A stretch of 6,407 nucleotides of DNA, from the IMG/VR virus record IMGVR_UViG_648276668_000001, positions 1-6,407 of that record; one strand, written 5' to 3'. The DNA comes from a virus. Lineage: Duplodnaviria > Heunggongvirae > Uroviricota > Caudoviricetes. Positions 1-6,407 of the stretch are shown here, piece after piece (within the stretch, counting starts at the first letter, position 1; the number at the start of each line of letters is the position of its first letter). The notes under the pieces are model-generated. The model had not been told where the DNA came from. It saw only the letters and a program-made list of their open reading frames with translations, and did not search any database. Position numbers and translations under genes: made by a program.

Positions 1-2
1 TT

Positions 3-2108
3 GGCTGTACCAGCCGGGGGCAGGCACACCGCGCCGGGCTGTGGCTGATTAAAACGGAACTGCTGGAGACGCAGACCGTGGATTTCAGCGTGGGTGCTGA
101 AGGGCTTCGCCATGTACCGGGCGATGTCATTGAAATCTGCGATGATGACTATGCCGGTATCAGCACCGGTGGTCGCGTGCTGGCGGTGAACAGCCAGACC
201 CGGACGCTGACGCTCGACCGTGAAATCACGCTGCCATCCTCCGGCACCACGCTGATAAGCCTGGTTGACGGTGAGGGTAATCCGGTCAGCGTGGAGGTCC
301 AGTCCGTCACCGACGGCGTGAAGGTGAAAGTGAGCCGTGTTCCTGACGGCGTTGCTGAATACAGCGTGTGGGGGCTGAAGTTGCCGACGTTGCGCCAGCG
401 CCTGTTCCGCTGCGTGAGTATCCGTGAGAACGACGACGGCACGTATGCCATCACTGCCGTGCAGCATGTACCGGAGAAAGAGGCCATCGTGGATAACGGG
501 GCGCACTTTGACGGCGACCAGAGCGGCACGGTGAATGGTGTCACGCCGCCAGCGGTGCAGCACCTGACTGCCGAAGTCACCGCAGACAGCGGGGAATATC
601 AGGTACTGGCCCGCTGGGACACGCCGAAGGTGGTGAAGGGCGTGAGCTTCCTGCTTCGCCTGACCGTGGCAGCGGACGACGGCAGTGAGCGGCTGGTCAG
701 CACGGCCCGGACGACGGAAACCACATACCGCTTCACGCAACTGGCGCTGGGGCGTTACACGCTGACAGTCCGGGCGGTAAATGCGTGGGGGCAGCAGGGC
801 GATCCGGCATCGGTATCGTTCCGGATTGCGGCACCGGCAGCGCCTGTCACTATTGAACTGATACCAGGGTATTTTCAGATAACAGCGGTCCCGAAACTGG
901 CTGTATATGACCCGACGGTGCAGTTTGAGTTCTGGTTCTCGGAAAAGCGGATTACCGATATCAGGCAGGTTGAAACCAGCGCGCGTTATCTTGGTACGGC
1001 GCTGTACTGGATAGCCGCCAGTAGCAATATTAAGCCGGGTTATGATTATTACTTTTATATCCGCAGCGTGAACACTGTTGGTAAATCGGCATTTGTGGAG
1101 GCCGTCGGTCGGGCGAGCGATGATGCGGAAGGTTATCTGAATTTTTATAAAGGGTTGATCAATAAAACGCATCTCGGCAAGGAACTGCTGGAAAACTTTG
1201 AGCTGACGGAAGATAACGCCAGCAAACTGGAGGAGTTTTCGAAAGAGTGGAAGGACGCTAACGATAAATGGAATGCCATGTGGGGCGTCAAAATTGAGCA
1301 GACCAAAGACGGCAAACATTATGTCGCGGGTATTGGCCTCAGCATGGAGGATACGGAGGAAGGCAAACTGAGCCAGTTCCTGGTTGCCGCTAACCGTATC
1401 GCGTTTATTGACCCGGCAAACGGGAATGAAACGCCGATGTTTGTGGCGCAGGGCAACCAGATATTCATGAACGAAGTGTTCCTGAAGTATCTGACGGCTC
1501 CCACCATTACCAGCGGCGGTAATCCTCCGGCATTTTCCCTGACACCGGACGGGCGGCTGACGGCGAGAAATGCTGATATCAGCGGTAACGTGAATGCGAA
1601 CTCCGGGACGCTCAATAATGTCACGGTAAATGAAAACTGTACGATTAAGGGCATGCTGGAGGCGAACCAGGTCAGAGGTGACTTCGTTAAAACTGTATCC
1701 AAATCATTCCCGAAAAAGGCTGGTACGTGGGGTAACACGGAAACACCAAACGGGACGGTTACAGTCACCATTTACGATGATCATAACTTTGACCGCCAAA
1801 TCATTATTCCGCCCATTATTTTTAACGGTGTGGCGTATGACGATCCGGGGAGCGGTAATAACCCGGGAGGTACGCGATACACGGGTTATGGTTTTGAAGT
1901 TCGCAAAAATGGCGTATTAATCGCATCCAGAGAAACTAAAGGAGCCATTCCCGGTAGTTACAGTGCGGTTATTGATATGCCGAGTGGTGGTGGTAACGTC
2001 ACTCTGGAGTTTAAGATTTTCCAGAAAGGCAATCAGGGCGCAGGTAACATCACAGACTGTACGGTGATTGTGACCAAAAAAGCTGCTTCCGGTATCAGTA
2101 TCCGTTGA
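3..2108 (+). CDS. J: Host-specificity / tail-tip protein (lambda J-like), C-terminal ~700 codons; 5'-partial, gene continues upstream of the window
   Basis: The reading frame is open from position 3 with no stop until TGA at 2106-2108. The provided ORF (78..2108) starts at an internal GTG, but translation of bases 3-77 gives [26 protein letters not shown], continuous with it. From memory, the [51 protein letters not shown] stretch matches lambda J. Two fibronectin-III-like segments are present (e.g. ...[32 protein letters not shown]...), followed by a distal C-terminal domain that in J-type proteins carries receptor specificity. Confidence 0.9.
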
Positions 2109-2129
2109 AATATTTATAACCCCAATACG

Positions 2130-2155
2130 GGCGCCAGAAATGGCGCCTTTTTTAT
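2130..2155 (+). terminator. Rho-independent terminator between J and stf
   Basis: Perfect 7-bp GC-rich stem GGCGCCA (2130-2136) / TGGCGCC (2141-2147) with a GAAA tetraloop, immediately followed by TTTTTTATTT (2148-2157). It lies 22 nt after the J stop. Confidence 0.6.
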
Positions 2156-2168
2156 TTGTGGAGTGAGT

Positions 2169-4541
2169 ATGGCAGTACAGATTTCAGGTGTGCTGAAAGA
2201 TGGTGCGGGAAAACCAATACAGAACTGCACTATTCAACTGAAGGCAAAGCGTAACAGCACCACGGTACTGGTGAACACGGTGGCCTCTGAAAATCCGGAT
2301 GAAGCCGGGCGTTACAGCATGGATGTTGAGTATGGCCAGTACAGCGTTATCCTGCTGGTTGAAGGTTTTCCGCCTTCACATGCCGGAACCATTACCGTCT
2401 ATGAAGGTTCCAGACCAGGTACGCTGAATGATTTTCTCGGTGCCATGACGGAAGATGATGTCATGCCGGAGGCATTGCGTCGTTTTGAGGCAATGGTGGA
2501 AGAAGCGGCACGCAACGCTGAAGCCGCCTTTCAGAGCGCAGCGGCGGCAAAGAAATCCGAAGCTGCTGCGGCATCATCGAAGAACGCGGCGAAAAGCTCA
2601 GAAACGAATGCAGCTAACAGCGCACAGGCGGCAGCGGCCTCACAGACTGCATCGGCAAACTCCGCGACAGCAGCCCAAAAATCAGAAGCCAACGCGAAAA
2701 ATAGCGAAACAGCCGCAAAGACGAGTGAAACCAACGCGAAGTCCAGCCAGACGGCAGCGAAAACCAGCGAAACGAATGCCAAAGTCAGTGAAACTGCAGC
2801 GAAAAACAGCCAGGCTGCAGCAGCTGAAAGCGAGAGCGCAGCAGCCGGTTCTGCGACTTCAGCAGCTGGATCAGCAACTGCTGCGGCTAACAGCCAGAAA
2901 GCTGCGAAGGCGAGCGAAACTAACGCAAAGTCCAGCCAGACGGCAGCGAAGACCAGCGAAACGAATGCCAAAGCCAGCGAAACTGCGGCGAAAAGCAGTC
3001 AGGATGCAGCAGCCGAAAGCGAGAGTGCTGCAGCTGGTTCTGCAAGCGCGGCGGCTGCTTCTGCCACTGCATCAGCTAACAGTCAAAAAGCAGCAAAAAC
3101 CAGTGAAACCAACGCAAAGGTGAGCGAAACAGCGGCTGCGAACTCAGCGAAAGCATCGGCAGCAAGCCAGACGGCAGCTAAAGCAAGCGAAGATGCAGCC
3201 AGAGAGTACGCAAGCCAGGCTGCGGAGCCGTATAAATATGTCTTACAGCCGCTGCCTGATGTGTGGATACCATTTAACGATTCGCTGGATATGATTACGG
3301 GCTTTTCGCCGTCATATAAAAAGATTGTTATTGGTGATGATGAAATAACGATGCCTGGCGACAAGGTTGTTAAGTTTAAACGCGCATCGAAAGCAACCTA
3401 TATTAATAAATCTGGTGTGCTGACAGAGGCTGCCATTGACGAGCCACGGTTTGAACGTGATGGCCTGCTTATTGAGGGGCAAAGAACGAACTACATGCTC
3501 AATTCGGAAAGCCCTGCCAGTTGGGGGCGATCGTCAAATATGGATGTGCCCGAAACCGGGACGGATAGTTTTGGTTTTACCTATGGAAAGTTTGTCTGTA
3601 ACGATTCTCTGATTGGGCAAACCTCAGCCATTAATATGGCATCAATTGCTGCAACAAAGTCAGTTGATGTCTCAGGCGATAATAAACACGTGACAACCTC
3701 ATGTCGTTTTAAAACAGAACTGCAGGTAAGGTTGCGTATCCGGTTTGATAAATATGACGGTAGCGCAACAACTTTTCTTGGTGATGCGTATATTGATACA
3801 CAAACGCTTGAAATTAATATGACAGGCGGTGCTGCCTCAAGGATTACAGCGAGAGTCAGAAAGGACGAAGCTACCGGATGGATTTTTGCAGAGGCAACAA
3901 TTCAGGCAATTGATGGGGAGTTAAAAATAGGTTCTCAGATACAGTATTCTCCTAAGCAGGGCGGGGCAACCGTATCTGGTGACTATATTTATCTGGCCAC
4001 CCCACAAGTAGAAAATGGGCCTTGTGTATCATCTTTTATTATATCAGGAACGACGGCGGCGACCCGCGCAAGCGATATAGTTACAGTTCCAATTAAGAAT
4101 AATCTTTATAATCTTCCTTTTACGGTTCTTTGTGAGGTACATAAGAACTGGTATAAAACGCCAAATGCAGCGCCGCGTGTTTTTGACACCGGCGGTCATC
4201 AAACCGGAGCGGCTATTATTCTTGGCTTCGGTTCTTCAGCAGATTACGACGGATTTCCTTATTGCGATATTGGAGGAGCTAACAGACGGGTAAACGAAAA
4301 CGCATCGCTTGAAAAAATGGTTATGGGGATGCGTGTAAAGTCAGATCAGTCTACGTGCTCAGCAAGTAACGGGCGTATATCCAGCGAAACAAAAACCACA
4401 TGGTCCTGTATTCAGAACACCGCAATTATCCGTATTGGAGGCCAGACTACAGCCGGGTTACGTCATTTATTTGGTCATGTCAGGAATTTCAGAATATGGC
4501 ACAAGGCATTGACTGATGCTCAGGTGGGGGAGTCAATCTAA
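2169..4541 (+). CDS. stf: Side tail fibre protein (Stf-like), mosaic: lambda-Stf-like N-terminus, repetitive Ala-rich shaft, distal domain ending in a LamG/concanavalin-like motif
   Basis: The provided ORF starts at GTG 2163, but ATG 2169 is preferred: GGAG at 2160-2163 sits 5 nt upstream, and the product then begins MAVQISGVLKDGAGKPIQNCTIQLKAKRNSTTVLVNTVASENPDEAGRYSMDVEYGQYSVILLVEGFPPSHAGTITVYEGS, which I recognise from memory as the lambda Stf N-terminus. Residues ~120-350 are A/S/T/K/E/N-rich tandem repeats. The distal ~440 residues are different in character and lower in GC, ending ...IIRIGGQTTAGLRHLFGHVRNFRIWHKALTDAQV, which resembles the C-terminal strand motif of LamG_3 / concanavalin-like lectin domains. 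Stop TAA at 4539-4541. Confidence 0.85.
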   Translation: MAVQISGVLKDGAGKPIQNCTIQLKAKRNSTTVLVNTVASENPDEAGRYSMDVEYGQYSVILLVEGFPPSHAGTITVYEGSRPGTLNDFLGAMTEDDVMPEALRRFEAMVEEAARNAEAAFQSAAAAKKSEAAAASSKNAAKSSETNAANSAQAAAASQTASANSATAAQKSEANAKNSETAAKTSETNAKSSQTAAKTSETNAKVSETAAKNSQAAAAESESAAAGSATSAAGSATAAANSQKAAKASETNAKSSQTAAKTSETNAKASETAAKSSQDAAAESESAAAGSASAAAASATASANSQKAAKTSETNAKVSETAAANSAKASAASQTAAKASEDAAREYASQAAEPYKYVLQPLPDVWIPFNDSLDMITGFSPSYKKIVIGDDEITMPGDKVVKFKRASKATYINKSGVLTEAAIDEPRFERDGLLIEGQRTNYMLNSESPASWGRSSNMDVPETGTDSFGFTYGKFVCNDSLIGQTSAINMASIAATKSVDVSGDNKHVTTSCRFKTELQVRLRIRFDKYDGSATTFLGDAYIDTQTLEINMTGGAASRITARVRKDEATGWIFAEATIQAIDGELKIGSQIQYSPKQGGATVSGDYIYLATPQVENGPCVSSFIISGTTAATRASDIVTVPIKNNLYNLPFTVLCEVHKNWYKTPNAAPRVFDTGGHQTGAAIILGFGSSADYDGFPYCDIGGANRRVNENASLEKMVMGMRVKSDQSTCSASNGRISSETKTTWSCIQNTAIIRIGGQTTAGLRHLFGHVRNFRIWHKALTDAQVGESI
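2724..3135 (+). repeat. In-frame tandem repeat inside stf: two ~189-bp (63-aa) copies plus a partial third, each built from ~42-bp (14-aa) sub-repeats
   Basis: Direct comparison: 2733-2921 (aacgcgaagtccagccagacggcagcgaaaaccagcgaaacgaatgccaaagtcagtgaaactgcagcg...) recurs at 2922-3110 (aacgcaaagtccagccagacggcagcgaagaccagcgaaacgaatgccaaagccagcgaaactgcggcg...) with few substitutions. At protein level TNAKSSQTAAKTSETNAKVSETAAKNSQAAAAESESAAAGSA... is followed by TNAKSSQTAAKTSETNAKASETAAKSSQDAAAESESAAAGSA.... Boundaries are approximate. Confidence 0.8.
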
Positions 4542-4822
4542 TGAAAGATTTAACACTCAAATTTGAAGACAGGGCCGACTTTTCGGCCTTTATGGAGAGT
4601 ATTGGCTATTATGATGACGAGTCGATGCAGGATGATATTCTTATCGACGTGATAGGTAACGCGTACAAAGAAACCGGAGAACTGACTGAAGATGGCGAAC
4701 CGGTATGTGTTAAGGAAGACGGATATTTTGTAAACGTGCGCATCATTAATGATTCGCAAATATCGTCATTATTCGATGAGTACGTGGTTGCTGTTGAGCA
4801 TCAACTTCGTGGCTGGATGTGA
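4541..4822 (+). CDS. Hypothetical 93-aa highly acidic protein, translationally coupled to stf; function unknown (candidate fibre chaperone/adaptor or DNA-mimic-like anti-defence protein)
   Basis: The ATG at 4541-4543 overlaps the stf stop (TAATG). A GGGGGAG Shine-Dalgarno-like stretch (4526-4532) sits 8 nt upstream. The product has 22 Asp+Glu against 7 Lys+Arg by my count (net charge about -15). I recognise no family motif. Confidence 0.6.
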   Translation: MKDLTLKFEDRADFSAFMESIGYYDDESMQDDILIDVIGNAYKETGELTEDGEPVCVKEDGYFVNVRIINDSQISSLFDEYVVAVEHQLRGWM

Positions 4823-4831
4823 GGAAGAAAA

Positions 4832-5872
4832 ATGGCTACATCGACAGTAATTCCTGATGACATCAAAACGCTAAAATCCGACGTTAGCAAATTAAAAAAC
4901 GATCAAGGAAGCTACGCAACAAAATTATATGTAGACAGCAAAGATGAAATCGTTGGTGACTGGTCTGCTTCATGGTATCAGCAGGTATTGCCAACTAGCG
5001 GAGCTATATTTGGGAGAAAACTCCGCTCAACTCACAGGACGGCAGGTGTTGAGGATGCGTATTGCGAACTATACCTCAAAAAATGGATAGACAGTCCAGG
5101 TAACGCAATGGCGCGCCTTAACCTGAACGATAACGGGACAAACATTTGCTGGGACTTTACCAACCTTTATGGCGGTACGATGATTTTTCCCGGTGACAGC
5201 GGATACCTCAAAATGGGTAACTGCCTTATGTCATACAGCAAGCGTGGAAGTAACGCGCTTATTAAATTTGATTACACCGACACATTACAGATCAAATATG
5301 CCAATCATGGGTCAACCATGACATTAAACACACAGGGAACCGCTTATGCTGGTGTTACTGCTCAATTGTGGGGCAACTCCAGCCGTCCTGTTGTTTATGA
5401 AGTCGGTGTTGATGGTGGCGCTTATATGTTCTATGCGCAGAAAAATACCGATAACACCTATATGTTAAGCGTTAATGGTGCATGTCATGCCACAGCATTT
5501 AACCAGCATTCCGACCGGGATCTGAAAGACAACATTCAGGTGATCGATAATGCAACCGACCGCATCCGTAAAATGAACGGCTATACATACACGCTTAAAG
5601 AAAACGGTATGCCCTATGCTGGTGTCATTGCACAGGAAGCTCTGGAAGCAATCCCAGAAGTTGTAGGTTCCGCAATGAAATATCAGGACGGTGCAAGCGG
5701 ATCGGAAGGTGAAGAAGGTGAACGTTATTACACAGTAGATTATTCTGGTGTTACTGGCTTGCTTGTTCAGGTAGCCAGAGAGTCAGACGACAGAATAACA
5801 GCACTGGAAGAAGAAAATGCAGAATTAAAACAAAGATTATCTGCAATTGAGGCGACGCTTGCGTCTAAATAA
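4832..5872 (+). CDS. Short tail-fibre/tailspike-like protein with a C-terminal intramolecular chaperone (peptidase S74-type) autoproteolytic domain
   Basis: GAGGAAG lies 5 nt upstream of ATG 4832. The C-terminal ~120 residues, HSDRDLKDNIQVIDNATDRIRKMNGYTYTLKENGMPYAGVIAQEALEAIPEVV...YYTVDYSGVTGLLVQVARESDDRITALEEENAELKQRLSAIEATL, carry the hallmarks of the self-cleaving chaperone domain seen in endosialidase tailspikes and T5 L-shaped fibre: SD..LK.NI at the predicted cleavage site (Ser227, codon 5510-5512), GVIAQE...PEVV, and a terminal coiled-coil-like segment. The N-terminal ~226 residues would be the mature product. GC is low. Confidence 0.8.
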   Translation: MATSTVIPDDIKTLKSDVSKLKNDQGSYATKLYVDSKDEIVGDWSASWYQQVLPTSGAIFGRKLRSTHRTAGVEDAYCELYLKKWIDSPGNAMARLNLNDNGTNICWDFTNLYGGTMIFPGDSGYLKMGNCLMSYSKRGSNALIKFDYTDTLQIKYANHGSTMTLNTQGTAYAGVTAQLWGNSSRPVVYEVGVDGGAYMFYAQKNTDNTYMLSVNGACHATAFNQHSDRDLKDNIQVIDNATDRIRKMNGYTYTLKENGMPYAGVIAQEALEAIPEVVGSAMKYQDGASGSEGEEGERYYTVDYSGVTGLLVQVARESDDRITALEEENAELKQRLSAIEATLASK

Positions 5873-5878
5873 TATTAA

Positions 5879-5898
5879 GGGGCCGAGCGCCCCGTTTT
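5879..5898 (+). terminator. Probable intrinsic terminator after the S74-domain gene
   Basis: GGGGC (5879-5883) / GCCCC (5889-5893) stem with a 5-nt loop, followed by GTTTTATT. The stem is short, so this is a weak-to-moderate call. Confidence 0.45.
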
Positions 5899-5914
5899 AT
5901 TGGGTAGGATGAAA

Positions 5915-6208
5915 ATGGATATAACACCTTTCCTTCATGCACTTTGTGCTGTGGCTGCGCAGGTACTGGTTGGTCTTTTTACCGGAAACTGGGCTTACGG
6001 GGCGATAGCCGGTTGTACGTTCTTCATTGCTCGTGAACATACCCAGGCAGAATATCGCTGGATTGAAATGTTCGGGCATGGCAAGCGTATGAATATGCCG
6101 TGGTGGGGTGGTTTTGATCCGCGCGTGTGGGATGTGGCAAGCCTGATGGATTTTTCTGTGCCGGTGGTGGCGTGTCTGCTGGTCTGGCTGTTGGTTAATC
6201 GTGGGTGA
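5915..6208 (+). CDS. Small hypothetical integral membrane protein (~98 aa, three predicted transmembrane helices)
   Basis: The provided ORF (5900..6208) starts at TTG. ATG 5915 is preferred because AGGA at 5906-5909 sits 5 nt upstream; ATG 5909 is an alternative. Three hydrophobic segments: ITPFLHALCAVAAQVLVGLFTG, WAYGAIAGCTFFIA and VASLMDFSVPVVACLLVWLLV. No lipobox and no recognisable catalytic motif. Stop TGA at 6206-6208. Confidence 0.55.
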   Translation: MDITPFLHALCAVAAQVLVGLFTGNWAYGAIAGCTFFIAREHTQAEYRWIEMFGHGKRMNMPWWGGFDPRVWDVASLMDFSVPVVACLLVWLLVNRG

Positions 6209-6218
6209 AAAAAGGTGA

Positions 6219-6347
6219 GCTGTATATGCAACGGAGGAAGAAACCTCGCTGCTGGAAGCCTGGAAAAAGTATCGGGTGTTGCTGAACCGTGTTGATACAT
6301 CAACTGCACCTGATATTGAGTGGCCTACGAACCCTGTCAGGGAGTAA
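6219..6347 (+). pseudogene. tfa: Remnant of a tail-fibre assembly gene (tfa): conserved C-terminal ~40 codons only, no start codon
   Basis: The frame opens directly after an in-frame TGA (6216-6218) and reads [42 protein letters not shown], ending at TAA 6345-6347. From memory, [30 protein letters not shown] is the conserved C-terminal motif of lambda-type Tfa proteins. There is no ATG/GTG/TTG in frame and no N-terminal ~150 codons. It is absent from the ORF track because it is short and start-less. Confidence 0.7.
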
Positions 6348-6362
6348 TCATTGGGGATTATG

Positions 6363-6396
6363 CCGCAGAAACGTTGTATGCAATAACGTTCTGCGG
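6363..6396. repeat. Imperfect inverted repeat / hairpin (12 bp stem with one bulge, 9-nt loop) just downstream of the tfa remnant
   Basis: CCGCAGAAACGTT (6363-6375), loop GTATGCAAT, then AACGTTCTGCGG (6385-6396). No T-run follows on either strand, so it is not a classical intrinsic terminator. It may be a protein-binding site or part of an element continuing beyond the window. Confidence 0.4.
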
Positions 6397-6407
6397 TTGG
6401 CTGATGC

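Follow-up and report, generated by a model that had tools for sequence, protein, structure and literature searches.

In phage lambda the side tail fibre gene follows J and specifies a protein (Stf, orf-401/orf-314) with a PF08400 N-terminus, an Ala-rich shaft and a Tfa-dependent tip of the orf-314 type, and OmpC has been suggested as the target of these fibres (PMC11990801). For the Tequintavirus IrisVonRoten (Bas32), a two-part fibre has been modelled in which gp24 is attached to gp22, whose end is a galectin-like domain (PMC11990801); the gene order gp22-gp23-gp24 corresponds to a proximal fibre, a protein of ~92 aa and a distal fibre that bears an intramolecular chaperone (IMC). The branched side fibre of the T5-like phage DT57C, as described in the passages drawn on here (PMC4728585, PMC10713586), likewise has two proteins, with LtfB hung on LtfA, and those passages make no mention of a small intervening protein; they state that the lateral fibres are required for O-antigen-producing hosts and that the receptor of LtfB is the O81 O-antigen (PMC10713586). 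Finally, the head spike fibre Rcc01080 (GhsB) of the Rhodobacter gene transfer agent RcGTA binds capsule polysaccharide (PMC7296036, PMC10218006) and is a single-copy fibre at the capsid vertices, not the tip of a tail fibre.

The window analysed here, a stretch of 6,407 nt, comprises the tail-tip end of an E. coli prophage that is lambda-like (Tritos/phage 21-type) and in which the outer half of the side tail fibre and most of tfa are replaced by an unrelated, widely shared fibre module. This mosaic is genuine, yet it is ordinary phage mosaicism. An earlier note on this DNA had placed the open reading frames correctly (stf at 2169-4541, the others as listed), and the features are as follows:

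1..2108, + strand: 3' part of J, lambda-like until ~1664, with a different allele over the ~150 codons at the C-terminal end
2129..2157, + strand: terminator-like hairpin and T run between J and stf
2169..2561, + strand: N-terminal virion-attachment domain of Stf (PF08400, aa 1-131, E 1.6e-66)
2562..3224, + strand: Ala/Ser/Thr-rich shaft of Stf, about 58% identical in amino acids to that of lambda orf-401
3225..4541, + strand: Stf distal domain (aa 353-790), unlike lambda orf-314
3246..5808, + strand: unit common to phage lineages, made up of the distal domain of Stf, the 93-aa ORF and almost the whole S74 gene
4541..4822, + strand: 93-aa acidic protein (pI 4.05) whose start codon overlaps the stop of stf (TAATG)
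4832..5872, + strand: 346-aa protein, most likely a second (distal) fibre; putative docking peptide at the N-terminus, then a variable head, then an S74 intramolecular chaperone domain at the C-terminus
5879..5901, + strand: terminator-like hairpin (GGGGCCGAGCGCCCC and GTTTTATT) 3' of the S74 gene
5915..6208, + strand: 97-aa membrane protein with an invariant loop (AREHTQAEYRWI...MPWWGGFD); 52% GC
6219..6347, + strand: 3' remnant of tfa, 42 codons, startless, with an in-frame stop just upstream; lambda homology from 6227
6348..6398, + strand: lambda-like sequence past the tfa stop, with an inverted repeat at ~6363-6398

In the closest genome the tape-measure gene of the prophage is frameshifted, and this particular copy may therefore never enter particles.

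A lambda-type fibre base with a GTA-type head

Similarity to lambda DNA is confined to 1-1664 (J), 2152-2518 and 6227-6398. The second of these segments is the 5' end of stf (83.7% nucleotide identity, the only lambda-like stf DNA) and the third comprises the last ~40 codons of tfa plus 51 nt downstream (90.7%), so that the flanks are of lambda type, as had been proposed from inspection. The proposal that the interior is foreign to lambda holds as well: the Stf distal domain, the 93-aa ORF, the S74 fibre gene and the membrane ORF show no lambda DNA match. At the protein level Stf residues 1-343 are 58% identical to lambda orf-401, whereas BLASTP of residues 344-790 against orf-314 gave no match, and the tfa remnant is 90% identical to lambda Tfa residues 156-194, the last 39 of that protein. 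Compared with lambda, the window thus lacks an orf-314-type Tfa-dependent tip, retains only 42 startless codons of tfa, and carries two additions, a gene for a second fibre and one for a small acidic partner. It also has no lom between J and stf; a terminator is annotated at the equivalent J/stf site in the phage 21 record.

Within the shaft lies a 189-bp repeat (2.2 copies, 2703-3119), and the EPYKYV peptide from which the earlier note dated the change begins at nt 3225. Similarity to other phage lineages sets in at 3204-3248, as seen independently in tunus, ESCO3, VogelGryff and phage 21, which confirms that breakpoint. Beyond it, Stf aa 434-634 (nt 3468-4070) belong to the GTA head-spike-fibre type (NF048003, GTA_spike_fiber), with an NCBIfam score of 51 bits against a curated cut-off of 36, and the head matches the PDB sequence of RcGTA Rcc01080 with an E-value of 4.5e-7. 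The distal domain ends in a conserved C-terminal motif (IRIGGQ...RHLFGHxRNxRIWH). The AlphaFold model of the head has a pLDDT of 40, and Rcc01080 supplies no fold for it because the fibre is resolved at residues 2-10 only in the GTA cryo-EM entry. The Stf head is putatively lectin-like. A receptor unlike that of lambda Stf, as had been predicted, and independence from Tfa are both reasonable to expect, since the tip has been replaced by a domain of a different kind.

IrisVonRoten shares more than the head with the window. Its gene order is the same, and identity is 52% between Stf residues 130-790 and gp22 and 39% between the 93-aa protein and gp23. By contrast, the distal fibres (346 aa in the window versus 574 aa in IrisVonRoten) have only the N-terminal peptide M(A/V)T.TVIP.DI..LK and the type of chaperone domain in common, their heads being unrelated by BLAST. 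Further differences from IrisVonRoten are that the window is part of a temperate lambdoid prophage whose fibre attachment domain is of the lambda type (PF08400), and that it carries a membrane ORF and a tfa scar, both of which T5-like phages lack. Phage 21, ev207 and Perceval carry an Stf head of the same family, with 82% nucleotide identity over 3220-4180, and likewise share the family of the small acidic ORF, the membrane ORF (95%) and an identical tfa junction; they differ in lacking the S74 second-fibre gene with its terminator-bearing sequence and in a shorter tfa remnant, cut at ~6284 by the sitABCD operon.

Two genes linked to the Stf head

The 93-aa ORF is the constant partner of the GTA-type fibre head. 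It occurs in 181 phage records compared to 219 for the head domain, with a nearly identical taxon breakdown, and it lies directly 3' of the fibre gene in all inspected loci (lambdoid, Drexlerviridae, Queuovirinae, T5-like and rV5-like). The AlphaFold model of the protein has a pLDDT of 43, and its sequence showed no clear co-variation with any Stf sub-domain or with the N-terminus of the second fibre. Its most likely role is that of a dedicated chaperone or cap in assembly, a counterpart of what Tfa is for lambda Stf, and it is the sole candidate for a Tfa replacement.

The 346-aa protein carries a Peptidase_S74 domain (PF13884) at aa 227-278 (nt 5510-5665, E 4.7e-14), with a Ser/Lys dyad of the S-x4-K type (SDRDLK, 227-232; Ser227/Lys232, Ser codon at 5510), and there is a sequence match to the C-terminal region of the distal subunit of the S16 long tail fibre (6f45, E 8e-4). 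The S74 domain serves as chaperone for the protein that carries it and, to our knowledge, all characterised S74 domains (endosialidase, T5 pb1) act on their own chain. We considered that the 346-aa protein could instead be a chaperone that acts in trans on the Stf head without becoming part of the virion, as the database annotations "putative lateral tail fiber chaperone" and "endosialidase chaperone" would have it. It is annotated as a chaperone in VogelGryff and ESCO3, and its co-transfer with the Stf head could also indicate this role. Several observations besides the own-chain action of known S74 domains make this unlikely. First, residues 92-343 match the tips of tail fibres of 1,210 and 1,567 aa, and the part of this match before the cleavage serine (residues 92-226) corresponds to the distal ends of these long fibres. 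Second, the N-terminal ~20 aa are kept across four head types in four phage groups, an arrangement of allelic heads behind a conserved peptide like that of receptor-binding proteins. Third, phage 21, ev207 and Perceval have homologous Stf heads without any S74 gene. Fourth, the IrisVonRoten homologue has been modelled as a distal fibre (PMC11990801). The 346-aa protein is thus most likely a second fibre rather than a folding factor for Stf.

The right flank and base composition

The membrane ORF belongs to the conserved lambdoid right flank and not to the fibre module. It is 94-95% conserved among relatives whose fibre parts vary, it stands alone 3' of the tailspike gene in the P22-like phage Gally, and in Aeromonas it is a stand-alone chromosomal gene. 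The family of its product extends to 75 phage records and 570 database protein clusters, seen only in temperate phages and some chromosomes, and in lambdoid, P22-like and Comamonas prophages the gene sits at the end of the late operon. Its start codon lies ~14 nt past the terminator-like hairpin at 5879-5901, a hairpin held in intervening sequence that the S74-less variants lack; no promoter signal above chance was found for the ORF, and the lists of genes that lysogens of Tritos, Perceval or Gally express in LF82 do not include it. It is probably a late-transcribed accessory gene.

Next to it, the tfa remnant covers positions 95-130 of the 131-position Caudo_TAP profile and is called incomplete by PGAP. 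At 6226/6227, where the membrane ORF part meets tfa, Tritos, 2G7b, ev207, PhiR49_1, Perceval and phage 21 match the window base for base, and because this junction recurs in six other lambdoid phages it reflects one old event and not a site of recent exchange. The role of homology arm that the tfa 3' end had been given is therefore not supported.

Base composition points the same way for the membrane ORF. The GC values counted on 60-nt samples in the earlier note were exact (0.55 in J at 121-180, 0.367 and 0.383 in the presumed cassette), but the region means are not 37-38%: mean GC is 44.6% in the Stf distal part, 42% in the 93-aa ORF and 44% in the S74 ORF. The membrane ORF, at 52%, equals the flanks, and thus only three of the four parts, not all four as had been thought, are lower in GC. 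Moreover, J is a poor comparator at 121-180 because its own GC falls from 57% to 46.6% at ~1665, and the high GC of the shaft (57%; GC2 68.5%) is mostly due to its Ala/Ser/Thr codons. Third-position GC steps down at 3225 only from about 48% to 39%.

The unit of exchange

On the alignments, the moving module consists of three genes (3246-5808) that pass between temperate and virulent coliphages by recombination. The virulent Nonagvirus vB_EcoS_ESCO3 matches the window in one HSP of 2,564 nt with 95.0% nucleotide identity over this interval. We weighed this against the view of the earlier note that a single four-gene cassette entered in one exchange whose homology arms were the stf shaft and the 3' end of tfa, with the three downstream genes all acting as folding factors. 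Its flanks are indeed lambda-like and its interior is not; experiments have demonstrated homologous recombination of lambda with defective prophages in stf and tfa (PMC3945230), and the isolated phages Tritos, HannyBb, PhiR63_1 and 2G7b have the full arrangement of four genes together. Nonetheless we regard such a cassette as quite unlikely. Relatives show breakpoints inside it (3357, 3493, 4180, 4426, 4875 and 5906), ESCO3 shares 3246-5808 only, and phage 21, ev207 and Perceval keep the rest without the S74 gene. The membrane ORF has flank-like GC and travels alone, as its occurrence in Gally and on Aeromonas chromosomes illustrates, and the incoming DNA had no tfa homology at the shared 6226/6227 junction. 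Nor is an exchange of the tip together with a set of folding factors supported, given that the S74 protein resembles a second fibre and that the membrane ORF is self-standing in Aeromonas, leaving the 93-aa ORF as the one plausible fibre partner.

That the module was acquired or is switched by a Pin/Gin-type invertase acting at a fibre-gene crossover, as in Mu, P1 and e14, is highly unlikely. The exchange of fibre modules by invertases has been proposed in work that PMC3945230 cites, and pinR lies just 3' of the tfa remnant, but in Tritos only and outside the window. The window itself contains no invertase gene and no gix-like core above chance, with none at either junction, and we found neither long inverted repeats nor inverted alternative fibre ends.

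The arrangement, which had been taken for an undescribed one, is in fact common. Among 5,426 complete E. coli genomes, 398 contain 80% or more of 3225-6233; the arrangement is also found in several isolated phages and is homologous to IrisVonRoten gp22-gp24. That the locus is decaying prophage debris without current function, its ORFs preserved by chance or recency, is very unlikely: although the tfa remnant is a pseudogene and the tape-measure gene of the closest genome is frameshifted, the four ORFs are intact here and in hundreds of genomes at 80-99% identity, and phages of five lineages that form plaques have the same genes. Lambda can do without its side fibres when plated in the laboratory. 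For this reason the plaques that Tritos, which has the arrangement without an intact tfa, forms on K-12 do not prove that the fibre assembles.

We therefore favour, as the probable reading, a lambda-type attachment domain and shaft joined to a GTA/gp22-type head, with a co-transferred 93-aa partner and an S74 second fibre, next to an older right flank. Stf keeps its attachment domain and Ala-rich shaft and changes, from about nt 3225-3246, to a head homologous both to the capsule-binding GTA head-spike fibre and to the proximal lateral-fibre protein gp22 of IrisVonRoten. Two co-transferred genes follow, that of the 93-aa acidic protein, translationally coupled to stf, and that of the probable 346-aa distal fibre. 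The 93-aa protein most likely acts as chaperone or cap, doing the job of Tfa for the new head, and the conserved N-terminal peptide of the 346-aa protein is predicted to dock the second fibre onto the Stf complex. The variable head of this protein (~200 aa) could bind a surface glycan, while its S74 domain would fold the trimer and then self-cleave at Ser227. The particle would thus carry a two-part, probably branched, glycan-binding side fibre independent of Tfa, and the membrane ORF and the 42-codon tfa scar are a separate, older right flank common to this lambdoid group.

More tentatively, it is possible, if not the outcome we expect, that three things hold jointly: that the acidic proteins of ~90 aa, invariably coupled in translation to GTA-type heads, are an uncharacterised class of fibre chaperones or transient caps replacing Tfa, that the membrane protein is a late factor acting on a conserved envelope target (for instance by blocking progeny or superinfecting phage from the lysing cell), and that the fibre system moves freely across the divide between temperate and virulent phages, as in the 95%, 2.6-kb exchange between Nonagvirus and lambdoid phages.

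As a discovery the locus represents routine tail-fibre mosaicism, of which many annotated genomes already provide examples; the two small genes, for the 93-aa partner and the membrane protein, are cheap experimental targets. For host-range prediction and phage engineering, the true unit of exchange is the three-gene block 3246-5808, whose left joint is defined and falls where the Ala-rich shaft ends, and prophages with this block should be scored as probably glycan-targeting, not as OmpC-targeting.

Organization of the window and its lambda-type flanks

Annotation of the window yielded the following features, and Rfam and tRNA scans of it gave no matches.

to 2108, + strand: J, 3' two-thirds
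2129-2148, + strand: terminator-like hairpin between J and stf
2169-4541, + strand: stf, 790 aa
4541-4822, + strand: 93-aa ORF, its ATG overlapping the stop of stf (TAATG)
4832-5872, + strand: 346-aa ORF (S74 gene)
5879-5893 plus GTTTTATT, + strand: second terminator-like hairpin
5915-6208, + strand: 97-aa hydrophobic ORF (membrane ORF)
6219-6347, + strand: tfa 3' fragment of 42 codons, lacking a start codon and immediately preceded by a stop

A prophage of E. coli T-HYM1 is 99.6% identical to the window and carries the same genes in its NCBI annotation, where the tfa piece is listed as 'incomplete, missing N-terminus' and where sitDCBA, uspF and ompN lie downstream of the equivalent region. 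Because the tape-measure gene of this near-identical prophage (locus L001, 1-2312) is annotated as frameshifted, the T-HYM1 copy may be defective.

Nucleotide similarity to lambda is confined to three stretches: 1-1664 in J (91.6% identity), 2152-2518 at the 5' end of stf (83.7%) and 6227-6398, comprising the last 39 tfa codons and 51 nt past the stop (90.7%). Among the proteins, Stf 1-343 and lambda orf-401 share 58% identity, and comparison of Stf 344-790 with lambda orf-314 gave no match. Since similarity is restricted in this way, the earlier note was right to describe lambda-type flanks around a non-lambda interior. Its left boundary, placed at the peptide EPYKYV, was likewise confirmed: EPYKYV begins at nt 3225, and the matches of unrelated lineages begin at 3204 (tunus), 3246 (ESCO3, VogelGryff) and 3220 (phage 21). 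The accompanying claim of a low-GC interior needs amendment, as the three 60-nt spot counts behind it are exact but the region means are higher, at 44.6% for the distal Stf domain (Stf head, aa 353-790), 42% for the 93-aa ORF and 44% for the S74 ORF, with the membrane ORF at 52%. The 57% GC of the Stf shaft is largely a second-position effect (68.5%) of its Ala/Ser/Thr codons, and third-position GC drops from about 48% to 39% at 3225.

The last ~150 codons of J (1665-2108) are also a non-lambda allele, common to the lambdoid relatives Tritos, ev207, PhiR49_1, Perceval and PhiR11_1; matching to lambda and 2G7b ends at 1664 and 1711, respectively, and GC is 57% before about 1665 and 47% after it. 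This allele and the GC drop argue that the receptor-binding end of the central fibre has been swapped as well, and the swapped end may have a target other than LamB. The lom gene is missing at 2109-2168, where J is followed by the terminator-like hairpin and stf, as in Tritos, ev207 and phage 21; it is present between J and stf in lambda, 2G7b, Perceval and PhiR49_1.

Recombination joints and the mobile unit

The earlier note had read 3225-6233 as one four-gene cassette, exchanged with the stf shaft and the tfa 3' end as homology arms. This reading is contradicted by lambdoid relatives in which joints fall inside the block: ev207 matches the window at 1-4180 and then at 5906-6284, PhiR49_1 at 1-3493, 4426-4875 and 5914-6403, PhiR11_1 at 1-3357 and 4811-6193, and Perceval at 3248-4180 and 5906-6284. 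Stf, the small ORF and the membrane ORF are present in phage 21, ev207 and Perceval, which lack the S74 gene and the sequence holding the second terminator. The clearest case against a four-gene cassette is the virulent Nonagvirus vB_EcoS_ESCO3, as it shares only 3246-5808 (L015 4501-7063) in a single alignment of 2,564 nt, with no match to the right of 5808. The shared stretch comprises the Stf head, the 93-aa ORF and the S74 gene minus its last ~21 codons, and it is this stretch, 3246-5808, that forms the mobile unit. Read against a 2014 survey in which no recent mosaics of temperate and virulent coliphages were reported (PMC3945230), the 95.0% identity over these 2.56 kb looks like a fairly recent exchange between ESCO3 and lambdoid prophages across the temperate/virulent divide. 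Recombination of lambda with defective prophages in stf and tfa has been measured as well (PMC3945230).

Two other explanations were considered. Invertase-mediated exchange was rejected on finding neither crossover sites (no gix-like site above chance) nor long inverted repeats. Simple prophage decay is contradicted by ORFs that remain intact in plaque-forming phages and throughout hundreds of genomes. Of 5,426 complete E. coli genomes, 215 contain at least 80% of the whole window and 398 at least 80% of 3225-6233 (1,916 contain some part of 3225-6233). The full arrangement occurs in Tritos, HannyBb, PhiR63_1 and 2G7b at 96-97% identity. In the literature on lambdoid side tail fibres and the PhiR phages we found no specific description of the lambdoid module or of the tfa scar, and the paper on the LF82 prophages does not discuss fibres.

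The membrane ORF and the tfa remnant

Both ends of the membrane protein are hydrophobic, and its central loop, AREHTQAEYRWI..G.R.NMPWWGGFD, is almost invariant from Escherichia to Aeromonas and Comamonas (alignment A4). Its ORF is 94-95% identical among lambdoid variants that differ in their fibre parts, and it stands alone after the tailspike gene in the P22-like Gally (which matches the window only at 5914-6157). A J-like gene precedes it in a Comamonas prophage, and in Aeromonas rivipollensis it lies on the chromosome as a gene by itself. It is present in temperate phage genomes and was not found in the inspected virulent phage loci with the fibre module. The membrane ORF thus behaves separately from that module. 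In lambdoid phages, Gally and the Comamonas prophage it lies at the end of the late operon. For both this protein and the 93-aa protein, sequence searches of the PDB gave chance-level matches only, searches of Pfam, NCBIfam and PADLOC gave none, and the families of these two in PHROGs, which covers all four proteins, are of unknown function. The membrane ORF is probably expressed late, by read-through, because it starts ~14 nt past the terminator-like hairpin with no promoter signal above chance there, and is not among the reported lysogen-expressed genes of the three LF82 prophages that carry it.

The joint between the 3' flank of the membrane ORF and tfa (6226/6227) is base-identical in six other phages (Tritos, 2G7b, ev207, PhiR49_1, Perceval and phage 21), which further contradicts the single cassette: the joint goes back to a single ancient event in the ancestry of the whole group and is not a recent exchange in the window. 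As the incoming sequence lacks tfa homology at this joint, the original event was not a homologous crossover in tfa, so that the tfa 3' end does not qualify as a homology arm. In T-HYM1, sitDCBA (an iron/manganese transporter operon; L001 12560-16009) lies immediately 3' of the tfa remnant. Phage 21, ev207 and Perceval carry the sit operon within the phage genome, with junctions that differ from that of T-HYM1 and a tfa remnant shortened to about window 6284. In 2G7b (L004 10058-11081) and PhiR49_1 (L006 11737-12884), the remnant is followed by an opposite-strand ybcY-type methyltransferase gene and further small tfa fragments, after which 2G7b has ompT; we take this right end to resemble that of the K-12 prophage DLP12.

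The Stf head, the 93-aa protein and a probable second fibre

Stf begins with the PF08400 attachment domain (aa 1-131) and continues into a shaft with a 189-bp repeat (2.2 copies, 81% matches, window 2703-3119). Homologues in the databases vary in length (about 685, 727 and 790 aa), and gain or loss of these repeats may account for the differences. The head matches Rcc01080, the head-spike fibre of the Rhodobacter gene transfer agent (E 4.5e-7), and aa 434-634 pass the NCBI GTA_spike_fiber domain model. Rcc01080 binds capsule polysaccharide (PMC7296036, PMC10218006), and its part homologous to the Stf head has no solved structure. The head family (2,522 database clusters; 219 phage records) is fused to several N-terminal modules in lambdoid, Drexlerviridae, Dhillonvirus, Queuovirinae, T5-like and rV5-like phages. 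Some of the records with this E. coli-type head and the small ORF bear the label Campylobacter phage (C2, C12-C15) or Listeria phage (LM 4-11-1). They have the sizes and matches that typify rV5-like or T5-like coliphages, so the labels probably reflect host mis-assignment or contamination.

With a pI of 4.05 the 93-aa protein is acidic, and its ORF lies directly 3' of the fibre gene in all loci inspected. The protein occurs in 181 phage records, spread over taxa almost exactly as the Stf head is. An all-against-all profile search showed its family to be very narrow, with only 58 representatives, many of them fragments, out of 1.84 billion, and gave no informative distant relatives. AlphaFold2 models of the Stf head (mean pLDDT 40) and the 93-aa protein (pLDDT 43) were unusable, as the alignments behind them are too shallow (42 sequences, 78-96% identical, and 21 sequences, 83-94% identical, respectively). 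Co-variation of the 93-aa protein gave no clear signal with Stf sub-domains (Spearman 0.20-0.72 by segment) or with the N-terminus of the 346-aa protein (rho 0.35, p 0.12), the pairs being few and non-independent.

The 346-aa protein carries a Peptidase_S74 domain (E 4.7e-14) with the Ser227/Lys232 motif. Although its counterparts in VogelGryff and ESCO3 are annotated as trans chaperones, this role is disfavoured by a body that, upstream of the cleavage serine, resembles the tips of 1,210- and 1,567-aa fibres, by the existence of allelic heads, and by Stf heads that are also found without an S74 protein. Its N-terminal peptide, M(A/V)T.TVIP.DI..LK, is kept across different head types and phage groups. 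The nearest system described so far is that of the Tequintavirus IrisVonRoten (Bas32), in which the same three genes occur as gp22 (796 aa), gp23 (92 aa) and gp24 (574 aa), with 52% identity between Stf 130-790 and gp22 and 39% between the 93-aa protein and gp23. The published model makes gp24 the distal fibre, ending in a T5-like tip and bearing an intramolecular chaperone, and joins it to gp22 as the proximal fibre; the galectin-like domain at the C-terminus of gp22 may be an extra receptor-binding domain (second BASEL paper, PMC11990801). LtfA and LtfB of DT57C (PMC4728585, PMC10713586) offer the genetic precedent for hanging one fibre protein on another. General knowledge of lateral fibres is in keeping with this picture: conservation of their loci is limited to the far 5' end, and lateral fibres, made of one or several proteins, mostly target O-antigen (PMC8594841).

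Tritos has the same arrangement, lacks an intact tfa and plaques on K-12. This is compatible with Tfa independence and no proof of it, since lambda side fibres are dispensable in the laboratory.

By the working that we propose for the module, in which the 346-aa protein is a second fibre, Stf trimers would be anchored by the lambda-type N-terminus and bind surface glycan through lectin-like heads at the opposite end, with the 93-aa protein aiding head folding or capping the heads in place of Tfa. In the 346-aa protein, the S74 domain would assist trimerization and be removed by self-cleavage at Ser227; the protein would then dock by its N-terminal peptide, and the fibre may thereby gain a second glycan-binding tip.

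Follow-up and report, generated by a model that had tools for sequence, protein, structure and literature searches.

The window, i.e. the whole stretch of 6,407 nucleotides analyzed here (IMG/VR record IMGVR_UViG_648276668_000001, Caudoviricetes), carries a side tail fibre gene (stf), a small open reading frame of 93 codons (ORF93), a gene for a mini-fibre of 346 aa (ORF346) and the remnant of a tail fibre assembly gene (tfa), all on the plus strand:

2163 to 4541, plus strand: stf, side tail fibre gene, 792 aa from GTG 2163 (PGAP start at ATG 2169)
3255 to 3491, plus strand: 'neck' of the Stf C-terminal module, aa ~365-443, ...PRFERDGLLIEGQRTN, supported by column conservation
3468 to 4070, plus strand: carbohydrate-binding beta-sandwich, 'GTA head spike fibre' domain, Stf aa 436-636
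4419 to 4538, plus strand: C-terminal 40 aa of Stf with a LamG-like last strand, ...RHLFGHVRNFRIWHKALTDAQVGESI, conservation 0.83-0.88 in lambdoid loci
4526 to 4532, plus strand: Shine-Dalgarno-like GGGGGAG for ORF93, within the 3' end of stf, read from the sequence
4541 to 4822, plus strand: ORF93, small acidic alpha/beta protein of 93 aa, PHROG 1361
4832 to 5872, plus strand: ORF346, mini-fibre of 346 aa with an S74 intramolecular-chaperone domain (aa 227-278, nt 5510-5665)
4832 to 4879, plus strand: N-terminal anchor of the mini-fibre, MATSTVIPDDIKTLKS, conserved in S74 fibres behind small ORFs
5879 to 5893, plus strand: GC-rich hairpin with a T-rich run behind it, terminator-like in a consensus scan
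6228 to 6347, plus strand: 3' remnant of a lambda-type tfa, pseudogene, called by PGAP in the HYM1 prophage

Stf, annotated as a side tail fibre by PGAP in E. coli HYM1, is composed of a lambda-type N-terminal attachment domain (Pfam phage_tail_N, aa 3-133, E 1.6e-66), a repeat-rich shaft and a C-terminal module that is not of the lambda type, and it matched PHROG 1419 over its full length. The neck of the module is kept across lambda-like, T1-like, T5-like and rV5-like fibres, with a column conservation of 0.8-0.94 among 13 diverse fibres and ≥0.9 among 47 unique lambdoid fibres. The GTA head spike fibre domain, for which the upstream fibre scored above the curated cut-off of NCBIfam NF048003, lies mostly inside a hypervariable stretch of Stf (aa ~453-752). 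The LamG-like end motif closes every upstream protein in the distant loci, and a weak Laminin_G_3 match covered the homologous fibre end in L093. No S74 domain was detected by Pfam in Stf or ORF93. The AlphaFold2 monomer of Stf aa 340-792, calculated from a shallow alignment (78-100% identity), had a mean pLDDT of 48; its usable part is aa 449-613 and does not include the LamG-like end.

The stop codon of stf (TAA, 4539-4541) and the start codon of ORF93 (ATG, 4541-4543) have base 4541 in common (TAATG), confirming the overlap reported in the preliminary description, and the GGGGGAG run lies 8 nt before the ATG. Such a stop/start overlap is the arrangement expected for translational coupling. 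The encoded protein (10.7 kDa, pI 4.05) contains 12 D, 10 E, 4 K and 3 R, and its computed net charge of -15 agrees with the earlier estimate. Nine nucleotides separate the stop of ORF93 from the start of ORF346, which is preceded by GAGGA; the two genes are in the same reading frame. ORF346 matched Pfam Peptidase_S74 (E 4.7e-14) and PHROG 4563. In a consensus scan the hairpin and T-rich run form a terminator-like site, which would close the unit of stf, ORF93 and ORF346. It had also been claimed that an intact Tfa is missing, and indeed the 3' end alone was found: in the 99.6%-identical prophage of E. coli HYM1, PGAP called it 'tail fiber assembly protein, incomplete, missing N-terminus'. This stump shows that the cassette displaced the normal stf-tip/tfa pair. 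The C-terminal half of Stf, ORF93 and ORF346 displayed a GC content of 0.42-0.45 compared with 0.54 in the flanks, as expected if the three constitute one cassette.

ORF93 is a real, conserved phage gene under purifying selection. It was intact in all 81 close loci, without a single broken orthologue, and its median dN/dS was 0.23. In 76 of these 81 loci the fibre stop and the start of ORF93 overlapped, either by 1 nt (TAATG) or by 4 nt (ATGA). The AlphaFold2 monomer was confident (mean pLDDT 84, pTM 0.70) and predicted a three-stranded sheet with a conserved face and a disordered tail. Eight residues (M1, D3, G39, G61, N65, R67, R90 and W92) are invariant in the whole family, and more than half of the acidic residues reside in two loops whose length varies across the family. 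That ORF93 might be a chance, untranslated reading frame in the spacer between stf and ORF346 has nothing but its small size to recommend it. Its intactness at dN/dS ~0.2, homologues down to ~25% identity that retain the eight invariant residues, the confident model, and the presence of both a Shine-Dalgarno-like run and the overlapping stop/start all speak against it. We give this reading practically no weight, as conservation has already refuted it.

Remote homology searches assigned ORF93 to PHROG 1361 (function unknown; E 1.3e-45, residues 1-93 against positions 1-92 of the 92 in the profile) and revealed no match to an unrelated characterized family. A second, weaker match was to PHROG 18574, which we infer to be the rV5-like branch. 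For ORF93 and 24 diverse relatives, Pfam/NCBIfam returned no family at E up to 1, including Tfa/Caudo_TAP, and PADLOC gave no match; profile searches of the PDB with two alignments found no relative of ORF93. A natural fusion of the small protein with a fibre was looked for and none was found. The one long match (P0177, 1797 aa), a local similarity within a protein of Ig repeats, was rejected as spurious. Homologues are annotated as hypothetical, or as 'tail fiber protein' by the BASEL annotators. No paper in the searched literature characterized the family, and the small protein is not mentioned in the papers on DT57C, BASEL (2021, 2025), AKFV33, rV5, Gifsy-1, BF23, SIA3lw, OSYSP and Eligo.

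The acidity had earlier been taken as a possible sign of a DNA-mimic anti-restriction or anti-defence protein, carried as cargo behind stf by chance. The net charge of -15 and pI of 4.05 would suit such a protein, and most family members have a pI of 4.0-4.6. However, the homologues of SelmaRatti and SA126VB are near neutral (net -3 and 0; pI 5.0 and 6.6), the acidic residues are concentrated in the length-variable loops, and in every lineage the gene is located inside the late tail-fibre operon instead of an early or leading region. No similarity of ORF93 in sequence or fold to known mimics (Ocr, ArdA and similar) was found. The mimic proposal is thus not supported and is very improbable.

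Homologues were identified in lambda-like, T1-like, T5-like, rV5-like, P2-like and Mu-like phages and in betaproteobacterial prophages. They include genes of phage 21 and of the BASEL phages IrisVonRoten, SelmaRatti, KarlJaspers and KarlBarth. Of 5426 complete E. coli genomes, 988 contained DNA at least 80% identical to ORF93, at one to five copies each. By tblastn, the fibre module was detected in 218 phage records (195 near full length) and the small ORF in 181; about 21 further records encode a divergent subfamily of 88 aa, which the ORF93 query from the window did not list. The gene was in strict synteny with one class of fibre C-terminal module in at least six phage lineages. In every locus examined it lay directly 3' of a fibre or spike with the GTA head-spike-fibre domain and the LamG-like strand, its start within a few nucleotides of the fibre stop in every locus read, and this link persisted to ~30% identity. 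Prophages of Buttiauxella, Cupriavidus, Burkholderiaceae and Comamonas, together with IMG/VR contigs, also carried the small ORF after a protein with the LamG-like end. The gene downstream of the small ORF was variable or absent among the loci examined; in the distant loci it encoded a Mu GpP baseplate hub, a holin-like protein of 75 aa or a lipoprotein. Phages 21, 2G7a and ev243 have only the fibre, the small ORF and a membrane protein, with no second fibre, and their small ORFs showed a dN/dS of 0.27-0.41, with 62% amino acid identity where dS was saturated.

In P2-like contigs, the ORF93 homologue directly followed the H-type fibre, in the normal position of gpG. Within Vequintavirus, the rV5 allele gp41 ends in S74/IMC and was without the small ORF, while the nimi allele with a GTA/LamG-like module had it. 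LtfA of the IrisVonRoten/AKFV33 type likewise comprises the module plus the small ORF, while LtfA of DT57C has an S74 end. Alleles of one locus thus end either in S74 or in the module plus ORF93, suggesting that both render an equivalent service to the fibre C-terminus. By position, ORF93 takes the place of Tfa/gpG or, in the alternative alleles, of the built-in S74 chaperone.

The most probable interpretation, to which we assign a probability of roughly 55%, is that ORF93 is a dedicated accessory or assembly partner of the sugar-binding module at the C-terminus of Stf. The gene always stands directly behind one class of sugar-binding fibre tip, and in the loci examined the small ORF was never seen away from this module, while the downstream genes changed or vanished. 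The gene is kept in lineages without any second fibre, and Stf of the window has neither an S74 domain nor an intact Tfa. ORF93 would bind the conserved base or the C-terminal end of the Stf module, and we propose the conserved C-terminal 40 aa as a candidate docking region. The binding surfaces may be the conserved face of the sheet (D3, G39, G61, N65 and R67) and the disordered tail (R90 and W92). In this way ORF93 could supply in trans the help in folding and trimerization that Tfa and gpG give to lambda-type tips, and S74-type fibres would obtain the equivalent help in cis from their intramolecular chaperone. The earlier suggestion that Tfa is replaced by an assembly factor or adaptor dedicated to the fibre is therefore supported in its general form, given the strict synteny in at least six lineages and the Tfa/gpG slot. 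Its more specific version, in which ORF93 links Stf to the S74 mini-fibre, is possible but not required, since there are whole lineages without a mini-fibre in which purifying selection maintains the gene.

That possibility can be stated as a tentative alternative, clearly less probable than an assembly partner. ORF93 might remain part of the virion and grip the conserved C-terminal end of the Stf trimer, as a 10-kDa plug-and-socket connector that caps the lectin-tipped proximal fibre and accepts the anchor of interchangeable, S74-ended distal fibres. The result would be a branched or two-segment fibre, and in lineages without a mini-fibre the protein would be a mere cap. The anchor, with the pattern M-x-T-x-T-x-I-P-x-D-I-T/K-x-L-K, was also found in S74 fibres of T1-like, T5-like, Dhillonvirus and Seuratvirus phages, and in the phage database it was found nowhere but 10-14 nt past a small ORF, as in all nine records that could be cross-checked. 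Downstream proteins of 225, 234, 346, 574 and 582 aa had the anchor and the S74 end alone in common. ORF93, together with the first 16-32 aa of the protein encoded behind it, is a conserved island flanked by two hypervariable modules. Many other fibre proteins also have the shaft segment after the anchor (aa 27-70 of the IrisVonRoten fibre). A second fibre-like gene followed the small ORF in the P2-like contigs too, the label given by the BASEL annotators fits a structural protein of the fibre, and Humolli et al. take Gp24 to be suspended from Gp22, with the joint absent from their models. If this reading is true, one modular joint is common to lambda-like, T1-like, T5-like, Dhillonvirus and Seuratvirus phages and builds branched fibres of dual specificity.

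However, the gene is under purifying selection in lineages without a second fibre, and no virion proteome in the searched literature reports the protein; the AKFV33 study is limited to four gel bands, and rV5 is without a gene homologous to ORF93. Between lineages, the anchor was 56-81% identical, the fibre neck 72-84% and the small proteins down to 25%, which fits docking of the anchor on the fibre neck at least equally well. The module and the small ORF always go together, and co-occurrence therefore leaves both as candidates for the site that the anchor binds. In a Mantel mirror-tree analysis of 12 lineages, ORF93 correlated with the fibre C-terminus (r 0.83) and with the mini-fibre anchor (r 0.78), both as linkage alone predicts. 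No more than two fibre columns, too few to be informative, were conserved only in phages with a distal fibre. An apparent co-divergence signal obtained with five lineages was dropped, having been driven by one divergent clade.

Another role linked to the fibre, such as a regulator of fibre deployment or a removable plug that hides the lectin site (or imitates an acidic glycan) until particle release, is improbable in our view. The partner module is carbohydrate-binding, the RcGTA head fibre binds capsule, and the small protein is acidic and strictly linked to the module. Against this, the variable part of the fibre, which presumably binds glycans, is free to change while ORF93 is unchanged, the acidity is not kept in every subfamily, and such a role is without precedent.

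The gene marks a two-gene unit, composed of a lectin-type fibre tip and its probable small partner, which moves between unrelated phage families, and transplants of the receptor-binding module would probably need the small gene too. This concerns chimeric lambda Stf delivery particles and the host-range engineering of T5-like and T1-like phages; homologues are carried by widely used model phages. Published models leave the joint of the second fibre blank in the two-gene loci of the AKFV33/IrisVonRoten type, for which the small gene is an obvious candidate.

Among known systems, the Tfa-type proteins (lambda Tfa, P2 gpG and Mu U; Pfam Caudo_TAP) are, like ORF93, encoded directly 3' of the fibre and coupled to it, and ORF93 would likewise aid the assembly of the fibre C-terminus. 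However, the two show no sequence relationship and the predicted fold of ORF93 is different. Tfa-type proteins are roughly 175-200 aa long, about twice the 93 aa of ORF93. In contrast to them, ORF93 did not change along with the variable, receptor-binding portion of its fibre, and it would serve a different class of tip, the CBM/LamG-like module. The S74 chaperones (K1F endosialidase, T5 Ltf/pb1, DT57C LtfA and LtfB) act in cis and cleave themselves off, whereas ORF93 is a polypeptide of its own and lacks an S74 signature. Phage T4 offers analogies in gp57A, a small and possibly acidic trans-chaperone, in gp38, a tip-bound accessory protein, and in the hinge proteins gp35/gp36 at the half-fibre junction. 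Searches of Pfam and the PDB revealed no homology of ORF93 to gp38, gp57A, gp35/gp36 or anything else.

The head spike fibre Rcc01080 (GhsB) of RcGTA, which binds capsule polysaccharide, is a homologue of the partner module and not of ORF93; it is a single subunit attached via an N-terminal peptide to a pentameric base. The branched lateral fibres of DT57C and DT571/2, in which LtfA carries LtfB, are described as encoded by two genes, ltfA and ltfB, and a small ORF did not turn up in term searches of these papers (Golomidova 2016; Ayala 2023). In the DT57C type as in the locus of the window, a second fibre with an S74 end is presumed to be carried by the first, but the DT57C-type fibres match the IrisVonRoten distal fibre in aa 27-70 only and not in the anchor. 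Among T5-like phages, stf-ORF93-ORF346 of the window has its counterpart in the AKFV33/IrisVonRoten-type loci.

ORF93 is a real gene. The preliminary description placed here a strongly acidic 93-aa ORF whose ATG overlaps the stf stop, in a stretch without an intact Tfa, and each of these points was confirmed:

4539-4541 and 4541-4543, stop TAA of stf and ATG of ORF93, with one base in common
4541-4822, + strand, ORF93, 93 aa, with a GGGGGAG run 8 nt 5' of its ATG
from 9 nt after the ORF93 stop, gene of the 346-aa protein ORF346 (mini-fibre), with a Peptidase_S74 domain at aa 227-278
6228-6347, 3' remnant of a lambda-type tfa and the only part of that gene present, called a pseudogene in an E. 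coli prophage of 99.6% identity

The product contains 12 Asp, 10 Glu, 4 Lys and 3 Arg (net charge -15, pI 4.05). Among the close loci (80 from IMG/VR plus the window, n=81), the 93-codon frame was unbroken in all 81; a 1-nt overlap of its start with the fibre stop was seen in 51 and a 4-nt overlap in 25. The median pairwise dN/dS was 0.23 across 38 distinct nucleotide versions, and close DNA relatives were carried by 988 of 5426 complete E. coli genomes. ORF93 matched PHROG 1361 (function unknown) from end to end (E 1e-45), and every named homologue was annotated as 'hypothetical protein'. The AlphaFold2 model (34-sequence alignment; mean pLDDT 84, pTM 0.70) predicted a strand (2-8), helices (11-20 and 27-32), a long hairpin (33-48/54-68), a helix (75-81) and a C-terminal tail of low confidence.

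Homologues were detected by tblastn in 181 phage records, including lambda-like phages (2G7b, Tritos, phage 21), Drexlerviridae (KarlJaspers), Dhillonvirus (KarlBarth), Seuratvirus/Nonagvirus (JenP1, SA126VB), T5-like phages (IrisVonRoten, L6jm) and Vequintaviruses (nimi). A divergent 88-aa subfamily (SelmaRatti, AKFV33) added about 21 further records. In every locus read, the small ORF lay directly 3' of a fibre gene, and the final ~430 aa of that fibre were homologous to aa 364-792 of Stf, the 792-aa side tail fibre. This fibre module was present in 218 phage records, near full length in 195, so module and small ORF are close to one-to-one. More distant relatives, reached via one remote family member, were found in IMG/VR contigs and in prophages of Buttiauxella, Cupriavidus, Burkholderiaceae and Comamonas. 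There, too, the upstream protein ended in the module's LamG-like last strand; some were P2 H-type fibres (Pfam Phage_tail_fib), and others were short (350-480 aa), barely more than the module. Since the upstream module is the sole universal neighbour, ORF93 most likely acts on or with it, and we regard this comparative genomic evidence as decisive for ORF93.

In phage 4A7 (417-2833 of its locus), stf was broken by transposase genes, with the downstream small ORF and membrane-protein gene intact. In two Comamonas prophages (L123, L124), the small-protein domain formed the N-terminal half of a ~175-aa protein; the R-x-W/F motif was internal, indicating that a free C-terminus is dispensable for it.

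Stf aa 436-636 were assigned to the 'phage head spike fiber domain' (NCBIfam), and a PDB search matched the module to the RcGTA head fibre Rcc01080, a capsule-binding protein. According to Humolli et al., the homologous end of IrisVonRoten Gp22 is a galectin-like domain that projects from the fibre. Among loci with 91-100% identical ORF93, identity in the middle of the module (aa ~453-752) fell to 39%, with conservation persisting in the neck (aa ~373-440) and the final 40 aa. The Ala/Ser/Thr/Lys-rich Stf shaft is encoded by a 189-nt tandem repeat at 2703-3119 (2.2 copies, 81% match, nested 21- and 42-nt periods).

The ORF93 family occupies slots otherwise expected to hold a fibre chaperone function. 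In the window, ORF93 is present and tfa is a stump; in P2-like contigs, a small ORF follows the H-type fibre. Of two Vequintavirus alleles, rV5 gp41 is S74-ended and lacks a small ORF, and nimi_170 is module-ended and is followed by one. In T5-like phages, LtfA of DT57C is S74-ended, and those of IrisVonRoten and AKFV33 are module-ended and accompanied by a small ORF. These positions and the universal upstream neighbour point to ORF93 as the dedicated accessory protein or assembly partner of a lectin-type tip (probability about 0.55), which would bind the tip at its conserved base or C-terminus and may act as its chaperone. The earlier proposal of a fibre-dedicated assembly factor or adaptor in place of Tfa is supported in outline.

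The Vequintavirus pair represents a natural allele swap at one fibre locus: rV5 gp41 has an S74-like end with no small ORF before gp40, whereas nimi_170 ends in a GTA-spike/LamG module followed by a 110-aa homologue without the C-terminal R-x-W tail.

In the window and many relatives, the gene after the small ORF encodes an S74-ended fibre of 225, 234, 346, 574 or 582 aa. Apart from the S74 end, all that these fibres have in common is an N-terminal anchor of 16-32 aa (M-x-T-x-T-x-I-P-x-D-I-T/K-x-L-K). Across the phage database this anchor was seen only 10-14 nt 3' of a small ORF, and the adjoining shaft segment was widespread in other fibre proteins; ORF93 and the anchor are therefore a conserved island flanked by two variable receptor-binding modules. 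This pattern favours the main rival explanation, that ORF93 is retained in the virion as a cap doubling as a socket for the anchor. However, many lineages keep the small ORF and have no second fibre: it is followed directly by a 97-aa membrane protein in phages 21, 2G7a and ev243, by unrelated genes in nimi, and by a Mu GpP hub, holin-like gene or lipoprotein at distant loci. In lambdoids without the mini-fibre, ORF93 was still constrained (dN/dS 0.27-0.41) and kept 62% aa identity where dS was saturated. The anchor was also far better conserved between lineages than ORF93 (56-81% vs 25-53%). Mantel tests did not separate this explanation from an assembly partner, and we consider a cap or socket possible but less likely.

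The window's own 97-aa protein (5915-6208, ORF listed from 5900; two predicted TM segments; PHROG 1443, function unknown) trails the lambdoid fibre module with or without a mini-fibre (21, 2G7a, ev243, 2G7b) and could be a moron or exclusion function. In a P2-like prophage contig (L094, 2211-5401), the order was H-type fibre with module, small ORF, 255-aa fibre-like ORF, Tfa-like 139-aa ORF and sheath, indicating a second fibre with its own chaperone there too.

The acidity of ORF93 had also suggested a DNA mimic, which is now very improbable. Two subfamily members are nearly uncharged, 12 of the 22 acidic residues lie within two length-variable loops, and two Arg and a Trp are among the invariant residues. 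Comparison of Pfam-type families and folds found no mimic-like match. With the gene fixed in the late fibre operon of virulent and temperate phages, a mimic was rejected for practical purposes.

The tfa remnant suggests a recombination event in which a cassette of fibre tip, ORF93, mini-fibre and membrane protein took the place of the usual stf tip together with the 5' part of tfa. GC content at 3300-5872 (Stf C-half 0.446, ORF93 0.422, ORF346 0.441) differed from that of the flanks (J and Stf N-half both 0.544, membrane-protein ORF 0.518), consistent with a horizontally exchanged cassette. J and stf are separated by a strong terminator-like hairpin (2129-2148; 8 pairs followed by a T-run). 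This interval (2108-2163) contains no lom gene, in contrast to 2G7b and ev243, where a lom-like gene occupies the position. At the window end, an imperfect inverted repeat (6363-6375/6385-6396, CCGCAGAAACGTT ... AACGTTCTGCGG) directly precedes a sitABCD cargo operon in the matching E. coli genome.

No discussion of ORF93 or its homologues was found in searchable papers; in the BASEL annotations it is 'hypothetical' or a 'tail fiber protein', and the small protein is absent from the published model of the IrisVonRoten fibre. The family is widespread, unnamed and relevant to fibre engineering, and ORF93 is the natural candidate for the unmodelled joint in two-segment fibres. By position it parallels Tfa/gpG, the lambda/P2 tail fibre assembly proteins, or a trans version of the S74 intramolecular chaperone, but its sequence matched neither. 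It was therefore filed in neither family, and we rated it as a fibre accessory protein of a putative new family, linked to the CBM/LamG-type tip.

Follow-up and report, generated by a model that had tools for sequence, protein, structure and literature searches.

Side tail fibres of lambdoid phages

The side tail fibre (Stf) of lambda, encoded in Ur-lambda by orf-401/orf-314 and belonging to family PF08400, is translated from a gene that follows gene J. In Ur-lambda Stf, residues 1-91 have been defined as the collar domain, and residues 102-393 form a proximal trimeric coiled coil (PMC12617516). The distal part of the lambda fibre is gp37-like, occurs together with Tfa, and binds OmpC. Tail fibre genes have been described as mosaics with shared sequence motifs (Haggard-Ljungquist 1992; Sandmeier 1992, 1994, in the form in which they are cited in PMC3945230). 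Relaxed homologous recombination by phage Rad52-like recombinases has been reported, and exchange between diverged short homologies is a documented mechanism in lambda stf regions, the minimal pairing lengths being quoted as 23-27 nt for Red-beta and 31-34 nt for RecA (PMC3945230).

Here we analyzed a 189-bp tandem repeat in a virus-derived stretch of 6,407 nucleotides, in the following called the window. The source of the repeat is the stf gene of a lambdoid E. coli prophage. The left part of the window encodes the C-terminal two thirds of the central tail fibre or host specificity protein J (78-2108, plus strand), the ORF of which is open at the left end of the window. This ORF contains the Pfam domains Ig_J, Ig_J_second, Phage_Tail_Tip and Ig_GpJ_C, and its counterpart in E. 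coli HYM1 carries the RefSeq label 'host specificity protein J'. It ends at 2108 and is followed by the stf-type gene (2169-4541, plus strand; 790 aa from the ATG at 2169), which thus has the position downstream of J that is expected of a lambdoid tail module and is found also in lambda. The program-made list of ORFs had placed the start at a GTG at 2163. Other features differ from lambda. A lom gene is not present between J and stf in the window, and stf is followed by a gene for a 93-aa protein and then by a gene for a second fibre protein with an S74 chaperone (4832-5872), while tfa is represented only by a truncated pseudogene remnant 3' of stf.

The assignment of the gene was based on several matches. 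The PF08400 domain phage_tail_N was found at residues 3-133 (E=1.6e-66), phrog_1419 covered the full length, and BLASTP aligned 286 aa with lambda orf-401 at 61% identity (E=8e-88). The RefSeq CDS WP_000290532.1 has identical limits. The nearest named relatives are the Stf genes of Tritos (a prophage of E. coli LF82), HannyBb, PhiR63_1 and 2G7b, which share 96.6-97.7% DNA identity over the full length, have the same architecture of two and a bit repeat units, and deviate by point differences only. The highest value, 97.7%, is that of Tritos, the record of which carries the remark 'lambda phage stf protein homolog'.

Collar domain and heptad rod

Residues 1-94 (2169-2450, plus strand) constitute the N-terminal collar domain, which anchors the fibre to the tail. 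They match the 94-aa PDB chain 9e7m_Ta / 9mgh ('Tail fiber protein') with E=1.8e-49, and beta strands were predicted at residues 3-77 in an AF2 model. The domain is homologous to lambda Stf 1-91, and the identity to lambda amounts to about 85% over the first 120 residues. After a short linker it is followed, also as in lambda, by a long Ala/Ser-rich proximal rod, which aligns with the lambda rod and shares the motifs SETNA and AAKTSE with it. A gp37-like distal tip and the assembly protein Tfa were absent, and a GTA_spike_fiber domain and the tfa pseudogene were found instead. Tip and Tfa are traits of lambda's own Stf and not of the wider PF08400 family. The matches to PF08400, phrog_1419, the collar chain and lambda orf-401 thus identify a fibre gene with the repeat in its rod, in agreement with an earlier note on this DNA, which had placed the repeat in a fibre shaft.

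The rod is an unbroken array of 32 heptads (residues 128-351; 2550-3221, plus strand) with the consensus [K/A]-x-S-[E/Q/A]-T-[A/N]-A. Serine occupies position 3 in 31 of the 32 heptads, and alanine occupies position 7 in 29. Two near-invariant positions that are spaced 4 and 3 residues apart throughout 32 consecutive heptads represent the periodicity of a coiled coil; both residues are small and not hydrophobic, which is atypical of an a/d core. In the AF2 monomer model of residues 1-400, which had a low mean pLDDT of 58.5, helices were predicted at residues 95-225 and 234-352 (pLDDT 60-77), with a break at the Gly-containing heptads 226-233 that is probably an artefact. By homology with lambda Stf, in which residues 102-393 are the equivalent segment, the rod would be a coiled coil of three alpha helices. 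A search for a solved structure of this part retrieved only the deposited 94-residue collar chain of Ur-lambda.

Anatomy of the 189-bp repeat

Within the rod, nine heptads (63 codons) form unit 1 of the repeat (2700-2888, plus strand; NSETAAKTSETNAKSSQTAAKTSETNAKVSETAAKNSQAAAAESESAAAGSATSAAGSATAAA), and the next nine form unit 2 (2889-3077, plus strand), which is 82% identical to unit 1 on the DNA level and 84% on the protein level. A partial unit 3 comprises heptads 26-28 (3078-3137, plus strand; NSQKAAKTSETNAKVSETAA); its end is approximate, and the heptads beyond it are unrelated. The likeness of unit 3 to units 1 and 2 is confined to the first 42-63 nt from 3078, at 76-81% identity, the value being 79-81% for the first 42 nt and about 60% by 84 nt. 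Tandem Repeats Finder reported an array with a period of 189 at 2703-3119 (2.2 copies, 81% matches, 0 indels, score 575), and together with the codon-phase units this confirmed the location at 2724-3135 and the partial third copy that had been claimed before. The earlier note had also described sub-repeats of 14 codons. These are present as a nested period of 42 nt (2727-2810 and 2891-2992), but the basic unit is 7 codons, and a nested period of 21 nt was found as well. When the region 2450-3250 was compared with itself, the off-diagonal at an offset of 189 had the highest identity, as had been predicted, and all remaining peaks lay at multiples of 21.

The 189-bp signal is not a mere consequence of the heptad periodicity. 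The best tandem identity in the heptad array, 83%, occurred at the nine-heptad period, whereas 2000 shuffles of the 32 heptad blocks yielded a mean of 60% and a maximum of 74%, so that none of the 2000 reached the observed identity. The two units are nevertheless not near-identical, as had been thought, although the tandem arrangement, the period of 63 codons and the preserved frame all held. Differences were found in 29 of the 63 codons (19 synonymous and 10 non-synonymous), and the longest exact runs shared by the two units are 23 and 22 nt. The rod of lambda does not have the 189-bp duplication. A literature search for an earlier description of this repeat retrieved none, and the papers on the LF82 prophage Tritos do not contain the term 'tail fiber'.

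Each unit falls into two parts that differ in composition, a first half of five Lys/Glu-rich heptads and a second half of four Ala/Gly/Ser heptads. Both copies, and the relatives as well, have retained this arrangement. Its conservation might suggest that each stretch of 63 residues has a function of its own, for instance in docking the 93-aa protein or the second fibre protein onto the rod, and that the copy number sets the stoichiometry and not the length. The same downstream genes indeed travel together with the distal module of the fibre. However, they co-vary with that module and not with the rod, and PhiR40_1 and GN4738, which are devoid of any Ala/Gly/Ser halves, still keep the same kind of downstream genes. 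In addition, the unit itself did not match any domain family in Pfam or NCBIfam. A docking function is therefore regarded as very unlikely. The 189-bp repeat is a real, ordinary and occasionally length-variable feature of lambda-type side tail fibres, and new biology is not implied.

Length alleles among relatives

The number of units was compared among relatives, including sampled records from about 970 complete E. coli genomes with the region. Nearly all sampled records had the two-unit length, which appears to be the predominant allele in these genomes, and the locus is thus not hypervariable. Shorter alleles differed by whole heptads. Phage IdasGreatGrand lacks one complete unit (nine heptads), and so do no fewer than three complete E. 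coli genomes (AVS0655, CB209 and MSB1_4I). One heptad is lacking in strain 203740, in which this was confirmed, and seven records show the span of that allele. Four heptads are lacking in strain EFF60, and 15 in PhiR40_1, PhiR49_2, GN4738 and 3385. A gain of nine heptads, resulting in three units, was found in one draft IMG/VR contig, L014. When this allele was used as the query, a three-unit allele was not retrieved from complete E. coli genomes; the best 25 records were all of the two-unit type and were aligned in two pieces. Protein variants that are not multiples of a heptad (-4, -12, -30 and -41 aa) were each found in one draft contig only and may reflect errors of assembly.

The region occurs at up to 13 places per genome, and most protein hits were partial proteins at contig ends. 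One candidate for an exchange of modules, H83/L012, annotated with a 'head spike fiber domain', was rejected, because it proved to be the remnant of a deletion, in which the rod is fused to a terminase fragment.

The many places per genome and the partial proteins at contig ends, together with the origin of the three-unit allele and of the non-heptad variants from single draft contigs, would fit an interpretation in which all length variants are artefacts produced when repetitive DNA is assembled, the actual gene having two units throughout. Yet the one-unit allele and the alleles lacking 1, 4 and 15 heptads are present in complete bacterial or phage genomes, and several of them recur in independent strains (the -1 span in seven records and the -9 allele in three genomes). 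Furthermore, the collapse of a repeat by an assembler is not expected to leave a three-unit product with a cleanly reciprocal hybrid unit. We thus consider it extremely improbable that the length alleles as a whole are artefacts.

Such hybrids were found in both directions. The single unit of IdasGreatGrand has a copy-1-like 5' end and a copy-2-like 3' end, whereas the middle unit of L014 has a copy-2-like 5' end and a copy-1-like 3' end. The opposite polarities accompanying the loss and the gain of one unit are the products expected of unequal exchange between units 1 and 2. Across 128 two-unit alleles, the identity between the units ranged from 64% to 89%, with a median of 84%. Orthologous copies are 93-95% alike, compared to 82-84% for paralogous copies, which indicates that the duplication is old and has not been homogenised.

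The earlier note had called the repeats prone to in-frame length change. The one-, two- and three-unit alleles and their hybrid make-up are in line with this idea, but the wording is too strong for a locus with two units in nearly all sampled records. Taken further, it would mean that the repeat is a contingency locus, at which slipped-strand events frequently change the copy number within one lineage and thereby switch fibre length for bet-hedging or host range. Length variants that are in frame and quantised in heptads are compatible with such a switch, and both gain and loss of one unit were observed. Slipped-strand loci are recognized by short, near-perfect units and by copy number differences among very close relatives, and neither was found here. 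The unit is 189 bp long and not a short tract, the units of the 128 alleles were never near-perfect copies of one another, orthologous units are closer than paralogous ones, and all five genomes with at least 99.5% identity have the two-unit length, as do nearly all sampled records from the approximately 970 complete genomes. There is hence hardly any likelihood that a contingency locus is involved.

Origin of the repeat and of its length alleles

It is likely that the repeat is an old tandem duplication of nine heptads in a coiled-coil Stf rod, the unit number of which is occasionally changed by unequal exchange or slippage. A 63-residue segment of the Ala/Ser-rich rod would have been duplicated in tandem long ago. 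Because the 32 heptads follow one another without interruption over the whole rod, insertions or deletions of whole heptads preserve the reading frame and keep the coiled coil in register. From time to time, the two diverged units would undergo unequal homologous exchange or replication slippage, which would lead to the loss or gain of one unit, and smaller events between other similar heptads would lead to the loss of 1, 4 or 15 heptads. The result would be a shorter or longer proximal rod, with an unaltered collar domain and an unaltered distal, receptor-side module. In a rod with the geometry of a canonical helix (63 x ~0.15 nm), one unit would correspond to a length of about 9 nm, and such a change might influence adsorption.

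The similarity of the units bears on how readily they could recombine. In other alleles, the units usually share exact runs of 29-68 nt, which are at or above the minimal pairing lengths quoted for Red-beta and RecA (PMC3945230). The units of the window are 82% identical with exact runs of 23 nt at most, and exchange in this allele should therefore be inefficient; the units of Tritos share an exact run of 47 nt. The process would differ from that of the known mosaic tail fibre genes in that the partners include two units of one gene, so that the length is changed and not the specificity, and in that an invertase site is not involved within the window.

A selected role of rod length as a ruler, by which the reach of the distal module from the tail tip would be matched to the thickness of the O-antigen or capsule of the host, is rather unlikely. 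If it were true, an association of rod length with the type of distal module or with host serotype would be expected, instead of neutral drift.

Distal module and its junctions

The transition from the rod to the distal module is marked by a conserved PLPDVW motif (3249-3266, plus strand), of which P361, L362 and P363 were invariant in the alignment. The similarity to three unrelated phages, ESCO3, VogelGryff and tunus, sets in at 3204-3246. The distal, receptor-side module (3267-4541, plus strand) contains an NCBIfam GTA_spike_fiber domain at residues 434-634 (E=2.4e-13), in contrast to the OmpC-binding distal part of lambda, and is exchangeable among phages. As in other mosaic tail fibre genes, it is common to unrelated siphophages, the version of Nonagvirus vB_EcoS_ESCO3 being 97% identical and that of Drexlerviridae tunus about 83%, and the junctions lie at conserved stretches.

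The repeats had also been proposed to be substrates for the exchange of distal modules. This applies to a smaller class of 22 loci, in which similarity breaks inside the repeat array or where it ends, but in most cases (61 loci) the junction to another distal module, marked by clustered ends of high-identity segments, is situated 3' of the rod at about 3450-3510. In alleles of the PhiR47_1 type, the rod end and the distal module are exchanged for different ones at partial unit 3 (3078 to about 3137). The low-complexity heptad DNA may thus occasionally serve as a joining point for a different rod end or distal module.

The alleles reveal which in-frame changes of the Stf rod are tolerated in nature, namely whole heptads from -15 to +9, and where natural junctions to other distal modules are located, namely at the end of the repeat array, at the PLPDVW motif and at about 3450-3510. 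This is useful when Stf chimeras are built for phage-derived delivery particles (PMC11338833), although the practical value is modest.

Nested alternative-frame ORFs

Two long ORFs are nested in the rod region, one of 222 aa in the +1 frame (2455-3123, plus strand) and one of 146 aa in antisense orientation (2531-2971, minus strand). Neither is a gene. Both translations are of low complexity, the former being rich in R/Q/K/P and the latter in A/F/L/V, and neither matched NCBIfam. In comparison with Tritos, the +1 frame showed 5 synonymous and 23 non-synonymous differences, versus 19 and 13 in the stf frame. For the antisense ORF the corresponding numbers, 15 and 13 versus 19 and 13, were not discriminating, and its rejection as a shadow of the Ala/Ser-rich rod is based on its composition, its nested position and the lack of homologues.

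The earlier note had correctly regarded these ORFs as spurious but had attributed them to the repeats. Both start before the 189-bp repeat, and their source is the scarcity of stops that results from the codon composition of all 32 heptads, and not the duplication itself. The +1 frame contains one stop codon in the rod, compared to nine in an equal length of the distal part. The region gives rise to shadow ORFs, which have entered public annotation, and breaks short-read assemblies. An orf206b analogous to the antisense ORF is annotated in the lambda record, and a PGAP hypothetical protein is annotated in strain EFF60.

The stf gene contains a duplication of nine heptads

Judged from its sequence, the window comes from a lambdoid E. 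coli prophage, of which it represents the tail-fibre end. Strains HYM1 and TUM10008 carry a prophage with 99.6% identity to it, and the identity with a prophage in LF82 is 97%; in HYM1, the prophage end adjoins sitABCD. An ORF at 78-2108 encodes the C-terminal part of gpJ, and the ORF at 2169-4541 is stf, which matched PF08400, the prophage tail fibre N-terminal domain (E=1.6e-66), and phrog_1419 end to end. This repeat-bearing gene has 97.7% identity to its counterpart in phage Tritos, recorded as a "lambda phage stf protein homolog". Residues 1-94 match the Ur-lambda collar chain (9e7m/9mgh, E=1.8e-49), the sole solved piece of Stf, and the protein shares 61% identity with lambda orf-401 across 286 residues, a stretch that includes the Ala/Ser-rich part. 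Tests for the collar domain, the gene position and the rod were all positive, and the gene belongs to the PF08400 Stf family. It differs from lambda's own Stf in having another distal module and no intact tfa.

Residues 128-351 (nt 2550-3221) form a rod of 32 uninterrupted heptads with the consensus [K/A]-x-S-[E/Q/A]-T-[A/N]-A, with Ser at position 3 in 31 and Ala at position 7 in 29 of them. An AlphaFold2 monomer of low confidence (mean pLDDT 58.5) modelled residues 95-225 and 234-352 as helical, with a break at the Gly-containing heptads of unit 1. Cryo-EM/ET of Ur-lambda has divided lambda Stf into a collar domain (1-91), a linker (92-101) and a proximal trimeric coiled coil (102-393) (PMC12617516). 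Together, this map and the heptad layout identify the repeat as a duplication of nine heptads inside the proximal rod (heptads 8-16 and 17-25, with a partial third copy in 26-28). The duplication is absent from lambda itself.

The earlier note had claimed near-identical, in-frame 189-bp repeats in the fibre shaft. Tandem Repeats Finder detected a period-189 array at 2703-3119 (2.2 copies, 81% matches, zero indels, score 575), within which periods of 42 and 21 nt were nested. The 42-nt period corresponds to the 14-codon sub-repeats that had been described, but the elementary period is seven codons. A repeat finder paired 2644-2832 with 2833-3021 at 77% and found many copies spaced by 21 nt. Self-comparison of 2450-3250, the dot-plot check that had been proposed, gave 189 as the top offset, and the remaining peaks were all multiples of 21. 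At offset 189, local identity was about 90% in 2715-2800 and 57-76% from about 2820 to the unit end. Aligned in codon phase, unit 1 (2700-2888) and unit 2 (2889-3077) had identities of 82% (DNA) and 84% (protein), the longest exact runs were 23 and 22 nt, and 29 of 63 codons differed (19 synonymously, 10 non-synonymously), so that "near-identical" was an overstatement. Likeness of the third unit (from 3078) to the other two was confined to its first 42-63 nt. When the 32 heptad-sized blocks of the rod were permuted 2000 times, tandem identity averaged 60% and reached at most 74%, and not one permutation equalled the observed 83%. This result and the codon-phase anatomy establish that the repeat is real, in frame and located where it had been placed.

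Rod lengths of relatives

The same rod architecture occurs in phages Tritos, ev207, PhiR49_1 and PhiR46_1. IdasGreatGrand lacks exactly one 63-residue unit, and the rods of PhiR40_1 and PhiR49_2 are 15 heptads short. In PhiR47_1, unit 2 is one heptad shorter, and within the partial third unit the sequence gives way to another rod end and another distal module. Divergence comes earlier in Lambda_4C10 and phage 21. The best 120 protein clusters yielded 59 distinct rods in 11 length classes. Several variants deviate from whole heptads; these were seen in single draft contigs and may be errors. A pattern scan found two units 189 nt apart in at least 119 IMG/VR contigs and three units in one draft contig (L014). 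The suggested comparison of copy number thus yielded rods of one, two and three units.

At least 80% of the region is present in about 970 complete E. coli genomes, and nearly all of the matches listed have the two-unit length. The confirmed exceptions are all whole-heptad changes: minus nine heptads in AVS0655, CB209 and MSB1_4I, minus one in strain 203740 (its span of 878 nt recurs in six further records), minus four in EFF60, and minus 15 in GN4738 and 3385. With L014 as the query, the three-unit allele was absent among the top-ranked complete E. coli genome matches.

Most of the best protein hits to the 5' half of stf (2169-3300) were "partial" proteins ending at contig edges. Complete E. 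coli genomes have this half at a median of 2 places and a maximum of 13, which makes it a frequent breakpoint in short-read assemblies.

Changes in copy number

IdasGreatGrand's only unit is a hybrid that resembles unit 1 in its 5' part and unit 2 in its 3' part. The middle unit of L014 has the opposite order, unit 2 in the 5' part and unit 1 in the 3' part. In each hybrid, the changeover falls in the centre of the unit, where the two copies are most alike. Misalignment of units 1 and 2, followed by unequal exchange or slippage, would generate these as two reciprocal products. Each unit gained or lost would alter the rod by about 9 nm without affecting the collar or the distal module. Heptad rods, internal duplications, mosaic fibres and relaxed recombination are all already established; a literature search found no paper on this particular stf rod duplication. 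Our analysis adds an allele series quantised in heptads and hybrid units of reciprocal make-up.

Orthologous units of the window and Tritos are 93-95% identical, whereas paralogous units are 82-84% identical. Across 128 two-unit alleles, units 1 and 2 are 64-89% identical (median 84%). These sequence comparisons indicate an old duplication in which homogenisation has not taken place and changes in copy number are rare. With nearly all listed matches at the two-unit length, the array can hardly be called "prone to" length change, as had been proposed.

The longest exact runs between units of the 128 alleles are mostly 29-68 nt, around the minimal pairing lengths of Red-beta (23-27 nt) and RecA (31-34 nt), and recombination between stf regions about 12% diverged is a known activity of phage Rad52-like recombinases (PMC3945230). 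Based on both points, a phage recombinase would be the likeliest agent of unit exchange. The repeat was also considered as a contingency locus, a designation that was rejected because, in the alleles and genomes compared, it lacks the defining features of such a locus.

Alternative-frame ORFs

Two ORFs are nested within stf, at 2455-3123 (plus strand, +1 frame) and at 2531-2971 (minus strand). The earlier note had regarded the alternative-frame ORFs as spurious and as created by the 189-bp repeats. Both have low-complexity translations without a family match, but both start upstream of the 189-bp units, and their cause is therefore the codon make-up of the entire heptad array (GCN, AGC, GAA, AAA, AAC). 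Between the window and Tritos, synonymous to non-synonymous differences were 19:13 in the stf frame and 5:23 in the +1 frame. The +1 frame contains one stop in the rod versus nine in a distal stretch of equal length.

The lambda reference has an annotated antisense ORF, orf206b, inside the Ala/Ser-rich stretch of stf orf-401 (L134 1648-2268; NC_001416 20147-20767, minus strand). In EFF60, PGAP annotated an antisense "hypothetical protein", WP_416373223.1, at the corresponding place in the rod (L137 1932-2288). Both look like shadow ORFs of the same kind as 2531-2971.

Junctions and the distal module

The distal module, taken from the PLPDVW motif (3249-3266) to 4541, is 97% identical in Nonagvirus vB_EcoS_ESCO3 (Queuovirinae). 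In two phages of the Drexlerviridae, tunus and tinuso, the identity is about 83%. The N-terminal anchor differs in each of these phages, and each carries an Ala/Ser heptad rod of its own (loci compared: L010 1700-3796 and L011 1868-3841). The tunus record carries a repeat_region annotation in the rod. Behind a different N-terminal domain, the nine-heptad unit and distal module also occur on the 106-kb plasmid NZ_OZ369442.1 (L013 3360-5264), where RefSeq lists this gene as a pseudogene.

To map junctions, the window was compared with 139 related loci, and the ends of the high-identity matches were recorded. They clustered in three places: at the stf start in 93 loci, roughly 200-250 nt inside the distal module (about 3450-3510) in 61, and within unit 2 (about 3030-3060) in 22 of the PhiR47_1 type. 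The repeats, which had been proposed as sites for exchange of distal modules, do coincide with the 22 ends, but the 61 lie downstream. Together with module sharing and the plasmid fusion, the clusters identify the repeat array as one junction zone among several and not the main one. In the decayed prophage of E. coli E200086 (L012 3322-5195), a terminase small-subunit fragment is fused straight to the stf rod at about window position 2553, and the entire intervening head and tail region is deleted.

Neighbouring genes

The J-stf gap (2109-2168) comprises 60 nt without lom, as in Tritos, ev207 and Lambda_4C10; lom lies between J and stf in lambda, IdasGreatGrand, PhiR40_1, PhiR46_1 and several complete genomes. 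Downstream of stf (4541-6407) follow genes for a 93-aa protein (phrog_1361), a second fibre protein of 346 aa with a C-terminal Peptidase_S74 intramolecular chaperone domain, a protein of about 100 aa (phrog_1443), and a truncated tail fibre assembly pseudogene. The first three accompany the distal stf module in unrelated phages, e.g. ESCO3. The second fibre gene contains a weak direct repeat of three copies (75-85%) at 5345-5364, 5615-5634 and 5741-5760, with spacings of 270 and 126 nt.

Follow-up and report, generated by a model that had tools for sequence, protein, structure and literature searches.

The 346-aa protein encoded at the end of the side tail fiber (stf) operon in this prophage is, on sequence and model evidence, probably the exchangeable distal piece of a side tail fiber built from two parts. 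The window, i.e., the whole stretch of DNA analyzed (6,407 nucleotides, positions 1 to 6,407 of IMG/VR record IMGVR_UViG_648276668_000001), covers the tail end of a lambdoid prophage of E. coli. An earlier note on this DNA had proposed several roles for the 346-aa protein, of which a second receptor-binding tip that docks on Stf was the best supported, given the homology of the cassette to gp22-gp23-gp24 of phage IrisVonRoten. This architecture has already been proposed for T5-like (and phiEco32-like) phages, and the window holds a lambdoid member that is common in E. coli.

The features of the window are listed in Table 1. The genes for the 792-aa Stf-like protein, the 93-aa protein, and the 346-aa protein follow one another in a tightly coupled operon in which the 346-aa gene is last. 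The start of the 93-aa gene overlaps the stf stop codon by 1 nt (TAATG), and the gap between the 93-aa and 346-aa genes is 10 nt, a spacing that was identical in all related loci. The second terminator-like hairpin (GGGGCCGAGCGCCCC; nt 5879-5893) would terminate the operon. The Shine-Dalgarno sequence of the 346-aa gene overlaps the TGA stop codon of the 93-aa gene.

Table 1. Positions of genes, protein segments, and signals in the 6,407-nt window
Feature	Coordinates (nt)	Strand	Evidence or remark
Tip protein J, C-terminal 676 aa	78-2108		
Terminator-like hairpin after J	2129-2148		
Stf-like proximal side tail fiber, 792 aa	2163-4541	+	phage_tail_N and PDB 9e7m matches
Proximal-fiber C-terminal module, from QPLPDVWIPFNDSLD	3246-4538	+	GTA head-spike-fiber-like domain and LamG-like end
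Acidic 93-aa protein gene	4541-4822	+	phrog_1361, function unknown
Shine-Dalgarno GAGGAAG	4821-4827	+	4 nt before ATG at 4832; 6 nt from GAGGA core
Gene for 346-aa protein (probable distal mini-fiber)	4832-5872	+	phrog_4563, full-length match
Candidate N-terminal docking peptide MATSTVIPDDIKTLK, residues 1-15	4832-4876	+	Conservation and context
Short heptad (coiled-coil-like) stalk and YATKxYVD collar, residues ~11-40	4862-4951	+	
Fiber body and tip, residues 41-226	4952-5509	+	
Peptidase_S74 intramolecular chaperone, residues 227-346	5510-5869	+	Pfam, alignment, AF2 model, T5 pb1 analogy
Terminator-like hairpin GGGGCCGAGCGCCCC, then T-run	5879-5901	+	7 nt past stop of 346-aa gene
Small membrane-protein gene	5915-6208		
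tfa 3' remnant, 40 codons	6228-6347		

The self-cleaving chaperone domain that the earlier note had placed from Ser227 (nt 5510) onward was confirmed by profile and structure comparisons. The Pfam profile PF13884 (Peptidase_S74) matched residues 227-278 (E 4.7e-14; 52.8 bits versus a cut-off of 22), and in a fold search the model of the domain matched solved chaperone domains. The S-D-x-x-x-K motif is present as S227-DRDL-K232 (Lys232 at nt 5525-5527); in an alignment of 71 relatives, D228 and K232 were invariant and S227 was nearly so. The AF2 monomer model had a mean pLDDT of 72.6, with about 90 across most of residues 227-346 and low confidence at residues 1-45 and 120-165. It showed residues 227-346 as a mixed alpha/beta body followed by a long C-terminal helix (residues 304-344), as expected for an S74 chaperone.

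In T5 pb1, the Thr1263-Ser1264 bond is cut, with the serine activated by Lys1269, and the chaperone hides the receptor site until it departs (PMC4690869). The spacing of Ser227 and Lys232 equals that of Ser1264 and Lys1269, and by analogy the 346-aa protein is predicted to be cut between His226 and Ser227, with computed products of 24.9 and 13.2 kDa. The mature product of ~226 residues that the earlier note had expected is thus retained as a prediction. pb1 (PDB 4uw7/4uw8; PMC4690869) is a single 1396-aa chain anchored straight to the tail, whereas the tip in the window is a separate 346-aa polypeptide.

The anchor lies instead on the neighboring protein. Pfam found no phage_tail_N domain in the 346-aa protein, whereas residues 3-133 of the 792-aa protein form a lambda-type virion anchor (phage_tail_N, E 1.6e-66), and its N-terminus matched the tail fiber N-terminus of PDB 9e7m (E 1.8e-49). 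The anchor is followed by an Ala-rich repeat rod (residues ~110-355) and a conserved C-terminal module (residues ~362-792). This module matched NCBIfam GTA_spike_fiber at Stf residues 436-636 (E 2.4e-13) and the head spike fiber of the Rhodobacter gene transfer agent (PDB 6tb9, E 4.4e-7), and its end matched Laminin_G_3 weakly. It is a candidate socket for the 346-aa protein and possibly a first glycan-binding domain.

The second gene of the operon encodes a protein of 10.7 kDa and pI 4.05 that always accompanies the proximal-fiber C-terminal module and is conserved across lineages. No relatives were found for it by profile searches of Pfam, NCBIfam, or PDB, and its AF2 model, built with close homologs only, was poor (pLDDT 61; other models 35-43). 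We consider it a candidate adaptor, connector, or assembly factor. The module was present in 218 phage records and the 93-aa protein in 181, and the pair spans lambdoids, Drexlerviridae, Dhillonvirus, Nonagvirus, T5-like phages, and rV5-like myoviruses. Michniewski et al. (2019) found a homolog of the proximal fiber, MAR004NP2_00160, in virions by mass spectrometry and named the third gene of the T5-like phage mar004NP2 an ltfB ortholog. The third protein was undetected in their virion proteomics, which is uninformative, as only five to eight proteins were found per phage.

The third gene is not always present. Phage 21, ev203, and ev243 carry the proximal fiber and the 93-aa protein and lack a third gene, indicating that the proximal fiber is complete alone and that the mini-fiber is an optional, dispensable add-on. 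In ~47 related IMG/VR loci there is likewise no third gene, and the membrane-protein gene comes directly. The divergent ~130-residue end of the phage 21 proximal fiber was considered as the socket and rejected because ev243 has the common form of this end and also has no third gene.

Related three-gene cassettes were found in phages with other tails. The Nonagvirus phages JenP1 and ESCO3 and the T5-like Salmonella phage HMD-P4 each encode a large fiber, an overlapping gene of ~92 aa, and a third gene 10 nt downstream. The last ~430 aa of the large fibers could be aligned with the window protein from QPLPDVWIPFNDSLD on, whereas the anchors and rods differ; the small and third proteins are also homologous among the four. 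The best-described counterpart is gp22-gp23-gp24 of the Tequintavirus IrisVonRoten (Bas32), in which gene order and the 10-nt gap are as in the window, with a first overlap of 4 nt rather than 1 nt. gp22 and gp23 are 52% and 39% identical to the window module and the 93-aa protein, respectively, whereas gp24 and the 346-aa protein are alike only in the N-terminal 17 residues (59%) and the S74 chaperone. The two systems also differ in the virion anchor (lambda-type phage_tail_N in the window, T5 pb1/LtfC type in IrisVonRoten) and in the distal body, which has 226 aa after predicted cleavage in the window and ~440 aa in IrisVonRoten, with a Gp12-like RBD1 and a T5-like RBD2 ("T-shaped").

For IrisVonRoten, Humolli et al. 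(2025) used AlphaFold-Multimer to place the T-shaped gp24, with its intramolecular chaperone, on the proximal gp22, from whose C-terminus galectin-like domains protrude (PMC11990801). IrisVonRoten is the only T5-like phage of the BASEL collection that infects K-12 with restored O16 antigen, and the gp24 RBD1 clusters with RBD1s of O16-dependent phages (PMC11990801). These data fit a receptor-binding role for the third protein on the virion.

The earlier note had seen no attachment domain in the 346-aa protein. This view was not upheld, since residues 1-15 form a conserved peptide found only on genes directly after the pair of proximal-fiber and 93-aa genes, in five lineages (lambdoid, T5-like, Nonagvirus, Drexlerviridae, and Dhillonvirus phages). 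Its consensus is M-[AV]-x-x-T-x-I-P-x-D-I-x-x-L-K, and in ten third-position genes with unrelated bodies M1, T5, I7, P8, D10, I11, L14, and K15 were invariant. Carriers include the 346-aa type of the window, a 227- to 234-aa type in other E. coli prophages, swan01 gp04 and the third gene of PeterMerian (224-231 aa), KarlBarth gp30, the HMD-P4 protein, and IrisVonRoten gp24 (574 aa). The proteins behind the peptide have lengths of 98, 224-234, 330, 346, and 574 aa, and their tips comprise S74 types of 224-574 aa that are predicted to cleave themselves, a Tfa-dependent type, and a Phage_tail_C_2 type.

The association between peptide and neighbor was also apparent when gene context was ignored. 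IMG/VR was scanned with a degenerate DNA pattern for the peptide, blind to gene context, which gave at least 118 matches. Among the 118 matches listed, 117 had a 93-aa-type gene directly upstream (within 330 nt), and the sole exception had just 60 nt of upstream DNA. Because these matches come mostly from E. coli prophages related to one another, they amount to closer to six to eight independent lineages. Conversely, the window allele of the 93-aa gene was followed by a docking-peptide gene 10 nt past its stop codon in every locus with readable downstream DNA. When the peptide was used for a profile search of a collection of 5.8 billion proteins, all 44 hits were short gene fragments, and none revealed a new architecture.

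In the stalk, I11, L14, V18, and L21 follow a 3-4-3 heptad spacing. Stalk length varies within the family, with TLKSDVS-type heptads lengthening it in relatives. The helix that AF2 predicted at residues 12-20 is of low confidence, as the prediction was made for a monomer. Within the family, the body varies most at residues 41-110. Residues 84-346 share 44-61% identity with the C-termini of many fibers of 500-1400 aa. Among these fibers, P0062 is a lambdoid Stf made in one piece with its own phage_tail_N anchor, which indicates that the same tip serves both in fusion with an anchor and as a polypeptide of its own. When alleles from different prophages are compared, residues 41-226 can be strongly diverged (dS 0.8-1.5) while the adjoining chaperone is nearly identical (dS 0.025). 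This is the mosaic pattern typical of receptor-binding proteins, with the body swapped between alleles.

We infer from homology and models that the 346-aa protein trimerizes, is cleaved, docks, and is present on the virion. In the proposed mechanism, three chains would associate through the C-terminal chaperone, which would fold the interdigitated tip. Correct trimerization would place Ser227 and Lys232 so that the His226-Ser227 bond is cut, and the 13-kDa chaperone would then depart and, by analogy with T5 pb1, expose the receptor-binding tip. The mature trimer (~25 kDa per chain) would dock by its N-terminal peptides on the Stf C-terminal module, the 93-aa protein, or both. The virion would thereby gain a second, swappable specificity for surface glycans beside that of the lectin-like domains of the proximal fiber.

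A different function is conceivable for the same peptide. It may target the proximal fiber so that the 346-aa protein aids trimerization or folding of its C-terminal module in trans and is itself absent from the virion. The records of HMD-P4 and PeterMerian label short homologs "putative lateral tail fiber chaperone," the S74 domain makes up about half of the protein in the 224- to 234-aa types, and the window Stf lacks a chaperone domain of its own and is accompanied by a tfa remnant instead of an intact Tfa. We nevertheless regard this explanation as unlikely. The chaperones of the K1F endosialidase and of the GA-1/phi29 appendages act in cis. In T5 pb1, the S74 domain folds the stretch that immediately precedes it in its own polypeptide (PMC4690869). 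Residues 84-226 are a bona fide fiber tip, as found in long fibers, that is under purifying selection and swapped between alleles, and phage 21 and ev243 make the proximal fiber without a third gene. In one locus (L260), moreover, the peptide begins a 330-aa protein that lacks S74 and has Gp34_trimer, gp37_trimer, and Gp53-like_C domains, and a Caudo_TAP assembly chaperone is encoded directly after it. Neither the 346-aa nor the 93-aa protein of the window had a Caudo_TAP match in Pfam. That a fiber dependent on its own Tfa carries the docking peptide speaks against a chaperone acting in trans and indicates that the slot holds true fibers.

The 346-aa protein might instead be an independent short fiber whose direct contact with the tail tip, at J or another baseplate protein, involves neither the Stf-like fiber nor the 93-aa protein. 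Short fibers that bind the baseplate directly are known in other phages, and the T-shaped fiber of ManiWeber has its own baseplate anchor. This too seems improbable, because the docking peptide is common to five phage lineages with differing tail tips, whose sole shared neighbors are the 93-aa protein and the C-terminal module of the proximal fiber; comparative genomics thus points to one of these or both as the conserved partner. Fifteen residues are also too few for a baseplate-anchor domain.

A non-functional remnant, i.e., the 3' end of a longer fiber gene left by recombination, could account for the alignment of residues 84-346 with the C-termini of long fibers. The nearby tfa remnant is a sign of rearrangement at this locus, and truncated alleles of 90-194 aa occur in some prophages. 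We consider a non-functional remnant very unlikely. The gene has its own ATG and a strong Shine-Dalgarno sequence at the fixed 10-nt spacing, hundreds of genomes as well as viable phages keep the length of 346 aa, dN/dS values of 0.09-0.37 indicate purifying selection, and the specific N-terminal peptide is missing from the long fibers that share the tip. Least probable of all are the roles of free depolymerase, secreted protein, or decoy, which the earlier note had raised and which would suit the small size and the occurrence of S74 domains on endosialidase tailspikes. Searches of Pfam and PHROGs and the fold search revealed no enzymatic domain, and the acidic, hydrophilic N-terminus (GRAVY -0.51) is not signal-peptide-like.

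The distal-subunit reading can be compared with other two-part fibers. LtfA and LtfB of DT57C and DT571/2 form branched, L-shaped fibers with genetic support (Golomidova et al. 2016, PMC4728585; Ayala et al. 2023, PMC10713586). As proposed for the 346-aa protein, DT57C LtfB is a second fiber protein with its own S74 chaperone that is carried via the first fiber, and it adds a second O-antigen specificity. However, LtfB is described as docking by a 45-residue N-terminus (phiEco32 gp15-like) on a gp14-like mid-region of LtfA. DT57C also has no 92-aa gene between ltfA and ltfB, and its LtfA ends in a chaperone of its own. In a tblastn search with the N-terminus of IrisVonRoten gp24, DT57C matched residues 27-69 alone, inside ltfA, and the docking peptide (residues 1-26) was unmatched.

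The window proximal fiber shares the N-terminal anchor of lambda Stf, and a 3' remnant of tfa lies downstream. The lambda Stf/Tfa system itself, however, consists of one fiber chain and a separate Tfa, without a lectin-ended module, a 93-aa protein, or a second fiber gene. The earlier note had called a separate S74-type mini-fiber at an stf locus a non-standard arrangement. This is true of phage lambda, but the pair of 93-aa and 346-aa genes occurs in 522 of 5,426 complete E. coli genomes (~10%, counted at a coverage of at least 80% of the region spanning both genes) and in four isolated lambdoid phages, and a T5-like homolog has been described (PMC11990801). The papers on lambda retargeting and on E. 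coli HS phages did not treat the cassette.

A more specific idea concerns the joint itself. In the long tail fiber of T4 (gp34-gp35-gp36-gp37), proximal and distal trimers are joined via small connector proteins, and the 93-aa protein could be a functionally analogous joint; no sequence relationship of gp35 or gp36 to the window proteins was found. As a tentative proposal, less likely than not to hold, the 93-aa protein and the 15-residue peptide may constitute a portable plug-and-socket joint, in which the 93-aa protein would be a structural connector like the T4 knee proteins and not a chaperone. Any trimeric tip could then be bolted onto a lectin-ended proximal fiber, in at least five siphovirus lineages. 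The 346-aa protein would in that case be close to a minimal natural cargo, and the joint might be usable to retarget lambda-based particles.

If the distal-subunit reading is correct, the region that roughly a tenth of complete E. coli genomes carry with the annotations "tail fiber domain-containing protein" and hypothetical protein would belong to a defined three-part receptor-binding device with an exchangeable tip. This would help to predict the host range of lambdoid prophages and would account for the lack of Tfa in these fibers, and the very short docking peptide could be a means of equipping lambda-derived delivery particles with new tips. The finding chiefly extends to lambdoid phages the architecture proposed for T5-like and phiEco32-like phages; of most interest are the docking peptide, very short yet shared across lineages, and the 93-aa protein as its obligatory neighbor.

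We also surveyed the host distribution of the 93-aa gene. When one genome per species was scanned, it turned up in E. ruysiae, Escherichia sp., and one Collinsella MAG contig (90% identity), which we suspect to be a mis-binned Escherichia phage contig. A Candidatus Poribacteria MAG gave a weak match (39% identity over query residues 26-77, E 5e-5). At one genome per species, there was no clear sign that the gene has spread beyond Escherichia. Within E. coli, positions 4541-5900 of the window were 100% identical to a prophage of strain T-HYM1 that adjoins sitABCD. The isolated lambdoid phages Tritos, HannyBb, PhiR63_1, and 2G7b, all viable, were 96-97% identical over the whole window and carry the 346-aa gene intact.

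The gene 3′ of the 93-aa gene, which in the window encodes the 346-aa mini-fibre with its S74 chaperone domain, was found in several other forms that share the N-terminal docking peptide (residues 1-15). In E. coli prophages, the same slot is filled by a smaller allele of 227-234 aa that begins with this peptide, followed by a longer coiled coil than in the 346-aa type and a very small tip. Its S74 domain starts at residue 116, and the predicted mature product would have a length of only about 115 residues. At one locus (L260), the third gene carries the docking peptide together with Gp34_trimer, gp37_trimer, and Gp53-like_C domains, has no S74 domain, and is followed by a Caudo_TAP (tail fibre assembly) chaperone gene.

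Some prophages encode truncated versions of the 346-aa gene or of its 234-aa counterpart that keep the docking peptide. These alleles presumably carry frameshifts or nonsense mutations, and their shortening is consistent with decay in cryptic prophages. For KarlBarth and JLBYU19, the annotation splits the third-position gene into two ORFs that overlap: the first encodes the docking peptide and the second the tip, which is of the Phage_tail_C_2 or S74 type. Possible reasons are a frameshift, an error in sequencing, or programmed frameshifting.

Features of the fibre cassette, its flanks, and compared loci. L-numbers are individual loci compared with the window.
Feature	Location	Strand	Remarks
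Stf rod repeats, SETNAK-type	window, about 2450-3250		Ala/Ser/Thr-rich; extreme AT skew
Stf C-terminal module, residues 362-792	window 3246-4538	+	GTA head-spike-fibre relative plus LamG-like tail
97-aa protein gene	window 5915-6208	+	phrog_1443 (function unknown); 3′ of fibre cassette
tfa 3′ remnant, 40 codons	window 6228-6347	+	from a gene for tail fibre assembly protein Tfa; 39 protein letters not shown
Smaller third-position allele, 227-234 aa	L037 6292-6996; many other IMG/VR loci (L057-L089)		
Alternative third gene with docking peptide	L260 6858-8271	- (of locus)	
Truncated third-position alleles, 90 to 194 aa	L164, L171, L182, L239, L254 (IMG/VR)		
Third-position gene as two overlapping ORFs	L007 4770-5649 (KarlBarth gp30/gp31); L148 2352-3090 (JLBYU19)		from annotation
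sitABCD iron/manganese transporter	L002 11020-14469; L006 5177-8626; L145 3677-6273		

The C-terminal module of the Stf-like proximal fibre has a relative in the gene transfer agent (GTA) of Rhodobacter capsulatus, namely its head spike fibre (NCBIfam NF048003; PDB 6tb9, E 4.4e-7). The module could be a glycan-binding domain common to phage tails and GTA heads. Because of its repeat composition, the Stf rod shows an AT skew of up to 0.61 and spurious long ORFs, both in the other reading frames and on the complementary strand (e.g., 2455-3123 on the plus strand and 2531-2971 on the minus strand).

G+C content is 0.61-0.63 in window positions 1-1000, within the tip protein gene J, versus ~0.44-0.46 over the fibre cassette (3250-5750), a drop that indicates a mosaic junction inside J at ~750-1000. 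Downstream of the cassette lies the 3′ remnant of a tfa gene, annotated as incomplete tfa in an identical E. coli record; this remnant suggests that the present cassette took the place of an ancestral lambda-type stf-tfa pair.

The 97-aa protein had no match among Pfam and NCBIfam profiles; the phage 21 record annotates the phrog_1443 protein as a putative membrane protein with two TMDs. In phage 21, ev203, and ev243, its gene comes immediately after the 93-aa gene. In the E. coli chromosome, sitABCD adjoins the tail-fibre region immediately downstream. These transporter genes appear to be phage-borne cargo, since the phage 21 and Lambda_ev203 genome records contain them as well.

Follow-up and report, generated by a model that had tools for sequence, protein, structure and literature searches.

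Seroconversion genes adjoin the tailspike genes of phages ε15, P22, Sf6, and CUS-3, and in P2-like phages antiviral cargo lies after the fiber genes, in the Z/fun hotspot. The inner-membrane proteins T4 Imm, P22 SieA, and HK97 gp15 are reported to block genome translocation, and exclusion proteins are typically fast-evolving and restricted to phages. Gnarl1 to Gnarl3, stand-alone phage proteins of 40 to 90 aa, alter the O antigen, and the small D3 protein Iap blocks O-antigen polymerase (PMC12373910). The proposal for Gnarl1 to Gnarl3 is that they target host proteins of envelope biosynthesis and do not work as enzymes (PMC12373910).

The DNA analyzed here, a 6,407-nucleotide stretch from a phage of the class Caudoviricetes (the window), carries a small membrane-protein gene at the end of a lambdoid late operon. 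The initial annotation compared this place with the one where lambdoid phages often put host-acting genes, and it is indeed a cargo position: the gene stands at the former position of the tail fiber assembly gene tfa and closes a fiber block that a 792-aa side-tail-fiber (stf)-like gene opens. The relevant features are listed below.

2129..2148, plus strand: strong terminator-like hairpin, an 8-bp stem and then TTTTTATTT, after J, dividing J from the fiber block
2163..4541, plus strand: stf-like protein, 792 aa (phage_tail_N, PF08400, E 1.6e-66; PHROG 1419)
4541..4822, plus strand: acidic ORF, 93 aa (PHROG 1361, unknown function); its start overlaps the stop of the stf-like gene
4832..5872, plus strand: S74 tail fiber, 346 aa, with a C-terminal Peptidase_S74 intramolecular chaperone (PF13884, E 4.7e-14; PHROG 4563, "tail fiber protein")
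5879..5893, plus strand: terminator-like hairpin GGGGC-CGAGC-GCCCC and then GTTTTATT, between the fiber gene and the membrane-protein ORF (consensus scan)
5906..5909, plus strand: Shine-Dalgarno-like AGGA, 5 nt 5' of the ATG at 5915 (read from the sequence)
5915..6208, plus strand: membrane-protein ORF, ATG to TGA, 97 aa; a PGAP CDS has identical coordinates
6228..6347, plus strand: tfa scar, the last ~39 to 40 codons of the tail fiber assembly gene (translation)
6362..6397, no strand assigned: stable stem-loop at the prophage/sitD junction (inverted repeat)

The ORF had been described as encoding about 98 aa, with its own Shine-Dalgarno sequence, after a terminator-like hairpin and before a tfa scar. 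The gene, its Shine-Dalgarno sequence, and both flanking elements were located, but the length is 97 aa, and the hairpin at 5879 to 5893 is weak (a stem of five G-C pairs; -11.9 kcal/mol, z = -1.1 versus shuffles). In near-identical E. coli chromosomes, PGAP labels the same CDS "hypothetical protein." Homology of the Gally and Perceval prophages to the window starts exactly at the ATG at 5915, which makes it a better-supported start than the in-frame alternatives, ATG at 5909 and TTG at 5900; both prophages have AAGGAG or AGGAGG at equal spacing, provided by upstream sequences unlike that of the window. In phage 611R6, the hairpin travels with the ORF and the final ~150 nt of the fiber gene. 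The GC content of the membrane-protein ORF is 52.4%, versus 44.1% for the S74 fiber gene and 42.2% for the 93-aa ORF, a moron-like shift in composition. Of 80 related E. coli loci, 29 have the acidic ORF immediately 5' of the membrane-protein gene, and the tfa scar, which PGAP calls [quoted passage not shown] was found in 43 of the 48 related loci that reach far enough downstream. Phage 21 has an annotated terminator at the place equivalent to the hairpin after J. The stem-loop at the prophage/sitD junction folds stably (-23 kcal/mol, z -3.5; 0 of 200 shuffles folded as well), and since it has no T-run, it is not a canonical terminator. An Rfam search of the window returned no matches, and the ORF list and Pfam revealed no endolysin encoded in it.

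The segment from 5915 to 6208 is a functional, selected gene for a small polytopic inner-membrane protein of a large uncharacterized family. Its product matched PHROG 1443 (unknown function) over its full length (E 7.7e-59; residues 3 to 98 of a 99-aa query that starts at the ATG at 5909, profile positions 1 to 96 of 97). A total of 570 homologs were found, and their 438 clusters at 50% identity are all 58 to 142 aa long; the family is always stand-alone. The dN/dS ratio in this frame was 0.12 to 0.28, indicating purifying selection. Among 80 alleles from E. coli viral contigs, none had an internal stop; 76 encode 97 aa, and the other 4, in which the stop codon was lost, read on to 146 aa. Among alpha-, beta-, gamma-, and deltaproteobacterial members, residues E41, W72, and P83 are invariant and residues H8, R40, Q44, A45, and E46 show at least 90% conservation, and this conservation across classes implies a conserved target.

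Searches beyond the family were negative within their thresholds. Neither Pfam at E ≤ 0.1 nor NCBIfam gave a family for the ORF, and at E ≤ 10 the only Pfam match was to the N terminus of PhoR (13.5 bits versus a cutoff of 27.1). Homology to PhoR was rejected; the match was subthreshold in 6 of 57 members and is read as a compositional likeness of a transmembrane hairpin. No PADLOC-DB 2.0 defense family matched at E ≤ 1, PDB sequences searched with a profile yielded no match even at E ≤ 10, and Foldseek against PDB and BFVD gave no fold relative at E ≤ 0.001, its only true relative being a 42-aa fragment in phage anhysbys. Pfam gave no match to an Ail_Lom domain, and the model is all helical, with no beta-barrel. 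Literature searches by family identifiers and motif strings retrieved no papers on the family, sources call all of the 240 listed relatives "hypothetical protein," and an LF82 CRISPRi preprint reports nothing on the homolog genes.

Both the conservation of the frame in related prophages and the presence of transmembrane helices, on which the initial annotation had staked its reading of a three-helix inner-membrane-type protein, were borne out, the former by the homologs and dN/dS values given above and the latter by prediction. In Kyte-Doolittle averages over 19 residues, helix 1 peaks at 1.9, helix 3 at 2.2, and helix 2 at only 1.0 to 1.2, and the AlphaFold2 model (pLDDT 94) has three helices, at residues 4 to 23, 26 to 53, and 74 to 96. 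The three helices are thus well supported in the model, two or three membrane spans are predicted, and helix 2 would be the less certain crossing. Family members carry a mean of 5.8 Lys plus Arg residues on the side of the N terminus and loop, versus 0.7 on the opposite side, so by the positive-inside rule the N terminus and the conserved 34-residue loop are predicted to be cytoplasmic. The depositors' record for the phage 21 homolog reads "29 AA signal sequence; TMHMM 2 TMDs"; with two spans the loop could sit in the periplasm, which counts against the proposed topology. In alignments, the conserved core reads FIAREHTQAEYRWIxxFGxGKRxNMPWWGGFDxRVWD. In the model, the near-invariant residues H8, R40-E41, Q44-A45-E46, W72, D79, and P83 are positioned close to one face of the membrane, with H8, E41, and D79 at equal depth on helices 1, 2, and 3, respectively. 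The protein is probably a three-helix bundle in which H8, E41, and D79, together with R40, Q44, and E46, would make a buried polar site at a cytoplasmic-side interface. The C-terminal tail is only NRG and is uncharged. The sole N-terminal Cys (C11) is preceded by H-A-L, with no lipobox of the Cor/Llp type, and the three predicted hydrophobic helices point to the inner membrane and not to an outer-membrane location like that of Cor and Llp.

The family is carried by 1,870 of 5,426 complete E. coli genomes, in up to seven copies per genome, and by the classic phage 21. Its constant left neighbor, in many unrelated phage types, is a receptor-binding gene encoding a tail fiber or tailspike. The linked settings include lambdoid fiber blocks such as that in the window, P22-like tailspikes, P2/HP1-like H fibers with overlapping stop and start codons, the J-type tips of Comamonas and related phages, and an S74 fiber plus DUF7936. 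Among 68 upstream ORFs from diverse viral contigs, 36 matched Pect-lyase_RHGA_epim and are taken as spikes of the pectate-lyase type in environmental phages, 10 matched End_N_terminal, 8 matched Peptidase_S74, and 8 matched Beta_helix, in neighbor censuses for which ORF calling was crude, Pfam counts overlap, and loci are phylogenetically nonindependent. The gene does not always follow an S74 chaperone domain, an idea rejected on Perceval, Gally, and many other loci with no S74 domain upstream. A near-identical allele was found next to unrelated fiber and spike types, and in phage 611R6 the gene is preceded by a tailspike gene and an OafA O-acetylase gene. In many viral contigs, gaps of 0 to 4 nt separate the gene from flanking structural genes inside late operons. 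Two virulent phage lineages hold only broken remnants, and the Aeromonas jumbo phage ACP1 has an intact copy; the late-operon position and the ACP1 copy together weaken the case for a purely lysogenic-conversion role. Beyond the single locus first annotated, the picture is therefore no local oddity but a very large family beside receptor-binding genes.

Orthologs also occur on chromosomes outside prophages. In at least four Aeromonas species they occupy a conserved site, with 79 to 96% mutual identity and a dN/dS ratio of 0.15 to 0.2, and their identity to the prophage copies of Aeromonas is only ~57%. A further chromosomal ortholog sits between a TerB-like gene and a GGDEF gene. Among 34 chromosomal loci with 224 neighbors, no recurrent partner gene, polysaccharide-pathway genes included, was found; only pirin (Aeromonas) and ligA (three alphaproteobacteria) were repeated.

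In the window, no sequence upstream of the ORF matched the sigma-70 consensus at 9 or more of 12 positions; by eye only, TTGAGG-17 nt-TAATAT (8 of 12) was seen at 5847 to 5875. The Gally gene comes after a strong terminator, an AT-rich spacer of 190 nt, and AAGGAG, and promoter-like matches in the spacer were not above shuffle expectation. Expression data come from homologs in Gally and Perceval, which are other prophages than that of the window. In E. coli LF82 grown in LB, these homologs were at background and were not scored as morons (PMC9928086). In macrophages, LF82_183 (PERCE_24, Perceval) rose with a log2 fold change of 3.0 (~8-fold; q 1.9e-5) and LF82_765 (GALLYPH_17, Gally) rose from ~4 to ~8.5 log2 fpkm (PMC9928086), an increase of ~20-fold as estimated from the published table. 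Both rose with the adjacent fiber/spike genes while most other late genes were low; in Perceval, PERCE_22 (stf-like) and PERCE_23 (the 93-aa ORF) were coinduced and J and lom were flat (PMC9928086). Both homologs were also up in DMEM, unlike in LB (PMC9928086). The suggestion that the gene is expressed from the prophage is thus conditionally true: it holds for the homologs in macrophages, whereas in LB they are at background. The small RNA svsR, from a related adherent-invasive E. coli prophage, was considered and set aside; it maps to cI, elsewhere than this gene.

The best guess, made with low confidence, is that the protein works via a conserved envelope pathway to mask receptors or exclude superinfecting phages. 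From its buried polar site, it would bind or perturb a conserved inner-membrane step of envelope biogenesis, the likeliest target being undecaprenyl-phosphate-linked assembly of surface polysaccharide (O antigen or capsule), and cells that carry or produce the phage would then show less receptor, or an altered one, to phages with polysaccharide-specific fibers or spikes. In the window, the gene would be transcribed when the late or fiber transcript reads through the weak hairpin; the homolog data suggest conditional transcription in lysogens alongside the fiber genes. Precedents for masking are Gnarl1 to Gnarl3, D3 Iap, and the seroconversion genes beside tailspikes, and the association with receptor-binding genes in independent lineages, the decay of the gene in two virulent lineages, and the conditional lysogen expression of homologs were also counted for this reading. 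Several observations count against it. Slow evolution and nonphage chromosomal orthologs are unusual for exclusion proteins; a place in a late structural operon is late for a receptor change; chromosomal loci show no recurrent polysaccharide-pathway neighbor; and expression in LB lysogens is at background. One allele beside unrelated fiber and spike types cannot be receptor-specific. A generic version, itself distinctly unlikely, is that the buried His-Glu-Asp site (plus Arg/Gln) of the three-helix module binds a universal lipid-linked glycan carrier or pathway enzyme, so that the surface polysaccharide of the producer would be remodeled or shut down independently of serotype; such a module could have been kept by phages of all three tail types and domesticated by some bacteria.

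Chromosomal, nonprophage orthologs under selection at a conserved Aeromonas site, and the one between TerB-like and GGDEF genes, would also suit cargo of another kind, unconnected with conflict between phages: in essence a small membrane protein of cells (for example, a stress module or one that binds ions or metals at the H8/E41/D79 site) that phages acquired and that benefits the lysogen under host-like conditions. In this prophage family the Mn/Fe importer cargo sitABCD lies next to the gene, metal could be bound by the conserved His/Glu/Asp cluster, and the LF82 homologs rise in DMEM and macrophages, although the macrophage induction covers the neighboring fiber/spike genes and so may be read-through and not the gene's own regulation. 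A role in host physiology is considered unlikely, as it leaves unexplained both the placement directly 3' of receptor-binding genes in unrelated phages and the overlapping codons within late operons, and no transporter or partner gene recurs alongside. Alternatively, the protein could be a late-function partner of the fiber or spike, produced alongside it in lytic growth and serving maturation, membrane-proximal assembly, or release from the tfa slot. In the window it occupies the former tfa place with the tfa scar kept, in Aeromonas P2/HP1-like prophages it sits at the place of P2 gene G and overlaps the fiber stop, and gaps to structural genes are minimal in many viral contigs; coinduction with fiber genes in LF82 and decay of the gene in lineages that acquired a spike alone agree with such a role. 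It is nevertheless distinctly unlikely: this is an integral membrane protein, whereas fibers and spikes fold in the cytoplasm; S74 fibers bring their own chaperone; fiber chaperones covary with fibers, and here near-identical alleles flank unrelated ones; and the chromosomal orthologs have no fiber gene nearby.

A lysis function (holin, antiholin, or lysis-timing factor) is suggested by several environmental phages in which small membrane proteins resembling holins come directly after the gene, with an endolysin next. Three of these contigs (L246, L251, and L250) have a GH108 plus PG_binding_3 endolysin, in L248 a lysozyme gene lies ~1.6 kb downstream, and in Comamonas L009 two membrane proteins precede a 183-aa protein suspected to be an endolysin; endolysins make up about 4 of the 66 downstream ORFs from viral contigs. 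In size and number of helices the protein is like a class I holin, and 1 of 57 members gave a weak Phage_holin_8 match (E 0.0036). Canonical lysis cassettes nevertheless lie elsewhere in the E. coli carriers, including phage 21, whose lysis relies on S21 and R21; Gally has its holin, lysin, and Rz genes elsewhere, and Aeromonas P2-like carriers hold their own CHAP/LysC cassette 7 kb upstream. The Gally homolog reaches ~8.5 log2 fpkm in live intracellular bacteria without phage production, the uncharged C-terminal tail and the long, strongly conserved polar loop are unlike those of holins, and chromosomal orthologs have no endolysin neighbor, all of which makes a lysis role improbable. Exclusion at DNA entry, an analogy with T4 Imm in which the protein would block translocation of the incoming genome from the inner membrane, is very improbable. 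The initial annotation had offered an exclusion or immunity-type gene as speculation, and a small prophage-encoded inner-membrane protein in a cargo place at the late-operon end, with the P2-like Z/fun hotspot as a positional parallel, would fit. That suggestion found no backing in homology: by neither sequence nor fold is the protein related to T4 Imm, SieB, Cor, Lom, or any PADLOC model, and the Pfam models Imm_superinfect and SieB went unmatched. The predicted topology exposes almost nothing to the periplasm, high conservation and chromosomal orthologs are atypical for such proteins, genomes carry several copies, and in Gally the sieA position is taken by a different gene.

No parts of phage genomes are exchanged or engineered more than the receptor-binding modules, and this gene forms their near-invariant right-hand flank in phage 21, in roughly one-third of E. 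coli genomes, and in phages that infect alpha-, beta-, gamma-, and deltaproteobacteria. Such a flank gene may have an unrecognized role in infection, exclusion, or the envelope, may serve as a homology anchor for swaps of fiber cassettes, or both, and it is a good candidate for a function that sets phage against host envelope. If control of surface polysaccharide proves true, it would bear on host range in phage therapy, on serotype evolution, and on pathogenic lysogens in macrophages, where homologs are induced; if the generic lipid-linked-glycan reading proves true, the family would define a new class of factors with which phages reprogram the envelope. Because the gene is short and stand-alone and tractable phages carry it, its function is cheap to test.

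Within the family, the closest described genes are phage 21 CPT_21_24 ("putative membrane protein," OL657228), LF82_183, and LF82_765; identity among E. coli members is 83 to 96%. Phage 21 and Perceval have the gene in a like place, between the side-tail-fiber block and sitDCBA, and the window differs from them in an extra S74 fiber gene and the weak hairpin between the 93-aa ORF and the membrane-protein gene. Like T4 Imm, P22 SieA/SieB, and HK97 gp15, the product is a small phage-encoded inner-membrane protein, but those proteins have other genomic positions, and PHROG 1443 is far more conserved and widespread. Class I holins (lambda S105 and P22 gp13) likewise have ~100 aa and three hydrophobic helices, but they are N-out/C-in with a charged tail, whereas this protein is predicted from its Lys and Arg residues to be N-in/C-out, has an uncharged tail and a 34-residue conserved loop, and has homologs expressed in living lysogens; holin-like adjacency to an endolysin occurs only in some environmental lineages and not in E. 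coli or Aeromonas carriers. Gnarl1 to Gnarl3 resemble the family as small, stand-alone phage proteins of lytic and temperate phages (PMC12373910). Gnarl3, in contrast, binds the cytoplasmic protein GalU, Gnarl1 to Gnarl3 are described with neither membrane topology nor fiber linkage, and the family motif is absent from the supplementary sequences of that paper (PMC12373910). The slot beside a receptor-binding gene is shared with Cor of phi80, N15, and T1, T5 Llp, ε15 gp21 to gp23, P22 gtrABC, Sf6 Oac, CUS-3 NeuO, and D3 Iap, a set that includes small membrane or envelope proteins acting on the producer's own surface, and in 611R6 the family gene and an OafA acetylase gene share that slot. These masking and seroconversion proteins have no sequence or fold relation to the family; Cor and Llp are outer-membrane proteins or lipoproteins directed at one receptor, and the others are enzymes or specific for a single polysaccharide. 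The PHROG 1443 family, unlike that set, is near-invariant beside many fibers and spikes and has cellular orthologs.

The ORF at positions 5915 to 6208 is a genuine gene under selection and belongs to a large family without a name. Its product matched PHROG 1443 over the full length (E = 7.7e-59) and had no family in Pfam, NCBIfam, or PADLOC. A word-indexed search returned 570 homologs. When 1.84 billion representatives were searched exhaustively with a profile, 438 clusters were returned at an E value of ≤0.001; their lengths all fell between 58 and 142 aa, which means that the protein never occurs as one domain of a larger protein. Every source name among the listed relatives was "hypothetical protein." The E. 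coli alleles had dN/dS values of 0.12 to 0.28, and internal stops occurred in 0 of the 80 E. coli viral-contig alleles read; in 4 of the 80 (set L084 to L163), the stop codon was lost and the frame ran into the scar of the tail fiber assembly gene, tfa, giving 146 aa. Of 5426 complete E. coli genomes, 1870 contained the ORF, taken by itself, at ≥80% coverage (median, 2 copies; maximum, 7), and strain LF82 had a copy in at least three prophages (Gally, Perceval, and Tritos). In the classic phage 21, the gene is CPT_21_24, a "putative membrane protein" in the same slot between the fiber block and sitDCBA. Since such database entries (hypothetical or putative membrane protein, PHROG number) already exist, the gene itself is not new; in the searchable literature, we found no description of how large the family is or how common in E. 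coli, of its invariant polar motif, of its association with receptor-binding genes in phages of different tail types, of its cellular orthologs, or of its decay in two lineages of virulent phages.

The window covers the end of a lambdoid prophage of E. coli that adjoins sitABCD; its features are as follows.

78-2108, C terminus of J
2129-2148 (+), strong terminator-like hairpin directly 3' of J
2163-4541 (+), side-tail-fiber-like (stf-like) gene, 792 aa
4541-4822 (+), acidic 93-aa ORF of PHROG 1361, its start overlapping the stf-like stop
4832-5872 (+), 346-aa fiber with a Peptidase_S74 (S74) chaperone domain
5879-5893 (+), weak hairpin
5906-5909 (+), AGGA
5915-6208 (+), the ORF, a 294-nt CDS (97 aa), the same CDS as in the NCBI PGAP annotation
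6228-6347 (+), C-terminal scar of tfa, 40 codons
6362-6397, very stable stem-loop directly 3' of the tfa scar, at the sitD junction

The initial annotation placed the ORF, with its own ribosome-binding site, between a hairpin and the tfa scar, and this is confirmed. The stem-loop at 6362-6397 (-23 kcal/mol; z score, -3.5; 0 of 200 shuffles equally good) has no T-run on either strand and is therefore not a canonical intrinsic terminator. Inside the 792-aa fiber gene, a tandem array (2703-3119, +; 189-nt period, 2.2 copies, 81% matches) with nested 42- and 21-nt periods encodes Ala/Ser/Thr/Lys-rich repeats (…SETNAKSSQTAAKT…) in the shaft of the side-tail-fiber-like protein.

The product had been described as a three-helix membrane protein of about 98 aa; membrane helices were indeed predicted, the length is 97 aa, and the number of spans (two or three) is itself a prediction. 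By hydropathy, helices 1 and 3 were clear and helix 2 was marginal, AlphaFold2 (24-sequence alignment; pLDDT, 94) placed helices at residues 4 to 23, 26 to 53, and 74 to 96, and the depositors of the phage 21 homolog gave it a 29-aa signal sequence and two TMHMM spans. Foldseek searches of the PDB and BFVD yielded nothing informative at an E value of ≤0.001, and a PDB sequence profile search with the family was empty even at an E value of ≤10. The mean Lys-plus-Arg count was 5.8 for the N terminus and the loop at residues 40 to 73 versus 0.7 for the helix 1-2 turn and the C terminus; under the positive-inside rule, this lopsidedness predicts that the N terminus and the conserved loop are cytoplasmic and that almost nothing is periplasmic. 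Among 57 diverse members, E41, W72, and P83 were invariant, H8, R40, Q44, A45, and E46 were at least 90% conserved, and position 79 was Asp in 48 and Asn in 6. Should residues 4-23, 26-45, and 74-96 be the membrane-spanning helices, H8, E41, and D79 would lie on three different helices, 4, 4, and 5 residues in from the same face, and this helix bookkeeping, as distinct from coordinates, suggests that they may form a buried polar site with R40 and Q44.

An upstream receptor-binding gene is the constant of the family's context. Among cultured phages and prophages, the gene follows the S74 fiber in the window, an stf-like gene and a 92-aa ORF in Perceval and phage 21, and a P22-type tailspike, just before int, in Gally and 611R6. 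In Aeromonas P2/HP1-like prophages, it takes the place of P2 gene G, and its start overlaps the stop of the H-type fiber gene that it follows; in Comamonas and a related contig, it follows a giant J-type tip protein and a 72-aa ORF, and in a further context, an S74 fiber plus DUF7936. Of 80 related E. coli loci, 29 had the 93-aa ORF at 4541-4822 as the gene immediately preceding the membrane-protein gene; in other lineages, its slot is filled by different small soluble ORFs, namely DUF7936 (110 aa) and the 72-aa ORF after J-type tips. An IMG/VR scan with an alignment of distant members gave 80 diverse environmental loci, 68 of which had a same-strand ORF, mostly of 400 to 800 aa, abutting or overlapping the family gene upstream. 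Domains carried by these 68 ORFs included Pect-lyase_RHGA_epim (pectate-lyase-like; 36), End_N_terminal (10), Peptidase_S74 (8), Beta_helix (8), and endosialidase catalytic (4), and ORFs with these domains are depolymerase-type spikes. Downstream, the next gene usually started 2 to 4 nt past the family-gene stop; most of these genes were structural, 18 being adaptor-like, 6 tail, and 6 scaffold-like, and about 4 were endolysins.

The ORF gene is the conserved right flank of variable fiber and spike cassettes. The 80 E. coli loci fell into three differing upstream sequence classes (30, 29, and 19 to 21 members), between which the ORF was on average 96% identical, with 20 between-class pairs at ≥99%. 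DNA homology among the window, Perceval, and Gally begins exactly at the ATG. In 611R6 (L004 5845-6288 against window 5720-6208), the final ~150 nt of the S74 fiber gene and the hairpin are kept, and the ORF is a mosaic of the window allele for about two thirds and then a Gally-type allele for helix 3. Together with the GC contrast (52.4% for the ORF versus 44.1% and 42.2% for the two upstream genes), these junctions and classes mark the ORF as a self-contained cassette. Near-identical ORFs beside three unrelated upstream classes, and the 611R6 junction, have the look of a recombination anchor, and it is plausible that the ORF serves as a homology arm for fiber-cassette swaps, whatever its function. 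At L085, one of the related E. coli loci, what we take to be an IS1 end (…CTATCAATAAGTTGGAGTCATTACC) lies in the 3' end of the S74 fiber gene, ~60 nt upstream of the ORF; the hairpin and the ORF are intact beside this apparent insertion.

Published LF82 RNA-seq data (PMC9928086) covered two homologs of the ORF, LF82_765 in Gally and LF82_183 in Perceval. LF82_183 shares 95% identity with the window protein, and its prophage is of the same family. In LB, neither was ≥5-fold over local background, the test used there for morons, and Gally was judged to have none (PMC9928086). LF82_765 rose from 3.75/4.53 log2(fpkm+5) in LB to 6.0 to 7.0 in DMEM and 7.9 to 8.7 in macrophages, the five rightmost Gally genes being induced 6- to 40-fold, while the terminase, portal, and injection genes stayed near 2.5 to 4.2 (PMC9928086). 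In macrophages, LF82_183 (log2 fold change, 3.0; q = 1.9e-5) was induced along with the stf-like gene (4.85) and the 92-aa ORF PERCE_23 (3.73), the homolog of the window's 93-aa ORF; the change in J was only modest (2.05), leaving it close to the detection floor, and lom was flat or slightly down (-2.07, not called significant) (PMC9928086). Upstream of the ORF in the window, no sigma-70 match reached 9 of 12; in Gally, the family gene is preceded by a strong terminator, an AT-rich spacer of 190 nt, and AAGGAG, and promoter-like matches there did not exceed shuffle expectation. These homolog levels and promoter scans indicate that expression in lysogens is conditional, and it may be driven from the fiber block and not from a promoter of the ORF's own. 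A terminator is annotated in phage 21 at the place of the 2129-2148 hairpin, and this hairpin and the LF82 data (J nearly flat, fiber block induced) suggest that transcription of the fiber block, with the ORF, can be independent of the remaining late operon. By eye, a weak promoter-like pair, TTGAGG-17 nt-TAATAT (5847-5875, +; 8 of 12), lies over the fiber-gene stop and is conserved in 611R6; as pure speculation, a transcript from it would begin inside the 5879-5893 hairpin and thus carry an incomplete terminator stem.

Stand-alone orthologs of the ORF were also found in nonphage chromosomal settings, in Aeromonas (L010 8001-8309, L018, L020, and L022) and at L252 7001-7309. The ortholog lies downstream of pirin in A. 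rivipollensis, A. aquatica, and A. media, followed at the annotated A. rivipollensis locus (L010) by a kinase-like gene and two lipid A acyltransferase genes; A. taiwanensis has a copy of the same clade, and at L252 the ortholog lies between a TerB-like and a GGDEF gene. No recurrent partner gene was found across the family's chromosomal contexts. The Aeromonas chromosomal clade is 79 to 96% identical internally (dN/dS, 0.15 to 0.2) but only ~57% identical to Aeromonas prophage copies. Among virulent phages, coliphage 6947 has an unannotated, broken 51-aa remnant directly after its S74 tailspike gene (L007 2965-3120), its relatives likewise have only broken fragments, and Kuttervirus KFSST3 has an unannotated, broken 41-aa remnant directly after a tailspike-region gene (L006 2980-3105). 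These remnants imply that these spike modules were imported from temperate phages with the neighboring gene, which later decayed. An intact copy persists in Aeromonas jumbo phage ACP1, where it is divergent, 87 aa long, and located immediately ahead of a spike-like gene.

Literature searches by motif and identifiers and annotation searches found no experiment or annotation on the family's function. From position and topology, the ORF had been speculatively proposed as an exclusion or immunity gene and likened to T4 Imm, and the chromosomal orthologs, the decay and retention in virulent phages, and the lysis-module contexts complicate any simple reading as a prophage exclusion gene. An Imm-like block of DNA entry is the least probable function, being the poorest fit to a protein predicted to have almost nothing periplasmic. 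A few contexts point to a role in lysis, which we consider improbable: in some environmental phages, the family gene is followed by small membrane proteins resembling holins and by an endolysin, and in the Comamonas prophage, by two membrane proteins and a 183-aa protein (only a suspected endolysin). Such a role is contradicted by the lysis cassettes that the E. coli and Aeromonas carriers have elsewhere, by homolog expression in living lysogens, and by the protein's non-holin features.

Position and co-expression would be explained by a late function linked to the fiber or spike, but an integral membrane protein unchanged beside unrelated fibers is hard to fit to it, and we think this decidedly unlikely. 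Cargo acting on host physiology best accounts for the induction in DMEM and in macrophages as well as for the orthologs and the His/Glu/Asp site; it leaves the fiber and spike linkage unexplained and is unlikely, if less so. Receptor masking or exclusion through a conserved envelope pathway is the reading to which we give most weight, as a tentative possibility. The slow evolution of the family, its chromosomal orthologs, and its embedding in late operons count against masking or exclusion; the deep linkage to polysaccharide-specific fibers and spikes counts for it, as does the invariant motif, insofar as a conserved target is needed. Placing receptor-modifying genes beside fiber and spike genes is, moreover, a well-known phage habit. 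Small stand-alone proteins that alter O antigen, Gnarl1-3 and D3 Iap, provide a precedent (PMC12373910). The ORF protein belongs to no named family, and in kind it is one of the accessory membrane proteins encoded beside receptor-binding genes.

Follow-up and report, generated by a model that had tools for sequence, protein, structure and literature searches.

The reading frame at positions 6219 to 6347 of the window, which is the whole 6,407-nucleotide stretch of viral DNA analysed here, is very probably the vestige of a lambda-type tfa gene, of which only the 3' end is left. What remains is a stub of 39 tfa codons and a stop codon, lacking a start codon, which follows a side-fibre gene set at the right end of a lambdoid tail region (Table 1). 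The stub is already annotated as a pseudogene, is widespread and is of a well-known kind: in the duck Escherichia coli chromosome NZ_CP141767 (locus L001), which is 99.6% identical across the whole window, PGAP labels positions 9349-9468 (equivalent to window 6228-6347) as 'tail fiber assembly protein; incomplete; missing N-terminus'.

Table 1. Features at the right end of the lambdoid tail region, in window coordinates.
Feature	Position	Strand	Evidence or remark
J, C-terminal part	78-2108		
Side tail fibre Stf, 792 aa	2163-4541	+	PF08400 at residues 3-133
Segment replaced relative to lambda and Rac	2519-6226	+	blastn; in place of distal stf and tfa codons 1-155
93-aa ORF, phrog_1361	4541-4822	+	At the usual place of tfa; start overlaps stf stop (ATGA)
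Second fibre, 346 aa, phrog_4563 tail fibre	4832-5872	+	C-terminal Peptidase_S74
GC hairpin and T-run	5879-5893	+	Terminator-like on both strands; separates the 346-aa fibre gene from the 97-aa ORF
97-aa predicted membrane protein, phrog_1443	5915-6208	+	Last gene of the incoming set
In-frame TGA	6216-6218	+	Translation of frame; upstream end of the stub frame
Stub open frame	6219-6344, TAA 6345-6347	+	Translation; opens directly 3' of the in-frame TGA
Lead-in codons AVY, non-Tfa	6219-6227	+	DNA alignment, blastn against lambda/Rac; 3' flank end of the incoming gene set
tfa-derived stub, 39 codons and TAA	6228-6347	+	Pfam, tblastn, Mu TfaU match, PGAP; start-less pseudogene fragment
Stem-loop GCCGCAG...CTGCGG	6362-6397		Fold, conservation; follows lambda-type tfa ends

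The similarity of the stub to Tfa proteins is confined to their C-terminal ends. The profile PF02413 (Caudo_TAP) matches with E 1.3e-17 and 64.6 bits (cut-off 22.1), limited to profile positions 95-130 of 131, and the PHROG tail-fibre-assembly families likewise match by their C-terminal ends only. In tblastn, residues 156-194 of lambda Tfa (194 aa) correspond to window 6228-6344 with 89.7% identity (E 1.3e-18) and residues 156-191 of K-12 TfaR (191 aa) to window 6228-6335 with about 89-90% identity (E 3e-16), and residues 142-174 of the 175 residues of Mu TfaU (PDB entry 5yvq_B) also align to the stub (E 3.7e-5). No further Tfa residues, the N-terminal ones included, are found elsewhere in the window in any frame when lambda Tfa and TfaR are used as tblastn queries. 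In Tfa proteins the N-terminal domain, which binds the fibre, is variable, and the helical C-terminal domain is conserved (PMC9608196). The entire former domain and part of the latter are missing from the stub, which is not a two-domain Tfa of about 175-195 aa. The first-pass annotation, made from the sequence alone, had claimed that only the C-terminal motif of Tfa is present, directly after an in-frame stop, and that no functional Tfa can be made from this locus. Both claims hold: translation and tblastn confirm the first, the Caudo_TAP and lambda Tfa matches establish that the similarity to Tfa C-termini is real, alignment to the full-length lambda and Rac proteins shows the match to open at residue 156 (window 6228), and the 39 of 194 residues that are left have no start codon.

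The only canonical start codons within the stub frame are GTG 6276 (codon 20) and TTG 6279 (codon 21), and there is no ATG, GTG or TTG before codon 20. The stub is not a translatable Tfa gene with its own start located directly 3' of its fibre gene; three ORFs stand between stf and the stub. Probably no product is made from it. The upstream TGA is kept in 18 of the 20 loci sharing the junction and reads TGG in the other two (L019 and L113, both from IMG/VR), where the frame widens to 66 codons and overlaps the end of the 97-aa ORF; this longer frame is probably meaningless. A full-length tfa hidden by a frameshift or a sequencing error, considered in the first-pass annotation, is ruled out, as the upstream DNA has no Tfa similarity in any frame. 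The stop codon of the 97-aa ORF is complete before the A-run, the stub frame has a separate TGA, and the junction sequence, with its A6 run and its stop, is identical in 19-20 independent loci; this recurrence excludes a sequencing error.

It is extremely improbable that the stub region makes a small product, be it a 23-aa peptide from GTG 6276, the product of a 19-codon ORF from ATG 6226 or an IS009-like RNA. The Rfam model RF02111 (IS009) does match positions 6206-6304 with E 1.8e-15, but its 68.7 bits stay below the gathering score of 117, only the 3' 70 nt of the model align and the aligned part has no base pairs. In DLP12 of K-12 (L129, 5857-6055) the IS009 model lies wholly inside the 3' half of the tfaD coding sequence. 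An IS009 small RNA was rejected on these grounds, the match being explained by tfa homology, and IS009 matches in prophages mostly report such homology. The 19-codon ORF (window 6226-6285) is out of frame and is created by the junction itself. It is preceded by the SD-like sequence AAGGTGAG, 7 nt upstream of its ATG, but it varies freely between loci (W to G, and P to L, S, T or H) and is shortened to 12 codons in one of them, and it was rejected as unconstrained. A promoter-like site was not found for a small product of this region.

The DNA homology of the window to lambda and Rac, as seen with blastn, is confined to positions 2152-2518, at the 5' end of stf, and to the DNA from 6227 onward, where it extends to 6398 for lambda (the downstream hairpin included) and to 6325 for Rac. 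Because homology is found nowhere else, the segment between these two blocks is identified as the replaced one, and blastn and DNA alignment place the right-hand junction between 6226 and 6227, at tfa codon 155/156. The first-pass annotation had put this recombination junction at roughly 6210-6235, an interval that contains the breakpoint. These observations are best explained by the following origin. An ancestral lambda/Rac-like tail region with the order J, stf, tfa and hairpin would have had its distal stf and the first 155 tfa codons replaced by an incoming set that comprised a new Stf distal domain, the 93-aa ORF, in some cases a second fibre, and the 97-aa membrane ORF, and the join at tfa codon 155/156 would have spared 39 codons together with their stop and the hairpin downstream. 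The new fibres are probably independent of Tfa, the distal domain of Stf being apparently of a different, non-lambda type, so that there would be no selection for a Tfa protein.

The four ORFs of the gene set are all intact in the window. Stf combines a lambda/Rac-like N-terminal domain with an Ala/Ser-rich repeat shaft and a non-lambda distal domain; its residues 436-636 match the NCBIfam GTA_spike_fiber domain, and the head spike fibre of PDB entry 6tb9 is matched with E 4.3e-7. The shaft (2520-3230) contains 21-nt (7-aa) repeats rich in Ala, Ser, Glu and Thr inside a 189-nt duplication. The 93-aa ORF is a constant companion of this Stf type, and its homologues are all named 'hypothetical protein'. 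The idea that it is a Tfa, or the N-domain of one, changed by divergence was rejected (hhalign probability 0.08%), and its AlphaFold model, with a mean pLDDT of 46, is too poor for use. In the 346-aa fibre, PF13884 (Peptidase_S74) matches residues 227-278 with E 4.7e-14, and the Ser227...Lys232 cleavage dyad reads SDRDLK. The terminator-like hairpin that follows this fibre gene suggests that the 97-aa ORF may be expressed apart from the late operon, as in a 'moron'; a promoter-like site was not detected for it. The 97-aa ORF is always directly to the left of the stub, and is found in stub-less phages too. Profiles of defence systems give no matches to the 93-aa ORF, the 97-aa ORF or the 346-aa fibre.

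The 20 loci having exactly this junction differ in their upstream content. The common pattern is an Stf of 686-803 aa, an ORF of about 92 aa (32-100% identical), a second protein, the 97-aa ORF and the stub, where the second slot is either empty or taken by the 346-aa S74 fibre or by a protein of 234 or 227 aa. About 32 N-terminal residues are common to the 346-aa and 234-aa proteins, which suggests a shared attachment segment in these two; the 227-aa protein has no match. The gene set looks like a branched or exchangeable receptor-binding arrangement. As a recurring side-fibre gene set it is seen in the window (2163-6208) and in loci L007, L016, L019, L041, L100 and L125-L127, and together with the stub it is also present in the sequenced phages Tritos, HannyBb, PhiR63_1 and 2G7b. 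All 20 loci keep the 97-aa ORF intact (pN/pS 0.225), and the stf, 93-aa and 346-aa ORFs have pN/pS values of 0.21-0.39 in the loci that could be compared.

The junction is found far beyond these phages. Any match to window 5880-6407 occurs in 4,906 of 5,426 complete E. coli genomes, and at least 80% of this region, which spans the 97-aa ORF and the stub, is covered in 692 of the 5,426. In an evenly spaced sample of the ranking, the ORF-stub junction is present in about 14 of 40 records; the other sampled records match only from query position 349 (window 6228) onward and are ordinary tfa genes. In NZ_CP141767 three places match window 5880-6407. The junction is old and very widespread and was later reused as a crossover zone, and it is not a recent private event of this element.

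Several lines of evidence indicate that the stub is dispensable and that the gene set appears to work without Tfa. In Perceval, a phage of the same gene-set family, the flank of the sit operon truncates the stub at window position 6284, and in PhiR40_1 and IdasGreatGrand there is no stub, the GCCGCAG...CTGCGGC hairpin following directly after the stop codon of the membrane ORF; the stub is dispensable since these relatives carry a shorter one or none. Tritos forms plaques on MG1655 hsdR- and has been imaged by electron microscopy (PMC9928086); among the stub-bearing phages, plaque-forming evidence from the literature covers Tritos alone. A second Tfa-like sequence is absent from the complete Tritos genome. 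Peptidase_S74 domains are intramolecular chaperones, which take the place of a separate assembly protein, and from its domain match the 346-aa fibre would be expected to fold by means of its own C-terminal chaperone. Locus L006, the one locus examined of a second junction type described below, has its stub directly 3' of a 1260-aa Stf which also ends in Peptidase_S74, so that a self-chaperoning fibre stands beside a decapitated tfa in both junction types examined.

The opposite reading, in which the fibre module is defective without Tfa and the prophage is cryptic, is very unlikely. Lambda PaPa forms plaques without Stf (noted in PMC3945230). Plaque formation is therefore no proof of side-fibre assembly, and the viability of relatives does not prove that their fibres work. 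Also, in the near-identical chromosome NZ_CP141767 the region lies, as seen from its tail end, which was the part inspected, at the Rac site beside sitABCD, the prophage end adjoining sitDCBA-uspF-ompN. Against a defective module stand the intact ORFs of the gene set in the window and its relatives, with pN/pS values well below 1, the presence of the module in several sequenced phages and the S74 self-chaperone of the 346-aa fibre. The first-pass annotation had left both alternatives standing; a Tfa-independent fibre is now favoured by the S74 domain, the intact ORFs and Tritos, and a defective fibre in a cryptic element is disfavoured.

A scan of IMG/VR with a 29-nt conserved tfa pattern identified 119 loci, most of which are full-length tfa genes of 191-194 aa. 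The junction of the window accounts for 15 of them. A different start-less stub occurs in 10 loci, with its junction about 11-15 nt further to the left, and a third junction type, in five loci, yields an ORF of 36-39 codons that has an ATG in four and is start-less in L056. Several further loci have ORFs of 88-89 aa resembling the tfaX region of DLP12. In the stubs having the junction of the window, L to R, W to R, W to L and S to P changes are observed, which are absent at those residues in 59 full-length tfa genes. Most of the stub polymorphism is nevertheless common to intact tfa genes, and the crude pN/pS, which is conditioned on an exact match to the 29-nt pattern, is 0.26 for the stub versus 0.27 for the same codons of full-length tfa. 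There are thus signs, in the form of residue changes seen only in stubs, that the constraint on the protein has been relaxed, but the crude pN/pS, being no higher than in intact tfa, does not demonstrate decay statistically.

The stub pN/pS is no higher than that of intact genes because the stub combines lambda-type and Rac-type alleles in a mosaic. In the haplotype table all four combinations of the sites 6253 (T/G) and 6299 (A/G) occur, locus L100 is Rac-type across the whole stub, and the same mutations peculiar to stubs occur together with either kind of 3' end. To the right of this one junction at least five different contexts are seen: a Rac-type end with pinR; a lambda-type end with a methyltransferase and additional fragments of tfa; a third hairpin flank; a lambda-type end with sitDCBA; and the Perceval truncation. 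From this mosaic structure it follows that recombination has crossed over inside the stub, joining one gene set to at least five right-hand neighbours. This is also in agreement with crosses between lambda and Rac, in which one third of the right-hand crossovers fell within tfa homology of 95% (PMC3945230). The fragment amounts to about 100 bp of DNA with at least 90% identity to the tfa genes of other lambdoid prophages; as this homology remains, crossovers would keep falling in the stub, as the mosaic haplotypes indicate, attaching the gene set to different right-hand neighbours and overwriting the stub from intact tfa genes. The stub would then persist, and still look conserved, through ongoing homologous recombination and not through selection on a protein.

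Two of the right-hand neighbours deserve further description. The sitABCD iron/manganese transporter operon lies immediately to the right of the stub, on the opposite strand, at 9681-13130 in L001 and 9075-12524 in L125; its left junction is past the hairpin in L001 and inside the stub, at 6284, in phage Perceval (L125). The presence of pinR beside the stub of Tritos prompted consideration of a Pin/Gin invertible segment, which was rejected as there are neither crossover sites nor inverted gene copies: neither the window nor the pinR-bearing Tritos locus contains a gix/pix-like ..AAACCnnGGTTT.., even with 3 mismatches allowed, no meaningful inverted repeat spans the gene set, and the gene-set ORFs are all on the + strand, with no fibre or tfa gene in the opposite orientation.

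The stem-loop downstream of the stub lies between convergent transcription units and probably serves as their boundary or as a terminator. The fold of 6340-6407, which includes a small upstream hairpin, has an energy of -23.3 kcal/mol (z -3.4). When lambda, 2G7b, L006 and the stub-less L126 are compared, the outer stem GCCGCAG/CTGCGG is fixed and the inner stems vary; at least five versions of the inner stem exist, all of them still paired. The same stem-loop is located at about 4073-4108 in L005 (lambda), about 8663-8697 in L006 and about 8360-8395 in L126, and in L006 it resembles a strong terminator of the opposite-strand gene. In the window no terminator-like T-run is present 3' of the stem-loop.

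It could be argued that the stub is kept for a role in cis, either as a recombination linker or landing pad that, with the hairpin, would permit exchange of fibre gene sets to its left and of accessory genes to its right, or as part of the 3' untranslated end, where it would stabilise the late transcript or terminate it. This explanation, which overlaps with neutral persistence through recombination and adds selection for retention, is tentative and on the whole unlikely. In agreement with it, at least three independent start-less stub types retain the same block of roughly 100 bp, two of the junctions are no more than about 15 nt apart, crossovers inside the stub have produced the five or more right-hand contexts, the hairpin is conserved despite its variable inner stems, and experimental crossovers also fall in tfa homology (PMC3945230). 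However, the sequenced phages with half a stub or none imply that it is not required, neutral persistence with gene conversion predicts retention equally well, and the missing T-run in the window does not fit with a terminator function. The more specific notion that the tfa 3' block of about 100 bp and the hairpin form a selected, portable homology arm, kept by fibre sets that are independent of Tfa, is doubtful. If true, such an arm would move fibre sets into any lambdoid prophage that has a tfa gene, and would also permit exchange of sitABCD, pinR or methyltransferases on its right side. Persistence through recombination, without selection for retention, remains our preferred explanation.

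Remnants of tfa are well known in E. coli prophages, and the discovery value of the stub itself is small. Its breakpoint (6226/6227) and the replaced segment do define a natural, widespread fibre set which is apparently Tfa-free and which is relevant to the engineering of lambda-type side fibres, and the mosaic haplotypes illustrate cleanly, in natural sequences, how crossovers within about 50 bp of leftover homology join one fibre set to several right-hand modules.

The closest known counterparts are the tfa remnants of the cryptic prophages of K-12, in particular the tfaD-ybcY-tfaX region of DLP12. These remnants are likewise short, keep the conserved C-terminal block and close a lambdoid tail region on its right side, next to unrelated genes, and in 2G7b and many IMG/VR loci a DLP12-like methyltransferase and a second tfa fragment come right after the stub. 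Unlike the DLP12 remnants, the stub follows an intact and apparently functional fibre set in inducible phages, not in a decayed prophage; with 39 codons it is also shorter, and it lacks a start codon. With lambda Tfa, TfaR of Rac and TfaU of Mu the stub shares the conserved C-terminal helical part (89-90% identity to residues 156-194 of lambda Tfa), but when compared with a full-length Tfa it lacks residues 1-155 and the start codon and is not located directly after the fibre gene. With the S74 fibres, such as the endosialidases and T5 pb1-type fibres, it is the neighbouring 346-aa fibre and not the stub which has features in common, namely the predicted S74 domain and the Ser...Lys motif. In the stf-tfa exchange described by De Paepe et al. 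2014 (PMC3945230), the conserved part of tfa is the region of the right-hand crossover, as it is here, and the lambda/Rac mosaic haplotypes of the stub are the natural counterpart of those laboratory recombinants; the crosses used full-length tfa genes, whereas the stub leaves only about 100 bp of homology.
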